Source: Candidatus Aenigmatarchaeota archaeon
GTDB taxonomy: Archaea; EX4484-52
Length of the DNA stretch: 31,861 nt
Direction: 5' to 3'
NCBI GenBank assembly: GCA_023137195.1
Contig: JAGLPV010000007.1
Span: 1-31,861 of the forward strand
Numbering within the stretch: the first letter of the stretch is position 1; each line of letters opens with the position of its first letter. The translations under genes and the position numbers were made by a program. The notes beneath the pieces are model-generated. The model saw nothing but the letters and a program-made list of their open reading frames with translations, made no database searches and was not told the origin of the DNA. Positions 1 to 31,861 of the stretch are shown here, one piece after another.

Positions 1-347
1 GCGACGAGTTCGCAAGAAGAATATCAAGACAGACAGTAGGTGTCGGTCTAATGCAGAACGCAAAATACAACGACGGAAAACCATGGTTCGTCCACTTCCG
101 CCCCCCTCACCATTCCCCTCACAAGATTACAGACGAGATGCTCGACCTCTACGACAAGTACTCCAGGAGTCTGGAGGAAATGGAAGGCCAGATAAAGGCA
201 TTCAGAAATCAGAAAAAAGACGTATCCAACATGGAAATTGAACTAAAACTTGCAAAGACCAAGCTGAAGCAGGCAAGATTCAAGATGTGCGAGATATACA
301 TTGAATCCCTTAGGAAGGAGATTAAACGGTTTGGAGAACACAAATAA
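1..347 (+). CDS. C-terminal part of a gene entering from the left edge; possibly a HerA/FtsK-like (DUF87) ATPase tail
   Basis: Frame is open from position 3 (DEFARRISRQTVGVGLMQNAKYNDGKPWFVHFRP...) to TAA at 345-347 and ends in a coiled-coil tail. The family guess is recalled resemblance only; no P-loop lies in the window. Confidence 0.45.
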   Translation, partial: DEFARRISRQTVGVGLMQNAKYNDGKPWFVHFRPPHHSPHKITDEMLDLYDKYSRSLEEMEGQIKAFRNQKKDVSNMEIELKLAKTKLKQARFKMCEIYIESLRKEIKRFGEHK

Positions 348-376
348 AGAGGTTTATTTACTAATAGTATCGATAT

Positions 377-510
377 ATGCGAAAGCAGAGCTTTTTTGCA
401 CATTCAACTTTGTTGAACGACACACAAGAACATAGAAAAAAAATAAACAGCTTCCTGTGGGTTCCGTGCGTTCTGTGGATTAAATCACTTCCCCACACAT
501 TCCTGTGGAT
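377..510. repeat. Modular palindromic (REP/MITE-like) intergenic element, copy 1
   Basis: Hairpins AAAGC-AGA-GCTTT and TTCAAC-TTT-GTTGAA plus CTGTGGGTTCCGTGCG...CTGTGGATT; the same modules recur at 10101-10283. Confidence 0.75.
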
Positions 511-1616
511 TAAAAGCACAACTCAATAATATCCTTATGATGAAGCTTATATTTCAGACTAAGTTTTTGCCCTTCATACCTGGAAGAACCCCACACCTTC
601 GCAAAAGCAGTTTTAGCGGCAAAGTCCTTATGTATCTTCATACATGCATCAAGAATCGTCCCCCCTTGTTTCAATATAAGTGGATTTTCCATATCCGGCT
701 TTTTATTAGTCTTTTTCGTGTATATCGCCATCAAATTCAACCGGGAAAAAATCAAGGATTTTAATTCCTCCAGATTCTCTTTTTGCGCACTGACAAAAAC
801 ATAATTCTCAGGATCAACAGCATTTTCCAAAATCTTTTTTTTTGCAATCAGGTATTCTTCCATGCTCACAGTATCAATTTTATTAAACACAGATATTGCC
901 CCTGCATAAGTCTTGTTGCCAAGAATCGCATCATTAATCTGTTCAACATCAACAGTATCAAACAATATTATTTCCGCATTCACCAGCTTATGCACCCTTA
1001 AAATCTCAGCAATAGTCTTTCTTGTCAATTTTTGCTTGACAGTTGATTTTACAATAATCCCGTTTTTAATCGTCTTTCTGATACTTATCTCAGGAGGGCT
1101 TTTATTAAGAACAATGCCAACTTTTGAAAGTTCATCTGCAATTATGTCCCTGGACTGCGGTTTTTTGATGTCACAGACAATAAGCATAAGGTTCGCATTT
1201 CTTGCCGCCGAAAGCACCTCTTTACCTCTCCCTGTTCCCGATGCAGCCCCTTCCAGTATCCCGGGAAGGTCAATGACCTGTATGCGTGCACCTTCATATT
1301 TCAGCATCCCCTGTATTGCAAAAAGCGTTGTAAATTCATAATCCGCAGTTTCAGAGTGCGCATTTGTCAGCTTGTTCAAAAGAGTGGACTTTCCGACAGA
1401 CGGATTTCCTATCAAAACACACGTCGCATCCCCCTTTTTCCGCAAAGAATACCCGTAAGCAGATATCCCGCTCTTCTTAGTCTTCCGGAGTTCCTGCTGG
1501 CTTTTCAACAAAGAAATCTGCGTCTTTATCTTCGCAAGGTCAGTTTCCGTCCCCTTGTTCTTTGGTGTCTTGGCAAGCTTTTCTTCCAACTCTTCAATTC
1601 TCTCTATTACTGTCAT
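510..1616 (-). CDS. DRG/OBG-family GTP-binding protein with C-terminal TGS domain
   Basis: G1 GNPSVGKS, G2 YEFTT, G3 DLPG, G4 NKID and a TGS-like tail (IHKDF...AKVWGSS...HKDIIEL). ATG at 1616 is preferred over the ORF-track start at 1640. Confidence 0.93.
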   Translation of the reverse strand: MTVIERIEELEEKLAKTPKNKGTETDLAKIKTQISLLKSQQELRKTKKSGISAYGYSLRKKGDATCVLIGNPSVGKSTLLNKLTNAHSETADYEFTTLFAIQGMLKYEGARIQVIDLPGILEGAASGTGRGKEVLSAARNANLMLIVCDIKKPQSRDIIADELSKVGIVLNKSPPEISIRKTIKNGIIVKSTVKQKLTRKTIAEILRVHKLVNAEIILFDTVDVEQINDAILGNKTYAGAISVFNKIDTVSMEEYLIAKKKILENAVDPENYVFVSAQKENLEELKSLIFSRLNLMAIYTKKTNKKPDMENPLILKQGGTILDACMKIHKDFAAKTAFAKVWGSSRYEGQKLSLKYKLHHKDIIELCF

Positions 1617-2709
1617 ATTCTTCCTTATACATTTGTCCAATCAATGGATTTTCAATAATAATTATGTTTTCATCATTATAAAAATATCCGCTTTGTGTAG
1701 GATTCATGGAACCTGTTATCGTAATAATCTCATCTATCACAAAAAATTTATGGTGCATAAAAGCAGGATTTGAATCTTTATAGATATAAATATTGCTGTT
1801 GTTTTGGTTTTTCATCTCATCAAATACAGAATATTTCGAACCAGCCTGTGTTTTGTCAAAAAGCCCGTATATTTTGACTCCTCTTTTTGTAGCATTCAGA
1901 AGCGCATCCCTTGTATTGGCTTCAGTAAAACTAAAGGTGCAAAAATAAATACTGCTGTTTGCACGGTTAATAGTGTCAATTACATGCTTTTTGCAGTTGT
2001 CCTCAGGGCAGAAATAATTCTCTATTTTCACATTTCCATACCCTGTATTTTCCAGTTCCACAACAGGAACACTCACAGCTTGGCTGTCCCTGTCTCCAAA
2101 TTCATCGTTCTGCATTTCATAAAATTCTTCCATGTAATTTTTGGCAAGGTACTCTGAAGTTATTACAAGCATGTTATTATTGTTTTGATGTGCTCCTCTG
2201 TCCGTAGGATTAAACGAACCGGTAAAAACCGTTTTATTGTCAATCACGCAGAATTTATCATGCATCAGATTATTGTATTTTCCTGTGCTTCTTTTTTCGT
2301 CTGTCTTTATGTTTTCTCCCAGTATTTGCCCAAGTTCATCATATTTTGAATTCTTGTTTTGGGCAGTATGGTCATCTATTATTATTTTTACATCAATTCC
2401 TTCTTTTTTTGCTTTTCCTATAGTTTCAGCAAGCGAGTCAAGTTTAACATCATAAAAAGCGCAATATACAGATTCATTTGCAGATTTTATCAAATCATTC
2501 AGATGCTCCTCACAGTTGTCTTTCGGGCAAAAATAGATGCTGATGTTCCCTTTTTCCTTTACTACATCAAAGGCAACAACATTTTTTGCATTTTCCGTCA
2601 AATGATTTATGCGTATAGTTAGCTCATTTTCAATATTGAAATAAAGAGCAATTACAATGATAAAAAATATTGCTATCGGACCGGCAAATTCTTTTAATTT
2701 TTGATTCAT
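1594..2709 (-). CDS. Membrane-anchored phospholipase D-family protein (two HKD domains)
   Basis: HDKFCVID...TGSFN and HHKFFVID...TGSMN motifs, duplicated YFCPxDNC, N-terminal hydrophobic helix. Confidence 0.9.
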   Translation of the reverse strand: MNQKLKEFAGPIAIFFIIVIALYFNIENELTIRINHLTENAKNVVAFDVVKEKGNISIYFCPKDNCEEHLNDLIKSANESVYCAFYDVKLDSLAETIGKAKKEGIDVKIIIDDHTAQNKNSKYDELGQILGENIKTDEKRSTGKYNNLMHDKFCVIDNKTVFTGSFNPTDRGAHQNNNNMLVITSEYLAKNYMEEFYEMQNDEFGDRDSQAVSVPVVELENTGYGNVKIENYFCPEDNCKKHVIDTINRANSSIYFCTFSFTEANTRDALLNATKRGVKIYGLFDKTQAGSKYSVFDEMKNQNNSNIYIYKDSNPAFMHHKFFVIDEIITITGSMNPTQSGYFYNDENIIIIENPLIGQMYKEEYDSNREN

Positions 2710-2799
2710 AATACAGATATGTCTTTAAATTTTAGTAATAAAAAGGTTCTGATGTATACGATTAAGAGAAGTTTTCGAAGAAAAAAAGTTGAGAGAATG

Positions 2800-2890
2800 A
2801 AGAGTGAGCTTAGCGAACGACGAATAAACTCTTTAAGTCCTGTTGAGTTCGTTCCCCATACGAAGTGCGAGAAACATGCATCTGCAGAGT
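2800..2890. repeat. Short palindromic intergenic element
   Basis: AAGAGT...ACTCTT stem enclosing GTGAGC-TTA-GCGAAC; the same AGTGAGC...AGCGAAC frame occurs at 7019-7074. Confidence 0.45.
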
Positions 2891-2913
2891 TAAATATTCA
2901 TTTCGTTGAGCAT

Positions 2914-3099
2914 CTATTTATCCGGTAAATTCCAATAAATCGGGATTGTTAATATCAACATTGCCATAAATAACATAAACCATTTTGCAAAATCCGTTTG
3001 CATGATATATGCTTGTTCAAACCACTTATTTGCAACAAAAGCTATCAACAGTGCACCAGATAAAGATACTGCTTTTAGATATTTATTCCAGTCTACCAT
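2914..3099 (-). CDS. Small two-TM membrane protein (61 aa), unknown function
   Basis: Two hydrophobic segments; TATA-like TTTAAAT about 22 nt upstream of the ATG. Confidence 0.65.
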   Translation of the reverse strand: MVDWNKYLKAVSLSGALLIAFVANKWFEQAYIMQTDFAKWFMLFMAMLILTIPIYWNLPDK

Positions 3100-3249
3100 T
3101 CTTATAGATAAATTAATTAGATTTAAATAACTTTTAAGGAAATGAAAATTTTATTGAATATAATAACAATCAACCAAATCGTTTTTCGCCCAATACAGCA
3201 TTACAACACAAAAAACCAAAACATTATTTGCCCACAAAATAAATCAATA

Positions 3250-4014
3250 TCAAATATTAAAAATAATAATCTTCAACTGTTCAATAAGATTCTCTTTAGG
3301 AACATCCTCATCAACTATCTTATAAGCAAGCGTTTTCATTCTTCTGGATGGAGTCAGATGAGGATCGCTTTCCACAATAGGCTTTTTCTTATACACAGAC
3401 CGCCTTATCTTGTGATGATATGGTATTTCGCATACAACAGGCAGACCGACATATTCTTCAACATAATTTTTGTCATGCTCGTCCTTTTCCCCGCGAACCT
3501 TATTCAAAACAACACCGACAATATCCTTTTCCTTTAATTCAAGAAGTTTTTTTGTATGAAGCGCATTCACAAGAGAAGCAGGATCAGGGTTCGTAATAAT
3601 AACAGATACATCAGATGAATTTATCGCCGCCTGAACCTCCTCGCCAAGTCCTGCCGCAGCATCAATCAAAATCACATCATAATCCCCGAGCAGTTCGAAA
3701 ATATGACTCTTCAAATCAAACTCTTTCTCGTCAAATTTGAGTTTTGACAACGATGCAGGAATTATTGAAAAACCAAGAGGGTGTCTGTATATTGCCTGTG
3801 TAATAAATGCCTTTTCCTCAAGAACATCATTTAATGTCGTAAGGTCGTCTCCTGCTTCAATCCCAAGGTGAATATGCAGGTTTGAACCGGTCACATTCCC
3901 GTCAATAACCAGCACTTTTTTTCCCACCTGCACAAAACTAGCACTTAAATTAGAAACAAGAGTTGTTTTTCCAACCCCGCCTTTTCCCGATACAACAGAA
4001 AGAATCCTCGTCAT
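3250..4014 (-). CDS. minD: MinD/ParA-family ATPase (archaeal MinD-like)
   Basis: Deviant Walker A SGKGGVGKTT, VLVIDG, ILIDAAAG, GVVLNKV. Confidence 0.88.
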   Translation of the reverse strand: MTRILSVVSGKGGVGKTTLVSNLSASFVQVGKKVLVIDGNVTGSNLHIHLGIEAGDDLTTLNDVLEEKAFITQAIYRHPLGFSIIPASLSKLKFDEKEFDLKSHIFELLGDYDVILIDAAAGLGEEVQAAINSSDVSVIITNPDPASLVNALHTKKLLELKEKDIVGVVLNKVRGEKDEHDKNYVEEYVGLPVVCEIPYHHKIRRSVYKKKPIVESDPHLTPSRRMKTLAYKIVDEDVPKENLIEQLKIIIFNI

Positions 4015-4099
4015 GATACATATAGGTCTAATAAATATTTAAATATTATGCATTTTACAAGAGCAATAAACTTTAAATGATAGTTATCCAATTAATCTT

Positions 4100-5173
4100 A
4101 TGCTGTCCAAAAACAATATCAAAGAATGCATCTCTTCATTAAAAAAGCAACTAAAACCACAGGAGAAAGGAGACATCGTTTTTTTCAGGAACAGGGAAAA
4201 TTACAAACCATATAAAATAAGCAGTGATTATTTTCACCCAATAAAATCTCAGAATAGCCCAAAAAACAGGAAAATCGCATTCATTGACGGCGGCAACAAC
4301 ACAATCATCTCCGCCCCGAATTTCTGCGTTGTTCTGAACCGCCTGCATTTTTGCCTTTACCAGAACAACATACGCCTCAAGCCAAAAATAGAAGATACAA
4401 TTGACTTCATATCAGTATGCAGTTCAATTGTAGAAAACAACGAGATTTATTTTACTGTTGAAGTTTTATCAGACAGCAACATGCTAAAAGAACTAAAAAA
4501 AACAATAAAGATTTCCTCTGTTGACAAATCAATCAGTTCAGGACTCTACAGGGCAAAAATAAGCAAAGTAAGCGACGTTGCAAGAAAATACGCAGAATGG
4601 ATCTATGCAAAAGAAATCGCAAAAAACCAGCTCGATACAGGAGACATAATCATAAGAGACGGCACTCTTGAAGCCCGTTTTGTAGGTGAATCGGATTTTG
4701 CCGATATTGCATACAATGCATGCACAGAAAAAAACATAATATTTGCAGGCATTGCAAAAACAACAACGCTTTTTACAAACACAGGAGCAAATTTTGCATC
4801 TGTTCTCAACTCTTATTCTCCAAAGAACCAGACCTGGTATTATCTCCCTGTAGTTGACATCAACTCAAAATACCACAGGGCTAAAATGATTTTCTCAAAA
4901 CTCCACAAAAGAGCAAACCGCATATTAAGAGCAGACATATTCAACGGTTCAAAATGCGATATCGATGAATTTTTTTATCTGCTTTCGGATAATTCCAAAG
5001 ACCCGTGCTTTTTCGGCTACCCTTACGGTCTTATTGAAGCACATAAGATGGCCCTGGTTTCAGGCAAGGAATTACAGTATTACAAAACAATGGCGACCGC
5101 TTACTTGGATAAATCTGCTTTTGCCGATATAAGTGCTCAGGACGGGCATGATGAATTAGACAGAGCAATTTAA
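4100..5173 (+). CDS. nurA: NurA-family 5'-3' nuclease
   Basis: IAFIDGG, IIRDGTL, GIAKT and GYPYGLIEAH motifs of the NurA RNase H-like fold. Confidence 0.82.
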   Translation: MLSKNNIKECISSLKKQLKPQEKGDIVFFRNRENYKPYKISSDYFHPIKSQNSPKNRKIAFIDGGNNTIISAPNFCVVLNRLHFCLYQNNIRLKPKIEDTIDFISVCSSIVENNEIYFTVEVLSDSNMLKELKKTIKISSVDKSISSGLYRAKISKVSDVARKYAEWIYAKEIAKNQLDTGDIIIRDGTLEARFVGESDFADIAYNACTEKNIIFAGIAKTTTLFTNTGANFASVLNSYSPKNQTWYYLPVVDINSKYHRAKMIFSKLHKRANRILRADIFNGSKCDIDEFFYLLSDNSKDPCFFGYPYGLIEAHKMALVSGKELQYYKTMATAYLDKSAFADISAQDGHDELDRAI

Positions 5174-5919
5174 AAATCAGCATTTTCTTCCATCATATTC
5201 TCAGCATACTCTTTAATTTTTGACTCTTTATCCGTATTATTCTTTATCTCCTCAAATGTAGGCGCAAGCCCGCATGAAAGACTCCCTTCCGTACAATATC
5301 CTCTCTGCATGCATGAAGCCCCAGCTTTTTCAAACACAACCGGAGCTCTTTCCTTCACAAGTTTCAGCATTTTATAAGAAAGCTCATGTATTTCCCACTG
5401 GGCGCGTCGACAACACCTAAGCGCAAAAAAATTCATCAGAGCCCGCGCATTCATCGTTATCATAAGATTTGTTTTAGCAGCATTAGGAAAACAAAATCTG
5501 GCATCTTCCGGTGCAATCCCCATATCCAGTAAGGTCTGGTATGCCTCTGCTGATTTTTCAATCACATCATCAAACACCTGTTTTGCTTCTTCATTTTTTT
5601 TTATTTTTGGCGGAACCACGACATTAAGTTCATCAAATTTCACATACCTCTGACTTTGCTGAGTATAAGAAGCAATCCTGTGCCTTACCAGTTCATGGGA
5701 ACACACCCTCGAAACACCTTCTATGGAAAAAGTAAAATTACTGTGCTCAATTACAGAATGATGACCATAAGCAACAACCCTCTTGATAAAATCATCTGTC
5801 TGCTCTTTTGTCTTTGCCTGGTTCAACTCGTGAGCACTTTTCTTAGAACAGGACGTAAATGCAGCAACCCCGGGCATCTTATCGCAGTCAATTGTATAAG
5901 AAATTAAATCTACTTTCAT
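5170..5919 (-). CDS. thyX: FAD-dependent thymidylate synthase
   Basis: ThyX motif RHRIASYTQQSQRY, plus GHHSVIEH and AQWEI. ATG at 5919 follows GAGGGG; alternative ATG at 5931. Confidence 0.95.
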   Translation of the reverse strand: MKVDLISYTIDCDKMPGVAAFTSCSKKSAHELNQAKTKEQTDDFIKRVVAYGHHSVIEHSNFTFSIEGVSRVCSHELVRHRIASYTQQSQRYVKFDELNVVVPPKIKKNEEAKQVFDDVIEKSAEAYQTLLDMGIAPEDARFCFPNAAKTNLMITMNARALMNFFALRCCRRAQWEIHELSYKMLKLVKERAPVVFEKAGASCMQRGYCTEGSLSCGLAPTFEEIKNNTDKESKIKEYAENMMEENADF

Positions 5920-5947
5920 ATTACCCCTCATACACTCAATATAAGAT

Positions 5948-5958
5948 ATATTTAAAAA
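5948..5958. promoter_or_regulatory. Putative shared TATA box between divergent thyX and epimerase genes
   Basis: ATATTTAAAAA, containing palindromic TTTAAA, lies 20-30 nt from both start codons in a gap of about 60 bp. Confidence 0.5.
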
Positions 5959-5979
5959 TTATTGCCCCAAATAGTATTT

Positions 5980-6945
5980 ATGAAAAAAGTAATAGTTACA
6001 GGAACAGCAGGCTTTATTGGCTTCCATCTGGCAAATAAACTCCTAAAACAGGGTTATGAAATCGTCGGAATCGACAATCTCAACGACTATTACGATGTAA
6101 ACTTAAAAGAAGCAAGAAACAAAATCCTAAAGGAGCACAAAAATTATAATTTCAAAAAAATAGATATCTCTGAATATGACAAATTATTTTCAGAATGCAG
6201 CAACCATAAAGTCGACATGATAGTCCATCTTGCAGCCCAGGCAGGAGTAAGGCATTCAATAGAAAATCCTCATGTTTACGGAAAATACAACCTCAATGGA
6301 ACCTTAAATATTTTTGAAGTCGCAAGGCACCAGAAAATACCAAAGATAGTATATGCCTCAAGTTCCTCGGTTTATGGAGGAAATACAATAGTTCCTTTCA
6401 GCGAAAGCCACAATGTAGACAAGCCCGTTTCACTCTACGCCGCAACAAAAAAAGCAAACGAACTAAAGGCGCATGCATATTCTCATCTATATGGCATCAA
6501 TATGACCGGACTGAGATTTTTTACAGTTTACGGACCGTATGGTCGCCCGGATATGGCAGCATACATGTTTGTCAAAAACATATTAGAAGACAAGCCCATA
6601 AAAATATTCAACCAGGGAGATATGGAAAGGGACTTTACCTATGTTGACGATATTGTTAACGGGATAATCTCTGCAATGGACAAAGACTTCAAATACGAAA
6701 TATTCAATCTGGGAAATTCAAACCCGGAAAAACTGATGGATTTCGTGGGAATTCTGGAAAAGCATTGCGGGAAAAAAGCAATAAAAGAATTTCATCCGAT
6801 GCAGGCAGGAGATGTCAAAAAAACACACGCTTGTCTGAAAAAGACAAAAGAAATGCTCGGTTGGGAGCCAACAACCAATATTGACGAAGGTTTAAAAAAT
6901 TTTATTGAGTGGTATAAAGAATATCATAATGTGAAAAAGCGATAG
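5980..6945 (+). CDS. NAD-dependent epimerase (UDP-glucuronate 4-epimerase-like extended SDR)
   Basis: TGTAGFIG, HLAAQAGVR, ASSSSVYG, YAATK, RFFTVYGPYGRPDMA; ATG at 5980. Confidence 0.92.
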   Translation: MKKVIVTGTAGFIGFHLANKLLKQGYEIVGIDNLNDYYDVNLKEARNKILKEHKNYNFKKIDISEYDKLFSECSNHKVDMIVHLAAQAGVRHSIENPHVYGKYNLNGTLNIFEVARHQKIPKIVYASSSSVYGGNTIVPFSESHNVDKPVSLYAATKKANELKAHAYSHLYGINMTGLRFFTVYGPYGRPDMAAYMFVKNILEDKPIKIFNQGDMERDFTYVDDIVNGIISAMDKDFKYEIFNLGNSNPEKLMDFVGILEKHCGKKAIKEFHPMQAGDVKKTHACLKKTKEMLGWEPTTNIDEGLKNFIEWYKEYHNVKKR

Positions 6946-7009
6946 TAGTCTAGTGGTATGATTTCGCCTTGCCAAGGCGGGGGCCCGGGTTCAATTCCCG
7001 GCTATCGCA
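6939..7009 (+). tRNA. tRNA-Gly (anticodon GCC), no intron, CCA not encoded
   Basis: Acceptor stem GCGATAG/CTATCGC plus discriminator A, D-loop TAGTGG, anticodon stem TCGCC/GGCGG with GCC at 6971-6973, T-loop GGTTCAATTCC. Confidence 0.96.
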
Positions 7010-7216
7010 TTAAAGGCGAGTGAGCAAAGAAATTTCCCGTAAATCTCGTAAGAAGTGGAAATTTCACAGCGAACCGACCTTTAACCTTGAAAAGCGCGAT
7101 AACACCTGCAAGCCCAGCGATTTTCATGGTATTTTTTCGTTGTGTTTATCGTAAGAAAACGAAAAAATAATCGTAAGCGTAAGAAAAAGAACTTTTGTGC
7201 ATCACACAAAAACCAT
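7010..7216 (+). repeat. Array of four tandem hairpins downstream of tRNA-Gly
   Basis: Stems TTAAAGG/CCTTTAA (enclosing GAAATTTCC/GGAAATTTC), CCTTGAAAA/TTTTCATGG, TATTTTTTCGT/ACGAAAAAATA and TTTTGTG/CACAAAA; CGTAAG is repeated. Confidence 0.6.
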
Positions 7217-7239
7217 AAAATAGTAATTTTCAAAAAGAT

Positions 7240-7345
7240 TTATAATAATCAAGTGCATATATTTAATATAAGTCCGTAGGAAATACGTAACAAACAAACG
7301 TTACGTATTTCTTACTGTTATTTTTATGAATCTAAGACGTTAGAC
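7240..7345 (-). mobile_element. Degenerate attC-like site with a central 16-bp inverted repeat
   Basis: Minus strand reads GTCTAAC, 5 nt, AGATTCAT, hairpin 7276-7315 (15/16 arm match, 8-nt loop), ATGCACT, 5 nt, ATTATAA (decayed GTTRRRY). Confidence 0.4.
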
Positions 7346-7409
7346 TACCTGTAACCAACAAACGTTACGATGATATTTTCACATCTTTTGATTAATTTTG
7401 TAACTATGA

Positions 7410-7811
7410 TTATTTTTTAATTTCTATTATATATATTTCCTCTTCGCCAATATTCTTTACTTCTGGCGTAAATGCTAATTTTTCTTTATCTTTTAAATCA
7501 TCTTTTATTTGATTAATAGTACTAGATCCAGATATATATCCACTTCCAGATTTTAGATTTTTCGACAACTTTAAAGCTCCACTCTTTTTACTTTTTGAAA
7601 ATATAAATCCGACAGAAATTTTTCCAACTACTCTTTTTATAAAAACGGTTACGTAATATTCTTTATTGGCAAGGTCATTACTTATTAAAAAGCTTTTATT
7701 AAATTTAACGTACTTAGCTTTACCTTTGGAAAATGATATTTCTGGTTTTCTTGCAACTCTTCCAGCGATTACTTGTGTCCATCCTTGTTCCGTAAGTAGT
7801 TTTTCATTCAT
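7410..7811 (-). CDS. Hypothetical basic beta-rich protein in a low-GC insert
   Basis: Clean ORF (ATG 7811; GTG 7820 alternative) in visibly AT-richer DNA; no motif recognised. Confidence 0.7.
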   Translation of the reverse strand: MNEKLLTEQGWTQVIAGRVARKPEISFSKGKAKYVKFNKSFLISNDLANKEYYVTVFIKRVVGKISVGFIFSKSKKSGALKLSKNLKSGSGYISGSSTINQIKDDLKDKEKLAFTPEVKNIGEEEIYIIEIKK

Positions 7812-8120
7812 AATTATCACATTTCTTTTTTATATACCTATTTACATTACTCATCTTTTTATACTTTTGCTTTTTTTACATTTTATCATTGTTATTTTAT
7901 TACTTACGCGCGCGCTTTAAACATATGTTCACAAGATTAATGATATGGTCTCATTTTTTCATCATATATAATATTGATTATAGGTTACATTTAAAAACAT
8001 ATAAGAATTTTCTATCTAACATACATCACACTTCTATATTTTAGTTCTATTCTATCGTCCATACTTTACTTACTCGTCTACAAACACAAAACATATAAAC
8101 CTCCCCTCCAAATCTACACC

Positions 8121-8990
8121 ATGGAAGACACCACCTTAGCAATACTTTTCGGCTTAATCTCAATGCTAGGCTATGGCCTCTCCAATGGCCTGACAAAAGT
8201 CCCCCTCCTAAAAATAGGAAACATAAAAACAGTCTTCTACAGAGGCATTTTCGCAAACATCCTATTACTAATAACAACCCTATTCTACCTCCCAAAAATC
8301 AATTTTTCTCTCAATTACATCCTAATAGCATTTCTAATTTCCACAATAGCATATCTTTCAATCATTGCATTTTACAAAGCATTAAAAATCGGCAAAATAG
8401 GTCTTGTAAGCCCGGTAGCGAATTCCTCAGTAATATTCACAATTCTATTCTCAATAATTTTCTTCAGCGAATCTTTATCAGCAATACAAGCATTTTCAGT
8501 CCTCCTGATAATTTCAGGCATCACACTAATTTCAATAAATTTCAGTGATTTAAAAAATTCCCATTTTCTTAAAACCTCAAGCGGAATCCCACATGCTTTA
8601 ATCACCTGCTTATTATGGGGACTCATGTATTTCCTCTTCAAAATCCCCGTAATGGTAATAGGACCAATCCTGACAACATTCATCATAGAATGCGGGATAT
8701 TATTATACAGCGGCATCCATCTAAAAATTTCAAAAACTTCTTTCGATATCCCAAACCCGGTAATTTTAACATATATTTTCTTTGTTGCTTTTTTTGGAGT
8801 CATAGGCACATTATTCTTTAATTTAGGCATAAAAATATACGACGTAAGCATAATCGCCGCCCTGACATTTTCAAGCCCCATAGTAGTTGCCCTATACGGC
8901 AGATTCATATATAAAGAAAAACTCACCCTATCGCAGTGGCTTGCCATTTTATTAATATTAACCGGAATAATTTGCATATCCTATTTTTAG
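8121..8990 (+). CDS. EamA/DMT-family transporter
   Basis: 289 aa with about 10 TM helices in two repeats; YKALKIGKIGLVSP, FFSESLS and IYKEKLT motifs. Confidence 0.9.
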   Translation: MEDTTLAILFGLISMLGYGLSNGLTKVPLLKIGNIKTVFYRGIFANILLLITTLFYLPKINFSLNYILIAFLISTIAYLSIIAFYKALKIGKIGLVSPVANSSVIFTILFSIIFFSESLSAIQAFSVLLIISGITLISINFSDLKNSHFLKTSSGIPHALITCLLWGLMYFLFKIPVMVIGPILTTFIIECGILLYSGIHLKISKTSFDIPNPVILTYIFFVAFFGVIGTLFFNLGIKIYDVSIIAALTFSSPIVVALYGRFIYKEKLTLSQWLAILLILTGIICISYF

Positions 8991-9018
8991 TGGCACTCAC
9001 TTAATTATTTAAAACTTA

Positions 9019-9306
9019 ATGATAAAAAAGCCTATGGCAGATGAACTGATGGGTGGAATAACAGAACCAGCATCATCATTAAAAAACAAAACCGGCTCAT
9101 GGAGATCCAAAAAGCCAGTATGGGATAAGGAAAAATGCAAACATTGTATGATTTGCGTGAATTTCTGCCCTGACATGGCAATTGCAACCAAAAAAAAAGA
9201 AGGAAAACTCCAGAGACTCGAAACAAATTTCGATTACTGTAAAGGATGCGGAATATGCGCAAAAGAATGTCCTTTCAACGCAATAAAAATGATTGACGAA
9301 GTATAA
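9019..9306 (+). CDS. porD: Pyruvate/2-oxoacid:ferredoxin oxidoreductase delta subunit
   Basis: KTGSWR, CxxCxxCxxxCPD and DYCKGCGICAKECP. The start may be ATG 9034, leaderless after TTTAAAA at 9008. Confidence 0.93.
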   Translation: MIKKPMADELMGGITEPASSLKNKTGSWRSKKPVWDKEKCKHCMICVNFCPDMAIATKKKEGKLQRLETNFDYCKGCGICAKECPFNAIKMIDEV

Positions 9307-9320
9307 AAATAGTGATTAAT

Positions 9321-9581
9321 ATGAAAACAAAAAAAGTAAACCTTGCAGGAAAATTCGGAGCAAGATATGGAAGAGGAATCAAAAAAAAGATAATTTCCAT
9401 TGAGCAGTCATCTCACGATACTTATGTTTGCCCTGAATGCAACAGGAAAAGCATTAGGAGAGTTGCAGCAGGCATATGGCAGTGCAGGAAATGCAATGTA
9501 AAAATAGCAGGCGGTGCCTACGGTCTAACAACAAGCTCAACAGAGATGATGGAAAAAGTATTTGCAAGAAAAAAGGAATAA
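9321..9581 (+). CDS. rpl37ae: 50S ribosomal protein L37ae (eL43)
   Basis: AGKFGARYG, CPEC...GIWQCRKC...AGGAY zinc ribbon. Confidence 0.95.
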   Translation: MKTKKVNLAGKFGARYGRGIKKKIISIEQSSHDTYVCPECNRKSIRRVAAGIWQCRKCNVKIAGGAYGLTTSSTEMMEKVFARKKE

Positions 9582-9590
9582 TTTGTTATT

Positions 9591-10079
9591 ATGACAAATG
9601 AAGAGCATCCAAAACATAAAAAAGAGTCAAAGAAAAATCCCCTTGAGGAATTAAAAAAGCAAAACAAGGAATTAAATGAAAAATACCTTTCTCTTTATGC
9701 AGAGTTTGAAAATTACAGGAAAAGAACAGAGAACGAGATGGTAGACAGGATAGCTTATTCAAACGAAAAACTGGTCTCAAAATTGCTTGGAGTCATAGAT
9801 AATTTTGAACTTGCCATTGTGGCATGCAGTGAAGAAGAGAAAAAAAAGCCGTTCTACAGCGGCATGAATATGATTTTTAAAAATTTTCTAAATGTTCTTG
9901 AAAAAGAAGGATTAACCCCCATACAAACACATGGAAGCGAATTCAACCCAAACCACCACGAAGCAATAGGAACCGTCGAGTCCAAAGAGCATAAAAAAGA
10001 CACCATCCTGGAAGTGCAGAAAGGATACAATTACAAAGACAAAGTAATTCGCCCCGCAAAAGTGAAGATTGTAAAATAA
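9591..10079 (+). CDS. grpE: Nucleotide exchange factor GrpE
   Basis: AEFENYRKR, FNPNHHEAI, QKGY...VIRPAKVKI. Confidence 0.95.
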   Translation: MTNEEHPKHKKESKKNPLEELKKQNKELNEKYLSLYAEFENYRKRTENEMVDRIAYSNEKLVSKLLGVIDNFELAIVACSEEEKKKPFYSGMNMIFKNFLNVLEKEGLTPIQTHGSEFNPNHHEAIGTVESKEHKKDTILEVQKGYNYKDKVIRPAKVKIVK

Positions 10080-10100
10080 TCAATCACTCTTATTTTTCAC

Positions 10101-10283
10101 GCACCACAAGATACAGAATGCGAGAAATCAAAGATTTTCTACAACACATTCAATAAAAGTGAATGACACATATTGAGCATAGGAGAAAGAAATAAACCTA
10201 AATCACTTTCTTGTGGGTTCCGTGCGTCATTCAACAAAGTTGAATGTGCAAAAAAGCAGAGCTTTTTTCGCATCCTGTGGATT
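10101..10283. repeat. Modular palindromic (REP/MITE-like) intergenic element, copy 2
   Basis: Collinear with 377-510 (CACATTCAA..TGAA.GACACA..CATAG..AAATAAAC..TGTGGGTTCCGTGCG..CTGTGGATT) with an extra inverted hairpin module at 10227-10272. Confidence 0.75.
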
Positions 10284-12218
10284 TTAATCAGTTCCAGTAC
10301 ATGCGAGCATCCCTCCCGCAAGCAAAATGTCCCTCTGCCTATCCGAAACATCACACTCAACAGTAAATTCCGTACCTTTCGTCTTATTCCTAACAACAAT
10401 ACTTTTCCCTTCTCCAATAGCCTTTTTTATATCCAAAATCTCTATTTCATCTTTTTCCTCTATTGCATTATAGTCGCCATCCTTTTCAAAAACCAGCGGA
10501 ACAATCCCAAAATTAATCAGGTTGGCCGTATGTATTCTTTCAAAAGATTTAGCGATAACCGCTTTGACACCAAGAAACATAGGACATAGTGCAGCATGCT
10601 CCCTGGACGAACCCTGCCCATAACTCAACCCTCCGACGATAATATTGTCTTTGCCAGAGTCACGGATTTTTGATGCTCGTTCATAGAAGGACGGGTCAAG
10701 TATTTCAAACACAAATTCCGAGTATTTCGGTACATTCGACCTGTACTTCATCCTACTACCAGCAGGAATTATATGATCTGTAGTAGTTTTATCTCCTGTT
10801 TTAATAGTAACTACTCCATCAATAGTTTCCGGCATAGGACTGATGGATGGTGGATTTCCAATATTAGGACCCCTGTATATTTCAATCCCTTTTTTTTCTT
10901 CCGTCGGAAAAATAAACATACTTTTATCTGTATAAAACTCGCTAGGCATCTCCACAAGAGGGCATTCTATTTCCATATTTCGCGGGTCAGTAATTTTCCC
11001 CGTTATAACTGCCGCAGCAGCAGATTCCACACTCGTCAAATACACATGTGCACTTTTTGTCCCAGAACGACCAAGAAAATTCCTATTACTCGTCCTTACA
11101 CTAACCGCATCATTTTGCGGGGACTGGCTGTTGCCTATGCAAAATCCACATGCAGATTCCACTATCCTTGCCCCCGAATCAATCAAATCTCCCAGAGCCC
11201 CGTTTTTAGAAATATTCTGGAGTACAGCTCTTGAACCGGGCGCAACAACAAAACTAACATCAGGATGCGCTTTTTTGCCTTTCAATATTTTTGCAATAGT
11301 CATCAAATCCTTATAGGACGAATTAGTACAACTTCCGACACACACCTGGTTCACTTTCATCCCTTTCAGCTCTTCAACAGTTTTGATATTTCCCGGGCTG
11401 TGCGGACAAGCCGCAAGAGGAACAATTTCACTCAAATCAACATCAATCACCTTTTCATAAACCGCATCACCATCTGCCTTAAGTTCAACCCAGTCTTCTT
11501 CCCTTTGCTGGCTCTTGAGAAATTCCCGTGTTATCTCATCGCTCGGGAAAACAGAAGTAGTAACCCCGCATTCCGCACCCATATTTGTGATGGTTGCTCT
11601 TTCCGGCACAGAAAGAGTATTTACACCTTCCCCACCATATTCAAACACGCACCCTACATTACCTTTAGTGGTGAATATCTCAAGTATCTTAAGCACAACA
11701 TCTTTTGCAGCCACCCAGGACTTTAGTCTGCCAGTCAGGTTAATCTTTATCACTTTAGGACACGTAATATAAAAAGGTCCTCCTGCCATTGCAACTGCCA
11801 CATCCAGTCCCCCGGCACCCATAGCCATCATCCCGATACCACCACCTGTAGGTGTATGCGAGTCAGAGCCAAGAAGAGTTTTTCCCGGCTTCCCGAACCG
11901 CTCCAAATGCACCTGGTGGCAAATTCCATTACCTGCCCTTGAAAAGACAATCCCGTATTTTTCAGCAATAGTCTGGAGATACCTGTGATCATCCGCATTT
12001 TCAAAACCAATTTGGATAGTATTGTGGTCAACATAGCTGACAGACAATTCCGTCTTCACCTCAGGAACATTCATAGTCTCAAACTGTAAATACGCCATAG
12101 TGCCTGTCGCATCCTGCGTCAAAGTCTGGTCGATTCTGATTGCAATCTCCTTACCAGACTTAAAATTTCCTTTAACAATATGTTCTTCCAATATTTTTTG
12201 AGTTATGCTTTTTCCCAT
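10284..12218 (-). CDS. Aconitate hydratase (single-chain aconitase)
   Basis: QDATG, DHN, GICHQVH, GSDSHT, GSCTNS, CGFCIG, TTDHI and GSSREHA motifs. Confidence 0.93.
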   Translation of the reverse strand: MGKSITQKILEEHIVKGNFKSGKEIAIRIDQTLTQDATGTMAYLQFETMNVPEVKTELSVSYVDHNTIQIGFENADDHRYLQTIAEKYGIVFSRAGNGICHQVHLERFGKPGKTLLGSDSHTPTGGGIGMMAMGAGGLDVAVAMAGGPFYITCPKVIKINLTGRLKSWVAAKDVVLKILEIFTTKGNVGCVFEYGGEGVNTLSVPERATITNMGAECGVTTSVFPSDEITREFLKSQQREEDWVELKADGDAVYEKVIDVDLSEIVPLAACPHSPGNIKTVEELKGMKVNQVCVGSCTNSSYKDLMTIAKILKGKKAHPDVSFVVAPGSRAVLQNISKNGALGDLIDSGARIVESACGFCIGNSQSPQNDAVSVRTSNRNFLGRSGTKSAHVYLTSVESAAAAVITGKITDPRNMEIECPLVEMPSEFYTDKSMFIFPTEEKKGIEIYRGPNIGNPPSISPMPETIDGVVTIKTGDKTTTDHIIPAGSRMKYRSNVPKYSEFVFEILDPSFYERASKIRDSGKDNIIVGGLSYGQGSSREHAALCPMFLGVKAVIAKSFERIHTANLINFGIVPLVFEKDGDYNAIEEKDEIEILDIKKAIGEGKSIVVRNKTKGTEFTVECDVSDRQRDILLAGGMLACTGTD

Positions 12219-12220
12219 AA

Positions 12221-13420
12221 TTAATTATAAGTTTGTCTCTTGCTTTTCAATTCAGGGTCGCGGATAGTTTCCATTACATAATCAGCAAATTCTGCTCCTG
12301 TCGCACCGTCAGAACGCCCGGTTATGACAAGTCTCTTTTCATGCTGTCCGCATATATCCAGCGCCATCTCAAGTTTTTCTGCTTTATCCATAAAGCCGAT
12401 ATGCTTTAATAGCATAATTGTGGCTCTCATAATGCTTGAAGGGTCTGCATATTTGTCCCGACCTTCATCAACCATCCTCGGTGCACTGCCGTGGATGGCT
12501 TCAAACATAGCATATTGTTTTCCAATATTAGCACTGCCCGCAGTACCCACACCACCCTGGAACTCTGCCGCCTCATCAGTAATAATATCACCATAAAGAT
12601 TTGGAAGTACAACAACCCTAAATTGCGTCCTGCGTTTTGGGTCCACTAGCTTAGCAGCCATAATGTCAATAAACCAGTCATCCCATTCAACTTCAGGATA
12701 TTCTTTTGCAATACTCTCTGCCGTTCCGAGAAATTTCCCATCTGTTGTTTTCAATATATTTGCCTTGGTAACAACAGTCACTTTGTTGATGTTGTTCTTT
12801 TTTGCATAATCAAAAGCAAGCCGGATTATCCTGTCGCATCCCTGTGTTGTCATAACCCTAAAATCCATAGCAAGGTCATCGCCAATATTAACACCCTTGC
12901 TCCCCAGGACATAAGCCCCCTCAGTATTCTCCCTGAAAAAAATCCAGTCTATTCCCTCTTTAGGCACTTTCACAGGGCGTACATTTGCAAACAAATCCAG
13001 TTCACGCCGCATTGCGACATTTGCGCTCTCAATATTAGGCCACTGGTCGCCTTTCTTTGGCGTTGTCGTAGGTCCTTTAAGTAGGATATGGCATTTTTTA
13101 ATTTCTTCCAAAACATCATCTGGTATTGCCTTCATGACTTTTGCGCGGTTCTCTATCGTAAGATTTTCAATGACATTGAACTCAATCTTCCCTCTTTCAA
13201 CCTCATCTTTGAGCAGGAATTCCAAAACACGCTGTGATTCTTTGGTGATTGCAGGTCCGATACCATCCCCTCCAATAATGCCAATCCTGATTGGTTTGAG
13301 TGCATCATAATCTATCCATTCTGCATTTTCTTTCATGCGTTCAATTCTTTCGAGTTGCTCCACAATCAACTCGCCGAAATGTTTTTTTGCTTCTTCAATT
13401 TTCTCTTCCATTATATTCAT
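12221..13420 (-). CDS. Isocitrate/isopropylmalate-family dehydrogenase, likely isocitrate dehydrogenase
   Basis: GDGIGP, KGPTTTP, SANVAMRR, RENTEG, NLYGDI, FEAIHGSAP; directly upstream of aconitase. Confidence 0.88.
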   Translation of the reverse strand: MNIMEEKIEEAKKHFGELIVEQLERIERMKENAEWIDYDALKPIRIGIIGGDGIGPAITKESQRVLEFLLKDEVERGKIEFNVIENLTIENRAKVMKAIPDDVLEEIKKCHILLKGPTTTPKKGDQWPNIESANVAMRRELDLFANVRPVKVPKEGIDWIFFRENTEGAYVLGSKGVNIGDDLAMDFRVMTTQGCDRIIRLAFDYAKKNNINKVTVVTKANILKTTDGKFLGTAESIAKEYPEVEWDDWFIDIMAAKLVDPKRRTQFRVVVLPNLYGDIITDEAAEFQGGVGTAGSANIGKQYAMFEAIHGSAPRMVDEGRDKYADPSSIMRATIMLLKHIGFMDKAEKLEMALDICGQHEKRLVITGRSDGATGAEFADYVMETIRDPELKSKRQTYN

Positions 13421-13434
13421 ATTGTATTATTATT

Positions 13435-14154
13435 TTATAATTTTGTAACCTTCCCCTCCAACCCAAAATCCTCATTTTTCATCAATCTAGGTACATCCCC
13501 AATCATCCCAATTTTATCATCAACAATAATTACAGCACCCAAAAAATACTCCTTTCCAACAAGCCACTCAAGAACCTCTTTAATATCTCCGCATCCTTTA
13601 ACTTTATTTGCCGCCGCAGTACAGAGCCCGTCCGCAACACTCGCCTTTTCAGACAAGACCACAGCCAGATCACATTTCCCAAAACTAAGAGAATGCCCCA
13701 TAACAGAAGATGAAGAACAAATAGACACAGGCGTATTTCCCTCTGTCAACCCAAAGCATAATTTATCCTTCAGTTTATTCTCCCCCGAAAACAACCCAAC
13801 ATTTATTTTCTTCTTAGTATAAGCAAAAATATCCCCTCCATTTTCCACAATAAGTACAGCTGGTTTGTGAACAGCAATCGCCCTTTTAACCGCAAATTCC
13901 GCGATAACCCCTGCAACCGTCGCCATCTGTCCGACACCTGCAATTTTCGCTCCAATTGTCATCTCCTTTATTATCAAAGGAGCATTTTTTTTTATTTCAA
14001 CAGGAACCAAAGAACTAAGGAATTCTTCATCTGCATAATTCTCTATTATCGTCCTCTGAATCACAACTTCTTCATAAACAGTATCAATTACTTTTTCCTC
14101 ATCAGCAAGAATCTTAATTTTGCTGTCTTTATATTGTAGCGTCCTGATTATCAT
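13435..14154 (-). CDS. UPF0280 / COG2122 ApbE-like protein
   Basis: MATVAG, VENGGDI, SSSSVMGHSLSFG, ADGLCTAAAN; typical partner of DUF39. Confidence 0.85.
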   Translation of the reverse strand: MIIRTLQYKDSKIKILADEEKVIDTVYEEVVIQRTIIENYADEEFLSSLVPVEIKKNAPLIIKEMTIGAKIAGVGQMATVAGVIAEFAVKRAIAVHKPAVLIVENGGDIFAYTKKKINVGLFSGENKLKDKLCFGLTEGNTPVSICSSSSVMGHSLSFGKCDLAVVLSEKASVADGLCTAAANKVKGCGDIKEVLEWLVGKEYFLGAVIIVDDKIGMIGDVPRLMKNEDFGLEGKVTKL

Positions 14155-14560
14155 TTAAAACATCCTCGATTGCACCAAAAGGGCAGACCAAAATACACGC
14201 CCTGCATTCAATACATTTATCCGAATCAAATTCCACCTGCATTGTTTTCCTGTCCGGAATATGCAAAGCACCTGCCGGGCAGTTTGAAACACAAAGACCA
14301 CAAGAAGTACATTTATCTTTATTCAGCCGAATCCCCTTTTCAAAAGTATCCACTTTCACCCCGAGAGATTTCAAATAAGCAATTGAATCAGCAATATTTT
14401 TTTCTTCCCCTTCAAGTTCAACAACCATAAACCCTTCCTGGTTTTCTGTAACCTTAGCGCGGAAAATATTCGGAATTACATCATAATGTTTTACCAGGTA
14501 ATATATTGTAGGCTCTTTAATTCTTTTTCTTGGATAACAAAGCAGGAATTTTTGTTTCAT
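14129..14560 (-). CDS. NIL-domain 2x[4Fe-4S] ferredoxin (DUF39 partner)
   Basis: N-terminal NIL-like domain (PNIFRAKV) plus two CxxCxxCxxxCP motifs. Confidence 0.9.
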   Translation of the reverse strand: MKQKFLLCYPRKRIKEPTIYYLVKHYDVIPNIFRAKVTENQEGFMVVELEGEEKNIADSIAYLKSLGVKVDTFEKGIRLNKDKCTSCGLCVSNCPAGALHIPDRKTMQVEFDSDKCIECRACILVCPFGAIEDVLNDNQDATI

Positions 14561-15753
14561 TTTTTTCCACCTCTAATTTCTAATTTCATAAAACCCTGGT
14601 TTGACGGTAATTTTTCAAAGGGTTCATTAAGCAGGAATTTGCCTTCTACAATTTCCTTTTTCAACAATATCGCTATTTTTCTTGCCTTAGAATAGCTTGA
14701 TGTTGAACTCGTCTTCACTTCTTTATTGTCGATAATAATTTTTCCTGATTTTAATTCCCCGTAACTGACCTTTTTTACAATACCTGGATTTCGGTTAGGA
14801 TACTCGTGGCTGTAGTCAATGACAGGAGCATAGATATCTTCATCCTTCACACAGGTTGCCTTAAGTATTTCTTTATCCAGTATCGGTATAGGAACACCCA
14901 CACCCAAAGCCAAACTCACACCATAACCCCTCATACTAACGCCCCGAACAAATTCAGGGTTCATTTTTTTCATGTCTGCTGTCAGGGCAAGCGTACCGGC
15001 ACCTTCCATAGGAACATCATTATCTCCTCTTTCACATTCACTACAATGCTGGGTACCCTGAGAATACACATGACCATGTGCGCCCGCAAGCCACACCCTC
15101 GTACCAACACCAATAGTCCTATATGTCGGGTCATTCAACAACGGACTCAATTGTCCGGTAGTAGCATAAACAGCATTTTGCATATTCGGCTTCAACTGCC
15201 CGAGATAAGTATAAATAGTCCTATCTTTATGCGCATTTACAGCCACATTATAATTCTGGTAACAGTTCCTTGGATTCACCATTATCGCTTGGTTCAAATC
15301 CCGTATATTTATCATCGTCCTTATTTCCTTCCGGGGGTATTCATCAGTCCCATAAGATAACGCAAACAATTGCACATCTTTTCCACTGATTAAATCCTCA
15401 ATAACATGCCCACCACCGTATTTAAAGTTCCCTGGAAAATACCTGTTTTCGGGATCATTGTATTGCAGTTCTGTTGCACCAAGATAACTATCCACTGCCG
15501 CAATACCCGTATAGACACGAACATCATTAAGCCATGCTTCAGACATTCTTATCTTTGGCTTAGAATGCCCGAAATTCAAAAAACATCCCGAGGAACACAT
15601 CGCACCAAACGTTGCAGTAGTCACCACATCAATTTTTTCATAAGCATTGTCCAGTCCTTCCTTCTCTACAATATCTATGATTTCCTCTGCCGTAACCACA
15701 ACTGCCTCTCCTTTCTTGATTTTTTCATTTATTTGAGAGTATGTTCTTTCCAT
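14557..15753 (-). CDS. DUF39/COG1900 homocysteine biosynthesis protein (aspartate-semialdehyde sulfurtransferase), without CBS pair
   Basis: EINEK-like start, DVVTTATFGAMCSSG, YGGGHVIEDL, NPRNCYQNY, LSPLLNDP; ends where CBS domains would begin. Confidence 0.9.
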   Translation of the reverse strand: MERTYSQINEKIKKGEAVVVTAEEIIDIVEKEGLDNAYEKIDVVTTATFGAMCSSGCFLNFGHSKPKIRMSEAWLNDVRVYTGIAAVDSYLGATELQYNDPENRYFPGNFKYGGGHVIEDLISGKDVQLFALSYGTDEYPRKEIRTMINIRDLNQAIMVNPRNCYQNYNVAVNAHKDRTIYTYLGQLKPNMQNAVYATTGQLSPLLNDPTYRTIGVGTRVWLAGAHGHVYSQGTQHCSECERGDNDVPMEGAGTLALTADMKKMNPEFVRGVSMRGYGVSLALGVGVPIPILDKEILKATCVKDEDIYAPVIDYSHEYPNRNPGIVKKVSYGELKSGKIIIDNKEVKTSSTSSYSKARKIAILLKKEIVEGKFLLNEPFEKLPSNQGFMKLEIRGGKK

Positions 15754-15789
15754 ACTAAGAAACAAAAATACATCTTTAAAAATTTATTA

Positions 15790-15820
15790 ACAGTTAATGA
15801 AAAAACAGTTTCGAGTTTTT
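15790..15820. terminator. Inverted repeat / possible terminator
   Basis: AATGAAAAAAC-AGTTTCGA-GTTTTTTTCATT, continuing to about 15826. Confidence 0.35.
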
Positions 15821-16027
15821 TTCATTCATGAGAAAAGTTGGGTGCAACGTGGCAGAATCCTACATGTACTGTTAGACGAAATACATTTTTATATTTTGCC
15901 GCTCCGCTTTTCGCGTTTTTAATAAGGAGGGGCGAATTGATTATTTTTTATAAGGGGGCATACGGCGTTTTCTCCACTTCGCTACAAAAACATATATTTT
16001 AAAAAAATAACAGAGTAATATAAAAAC

Positions 16028-17803
16028 ATGAAAGTTATACATCATATCAAAATTCGATACTTCCGATCAATAAAGGAACTAACGATTTCCAAAATTGATG
16101 AAGTAAATATTTTTTCAGGAGCAAATGATTCAGGTAAATCCAATATCTTAAAGGCTTTAAATCTATTCTTCAATGAACAAACAAACTTTCAACAAAAACT
16201 AATTTTCGATGAAGAGTTTTCAAAAGAAAGATTAGATGATGTAAGAAAAAAATCAATCAAAGGAAGACAAATCATCGCCATCAGAATATCATTCTGTGCA
16301 CCTTCAGGACACAAGAATTTACCAAAGACCTTTTATGTGGAAAAAGCATGGGATAGAGATGGAAAGTTAATCTCTAGTAATGATAATGTTATATCCCAAT
16401 ATAAGAAGGGTAAAACTAAGGCTAAAACTGAAAAAACAGCTAAACAGGCACTATCAAGATTTATAAATAGTATACATTATGAATATATTCCTGCAGTTAG
16501 ATCACCAAAAATTTTTGATAATCTCCTAACATTACTCCAAGAGTTAATACTATCGAAGAACAAAAAAAACACTAAAATTAGTGGTCTATTAACCAATATC
16601 AATGACGAAACAAAAAAATTCACTGAAAAAATTAGTAAGGATTTTGAAAAAATATCAGGTATAAAATCTGGGATAAGGACCCCTTCTGAATTTCAGGACT
16701 TTTTCAAAAGTTTTTTTATTGATACAGAAAGTGGGCAATTCAGTATCCCTTTGAAATTACGAGGCGACGGCATTCAAATGAGATACATCCCTACAATACT
16801 TGACTATATCACAAAAAACTCAAGAGGTATTTTTATTTGGGGATTCGATGAGCCAGAAAATTCAACTGAATACTCGCTTTGCGCTCAAATGGCAGATGAT
16901 TTCAAAAATATATTTGCAAAAAATTCACAAATTTTTATCTCCACACATTCATTTCACTTTACAACATTACGAGGGGAAAATGTCTCAAAATATAGAGTGT
17001 ATAAAGATAAGATAAATGTTAATTCTTTAGTAACATTACTGAAGGATGACGGACAATTAAAATTATTTGGAACTTCTGACACACAAAAAATAAATGAAGA
17101 ACTCGGAATATTAGATATGCATAAAGCTATCGCAAATGAATATAGAGAATGGCAAGAAAATAAAGACAAATGGCTATCTATGTTTGACAAGCTAAAGAAA
17201 CAAATCAATGATGATGGAAATCTTCCAATACTTTTTGTTGAAGGTAAAACCGACAAAATAATCTTGGAAAAAGCTTGGAAAAAGCTAAATCCGAGCAAAG
17301 ATTTACCTTTCAAAATAGTAGAAGCTTTTGACCGCTATTTCCTAGGTAATACTTTTGCAAGAGGAGATATTTTCAGAAACTACCCTTCAAAAAAATTCAT
17401 AGGTATGCTTGATTTCGATGATGGTTATGACAATTGGGTTGGGTTAAAAAACGGGAAAAGAGGTAACAGTCAATATAATGAAACTGAAAATGATAAGAAA
17501 AAAGGCTTAACAATAAAACATGTTAAAGAAAATGGTTATGTATTCCTATTGCCTGTCCCAGATTCAAGAAAAAAATATGCCGATGCTACATATGGAAAAT
17601 CCTACCTTACCATAGAGCTACTCTTTTCAGATAATCTGTTAAAAGATTATACTAAAGAAATTACATTAGCTGGAGGAGGAAAAGTAAAAAAGATAAAAGA
17701 TTCAAAAAAAGAAAGTTTTTCAAAGATAGTCAAAGATTTTAAAAAAAACGAGTTTGACAACTTTAAGGCAATTTTTGATCTTATAGAAAATTTAATAAAA
17801 TAG
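16028..17803 (+). CDS. OLD-family ATP-dependent nuclease (ABC/AAA_15-type ATPase + TOPRIM), candidate anti-viral defence protein
   Basis: Walker A GANDSGKSN, signature-like RGDG, Walker B/D-loop GFDEPEN, H-loop STHS; TOPRIM LFVEGKTD, DFD and TIE. Confidence 0.82.
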   Translation: MKVIHHIKIRYFRSIKELTISKIDEVNIFSGANDSGKSNILKALNLFFNEQTNFQQKLIFDEEFSKERLDDVRKKSIKGRQIIAIRISFCAPSGHKNLPKTFYVEKAWDRDGKLISSNDNVISQYKKGKTKAKTEKTAKQALSRFINSIHYEYIPAVRSPKIFDNLLTLLQELILSKNKKNTKISGLLTNINDETKKFTEKISKDFEKISGIKSGIRTPSEFQDFFKSFFIDTESGQFSIPLKLRGDGIQMRYIPTILDYITKNSRGIFIWGFDEPENSTEYSLCAQMADDFKNIFAKNSQIFISTHSFHFTTLRGENVSKYRVYKDKINVNSLVTLLKDDGQLKLFGTSDTQKINEELGILDMHKAIANEYREWQENKDKWLSMFDKLKKQINDDGNLPILFVEGKTDKIILEKAWKKLNPSKDLPFKIVEAFDRYFLGNTFARGDIFRNYPSKKFIGMLDFDDGYDNWVGLKNGKRGNSQYNETENDKKKGLTIKHVKENGYVFLLPVPDSRKKYADATYGKSYLTIELLFSDNLLKDYTKEITLAGGGKVKKIKDSKKESFSKIVKDFKKNEFDNFKAIFDLIENLIK

Positions 17804-17992
17804 GTGTTTTGGTTTGGGTAATTTACCCACTCCTTTTACCATTACAAAAACAGAATCAATTCGCCATTAATAACTAAGTAAAAAGCAATCGCAGTATATG
17901 ATACATAAAGGAAAATAATATATAGCAAATTCTCTAATGGTTAAGAATTTGTAGCCATATAATCATAACCACTTAGAAATAATAAACTTCAT

Positions 17993-18139
17993 TTATTCGA
18001 AATATTTTAAAACAAGTGCTGTTGCAAAAATTAATCCTGCATAGGTTGCAATTTCTCCAGTTAAAATAACTTCAGATTTTCCATACGGTGGAAAAAAGTC
18101 AACTTCAAACTTGTTTCTTGCCATTCTTACTTCATTCAT
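17993..18139 (-). CDS. Unlisted 48-aa single-TM protein
   Basis: MNEVRMARNKFEVDFFPPYGKSEVILTGEIATYAGLIFATALVLKYFE; SD GGAGGTGA 5 nt upstream; starts 1 nt after the upstream stop. Confidence 0.65.
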   Translation of the reverse strand: MNEVRMARNKFEVDFFPPYGKSEVILTGEIATYAGLIFATALVLKYFE

Positions 18140-18140
18140 T

Positions 18141-18425
18141 TTATTCACCTCCTTTGAATAGTTCATGTATTAAATAACTCGCTCCCAATATTAAACCAAT
18201 AATTATGAGCAATTCTTTAATTTCATCTGCACTCATTTCCCTTTCGAGGATTCTAGAATACTTTGAAACGGTATTTGGATTAATATGGTGTTCTTCTGCA
18301 ATTCTTGTTTGAGACCAACCTTGTGATTTCCCCCATACAATGTTCTGCAATAATTTTGGATTCAACAAGTGTTTTGTTGAGATTTCATTTAATTTTTGTT
18401 GTGCGATACGTTCATTAAATTTCAT
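18141..18425 (-). CDS. Small HTH protein with C-terminal TM helix
   Basis: HTH-like GWSQTRIAEEHHINPNTVSKYSRIL, hydrophobic tail LLIIIGLILGASYLI, TATA-like TTTAAAT about 27 nt upstream. Confidence 0.7.
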   Translation of the reverse strand: MKFNERIAQQKLNEISTKHLLNPKLLQNIVWGKSQGWSQTRIAEEHHINPNTVSKYSRILEREMSADEIKELLIIIGLILGASYLIHELFKGGE

Positions 18426-18539
18426 AGTAATATATATTAGGAAGAATTACTATTTAAATCTACCTATTTTAAAATAAAGATAATGTCTAAAGCCGAAAGA
18501 AACTAAAGTATTTTATAATTGATACGCATCTTATTTACT

Positions 18540-20210
18540 ATGAAACAACCAACAATCGGCATAATCGGAGGAACGCACGGATTAGGAAACTGGTTCAGGA
18601 CATTTTTCCAAAAAAACAAATATCCTGTCCTGGTATCCGGAAGAAAAACCCAACTGACAAATACAGAATTGACAAAACAATCAGATATTATAATCATTGC
18701 AGTCCCGATTGACGTCACTCCAAAGACAATAAAAGAAATCCTCCCTTCCTTAAAAGACAACTCTTTATTGATAGACATAACTTCCCTGAAGACAGAACCT
18801 GTAACTGAAATGAAAAAAGCAAAAAAAACAGTTGGCGTGGTAGGTCTGCACCCGATGTTTGGTCCCTTGGTCACCAGCATACAAAACCAGCACATAGCAG
18901 TATGCGAAGCAAGAGAAAACAAATTATGGCACGACCTAAAACAATTTTTTATCCAAAACAAAGCAAATCTAATAGACATAAGTCCCGAAGAACACGACAG
19001 GCAAATGGCAGTAATGCAGGCACTTCTTCATTTCGTAAATTTGAGTTACGTAAAAACACTTCAGGACAGCAGGATAAAACCAAAAGGCAAATTTTCAACC
19101 CCGGTCTTCCAGCTCCAGACAATGATTTTCGGCAGGATTTTAGGACAGAATCCCTCTCTCTATGCAGACATACAAATACAGAATCCAGAGTTTAAAGGCA
19201 TACTGGACTCGTACATAAAAATCACAAATGATGCAAAAAAAACAATAGAAAACAAAGACAAGGAATCCTTCGTGCAAAAGTTCAATGCATTAAAAAAAGA
19301 ACTGGACTTCTTTATCAAAACATCAGAAATAAAGACAACTTCTATTTTAGACCAAAAAAACAAGACCAACATAAATATCACTTTTTCCAAAACTCCCACC
19401 GGAAAAATAAAAAAAGTAAGCTATCTCGGACCATCCGGCACCAACACCCACATAGTAGCATCTTCCCTCTTTGGCAACAAAACATTAGCTCCTTCAAATA
19501 CAATCAACTCCGTTTTTGAAGAAATAATTAACAATGATGCAGATGCAGGAATAGTTCCCGCGGAAAATTCCACAGAAGGTGTTGTCTGCGAGACATTTGA
19601 CAATCTTATAAATTCCGATGTTTTTGTAAACACATCCGTAAAACAACAAATACATCACAATCTGCTTGCAAGGACAAAAGACATAAATTCAATAAAAACA
19701 GTCGTATCGCATCCACAGGCAATTGCCCAGACAAGAGGATGGCTCAAAAACAATCTTCCAAATGCAGAAGTGATGCTTGGAACAAGCACAACAAAAGCAA
19801 TCCAACAGCACAAAGACAGTTCCGTTGCCTTTGTCGGCGCAAGGGAAGCGGCAAAAGAATACAATCTAAATATACTCTCAGAAAACATTGAGGATGTAAT
19901 AGGCAACACAACAGAATTCTATGTAATTTCAAAAAACAAAAAACTGGACGAAATCTACCAACCGACAAAAACTCTTGTAGCTGTAATTGCATACAATAGA
20001 GTGGGCGTCCTGAGAGACATCCTGTCAATTTTTGCAAAATACTCCATTGACCTGAAAAAACTATTTTCCCGCCCGGGCAGGACAAAGCAATGGGATTATT
20101 ATTTCTTTATAGAAGCAGATATAAAGCAGGACGATCCAAGACTAATCAAAGTTCTGGATAATCTAAAGGACTATTGTCATCTGGTAAAGGTTTTAGGCGG
20201 AACAAATTAA
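18540..20210 (+). CDS. tyrA-pheA: Fused prephenate dehydrogenase - prephenate dehydratase (with ACT domain)
   Basis: N-terminal IIGGTHGLG, DITSLK, HPMFGP, EEHD; C-terminal YLGPSGT, PAENSTEG, SHPQAIAQ, NTTEF, SRP...WDYYFFIE. Confidence 0.9.
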   Translation: MKQPTIGIIGGTHGLGNWFRTFFQKNKYPVLVSGRKTQLTNTELTKQSDIIIIAVPIDVTPKTIKEILPSLKDNSLLIDITSLKTEPVTEMKKAKKTVGVVGLHPMFGPLVTSIQNQHIAVCEARENKLWHDLKQFFIQNKANLIDISPEEHDRQMAVMQALLHFVNLSYVKTLQDSRIKPKGKFSTPVFQLQTMIFGRILGQNPSLYADIQIQNPEFKGILDSYIKITNDAKKTIENKDKESFVQKFNALKKELDFFIKTSEIKTTSILDQKNKTNINITFSKTPTGKIKKVSYLGPSGTNTHIVASSLFGNKTLAPSNTINSVFEEIINNDADAGIVPAENSTEGVVCETFDNLINSDVFVNTSVKQQIHHNLLARTKDINSIKTVVSHPQAIAQTRGWLKNNLPNAEVMLGTSTTKAIQQHKDSSVAFVGAREAAKEYNLNILSENIEDVIGNTTEFYVISKNKKLDEIYQPTKTLVAVIAYNRVGVLRDILSIFAKYSIDLKKLFSRPGRTKQWDYYFFIEADIKQDDPRLIKVLDNLKDYCHLVKVLGGTN

Positions 20211-20255
20211 TTGCAGTCTGGATTAAAAAGACGCCGCCAAAAATCCAAAAACAGG

Positions 20256-20269
20256 CAAAAATATATAAA
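20256..20269 (+). promoter_or_regulatory. BRE/TATA promoter of the aromatic operon leader
   Basis: CAAAAA followed by TATATAAA (20262-20269), 35 nt before the leader ATG. Confidence 0.6.
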
Positions 20270-20304
20270 TCTATCTTGTCTAAAACTAATAAAGTAGTGA
20301 AAAT

Positions 20305-20382
20305 ATGAAAATAAGCAAACTCAAATCAAGTCGCGTCTTATCGAGTTCGTTTGTTTTTTTTCTGTCATTTTTTTATAGTTAA
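20305..20382 (+). CDS. Putative Phe/Tyr-rich leader peptide (25 aa, MKISKLKSSRVLSSSFVFFLSFFYS)
   Basis: ATG 20305 to TAA 20382 with 5 Phe and 1 Tyr in the last 10 codons; GTGA SD-like motif upstream; precedes aromatic biosynthesis genes. Confidence 0.6.
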   Translation: MKISKLKSSRVLSSSFVFFLSFFYS

Positions 20383-20483
20383 ATAAAGCTTCACTTTTTG
20401 GAGGAGAGGCTTTTAATGAATATATTAATTCTATAGAAGACGGCAGACAACTACTTTAAACAAACAAAAAATAAGGAGATTGT
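20349..20483 (+). promoter_or_regulatory. Structured attenuator-like leader
   Basis: 20361-20378 pairs with 20431-20447 (16 pairs including G-U); inner hairpin 20385-20413; 20447-20458 can pair with the SD region 20472-20483. Confidence 0.55.
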
Positions 20484-20485
20484 AT

Positions 20486-22036
20486 ATGATACTAAATGTA
20501 AAAGGTCACAGGAGAGAACTAAAAAAAATAGTTGTAAAAATAGGCGGATCTGTATTAAGCACAGATGATGCCATATCTCAACAGGCAAAGTGGATTAAGA
20601 AAATAGCTGAGAGTGTCGATACACTCCACATAGTTGTTTCTGCAAAAAAAGGGCATACCGACATCCTTGTAGAAGAAAGCAAATCAATGCCTGACAAGCA
20701 AAAAGCAGTGCACCAGATAAACGGCGAGATAGAAAGCGTAAAAAAACTTCACAAGGAACTAAAAAATATCGGTGTAGACTCTAAGCAAATCATCCAGGGA
20801 ACAAAAGAATACCCTCTTGTAGGAAAAGGGCATTGGCTAGATGGCAGGATAGACCTTGAAAAAAGCAAGGAACGCATGCATAAGCTGAACCACAAATTGT
20901 GCATAATATCTGGCTTTGGAGCAGAAACTCTCGAAGGAGACATAATACTCCTGGGAAGAAATGCAACAGATTTAGTGGCAGCAGCAATAGCAAACCTGGA
21001 CAATGCCGATGCAATAATATATTTAAAAGATACTCACGGGGTGTTAAGAGACATAAAAGACAAACATTCCACTATTTCCCATATTTCGGCAGAAGTGCTG
21101 AAAAGAAATGTCGAAGAAAACAAATGGGAAGTTCTGCATCCGGACACACTTGATTTTCTGCATCCAAACATAACCGGAATAGTGCAGAAACACACACAAG
21201 AGATAGGAAAACAAAGTACGATTATACATAAAGGTGGAAGTAATATGATAGGAAAAAGCATAAGAATGGAAAGAATAATGAACAGGGAATCCAATAAAAT
21301 AGTAGTAATACCCCTGGACCATGGAGTAACGATAGGTCCATGCAAAGGTTTACTGGACATGGGAAAGACTGTTGACAAAGTTTCAGTCGGTGGCGCAAAC
21401 GCGGTTCTGGGACATATTGGTCTGCCCTTGCACGGGCATAGAGGCTATGGAAGAGATGTAGGTCTGATTCTGCACTTGTCTTCAAGTACGACGCTTGCGC
21501 CGAACCCAAACACAAAGGTATTGACCGGCTCGGTTGAACAGGCAATAAAGATGGGAGCAGACGCAGTATCCGTACACATCAATATCGGTGCTGAAGATGA
21601 ATCCAAAATGCTTGCAGATTTAGGACACATTTCACAAAAATGCATGGAATGGGGAATGCCACTTCTTGCAATGATGTACCCCAGAGGTCCGGGCATAAAA
21701 GATTCTTGTGATGTAGCAGTAGTAAAGCACGCAGTAAGGATTGCAGCAGAACTCGGTGCAGATATAATCAAGACCAACTACACAGGCAGTGCAGAAACAT
21801 TCAGGGAAGTTGTAGATGGTGCCATGGGTGTGCCGGTTGTAATTGCCGGCGGTGCAAAAGGAGCAGAAATAAACACTCTTATAATGGTCGAAGATGCAGT
21901 CAGAGCAGGAGCAAGAGGAGTTGCCATGGGAAGGAACGCATTCCAGCACGAGAGCCCGGAAAAACTTGTTAAAGCTGTCTGCCAGATAGTCCATGAAGGA
22001 AAAACTGCAAACGAGGCAATAAAAATACTTCAATAA
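20486..22036 (+). CDS. aroA': Fusion of an ACT-less aspartokinase-like domain and 2-amino-3,7-dideoxy-D-threo-hept-6-ulosonate (ADH) synthase
   Basis: N-terminal VVKIGGS, VVSA...TD, SGF, LGRNATD, VLHP; C-terminal (from ATG 21245) PLDHG, HLSSST, GADAVSVHIN, AMMYPRG, ELGADIIKT, GRNAFQH; SD AAGGAG. Confidence 0.85.
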   Translation: MILNVKGHRRELKKIVVKIGGSVLSTDDAISQQAKWIKKIAESVDTLHIVVSAKKGHTDILVEESKSMPDKQKAVHQINGEIESVKKLHKELKNIGVDSKQIIQGTKEYPLVGKGHWLDGRIDLEKSKERMHKLNHKLCIISGFGAETLEGDIILLGRNATDLVAAAIANLDNADAIIYLKDTHGVLRDIKDKHSTISHISAEVLKRNVEENKWEVLHPDTLDFLHPNITGIVQKHTQEIGKQSTIIHKGGSNMIGKSIRMERIMNRESNKIVVIPLDHGVTIGPCKGLLDMGKTVDKVSVGGANAVLGHIGLPLHGHRGYGRDVGLILHLSSSTTLAPNPNTKVLTGSVEQAIKMGADAVSVHINIGAEDESKMLADLGHISQKCMEWGMPLLAMMYPRGPGIKDSCDVAVVKHAVRIAAELGADIIKTNYTGSAETFREVVDGAMGVPVVIAGGAKGAEINTLIMVEDAVRAGARGVAMGRNAFQHESPEKLVKAVCQIVHEGKTANEAIKILQ

Positions 22037-22053
22037 AACAGGAGGAGAATCAC

Positions 22054-23046
22054 ATGAAAAAATTCTGGGTAGATGCAAGGAAATGGGACAAGAAAATAGT
22101 CACAACTGCGCTTGAGTCAAGTGCAGATGCAGTTGTTGTAGAAAAAGGATTCACTCCAAAAGTAAAAGAGTTGGGTCTAATAAAAACAATAGCAGAAGAC
22201 GGAGATATGAAACTCAAAAAAGACATAGTGGATATAGAAATCAACAGCAAACAGGACGAAATAAATGCGGCAAAAATCGGAAAGACAAAAACCGTTATTC
22301 TAAAGACAAACGACTGGTCGATAATACCCATTGAAAACCTCATCGCCCAGGATGCAGAGATTGTCGCAAATGTAAAAAATGCAAAAGAAGCAAAAACAGC
22401 TCTTGAAATACTGGAGGTTGGAGCAAGCGGCATTCTCCTGTCAACAACAGATTTAAACGAGATAAAAAAAACAGGCAGACTCCTGAAAGAACAGCAGGAA
22501 AAACTCACACTTGTAAAGGCAAAAATCACAAAAATAGAAGCAGTAGGATCCGGCGACAGGGCATGTGTAGATACCTGCACAAACATGGTACAAGGACAGG
22601 GTATGCTTGTCGGTAATTCAAGTTCAGGAATGTTCCTTGTGCATTCAGAAAGTGTTGACAACCCATACGTTGCCGCAAGACCATTTAGAGTAAATGCCGG
22701 TGGAGTCCACGCCTATGTAAAAGTAACTGGCAACAAGACAAAATACCTCTCCGAAATCAAGTCAGGAGATAAAGTGCTGGTAGTTGATTCAAAAGGAAAC
22801 ACAACTGAGGCAATAGTCGGCAGGAACAAAATAGAAAAGCGTCCGATGATGCTGGTAGAGGCCCGCACAGAAGACAAGGAAATATCCCTGATATTGCAGA
22901 ATGCAGAAACCATACGCCTCGTAAAACCAAACGGCAAACCAATATCTGTAGTGAATATAAAAACAGGAGACGAAGTGCTGGTATATACAGAAAGCGCAGG
23001 AAGGCATTTCGGCATGAAAATAGACGAGACAATAAATGAAAAGTGA
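22054..23046 (+). CDS. aroB': 3-dehydroquinate synthase II
   Basis: DWSIIPIENLIA, GDRACVDTC, RPFRVNAG, LQNAETIRL, GRHFG; SD GGAGG. Confidence 0.94.
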   Translation: MKKFWVDARKWDKKIVTTALESSADAVVVEKGFTPKVKELGLIKTIAEDGDMKLKKDIVDIEINSKQDEINAAKIGKTKTVILKTNDWSIIPIENLIAQDAEIVANVKNAKEAKTALEILEVGASGILLSTTDLNEIKKTGRLLKEQQEKLTLVKAKITKIEAVGSGDRACVDTCTNMVQGQGMLVGNSSSGMFLVHSESVDNPYVAARPFRVNAGGVHAYVKVTGNKTKYLSEIKSGDKVLVVDSKGNTTEAIVGRNKIEKRPMMLVEARTEDKEISLILQNAETIRLVKPNGKPISVVNIKTGDEVLVYTESAGRHFGMKIDETINEK

Positions 23047-23342
23047 AAAGTACAATGCAATACGATAATGAACTGGATGAATTGAGAGAGCAAATAGACC
23101 AAGTTGACAAAAACATATTAAAACTCCTCGCAAAGCGGTTTGAACTCACAGAAAAAGTAGGGATTTACAAAAAAAATCATGATTTGCCTTCATGCTCAGA
23201 AGACAGGGAAACTCTTCTTTTCAAAGAAATAAAGAAACTTGCAGAAGAATTAAATCTCGACACCAAATTAGTGAAAGATATATTTGAGTTAATCTTAGCA
23301 AGGGTTAAGGAAAATCACGAGCATATAAAAACCAGCGATTAA
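23043..23342 (+). CDS. aroQ: Chorismate mutase type II (AroQ)
   Basis: LDELREQIDQVDKNILKLLAKR...VGIYK...DRE; GTGA overlap with the upstream stop (ATG 23055 alternative). Confidence 0.9.
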   Translation: MKSTMQYDNELDELREQIDQVDKNILKLLAKRFELTEKVGIYKKNHDLPSCSEDRETLLFKEIKKLAEELNLDTKLVKDIFELILARVKENHEHIKTSD

Positions 23343-23353
23343 AGACAATTAAC

Positions 23354-23374
23354 TTTTTTTTCTTTTTAATTTTT
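23354..23374 (+). terminator. Oligo-T terminator after the aromatic operon
   Basis: Three T tracts starting 12 nt after the aroQ stop. Confidence 0.55.
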
Positions 23375-23464
23375 AAGTTAAAAATACTCATTTAAAGCGC
23401 AAAAAGATAATCAAAACTCTTTACGTATATTTATATACTTTTTCATTATATAACTATTATTAGT

Positions 23465-24025
23465 ATGATAAAAATAAGATTTAATGGCAGAGGCGGACAG
23501 GGCGCAAAGACAGCCGCTCAATTACTGGTTGGAACAGCAATACAAAAAGGAAAGTACATACAGGCATTCCCTGAATACGGACCTGAAAGAAGAGGAGCTC
23601 CGGTAAAGGCATTTGCAAAAATAGACGACAAACCAATCGTTTCGCGCGAGCCGATAGACAACCCGGACGTTGTGGTTGTAATAGATGCAACCCTTTTAGA
23701 ATCGGAAAATATATGTAAAGGGCTGGATGAAAAAAAAGGAATTTTAATTATCAATACACCCAAATCAGGAGAAGAAATAAGAAAAGAGACGGGCGGTTTT
23801 GGAGGAAAAATATACACAGTAAATGCCTCTCATATTACAATGGAACTGCTTGGCATAAACCTGCCAAACACCCCGATGCTTGGAGCTTTACTAAAGATTA
23901 CAAACATAGTTGACATTAAAGTCCTTGAAGGAGTAATCAAATCCAAGTTTGAAAAAAAGATAGGAGAGAAAAAAACACAATTAAATATTGATGCAATACA
24001 AAGAGCATACGATGAAGTAAACTGA
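23465..24025 (+). CDS. porG: Pyruvate/2-oxoacid:ferredoxin oxidoreductase gamma subunit
   Basis: GRGGQGAKTAA, AFPEYGPERRGAPV, PNTPMLGA. Confidence 0.94.
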   Translation: MIKIRFNGRGGQGAKTAAQLLVGTAIQKGKYIQAFPEYGPERRGAPVKAFAKIDDKPIVSREPIDNPDVVVVIDATLLESENICKGLDEKKGILIINTPKSGEEIRKETGGFGGKIYTVNASHITMELLGINLPNTPMLGALLKITNIVDIKVLEGVIKSKFEKKIGEKKTQLNIDAIQRAYDEVN

Positions 24026-24030
24026 TTTTT

Positions 24031-24093
24031 TTGGCTATGATTTAGCTGCCCCAGTATGATTTGATGATTAAGAACTCAGGGTATATGAGCCAA
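24031..24093 (+). ncRNA. Box C/D-like 2'-O-methylation guide sRNA with variant boxes; D' guide complementary to the 23S rRNA P-loop
   Basis: Terminal stem TTGGC/GCCAA; C ATGATTT 24037-43, D' ATGA 24056-59, C' ATGATTA 24064-70, D ATGA 24085-88; guide AGCTGCCCCAGT pairs with ACUGGGGCGG. Confidence 0.75.
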
Positions 24094-24098
24094 GTAAT

Positions 24099-24665
24099 TT
24101 ATTTCCACTTTTTATACAGTTTATGCTCCATTCCAAAACATTCTATTATTTTCCCCACAAGATATTTTTCCATATCCTCTAAATTTTTCGGATCAAAATA
24201 ATACCCGACAACCGGCGGCACAATCCAGACATTCTGGATTCGAGATAGTTTCAGCATGTTTTCAAGATGAATTGAATTTAAAGGAGTTTCCCTCGGGACA
24301 ATCACAAGGTTTCTCTTGTGCTTTATGCAAACATCAGCACTTCTTGAAACAAGGTTATCCGCATACCCGTTTGCGATAGCAGATAAGCTTTTCATCGAGC
24401 AGGGAACCACAATCATCCCGTCTGTTTCAAATGATCCCGATGCAATTGAAGCTGAAAAATCATCTTCAGCATAGAGGAAATCCGCAGTTTTTTCTATTGT
24501 TTCAATTGTTTTTTTATAATCAGGCAAATCATATTTTAAGACAGTCTTTGCCGCATCAGTTATTATCAAATGAACTTCTGTTTTATTTTGCTTTAGAAGT
24601 TTAATTAACCTGACTGCAACAGGCATACAACTTGCGCCAGTAAGCGCAACAATTATTCTTCCAAT
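24099..24665 (-). CDS. ubiX: UbiX flavin prenyltransferase
   Basis: [11 protein letters not shown] lies upstream of the ORF-track ATG; [19 protein letters not shown] and VPRETP follow; start inferred at ATT 24665. Confidence 0.9.
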
Positions 24666-25048
24666 ACCAACTCACCTTCATCTATTTTTGCATTCATTCC
24701 TGTCTTTAAAGCAGAATATTTGTTATTTTCCAGTTTGTCAATAAGCGGAATCTGCGATATTATTGCCCCTACAGCAACAATTGCTTCACACTCTTTGTTT
24801 ATTATCCCGGCGGGTGCTTTATTGTTTTTTTTGAGTCGGTAAAGTGTGTATGAGCCCACAGTCGAGCCCTTGCCGTTCGGAAAGACAAGGATTTTTCCTG
24901 CGATTGATTCTCCTTCAAGGGCATGTCCCTTCTCAACGACAATTCCTGTGTCCGGGTCAACACCACCGAAAAAGGATATTGCATCTTTTGAGACGAGGAG
25001 CTGTCCTTCTGCTTTGCCTTTGGATATTTTTCGTGATTTTATTTTCAT
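24653..25048 (-). CDS. AcnX small (swivel, DUF126) subunit; phosphomevalonate dehydratase small subunit
   Basis: [28 protein letters not shown]; clustered with ubiX/ubiD/ipk. Confidence 0.88.
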
Positions 25049-25054
25049 ATTTTT

Positions 25055-25633
25055 TTATTTCTTCTTGGGTTCAATCTCTACTTTTCCCTCAATGAATAAA
25101 TTATCTGTTTTTGTTTTTTTGTTGACACTTTTTTTATATGTATCAATATTATCTTCCAATCTTATATATTTAAACCCTAAACGATTTACTTCGTTAATTA
25201 ATTCTTCCGAAGAGGCACTATGAACTCCAATAACCAAAATTTCCTTTCCTTTTTTTGCTATTTGCCTAATCAAGGGAATTATATCTTTGTCGCTAGAAAC
25301 AAGGACAAACATATTTATTTCTGACTTTTCATACAATATTTCCATACAATCGCAAATAAGCAGAGGGTCGCCTAAGCTTTTTCCATTAAATGAAGGAGTA
25401 AAAACTGGTTCAATCCCTTTTTCAAAATATTTATAAAAAATTTCTGTTTTTTCATTGCAAATATATTCAGTTCTTTTCGGTACGGAAATATACATTTTTC
25501 CAACAACAACAATTCCATAATTATTTATTATATCAATTAATGGATTTAAAAAATCTTTTTGTGTTTTATCTAAAGACTTCCATATATTGTTATAATCAAC
25601 AAATAAAGCCAATTTCTTTTTGTTGTCTTTCAT
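25055..25633 (-). CDS. NYN-domain (LabA/DUF88, PIN-like) protein
   Basis: ALFVDYNN, KSLGD...D, LVSSDKD, SSEEL acidic motif set; AT-rich. Confidence 0.82.
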   Translation of the reverse strand: MKDNKKKLALFVDYNNIWKSLDKTQKDFLNPLIDIINNYGIVVVGKMYISVPKRTEYICNEKTEIFYKYFEKGIEPVFTPSFNGKSLGDPLLICDCMEILYEKSEINMFVLVSSDKDIIPLIRQIAKKGKEILVIGVHSASSEELINEVNRLGFKYIRLEDNIDTYKKSVNKKTKTDNLFIEGKVEIEPKKK

Positions 25634-25641
25634 AATTATTT

Positions 25642-26907
25642 TTAATTTTCAATAAGTTCAGATAATTTCTTATCTCCACCCAAAGCATTAAACCAAAGCA
25701 ATATTGATTTTGGAATTGTGAAAGTGATTATTTCTTTATCCTTTATATAATTGAATAATAATCCTATTGTTTTGTTGCTAATCGTTTTACAACTATCATA
25801 ATACGCTAATTGTTCACCCAATTCCTTTGCTTCTATATAATTATCTTTTTTTATATTTTCATTAATTTTATTTTTAATTGCATCGACCTCTTTCTCTTCA
25901 ATAGTGCATAATTTTCCAAATAATTGTTCAACAAGCAATTTTTCATTTTTATATTCAAATTCCAGCCCATTTATTTTTAATGATGGATGTAAATTTAAGT
26001 AAAATTCTGGTGTATAAAATGAATAATCAAATGCAGCTGTTCCTTCTTCATTACTTATGTCCTCTTCATAAATATGTTTTTTTAAATTAATTAAACTACT
26101 TTCTTCGAATTTATTAGAAAATTCTTCTTTTAATATATCCCATTTATCTAAAAAAATAGTTTGCTCAATATCCACAGTTAGGATAATATCCCTATCTTTA
26201 TTAGCTTTGCTTAAATTTAATTCTACTTCGCCATATAATTCATTACTGCCATAATATTGCATAATAAAATCTATTTGTTCATTAGAAAAGCCGTCTTTTC
26301 TACATTCTTCTTTAAATAAGTATTTCACATATAAAACATAACCTGTTATAAATTTTTTATCATTTTCAAGATTATAAAAATTATCATAACTTTTTTTCGG
26401 CTTAATACTCTTCTTATTTTCCCACAACTCCAAGGACCGCTCAAGCATTTCTTTTTTCCCTTCGTTCATCTCTAATTCTTTTAAATTTTCTTTCAGATAA
26501 TCGCAGATTTTATATCTTACAACATCCGCCAAAGACATATCTTTTTGATATGCCTGCCCCACAAGCATAAAATAATGTTTTGTGTCCAATCTCAATGATT
26601 TTGAAGCAATTTCCATTAATTCTTTTTTTATGTCTTTTCCCAAAGTGCTTTTTGCACTCTCCAACAATTCATTTGCCTTGATATAATCCTGATTTTTATA
26701 TGCCTCTTTTACTAATTCATTGATTTGCTTTTTTGAAGCAAGAATATACTTGTCTTTTTCTTCATCAAAATAAACTGCCTTCTCTGTTAAAACTGCAATA
26801 AAACTCGCTGTTTCCTTTTCTTTTCTGTCATATTCCTGCTTTATGGCTATTTTTTCTTCCATATTATCTCCTGAAAGTTTGTCAGTATTTGTATTTTGTA
26901 ATTCCAT
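25642..26907 (-). CDS. Hypothetical protein with an internal ribbon-helix-helix-like segment
   Basis: 421-aa ORF; SKSLRLDTKHYFMLVGQAYQKDMSLADVVRYKICDYLKE fits an RHH pattern; alternative start ATG 26862 after GGAG. Confidence 0.7.
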   Translation of the reverse strand: MELQNTNTDKLSGDNMEEKIAIKQEYDRKEKETASFIAVLTEKAVYFDEEKDKYILASKKQINELVKEAYKNQDYIKANELLESAKSTLGKDIKKELMEIASKSLRLDTKHYFMLVGQAYQKDMSLADVVRYKICDYLKENLKELEMNEGKKEMLERSLELWENKKSIKPKKSYDNFYNLENDKKFITGYVLYVKYLFKEECRKDGFSNEQIDFIMQYYGSNELYGEVELNLSKANKDRDIILTVDIEQTIFLDKWDILKEEFSNKFEESSLINLKKHIYEEDISNEEGTAAFDYSFYTPEFYLNLHPSLKINGLEFEYKNEKLLVEQLFGKLCTIEEKEVDAIKNKINENIKKDNYIEAKELGEQLAYYDSCKTISNKTIGLLFNYIKDKEIITFTIPKSILLWFNALGGDKKLSELIEN

Positions 26908-26967
26908 ATGTAATTATAACAAGATAATTTTATAAGTATTTGGTTTTTGCAAAGCGTAAAAAGAATA

Positions 26968-27031
26968 GTTTACGATACCATCGTAAACAAACACCAAAAA
27001 GTTGTCGATGCCATCGTAAACTATTTAAATA
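26968..27031. promoter_or_regulatory. Tandem palindromic operators abutting a TATA box
   Basis: GTTTACGAT-ACC-ATCGTAAAC (26968-26988, perfect) and GTTGTCGAT-GCC-ATCGTAAAC (27001-27021), followed by TATTTAAATA. Confidence 0.65.
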
Positions 27032-27050
27032 CAACCTGCCTTTACATACC

Positions 27051-28217
27051 ATGGAAAAAGTATTAATCGAATACAACCCATGGTGGTCTGAAGACTACAC
27101 CACCACTTCAATAAAAAGACCAAAGTATCTTGACAAAATCTCAAGAAACATAAAGAGCAAAAATGTCATCGTCCTAACCGGTTTAAGGCGGGTCGGGAAA
27201 ACCACACTCCTCAAACAAACAATCATCGAACTTCTAAAAGAAACAAACAGGAAAAATATATTTTATGTATCCCTCGATAATTTTGAACTCAACAATCACA
27301 GGATAAAAGAGATAATAGACAAATACAGGCAGATGAATGCAATCCCGACAGATCAAAAAGCATATATTTTCCTTGATGAAATCACTTACAAAGACACATT
27401 CCAGCAGGAACTGAAAAATCTCTACGACATGACAAATCTTAAACTAATTGTCTCTTCCTCTTCAGCATCAGTTCTGAAAGACAAAAAAGCATTTCTCACA
27501 GGAAGGACAAAAACAATCGAAGTAATGCCTCTGGATTTTAAGGAATTTTTAGAGTTCAGGAACCTCAAACCCAAACAATACGATTATGCCCTTCTGAAAA
27601 ACCATTTTGACCAATATCTCAAAATGGGCGGTATGCCCGAGTATGTACTAACTCAAGACATCGACTGCCTTAAGGAACTGGTAGAAAACATCGTCTACAA
27701 AGACATCATCGCATACCACAACATAAAAGACAGGGGCGTTGTGTTTGATTTACTAAAACTTCTTTCAGAGAGGGTCGGTAAAAGATTGACATACAATAAA
27801 CTCTCCAATGTACTCAAAATATCCGTTGACAGCGTAAGAAGATACATCTCTTATTTCGAGGAAACATATCTCATCCACATCATCAGCAAACACGGAAGCC
27901 CAAACGAAAAGATAACCGCTCCAAAAAAAATATATTTCTGCGACACAGGCATAAGAAACATATTGACGGGATTCAAAGAAACAGGAAGCTTATTTGAAAA
28001 CATAGTGTATTTGAGAATAAAAGATGAAAACCCTTCTTATTATATGAAAGATACAATAGAGCTTGATTTTGTTTTCGGCAAAAATATAATTGAATGCAAA
28101 TACACAGATGAGAGAAATGACAAGCAGGAAAAATTGATTGAAAAACCATCCTCAAAGTATAATATAAAAACAATGGATTTTGAGGGATTTGTTAGAGAGG
28201 AACTCAGTCTTAAATAA
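27051..28217 (+). CDS. AAA_14 / DUF4143 ATPase (COG1373-like) with wHTH and nuclease-like tail
   Basis: YNPWW, Walker A GLRRVGKT, Walker B FLDEI, LTGR, GGMPE, KKIYFCDTG, ELDF...IECK; ATG 27051. Confidence 0.88.
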   Translation: MEKVLIEYNPWWSEDYTTTSIKRPKYLDKISRNIKSKNVIVLTGLRRVGKTTLLKQTIIELLKETNRKNIFYVSLDNFELNNHRIKEIIDKYRQMNAIPTDQKAYIFLDEITYKDTFQQELKNLYDMTNLKLIVSSSSASVLKDKKAFLTGRTKTIEVMPLDFKEFLEFRNLKPKQYDYALLKNHFDQYLKMGGMPEYVLTQDIDCLKELVENIVYKDIIAYHNIKDRGVVFDLLKLLSERVGKRLTYNKLSNVLKISVDSVRRYISYFEETYLIHIISKHGSPNEKITAPKKIYFCDTGIRNILTGFKETGSLFENIVYLRIKDENPSYYMKDTIELDFVFGKNIIECKYTDERNDKQEKLIEKPSSKYNIKTMDFEGFVREELSLK

Positions 28218-28725
28218 TACTTATTCGACTAGGCATATTCAAATACCATTTCAATATCTCAACCGTCCATTGAGCAAATTTATCCTTTTCTTTAACAAGC
28301 ATTCCCTTTAGTTCCTCATGGCTGAAAAAATAAATATCTTCAATTTCTTCTTTCTCAAATTTAATATCCCCGTCGTAATTCAATTCATACACTTGCGAAA
28401 TCATATTGTCATTTTCCCCATAATCCATTTTCAGTTTCACCAGTTTTTTTGGGTTTGCAGCAATATTAAGTTCTTCTTCCAACTCTCTTTTTATGGCATC
28501 ATCATAGCTTTCATTTAAATCAACATGCCCGGATACAGAAAGGTCAAAACAACAAGGGAATTTATCTTTGGATGCGCTTCTTTTCTGTAGCAGAATTTTA
28601 TTGTCTTTATTCAAAATTATTACATGCACACCCCTGTGCCAAAAATCGCTTTTATGTATTTCCTCTCTTGTTTTTTGCCCAATTACTTTGTCTTTTTCAT
28701 TTACAATATAGAGTATCTCTCTCAT
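28210..28725 (-). CDS. Nudix hydrolase (IDI-1-like fold)
   Basis: HRGVHVII, LQKRS...KDKFP, Nudix box GHVDLNESYDDAIKRELEEELNI; ATGA-type 4-nt overlap (ATAA/ATG) with ubiD. Confidence 0.85.
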   Translation of the reverse strand: MREILYIVNEKDKVIGQKTREEIHKSDFWHRGVHVIILNKDNKILLQKRSASKDKFPCCFDLSVSGHVDLNESYDDAIKRELEEELNIAANPKKLVKLKMDYGENDNMISQVYELNYDGDIKFEKEEIEDIYFFSHEELKGMLVKEKDKFAQWTVEILKWYLNMPSRISII

Positions 28726-30023
28726 AAATATTTCTTCAAATCAACATCAGGATACCCTTCCTTTTTGAATTTACTTTTATCCACACCCGCCGGAATTGTC
28801 GCATCAATCCCAACCTTTGTTGTCCTAGCCTTCCCGCTCGACAAATCCGAAGACAAATCCAGGGAAGAGCCTTTCTGGTCTTTAAAAATATACAAATCCT
28901 TATCCATCTGCACCCTCGTCGCAATTGCGCTTTCAACAGAATCCGGATTTCTTATATCAATATCCTCATCAACAATAATGCACTGCTTCAGTGATTTATG
29001 CCCCTCGAAACAGGCATTTATTGCCTTAACCGGGTCATCCGGCTTTCCCTTCTCAATCTTTACAACCGCATGCAGCCACGAGCACCCGCCCGGCGTAATG
29101 CAAACATCAAGGCATTTGCATACTTTATTTACTTCCTTAAATATAGTCGGCTCACGAGGCATCCCCATAAGAAGCTTATGCTCTGATTTTCCCGGCAACA
29201 GTGCCTGGTAAACAGGATTTTTCCTTGTAGTAATATGTTTTATTTTAATTACAGGCTGACTGCGGACAATATCATAAGTTTCAGTCAAATCAAGAAAAGG
29301 ACCTTCATCCACATACTCTCCAGTAAATTCTCCTTCAAGCACAATTTCGCAGTCTGCAGGAACTTCTAAATCAATAGTCTTGCACTTAACCAAAGGAGTA
29401 TTTTCCAAAGCATTTGCCATTCCAAGCTCATTTTCATCTTTTTTTAGCGAAGTTGCCGCCGCAAGCAATACAGAAATTGAATTTCCAATACAGATTGCAA
29501 TCTCCAGATTCTTGTTTTTTTTCAGGGCAATGTCTGTCCCCCTCTGTTCAATGATTCTACCGACCAACTTGTCTTTCCCGACAACCATCAACCTATGGAT
29601 GCACATATTAGCACCATTGTCTTTATCTTTTATTATGCAAATTCCGCAGGTTATGTATCTCCCCCCGTCTTCTTTTTTGTGCATCAAAAAAGGAAACTTA
29701 GACAAATCAACATCACTTATTTCGACTTCCTGGCATGGTGCTTTTTCAATTATTTTTGGCTCTTTTAGTTTGTCTAAAGTATCAACCATTCTTTGGACAA
29801 TTTTGTCTTCTGTCGTACCTAATGCCTCTGCAACAAGTTTCGGGCAGGAGTAAAGTCCCCCGACCACATTAATCTTCTGGTTGTCCACCTTTTCAAAAAG
29901 GACAGGCCCCCCATCCAGTTTGTATAAAATATTTGCAATCTCACAATCAGAAGATACATTTTTCTTTATTTTCCTCAGTTGTCCTCTTTTGTCAAGATAA
30001 TCTATAAATTCTCTTAATTCCAT
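28722..30023 (-). CDS. ubiD: UbiD-family decarboxylase, likely anhydromevalonate phosphate decarboxylase
   Basis: DGGRYIT, IHRL, EIVLEG, EGPF, VDEDIDI, KVGIDAT; mevalonate context; ATG 30023. Confidence 0.9.
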   Translation of the reverse strand: MELREFIDYLDKRGQLRKIKKNVSSDCEIANILYKLDGGPVLFEKVDNQKINVVGGLYSCPKLVAEALGTTEDKIVQRMVDTLDKLKEPKIIEKAPCQEVEISDVDLSKFPFLMHKKEDGGRYITCGICIIKDKDNGANMCIHRLMVVGKDKLVGRIIEQRGTDIALKKNKNLEIAICIGNSISVLLAAATSLKKDENELGMANALENTPLVKCKTIDLEVPADCEIVLEGEFTGEYVDEGPFLDLTETYDIVRSQPVIKIKHITTRKNPVYQALLPGKSEHKLLMGMPREPTIFKEVNKVCKCLDVCITPGGCSWLHAVVKIEKGKPDDPVKAINACFEGHKSLKQCIIVDEDIDIRNPDSVESAIATRVQMDKDLYIFKDQKGSSLDLSSDLSSGKARTTKVGIDATIPAGVDKSKFKKEGYPDVDLKKYL

Positions 30024-30024
30024 A

Positions 30025-30867
30025 TTATTTTTCCTCATTCCTTTCAAGTCTCTTAACACTCTCTGGTTTTTCTAAATAATTTTCAGGAGTGCTGATTTTT
30101 TCTTTTGATTTAATTTCTAATTTTTTCCTTGCATCTCCTGCAATTTCACCACCTTCTTTTGCAGCATTTCTATTTTCAATAAATCCTATTGCCTCTTTGC
30201 CTCTGGCAATTTTTGTGGTGGATGCTTCTCCCAGCATCGTAAAAATCAATTCCAAATCAGTCATGTGGTCTCTTAAATTTTCTTTCTTTAATCCTTTGTA
30301 ATTTTTGTATTCATTAGGAGTCATGCCGAATGTTGCCTTGGAGATTTCTGCTGTTAAAATAGAGTATTCTTTTCCTCTTTCAATTCCTCTACTATCCCAC
30401 TCGTCCGTGAGTTCATCTCTTATTGCAATGCCCCTGACTCTCTTTTCGACCCAGTTGTCCGAATAGCCTTTTTGTTTGTAAATCTCTTTCATCCGTTTTT
30501 GGGCAAGTTCCGGGTCTTGAATTTCCTTTACTCGATCGTAGCCGACTTTTGCCAGCCAGCGTTTGAAAGGTTCGGCTTTAGGGGAAGGAATTGACTGAAT
30601 TATACGGAAAATGCCTTCTGTGTTGGCACAATTTACTTTTCTTTTTTTCCCATCATAAGCAATCATTTCAAGTAGGGTACAAATTGTACCCCAGTTCAAA
30701 TCAAGTTCTGAGTCTCGTTTACGAACTTTTTTGATATATTGTTTTGAATCAGAACTGTCTGTTAAAACTGATACAACATCAACCACAGAAAAATACCATT
30801 CATTATTGTGATACGTTCTTCTTATTTTCTTGTCTTCAAATACAATCAATGCATTATTTGATTCCAT
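30025..30867 (-). CDS. Bro-N domain protein
   Basis: FEDKKIRR...EWYFSVVDVV, RIIQSIPSPKAEPFKRWLA, NLRDHMTDLELIF. Confidence 0.85.
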   Translation of the reverse strand: MESNNALIVFEDKKIRRTYHNNEWYFSVVDVVSVLTDSSDSKQYIKKVRKRDSELDLNWGTICTLLEMIAYDGKKRKVNCANTEGIFRIIQSIPSPKAEPFKRWLAKVGYDRVKEIQDPELAQKRMKEIYKQKGYSDNWVEKRVRGIAIRDELTDEWDSRGIERGKEYSILTAEISKATFGMTPNEYKNYKGLKKENLRDHMTDLELIFTMLGEASTTKIARGKEAIGFIENRNAAKEGGEIAGDARKKLEIKSKEKISTPENYLEKPESVKRLERNEEK

Positions 30868-30870
30868 AAA

Positions 30871-31680
30871 TCATTCCTCAACAATCGTCCCCATTGACTC
30901 ATCTCCTTCCAGAGCCTTTTTTACATTCCCTTCAACAAGAGCACTAACAATCTGTGATTTAACCCCACAATCGGCAATTTCCATCAATTCCGTTACCTTC
31001 CTAAACATCCCTCCAGTAACATCAACGGCATTTGACCCAGAAATCCCTTTTTTTATTTTCTCATAATTGCTTTTACTTATCCTCTTAATCAACTTCGCCT
31101 TTTCATCTTCAAATGGATTTGAAGTAAATATCCCGTTAACATTTGTCGCATGAATTATCTTGTCAAATTTGAGTTTTTTTGCCAGGTACGGCGCAATCTC
31201 ATCCCCGGATAAAATAGAGCATTTCTGGACTTCATCAAAAGCAGGAACCCCATATAATACAGGAACCATTCCAATATTCACCAGCCCTTCAATTCCATCT
31301 GAACCCATTCGAGAGAGTTTTTTATTCTTCATCACCGCCATAGCAGATGCCTGCACAGGCATTGCAGGAATTCCCCTTTCAATCAATATCTTTGTTACAA
31401 TCAAATTAAGTTCATTCTGTAGCAGCTGGGTTTGCGCAAAATCAACCAGTTGGACTTCTCTTTTTATCCCATTCTGGATGCCTGTTTTATGCACAATTTG
31501 GTGCCCATAAGAACCAGCCCCATGAACAATTATCAGTCTCACAGTATCTTTATTTTTCCTGTAAAAATCCCCTATTTGTTTTGCTATTGATTGCAGATTT
31601 TCCTTGTTTACCACAGGCGTCAACTCTTCCTTTTTTGTAAGTACAGAGCCCCCAATTTTCAATATTATTTTCTCCATCAT
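30871..31680 (-). CDS. ipk: Isopentenyl phosphate kinase
   Basis: ILKIGGSVLT, HGAGSYGH with the IPK-type His, ILSGD, DVTGGM. Confidence 0.9.
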   Translation of the reverse strand: MMEKIILKIGGSVLTKKEELTPVVNKENLQSIAKQIGDFYRKNKDTVRLIIVHGAGSYGHQIVHKTGIQNGIKREVQLVDFAQTQLLQNELNLIVTKILIERGIPAMPVQASAMAVMKNKKLSRMGSDGIEGLVNIGMVPVLYGVPAFDEVQKCSILSGDEIAPYLAKKLKFDKIIHATNVNGIFTSNPFEDEKAKLIKRISKSNYEKIKKGISGSNAVDVTGGMFRKVTELMEIADCGVKSQIVSALVEGNVKKALEGDESMGTIVEE

Positions 31681-31685
31681 ACTTA

Positions 31686-31861
31686 TTATCTTTTCAACAA
31701 TGCCTTAAGCACCCCGGAAGACCCGGATGTATTTTGCCGTTTGTGCGGCATAAATGGATACAAAGCACTTGCCAGGTTATGCAGATTCATTGACTGAAGA
31801 ATTACTTTGCCGGGACCGGTCAGGCTTGTCAAAAACAATCCTTCTCCTCCAAGAAACATAG
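31686..31861 (-). CDS. C-terminus of an AIM24/DUF124-family protein (partial, not in ORF track)
   Basis: Minus-strand translation MFLGGEGLFLTSLTGPGKVILQSM...LLKR with stop at 31686-31688. Confidence 0.8.
   Translation of the reverse strand, partial: MFLGGEGLFLTSLTGPGKVILQSMNLHNLASALYPFMPHKRQNTSGSSGVLKALLKR

Follow-up and report, generated by a model that had tools for sequence, protein, structure and literature searches.

The window analysed here is the whole stretch of 31,861 nucleotides from contig JAGLPV010000007.1 (assembly GCA_023137195.1) of a Candidatus Aenigmatarchaeota archaeon, in which a spacer separates genes of the aromatic pathway. The following features are referred to throughout.

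18540-20210, + strand: tyrA-pheA, the upstream gene, a prephenate dehydrogenase-prephenate dehydratase-ACT fusion (Pfam PDH_N, PDH_C, PDT, ACT)
about 20261-20269, + strand: TATA box, TATATAAA
20290-20298, + strand: 5' arm of helix P1, a 9-nt perfect inverted repeat that pairs with 20450-20458 and resembles the Shine-Dalgarno (SD) region of aroA'
20305-20382, + strand: candidate leader ORF, translating to MKISKLKSSRVLSSSFVFFLSFFYS followed by a stop
20307-20358, + strand: P2, 20307-16 paired with 20349-58 around a small inner hairpin (minimum-energy folds of the window and of genome G001, see below)
20350-20376, + strand: aromatic codon cluster F16, F18, F19, F22, F23 and Y24
20361-20447, + strand: P3, 20361-66 and 20369-78 paired with 20442-47 and 20431-40, enclosing P4 (minimum-energy fold)
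20385-20413, + strand: P4, the post-stop hairpin, with a pyrimidine-rich 5' arm and a GGAGG-like 3' arm, ending in four U (six in G001)
20447-20483, + strand: alternative stem over the SD, competing with P1 for 20450-58 (constrained folds)
20473-20478, + strand: AAGGAG, the SD of aroA', with an A-rich tract (20458-20472) directly 5'
20486-22036, + strand: amino-acid-kinase domain fused to aroA', a DeoC-family ADH synthase (Pfam AA_kinase, DeoC)
22054-23046, + strand: aroB', 3-dehydroquinate synthase II (Pfam DHQS)
23043-23342, + strand: chorismate mutase (Pfam CM_2)

The spacer 20261-20485 is best read as the promoter and leader, of approximately 195 nt, of an aroA'-aroB'-chorismate mutase operon. 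The TATA box reported by the first-pass annotation is present, fits the genome-wide motif, recurs as an identical block in G001 and would place the start of the leader transcript at about 20288-20292. It had also been stated that the other operon-initial genes look leaderless, and indeed TATA-like motifs concentrate 25-34 nt upstream of start codons: among 489 operon-initial genes, 103 motifs fall in the two bins of that interval versus 1-16 in each other bin. SD-like 5-mers precede 36 of these 489 genes versus 94 of 377 internal genes. The aroA' gene has an SD and no TATA box at the leaderless distance, as is typical of cistrons inside the operons of this genome. The initiation signals of the leader ORF are weak, its start codon having no 5-mer SD match and lying 44 nt from the TATA motif, beyond the leaderless distance. 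As to the upstream gene, tyrA-pheA orthologues in G001, G002 and G003 are found in other genomic places with leaderless-type promoters, and no clear leader was found at the tyrA-pheA genes of the genus.

The order of promoter, ORF, hairpin and U-run resembles a complete small gene, and the ORF could be an independent gene, equipped with a promoter and a hairpin-U terminator and encoding a hydrophobic peptide, aroA' being served by a second promoter within 20414-20450. The peptide does combine a basic N-terminus with a hydrophobic C-terminus, and AT-rich TATA-like strings lie 3' of the hairpin, in G001 as in the window. However, by inspection these strings mismatch the promoter motif of the genome and stand 46-66 nt from the ATG instead of 25-34, and aroA' carries an SD like internal genes. 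Moreover, the hydrophobic stretch, which measures about 15-17 residues in the peptides of G001 and the window, is below membrane-span length and, judged from the translations, absent from the peptides of the more distant archaea described below (L145 and Methanomicrobiales), while the ORF always adjoins an aromatic-pathway operon and its upstream neighbour varies. We regard an independent small gene as quite unlikely. Second mini-ORFs 3' of the hairpin (20416-20436 in the window; that of G001 differs and stops 2 nt short of aroA') occupy different positions and were set aside as chance.

The 25-codon ORF announced by the first-pass annotation was recovered with the expected end, FVFFLSFFYS, so that Phe and Tyr codons make up six of its last ten. 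The cluster includes T-runs of 8 nt (20354-61) and 7 nt (20368-74), and such strings are themselves informative on another explanation, namely that the ORF is fortuitous and its T-runs are the oligo-T terminator of tyrA-pheA that happens to encode Phe. In this genome, T-runs of at least 7 nt are enriched 3' of genes (1.36 per kb over the 80 nt that follow a gene, versus 0.34 per kb within coding sequence read in sense), and from the tyrA-pheA stop (20210) none is met until the leader is reached. When the spacer was shuffled with its dinucleotides preserved, an ATG ORF of 12 or more codons and six or more aromatic residues per ten arose only once in 2000 shuffles. The genome is nevertheless T-rich, and 9 of 617 sense small ORFs drawn from 561 upstream regions are equally aromatic (approximately 1.6% of upstream regions), which makes the leader ORF by itself weak evidence. 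Seven of the eight other such ORFs were checked, and in each case the gene that follows has no relation to the aromatic pathway. The ORF taken alone would appear mildly unusual, and the case for a leader is built on comparison with relatives. Against the terminator explanation, a conserved TATA box precedes the T-runs, the G001 leader occurs without an upstream tyrA-pheA and with shorter T-runs, and relatives keep the frame without keeping the T-runs, the reverse of the pattern (T-tracts kept, frame lost) that the annotation had set against its own proposal. A chance origin is therefore very improbable in our estimate. On a wider scale, 9 of 149 unique aroA' upstream regions harbor an ORF with at least six aromatic residues in ten, compared with three on the antisense strands and with 23 in 2980 dinucleotide shuffles, or about 1.2 expected per 149. 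The annotation had also proposed to look for analogous leaders on other operons; a Trp leader is absent from the trp operon of the same genome.

The closest comparison is offered by G001, a genome of the same genus, where a homologous leader precedes an unfused aroA' in a different gene neighbourhood. Its ORF, MKINSIRKYVALWSNLFFILSFYYFS followed by a stop, maintains the frame despite a difference of one codon in length and differs from the window peptide by Phe/Tyr swaps and one added Trp; the post-stop hairpin is conserved. Similarly, in genus g6, which belongs to another family of the same order and encodes full-length relatives of the kinase/aroA' fusion (78-81% identical), the operon starts with tyrA followed by kinase/aroA', and a leader ORF ending in FFSFGYFGAFWIFGFYF or similar, followed by a stop, lies before tyrA in all three genomes whose contig reaches upstream of that gene (G027, G041 and G008). 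The hairpins of g6 have no U-run 3' of them. The test proposed by the first-pass annotation, a search for short ORFs with Phe/Tyr/Trp clusters upstream of aroA' orthologues, thus turned out positive in G001, g6, L145 and Methanomicrobiales, and the synonymous TTC changes that it hoped for are found in G008, which uses TTC and TAC codons where the other g6 leaders use TTT and TAT. Within the same genus, G002 has an aroA' without leader. BLASTN with the leader against 42 genomes of the order retrieved G001 only, the match in G003 being limited to the promoter, and class- and phylum-level searches covered the same 42 genomes; scans of metagenomes and of genome collections with the aroA' domain as query gave nothing above 69% and 83% identity, respectively. 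The evidence on window-type leaders consists of two sequences of genus g1, three of g6 and L145, the alignable pair being the window and G001.

L145 is an unrelated AT-rich archaeal contig with an archaeal TATA box and the gene order aroA-aroK-leader-aroA', and its ORF upstream of aroA', MSKTSISRGKQDDFASMRNSFYYFYFWQ followed by a stop, terminates in FYYFYFWQ. When ribosomes were masked in folds of this leader, the outcomes did not agree with one another. Among Methanomicrobiales, an open frame with an aromatic tail was found upstream of aroA' in all 32 close and all 20 distant loci examined, and at least five of the last 12 residues are aromatic in 49 of 51 loci versus 3 of 92 control ORFs taken from other frames. 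A hairpin occurs within a few bases of the leader stop and its 3' arm is the aroA' SD, which is sequestered (unpaired probability 0.05-0.37). The 5' core of 40-50 nt is 79-94% identical and matches were obtained from 103 of 201 genomes; the substitutions show no bias toward third codon positions, which suggests that conservation acts in part on the RNA. Like the window leader, this is an archaeal ORF with a variable aromatic tail adjoining a hairpin upstream of aroA'. In contrast, the two share no sequence similarity, the strongly conserved 5' core is a property of Methanomicrobiales, the ORF is longer there (44-75 codons from a conserved anchor) and the hairpin contains the SD itself. Literature searches on the Methanomicrobiales aroA' leader found no published description of it. 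Across all four archaeal groups the hairpin starts 0-6 nt past the leader stop, and the N-terminal halves of the peptides diverge freely, the aromatic tail being their only common part.

The RNA of the window leader is predicted to be structured, with a fold z-score of -2.2 (6 of 200 shuffles fold equally well), and the window and G001 share one three-way-junction fold. In their consensus, 8 of 41 pairs are changed on both sides and still paired, including two of the nine pairs of P1 and five in P3, whereas P2 is missing from the alignment-based consensus because of indels. The 16-bp pairing of the aromatic codons with 20431-47, described by the first-pass annotation, reappears in the minimum-energy fold as P3, and a strain variant, among those listed from contigs of four sequencing runs, has changes at 20436, 20444 and 20447 with P3 pairing maintained. 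A second pairing proposed at the same time, between a U-rich stretch and the A-rich tract, is more equivocal: 20346-56 is complementary to 20458-68 (11 nt, 91%), but the best fold pairs the U-rich stretch with 20307-16. The post-stop hairpin is present as 20385-92/20406-13, ends in GAGGCTTTT and starts 2 nt past the leader stop; P4 was not listed on the + strand by a consensus terminator scan. An upstream antiterminator pairing for P4, noticed by eye, was dropped, as it is missing in G001.

Such conservation raises the possibility that the leader is a structured cis-regulatory RNA binding a ligand, a protein or a tRNA, the ORF being an untranslated or irrelevant by-product of U-rich/A-rich helices. 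The conserved junction with its compensatory pairs, the conserved 5' core of Methanomicrobiales, the lack of a third-position bias among the substitutions there and the weak initiation signals at the leader start codon all speak for it. Yet the window, G001, g6, L145 and Methanomicrobiales share neither a common sequence nor a common fold, and what they do have in common is an open frame with Phe, Tyr or Trp codons adjoining the stop. Furthermore, Tyr (TAT/TAC), Trp (TGG) and TTC codons break the U-runs while aromatic residues are kept. Searches against Rfam 15 returned from the window only a tRNA-Gly at the gathering score and no match for the leader; similarly, loci L007, L145, L082, L245 and L258 gave no Rfam match at E up to 1. 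We hold an RNA of this kind to be unlikely.

From the anatomy and from the conservation of frame and aromatic tail before the same pathway, we consider it likely that the 25-codon ORF senses, through ribosome stalling, how much aromatic aminoacyl-tRNA is available, and that the kinase/aroA' fusion is the first regulated gene downstream of it. We infer translation of the ORF, stalling as the signal and the output step alike. The six Phe/Tyr codons in the last ten would tie the progress of the ribosome to the supply of charged aromatic tRNA, and its position would select among competing RNA helices; the aromatic codons overlap the arms of P2 and P3, and the leader stop is 2 nt from P4. Granted that the ORF is a sensor, a translational output through RNA refolding is the preferred option and has about an even chance of being right. 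The P1 arm 20290-98 and the SD region would compete for 20447-58 as their partner: ribosomes passing freely through the leader ORF would prevent P1 from closing, leaving 20447-58 to cover the SD, and ribosomes parked on aromatic codons would block new initiation, so that P1 re-forms and the SD is freed.

Constrained folds bear on several of these steps. The SD-covering stem 20447-58/20472-83 suggested by the first-pass annotation does form if masking takes the 5' arm out of the outer helix, and its equivalent in G001 has 6 bp. In the free window leader the SD has an unpaired probability of 0.74 and is not sequestered at rest; when the 5' arm of P1 is masked, the predicted accessibility of the SD, 0.74 at first in either leader, falls to 0.30 in the window and to 0.09 in G001, and in the window values of 0.17-0.30 were reached only with the P1 5' arm or the whole ORF masked. 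A ribosome mask on any Phe/Tyr codon leaves the accessibility at 0.74 in equilibrium folds. Control of SD access by a stalled ribosome, the first of the two mechanisms initially put forward, stays plausible, but the stalled ribosome itself does not change the predicted accessibility. The second mechanism, in which the stalled ribosome masks a U-tract terminator formed by its own codons, fails by reasoning on timing, since the polymerase would already be past those bases before the ribosome arrives.

Termination at the U-run 3' of P4 is a less likely output. With the ribosome masked on each Phe/Tyr codon in turn, constrained folds revealed no terminator/antiterminator alternative, and P4 persists on all of these codons, being opened only by a ribosome on the stop or last codon. 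Coupling-dependent termination at P4 was rejected as the main model, having the wrong sign for a biosynthetic operon because a ribosome keeping pace covers the hairpin and one stalled early does not.

Leader-peptide sensing of amino acid supply is a textbook bacterial mechanism, and attenuators of the pheA, trp, his, leu or thr type are based on a leader ORF with a cluster of end-product codons in a biosynthetic operon. Bacterial aroA' loci (L139, L143, L111 and L106) indeed carry textbook leader peptides with terminators, i.e., classical attenuators. The window ORF resembles them in that its regulatory codons reach the last codons before the stop and the surrounding RNA is structured. It differs in its archaeal host, in that no mutually exclusive terminator/antiterminator pair was found, and in the U-run after the hairpin, which is just 4 nt in the window and missing in g6. 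Archaeal polymerases terminate at oligo-U with no need for a hairpin, and the logic of bacterial attenuators may for that reason not transfer.

Another known layout is that of ermC-type translational attenuation by a drug-stalled ribosome (PMC10219788). As in ermC/cat, the window leader ORF is followed by an immediate hairpin that a ribosome on the last codons would have to melt and the output would be SD access of the next gene, a layout that the Methanomicrobiales leaders closely fit. Contrary to ermC/cat, the signal would be aminoacyl-tRNA supply and not a drug, and the post-stop hairpin of the window does not include the aroA' SD; this SD follows 60 nt later and, by prediction, is open in free RNA. 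The wiring of the SD would thus vary with lineage, the stop-adjacent hairpin holding the SD in Methanomicrobiales and a decoy at the 5' end competing with it in the window lineage. It is close to an even call, leaning slightly against, that leaders with Phe/Tyr/Trp tails control the aromatic entry operon in at least two distant archaeal lineages, a DPANN order with genomes of about 1 Mb and Methanomicrobiales (about half of the sampled genomes), with an output that would have been rebuilt at translation since the polymerases of archaea are not known to use hairpin terminators.

Archaeal aromatic biosynthesis is subject to protein regulators such as TrpY in Methanothermobacter. Likewise, TK0271 of Thermococcus kodakarensis is reported to be a protein regulator of aromatic biosynthesis (PMC6737238). 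Both act on the same pathway as the window leader, as trans-acting DNA-binding proteins versus a cis-acting translated leader. Literature searches found no description of an archaeal leader peptide sensing amino acids, although supplements of archaeal Ribo-seq studies might list relevant upstream ORFs; for archaea, these searches brought up only remarks calling upstream ORFs 'reminiscent' of bacterial leader peptides. If the reading proposed here is true, ribosome-mediated metabolite sensing, established so far only in bacteria, exists in archaea, with a different RNA wiring in each lineage, and has been retained even in the reduced genomes of DPANN. The loci that carry the Methanomicrobiales version include some labelled Methanoculleus; species of this genus are in culture, which makes the question testable. 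Positions 20000-21200 of the window were represented in eight sequencing runs, all of them DNA metagenomes and mostly from cold seeps.

The elements that the first-pass annotation had listed before the aroA'-aroB'-chorismate mutase operon (a TATA box, a short ORF, a 16-bp pairing, a hairpin after the stop and a stem over the Shine-Dalgarno motif, SD) are all in the sequence, which confirms its observation. Comparisons between two archaeal lineages and with bacterial counterparts support reading the ORF as a leader peptide; the coupling of this leader (20261-20485) to aroA' expression, and the routes proposed for it below, we infer from modelled folds.

Features of the leader and its operon (window positions)
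18540-20210, + strand: prephenate dehydrogenase-dehydratase-ACT fusion, tyrA-pheA (Pfam)
275 nt: spacer between tyrA-pheA and aroA'
20262-69, + strand: TATA box TATATAAA
20290-98 with 20450-58: helix P1
20305-20382, + strand: leader ORF, peptide MKISKLKSSRVLSSSFVFFLSFFYS then stop (translation)
20307-16 with 20349-58: helix P2
20361-78 with 20431-47: Phe/Tyr codons, 16 bp (RNA fold); helix P3, formed by the last aromatic codons
20385-20413: hairpin ending GAGGCTTTT, beginning 2 nt after the stop (RNA fold); helix P4, enclosed by P3
20447-58 with 20472-83: stem over the AAGGAG SD (constrained folds)
20486-22036, + strand: amino-acid-kinase domain fused to aroA', a DeoC-family ADH synthase (Pfam)
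22054-23046, + strand: aroB', dehydroquinate synthase II (Pfam)
23043-23342, + strand: chorismate mutase (Pfam)

The host bin (1.42 Mb, 85% complete, 35% G+C, archaeal; the window is its contig C55) belongs to a small DPANN-type group in which order, class and phylum all comprise the same 42 species genomes, and the runs containing the stretch come from cold-seep metagenomes. Its operon-initial genes appear mostly leaderless, as the first-pass annotation had thought: among 489 of them, TATA-like motifs peak 25-34 nt before the start codon (103 matches in two bins vs 1-16 per other bin), and SD-like 5-mers, found before 36 of these genes vs 94 of 377 genes inside operons, are roughly three times as frequent before the latter. 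With an SD but without a TATA box at leaderless distance, aroA' resembles an internal cistron. The distance from the TATA motif to the leader ATG is 44 nt, and no 5-mer SD precedes that ATG.

Taken alone, the leader ORF would barely exceed chance. Only 1 of 2000 dinucleotide shuffles of the spacer gave six aromatic residues in ten, vs 9 of 617 small ORFs equally aromatic in upstream regions of this T-rich genome; among the other eight, the downstream gene was checked for seven and none belongs to the aromatic pathway. The leader also has two T-runs of at least 7 within 78 nt, which is very unusual for coding sequence in this genome and which could represent Phe codons or terminators. Sense coding sequence contains such runs about 5-fold less often than A-runs, and their frequency is about 4-fold higher immediately downstream of genes (1.36 vs 0.34 per kb), a pattern consistent with oligo-T termination.

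The aroA' gene was found in 9 of the 42 genomes of the order, that is 3 of 4 in the genus of the window (its own genome included) and 6 of 8 in g6, a genus of another family. In the same-genus genome G001, aroA' is unfused and has other neighbours, and the leader before it is clearly homologous, with an identical TATA block and the same hairpin after the leader stop. The ORF of this leader, MKINSIRKYVALWSNLFFILSFYYFS, stays in frame although its length differs by one codon; Phe is changed to Tyr and a Trp is added. The second relative, G002, has no leader before aroA' but a short ORF directly upstream, presumably resembling RNA polymerase subunit K. In g6, the kinase-aroA' gene adjoins tyrA (identified by Pfam), and a TATA box followed by a leader ORF precedes tyrA in all three contigs that reach this point (the other three end before it), with peptides MTSMKVCFKSMSESMNTVHFFSFGYFGAFWIFGFYF (G027), MTPINACFESMNTSDFFSFGYFGTFWTFGFYF (G041) and ...GNWCGFFSFSYFGTYNFSFYF (G008), each closed by a stop. 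The G008 leader uses TTC and TAC where the others use TTT and TAT, the synonymous changes that the first-pass annotation had proposed as decisive; it had held that conserved T-tracts without a conserved frame would speak against a peptide, and the opposite is seen, the aromatic reading being conserved and the T-runs not.

The leaders of the window and G001 independently reach the same three-way junction. In their consensus fold, 8 of 41 pairs are changed on both sides and still paired, two of them in P1, and P2 is missing owing to indels. Among the variants listed, one strain variant (one run) has changes at 20436, 20444, 20447 and 20450 that keep the pairing, wobble or Watson-Crick. The fold z-score of the leader is -2.2.

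A conserved element was also seen at loci labelled Methanoculleus, and the leader of locus L082 (1270-1510) had matches in 103 of the 201 genomes sampled in the corresponding order, taken as Methanomicrobiales from the Methanoculleus lineage. The element (loci L236-L267 and L274-L293) has a core of 30-60 nt at 79-94% identity. In all 32 close loci a frame is open from the conserved start region to an aromatic tail (e.g., ...GAAAFYRYFIWFIQF, then stop). In all 20 distant loci, where the match was confined to the core, aroA' follows some 200-340 nt further on and the same frame is open across the divergent middle, with tails such as ...RFFFAYFAYF, ...FFEYFYRF and ...FFGYYRYFFAYFFSFGFWYRF, each before a stop. 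These frames have 44-75 codons, and at least 5 of the last 12 residues are aromatic in 49 of 51 loci (one locus being missed by the anchor pattern) vs 3 of 92 ORFs in other frames. Substitutions in the frame have no third-position bias. Either of two frames could be the one read, because a 15-codon frame starting at ATG (MCGECFFAG...) overlaps the beginning of the long one, whose own start would be GTG. By eye, a pyrimidine-rich arm 2-6 bases after the stop pairs with the aroA' SD, and the two arms vary between lineages while keeping complementarity. Folds of six of these leaders predict a largely paired SD in free RNA (0.05-0.37 unpaired), and a ribosome masked on the ORF end opens it to 0.37-0.64 in four of them.

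Beyond the window's order, the 350 nt upstream of aroA' were scanned at 160 loci from genome and metagenome collections. Regions with an ORF of at least 6 aromatic residues in 10 numbered 9 in sense and 3 in antisense among 149 unique ones, and 23 among 2980 shuffles. In locus L145, which is AT-rich and has a TATA box of archaeal type, genes for EPSP synthase and shikimate kinase are followed by the leader and aroA', the leader ORF encoding MSKTSISRGKQDDFASMRNSFYYFYFWQ before its stop. Classical leader-peptide attenuators were seen before bacterial aroA': two metagenome contigs of 51-52% G+C (L139, L143) encode peptides containing YYWRWYWRF, followed by a hairpin-plus-U terminator, and the Gracilibacteria loci L111 and L106 encode FYFYGFYFW and FWGFYFYYF, each with a terminator and, in L111, an antiterminator arm directly after the stop (by eye). 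In L145 (380-550), a long AAT-type triplet repeat, poly-Asn in one frame, separates the EPSP synthase gene from that for shikimate kinase.

In all four archaeal groups the aromatic tail is followed by a stop and by a hairpin starting within 0-6 nt. A classical terminator/antiterminator switch is not supported by the models: P4 forms whichever Phe/Tyr codon of the window is masked, and the U-run after it is short (4 nt, 6 nt in G001) or, in g6, displaced into the hairpin loop. Polymerase-ribosome coupling at P4 would have the wrong sign for a biosynthetic operon, because a pacing ribosome would cover P4 and an early-stalled one would not. The suggestion that a stalled ribosome masks the U-tract of its own codons fails on timing, by reasoning, because polymerase will have moved past those bases by the time a ribosome gets there. 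The other proposed route, control of SD access by stalling, is plausible; the stem over the SD appears in constrained folds, but masking the Phe/Tyr codons one by one leaves the SD 0.74 unpaired. Masking the 5' arm of P1 frees 20447-58 to pair with the SD, and accessibility falls from 0.74 to 0.30 (0.09 in G001). The 5' end of the leader may act as a decoy, competing with the SD region for one partner, 20447-58. An initiating ribosome would mask the P1 arm, and continuous leader translation would keep this end occupied and aroA' off. When ribosomes pile up on hungry codons of the aromatic tail, new initiation would cease, P1 would re-form and aroA' would be translated. Among mechanisms, we give the decoy model about an even chance. 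Folds of g6 leaders have two mutually exclusive hairpins sharing one arm just after the stop; no clear pattern emerged for L145.

For Thermococcus, a protein that activates aromatic genes has reportedly been described (PMC6737238). In the literature searched, no amino-acid-sensing leader peptide is described for archaea, and Rfam returned no match for the window's leader, related loci or the Methanomicrobiales leader. Two archaeal ribosome profiling papers regard 5' small ORFs as possible uORFs that are "reminiscent" of leader peptides in bacteria (PMC11456600, PMC10117724), a Methanocaldococcus promoter study reports no sign of translated uORFs (PMC2699501), and the introduction of the uORF4u paper states, citing reviews, that uORFs regulate archaeal genes too (PMC10219788).

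An analogous leader on the trp operon, which the first-pass annotation had suggested looking for, was not found in this genome, where the region is of leaderless promoter type without a Trp-rich ORF. Upstream of trpE (C7:4239-4520, minus strand), the stretch from the preceding gene to a promoter-like TATA box contains a perfect inverted repeat of 11 nt, TTTTGTTCTTG ... CAAGAACAAAA. No clear leader precedes tyrA-pheA in the genus. Within about 130 nt upstream of tyrA-pheA in G002 (L297) there is a 40-codon ORF, MDSEISAKTYVNSTSWLTSVQQIKPKGLLLVVFFMFFAI and a stop, with 4 Phe among the last 9 residues; it stops 8 nt short of the tyrA-pheA start and may be a similar but weaker leader.

The kinase-aroA' fusion is common to the window and g6 (78-81% identity), and the unfused aroA' of the same-genus G001 and G002 are 79 and 68% identical, respectively, a pattern that points to exchange of the gene or to repeated fusion and fission. 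The kinase domain would be a sensible partner of aroA', since the pathway substrate aspartate semialdehyde derives from aspartyl phosphate. Further upstream, an AAA_15/AAA_21-type ATPase of 591 aa (Pfam; 16028-17803), in a region of 29-30% G+C vs the 35% genome average, may belong to a mobile or defence island.

Follow-up and report, generated by a model that had tools for sequence, protein, structure and literature searches.

Does an archaeal RNA whose four boxes all depart from the box C/D consensus act as a methylation guide, and is such a departure a property of its lineage? These questions are raised by a 63-nt unit at positions 24031-24093 (forward strand) of a 31,861-nt stretch of DNA (hereafter referred to as the window), which represents contig C55 of an archaeal genome (G000) of 1.42 Mb, 35% G+C and 84.8% completeness. 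The boxes of box C/D sRNAs are described as following the consensus RUGAUGA and CUGA (PMC3001065, PMC6009581), and in box C/D kink-turns (k-turns) the pair 3b:3n is normally U:U and the pair 4b:4n normally G:C (PMC5689011). In the window, the literal consensus is replaced by AUGAUUU/AUGA in the terminal motif and AUGAUUA/AUGA in the internal motif; position 6 of box C is U and position 1 of box D is A, and the two changes are complementary.

The original prediction, made from the letters of the window, regarded the unit as a box C/D sRNA with compensated boxes of a lineage-specific consensus, guiding 2'-O-methylation of G2251 in 23S rRNA and pointing to further hidden guides. The analysis presented here makes it very probable, as judged from comparative sequence data, that 24031-24093 (+) is a box C/D methylation-guide sRNA carrying U-A at 4b:4n twice, with a D' guide for Gm2251. 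No paper on the AUGAUU/AUGA variant in archaea, or on a survey of C/D sRNAs in DPANN, was found in the open-access text. The dominance of U-A in an archaeal lineage, together with an apparently minimal two-guide set in a genome (incomplete at present) in which neither FtsJ (above cut-off) nor SpoU was found, appears to be new.

Methods

The phylum to which the window belongs was represented by 42 species genomes, and in this sample phylum, class and order coincide. Orthologues of the sRNA were identified with a pattern consisting of the box C core, the P-loop guide and the box D' core (TGATNNNGCYGYCCCANNNTGA), boxes C' and D being left out of it. Mixed-family MAFFT alignments were found to be out of box register; the counts reported below rest on regular-expression parsing and fixed patterns, with no covariance model involved. 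As a comparator, the phylum holding the 'Ca. Iainarchaeum' record (121 genomes) was searched with the full-motif pattern described below, K and M being allowed at box C position 6 and box D position 1, respectively. The E. coli record employed for rRNA numbering is 2907 nt long and runs 3 ahead of the standard, starting before position 2058; its offset was set by the landmarks A2058 and A2451.

Results and discussion

Organisation of the locus

The unit reads TTGGC T ATGATTT AGCTGCCCCAGT ATGA TTTG ATGATTA AGAACTCAGGGTAT ATGA GCCAA. Its ends, TTGGC at 24031-24035 and GCCAA at 24089-24093, pair to form the terminal (C) stem of 5 bp, to which a T24030-G24094 wobble could add a sixth pair. The bulge base T24036 and box C (ATGATTT, AUGAUUU) occupy 24036-24043, the 3-nt bulge being made of T24036, A24037 and T24038; G24039-A24040 are the bases of the sheared G.A pairs, and T24042 is position 6 (k-turn 4b), a U where the consensus has G. 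The 12-nt D' guide AGCTGCCCCAGT follows at 24044-24055, and C24051 is its N+5 base, the fifth upstream of D'. Box D' (ATGA, AUGA) lies at 24056-24059, where A24056, the 4n base of the k-loop, replaces C and pairs with T24069 (4b) of box C' (ATGATTA, 24064-24070); the two boxes are separated by the linker TTTG at 24060-24063. The D guide AGAACTCAGGGTAT fills the spacer between C' and D at 24071-24084, and box D (ATGA) at 24085-24088 supplies A24085, the 4n base that pairs with T24042.

The terminal C/D boxes are therefore capable of forming a kink-turn, with a 3-nt bulge, tandem sheared G.A/A.G pairs, a U.U pair, a Watson-Crick pair and a canonical stem. The internal D'/C' boxes have the composition of a k-loop, with a D' spacer of 12 nt and a D spacer which, at 14 nt, lies outside the usual 12. 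The 63-nt length, the 5-bp stem, the 3-nt bulge, the two AUGAUU C boxes and the two AUGA D boxes were all read directly from the window as originally predicted, and a scan of the 1.42-Mb genome for the full ATGATT/ATGA/ATGATT/ATGA pattern returned a single match, the locus itself. No Rfam family reaches its gathering threshold for the sRNA, the best C/D-type match scoring 10.8 bits against a threshold of 70. The minimum-energy fold is ordinary (MFE z = -0.76), as is usual for C/D RNAs, which are folded by protein.

The sRNA occupies a 73-nt gap between the stops of two convergent genes. Upstream on the same strand lies a POR-gamma-like gene (Pfam POR, pyruvate/ketoisovalerate oxidoreductase; 23465-24025), and downstream, on the reverse strand, a flavoprotein ORF (24099-24626). 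Since the POR-gamma stop is only 5 nt ahead of the sRNA, an arrangement common to the congeneric genome G001, the POR-gamma gene may be a co-transcription partner, and the sRNA is probably released by cleavage near the 3' end of its transcript.

Conservation and covariation in the phylum

Identical copies of the sRNA are present in the public records L115, L207 and L170, and the lineage is labelled DPANN. The orthologue pattern matched 16 of the 42 phylum genomes, covering five of the eight families, while the reversed control gave no match. Box C reads ATGATT[AT] and box D' ATGA in all the 16 orthologues. In the 15 complete ones, all four variant boxes are present (ATGATT[AT] / ATGA / ATGATT[AT] / ATGA); the sixteenth lies near a contig end, and its C'-to-D half is unrecognisable in the remaining bases. 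The GA bases of the boxes are invariant among all the orthologues, and the D'-C' linkers vary in both sequence and length (4-9 nt).

The terminal stems change in a compensatory manner (TGGGC/GCCCA, TTGGC/GCCAA, CGGC/GCCG and CGCGGC/GCCGCG). In a 17-row alignment, the covariation of the stem together with 4b:4n was 0.394, compared with 0.161 +/- 0.036 for shuffled alignments, none of the 500 shuffles being as high; controls with slid partners gave 0.044-0.153. The 4b:4n column is paired in all 17 rows, as UA in 14 and as GC in 3. The gene context is conserved only inside the genus, the POR gene and the sRNA being located on different contigs in the other families; the sRNA is therefore an independent RNA gene and no by-product of its neighbours.

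In the genome G009, the 2775-nt contig C125 (L044 / L080) carries a complete P-loop sRNA flanked by partial copies, a partial copy of the 5' half about 110 nt upstream and one of the 3' half about 85 nt downstream; still further upstream, there is a tandem repeat of about 59 nt in three copies. This arrangement could be due to a rearrangement, the footprint of a mobile element or an assembly artefact.

Probable target of the D' guide

The window genome's own 23S rRNA gene ends at model position ~2008 of 2987 and, like its 16S gene, is cut at a contig end. As the 3' third is unassembled, the sequence of the P-loop was taken from two congeners, both of which have GCUGGGGCGGCA; another family has it as well. 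The D' guide forms 11 bp with it, 9 of them Watson-Crick and 2 G-U. Within spacer bases 2-11, the segment with which the substrate is described as pairing (PMC9670817), there are 9 Watson-Crick pairs and 1 G-U. Among 5.1 kb of rRNA, comprising the congener's full 23S and 16S and the genome's own partial rRNAs, the P-loop is the top match of the D' guide, with a score equalled by 7 of 300 shuffled guides.

After correction for the +3 offset, the base opposite N+5 maps to E. coli G2251. The assignment of C24051 to this nucleotide is thus borne out by the 11-bp pairing with the congeneric P-loop and the mapping to E. coli. The complementarity to the P-loop likewise holds, except that the P-loop flank differs from the ACUGGGGCGG assumed in the original prediction, so that N+1 is a U-G wobble. 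The commonest guide among the orthologues, AGCCGTCCCAGT, differs from that of the window at two positions, both being transitions (U-G <-> C-G) that keep the pairing; in the orthologue of the congener G001, an A.C mismatch at N+2 reduces the pairing to 9 bp.

A screen of the whole genome for half-motifs (box, 10-14 nt, box) complementary to rRNA gave as many real hits as reversed decoys (98 and 94, respectively, at scores of at least 20). Complementarity by itself is therefore weak evidence and counts only for candidates specified beforehand. Guides are generally expected to pair with rRNA or tRNA over about 10 bp and to place the target nucleotide at N+5; such a pairing was found for the D' guide and not for the D guide.

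The D guide

The top rRNA matches of the D guide are no better than those of shuffled sequences (151 of 300 as good). One candidate consists of 9 bp with UUACCCUGGG of 23S rRNA, which places N+5 at E. coli C2442, a base of helix 74; an alternative consists of 10 bp with position 316 of the genome's own 23S. In a sister family, the D guides (AGGGTAGCTT) are complementary to an overlapping rRNA segment, 3 nt upstream of the UUACCCUGGG candidate, lending some support by homology to C2442, which may be regarded as a weak candidate target. When four guides were compared with the 33 predicted tRNAs, the best matches did not exceed 9 bp. The absence of a firmly assignable target for this spacer, noted in the original prediction, is in agreement with these results.

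A second guide sRNA in the same genome

A structural scan identified a second box C/D sRNA outside the window, at G000:C1:139734-139794 on the reverse strand (L073:235-295), which reads TTTTGC G ATGATTA AAACATTTGAA CTGA AAA ATGATGA AGTGAACACCCT ATGA GCAAAA. The variant type of box recurs in its terminal motif (AUGAUUA/AUGA), the internal one (AUGAUGA/CUGA) being canonical. The D guide forms 11 bp (10 Watson-Crick) with the A-loop of 23S rRNA, with N+5 at U2552, and 3 of 300 shuffles were as good. A pattern for this sRNA, with one mismatch allowed, matched 30 of the 42 phylum genomes and gave no control match; box D is ATGA in 31 of the 32 matches, and the exception is without sRNA architecture. 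In the window genome, the D box overlaps the ATG of a downstream ORF.

The D' guide of the A-loop sRNA pairs with helix 69 in the other families that carry the sRNA (f2, f4, f6, f7 and f8), with N+5 at C1920; in the window's genus this guide has decayed. The copies in family f6 (L211-L219) carry an insertion of about 30 nt between D' and C', a part of which could form a hairpin, and their D' boxes are degenerate (CCGA, CGGA), yet pair with position 6 of C' (UGAGGA).

The expectation of more hidden guides was thus realised to the extent of this one additional sRNA; none beyond it was found in the 84.8%-complete genome. At a terminal stem of at least 5 bp, the genome scan showed neither a canonical RUGAUGA...CUGA unit nor a further convincing variant unit. 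Orthologues of three further sRNA families of the phylum (guides GATGGGCG, GGAGGTGAA and TTGCCGAGT) and of the helix 69 guide were likewise not found in it.

Bacterial stand-alone 2'-O-methyltransferases modify the same two nucleotides by protein only, RlmB (SpoU) forming Gm2251 and RlmE/RrmJ (FtsJ) forming Um2552, whereas the window genome has two guide RNAs for these sites. No protein of the genome scored above the Pfam cut-off for FtsJ/RrmJ (best 19.4 bits) and none matched SpoU_methylase, while both families were found in all the 14 control genomes. As the genome is only 84.8% complete, the missing FtsJ, SpoU and further guides are not taken as true absences.

Core proteins and the proposed mechanism

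The genome was found to encode fibrillarin (254 bits), Nop5 (126 bits) and L7Ae (93 bits), the three core proteins that the original prediction presupposed. The C-terminal domain of Nop5 is ordinary in comparison with solved Nop5 structures, and its GAEKALFRH motif is conserved.

The GA stem is described as consisting of box C positions 3-6 and the entire box D, with Nop5 contacting it chiefly via phosphates and a plain 4-bp duplex being able to substitute for it (PMC9670817). For its binding, L7Ae is reported to rely on the -1 pair as well as on the G.A pairs (PMC8413462). According to the account of Kuhn 2002 in PMC6461891, L7 binding is weakened when either position 6 of box C or position 1 of box D is changed alone, and a double compensating change restores it. 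Given this restoration and the phosphate contacts of Nop5, a U-A pair is expected to be tolerated, and the natural covariation agrees with this expectation.

In the mechanism proposed here, boxes C and D would form the terminal kink-turn and boxes C' and D' the internal k-loop, each keeping its U.U pair and both sheared G.A pairs and having U-A in place of G-C as the next pair. L7Ae would bind both motifs, and Nop5 and fibrillarin would assemble there. Pairing of the D' spacer with the P-loop would then direct fibrillarin to 2'-O-methylate the equivalent of E. coli G2251, while the 14-nt D spacer would be either an orphan or engaged in weak pairing near C2442.

The unit might instead be a k-turn RNA bound by L7Ae in a role other than methylation, such as 3'-end processing or stability of the POR-gamma mRNA, or a chaperone of rRNA folding that anneals to the P-loop. 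In archaea, k-turns of mRNAs are reported to be bound by L7Ae (PMC5539422, PMC6298567), the sRNA begins 5 nt past the POR-gamma stop in two congeneric genomes, and one of its two spacers is without a significant target. Such a role is nevertheless unlikely, as the sRNA lies away from the POR gene in other families and has the complete double-motif architecture of a guide with a 12-nt spacer, and as the fifth base from D' falls exactly at a universally methylated nucleotide, just as the sister sRNA places its N+5 at U2552, in a genome that keeps fibrillarin and Nop5.

Distribution of U-A at 4b:4n

The reading of the unit as a methylation guide leaves the question of how general its U-A pairs (box C position 6 : box D position 1), present in both motifs, are in the phylum. 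The 42 genomes were searched with full-motif patterns in which the first spacer was set to 12 nt; these miss sRNAs having 11- or 13-nt D' spacers, such as the second sRNA of the genome, and gave 46 U..A matches in 32 genomes (one control match) and 22 G..C matches in 20 genomes (no control match). As many as 38 of the U..A matches fall into three recognisable families (19, 11 and 8 members, manually sorted), and 21 of the G..C matches into conserved families (9, 5, 4 and 3), the remaining one being a singleton. The G..C matches include the P-loop guide of one genus, in which the terminal pair is G-C and the internal pair U-A. The uncompensated combinations are represented by four G..A singletons (one control match) and 12 U..C matches, of which six arise from a U..A sRNA being read 3 nt short, the rest being singletons or two near-identical hits from two genomes.

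Parsing of three families, restricted to copies having at least 3 terminal pairs, gave 45 distinct sRNAs; another two families were left out. All 45 have a Watson-Crick pair at 4b:4n in both motifs. At the terminal k-turn this pair is U-A in 38 and G-C in 7, and at the k-loop it is G-C in 23, U-A in 19, A-U in 2 and C-G in 1. Every terminal k-turn seen in the window's genus has U-A. In the comparator phylum, 114 matches were obtained along with 12 control matches; by hand count these comprise 82 G..C, 18 U..A, 8 U..C and 6 G..A. Most of the U..A rows lack conservation; one is a clear orthologue of a P-loop guide. In the Thermoprotei genome G043, which holds L166, two near-identical units (C174:2149-2203 and C191:2469-2522) of the form ATGATTA-12 nt-CTGA-...-ATGATGT-...-ATGA also have a U-A terminal pair, in a lineage that is otherwise canonical.

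Thus, U-A is strongly enriched in the phylum, being neither exclusive to it nor a replacement of G-C, and the 4b:4n position of the phylum behaves as a free Watson-Crick pair, for which U-A is the commonest state at terminal k-turns. The view of the boxes as compensated, with G-C changed to U-A twice, is strongly supported by the phylum-wide covariation and the rarity of uncompensated combinations. The idea of a lineage-specific box consensus is retained in a weaker form: as G-C is also present in the phylum, in canonical RUGAUGA/CUGA sRNAs, U-A is a lineage-enriched variant and no full switch of consensus.

A whole replacement of RUGAUGA/CUGA by AUGAUU/AUGA in the phylum would account for the uniform U-A of the terminal k-turns seen in the genus and for the excess of U..A over G..C motifs. 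It is contradicted by the 22 canonical motifs, which occur in conserved families with no control match, by the mixed P-loop guide of one genus, by the G-C k-loops of 23 of the 45 parsed sRNAs and by the AUGAUGA/CUGA inside the genome's own second sRNA, and is considered very unlikely. That short AT-rich motifs came together by chance in this intergenic spacer, with no function as RNA, can hardly be entertained, for though ATGA and ATGATT are common words at 35% G+C and 11 stem-flanked ATGATT...ATGA units occur in the genome, most of them inside ORFs, the sRNA is conserved in 16 of 42 genomes against no control matches, its stem changes are compensatory, its guide tracks the target and uncompensated box combinations are only at noise level.

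Comparison with known systems

P-loop (G2251) guides are also present in other archaea, including 'Ca. Iainarchaeum' (L156), Thermoprotei (L166) and Bathyarchaeia (L100, L101, L111 and L133). They share with the window sRNA the order of stem, C, 12-nt guide, D', linker, C', guide and D, the core of the D' guide (GCCGUCCCAG), the N+5 target and the presence of the core protein genes; the D guide of L156 is in addition related to that of the window sRNA. They differ from it in that position 6 of box C is G and position 1 of D/D' is C, where the window sRNA has U-A in both motifs. The canonical bases at these positions of box C and box D' were found in all six P-loop guides parsed from outside the phylum. 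The D spacer of the window sRNA also differs from theirs in its length of 14 nt and in its sequence, which is slid or replaced. The four Bathyarchaeia guides show a different peculiarity, as CAGA replaces CUGA at their end and box C is GAUGAUG; CAGA would turn the U.U pair 3b:3n into U-A, another lineage-typical box variant.

The closest parallel is provided by the nucleomorph of Guillardia theta, a reduced, AT-rich genome in which the snoRNAs GtNM-R12 to R14 carry exactly the same compensated boxes, AUGAUU with AUGA, a combination that the authors read as preserving the Watson-Crick pair of stem II (PMC6461891). These snoRNAs are eukaryotic (Snu13/Nop56/Nop58), have other targets and form a minority of the nucleomorph snoRNAs, and an internal U-A k-loop is not described for them; in contrast, the window sRNA has U-A in both motifs and represents the majority state of an archaeal phylum. 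Natural variation of archaeal boxes that defeats search models is also reported for Pyrobaculum, where covariance-model and consensus searches miss 3-11% of the C/D sRNA genes owing to non-canonical K-motifs (PMC6009581). That variation is scattered, with no systematic U-A at 4b:4n described in the text consulted, whereas in the window's phylum U-A is the lineage-wide preferred state.

Implications

For the fourth pair of the box C/D kink-turn, the phylum amounts to a natural test by covariation, in which a Watson-Crick pair is required and its identity is free. This agrees with the structural and mutational work and extends the nucleomorph case of AUGAUU/AUGA to archaea. Searches keyed to RUGAUGA/CUGA would miss both guides of the genome; a search model for DPANN and other reduced, AT-rich genomes should therefore allow any Watson-Crick pair at 4b:4n.

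The results also suggest that the complete C/D machinery is maintained in this small genome to serve very few guides, those of the P-loop and the A-loop, making the lineage a candidate minimal system for understanding why these two methylations are kept. Taken jointly, an RNP that is indifferent to the identity of 4b:4n, with U-A preferred, and a machinery kept for a near-minimal set of two sRNAs directed at Gm2251 and Um2552, both universally conserved methylations of the peptidyl-transferase centre, constitute a tentative proposal, which we regard as possible though somewhat doubtful. If it is true, consensus-based finders would systematically under-count guides in such lineages, and the two-sRNA set would be a natural minimal system of RNA-guided methylation for sites served elsewhere by stand-alone enzymes that were not found here.

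Observations on 23S rRNA genes

In a MAFFT alignment, the 23S genes of the genomes G002 (L064) and G005 (L063) were found to have GCUACUCCGCUGUCGG where E. coli 2494-2509 has GGCACCUCGAUGUCGG. The equivalent of the highly conserved A2503 is C in both, and C2499/U2500 are swapped to U/C; such changes are unusual in the peptidyl-transferase region. Within the genus, the 23S genes also exceed the model length by far. That of G002 (L064, on G002:C19) measures 3637 nt for 2987 model positions, and on G003:C16 (L065-L069) the model positions 1423-2143 span 1467 nt, which points to AT-rich insertions or introns.
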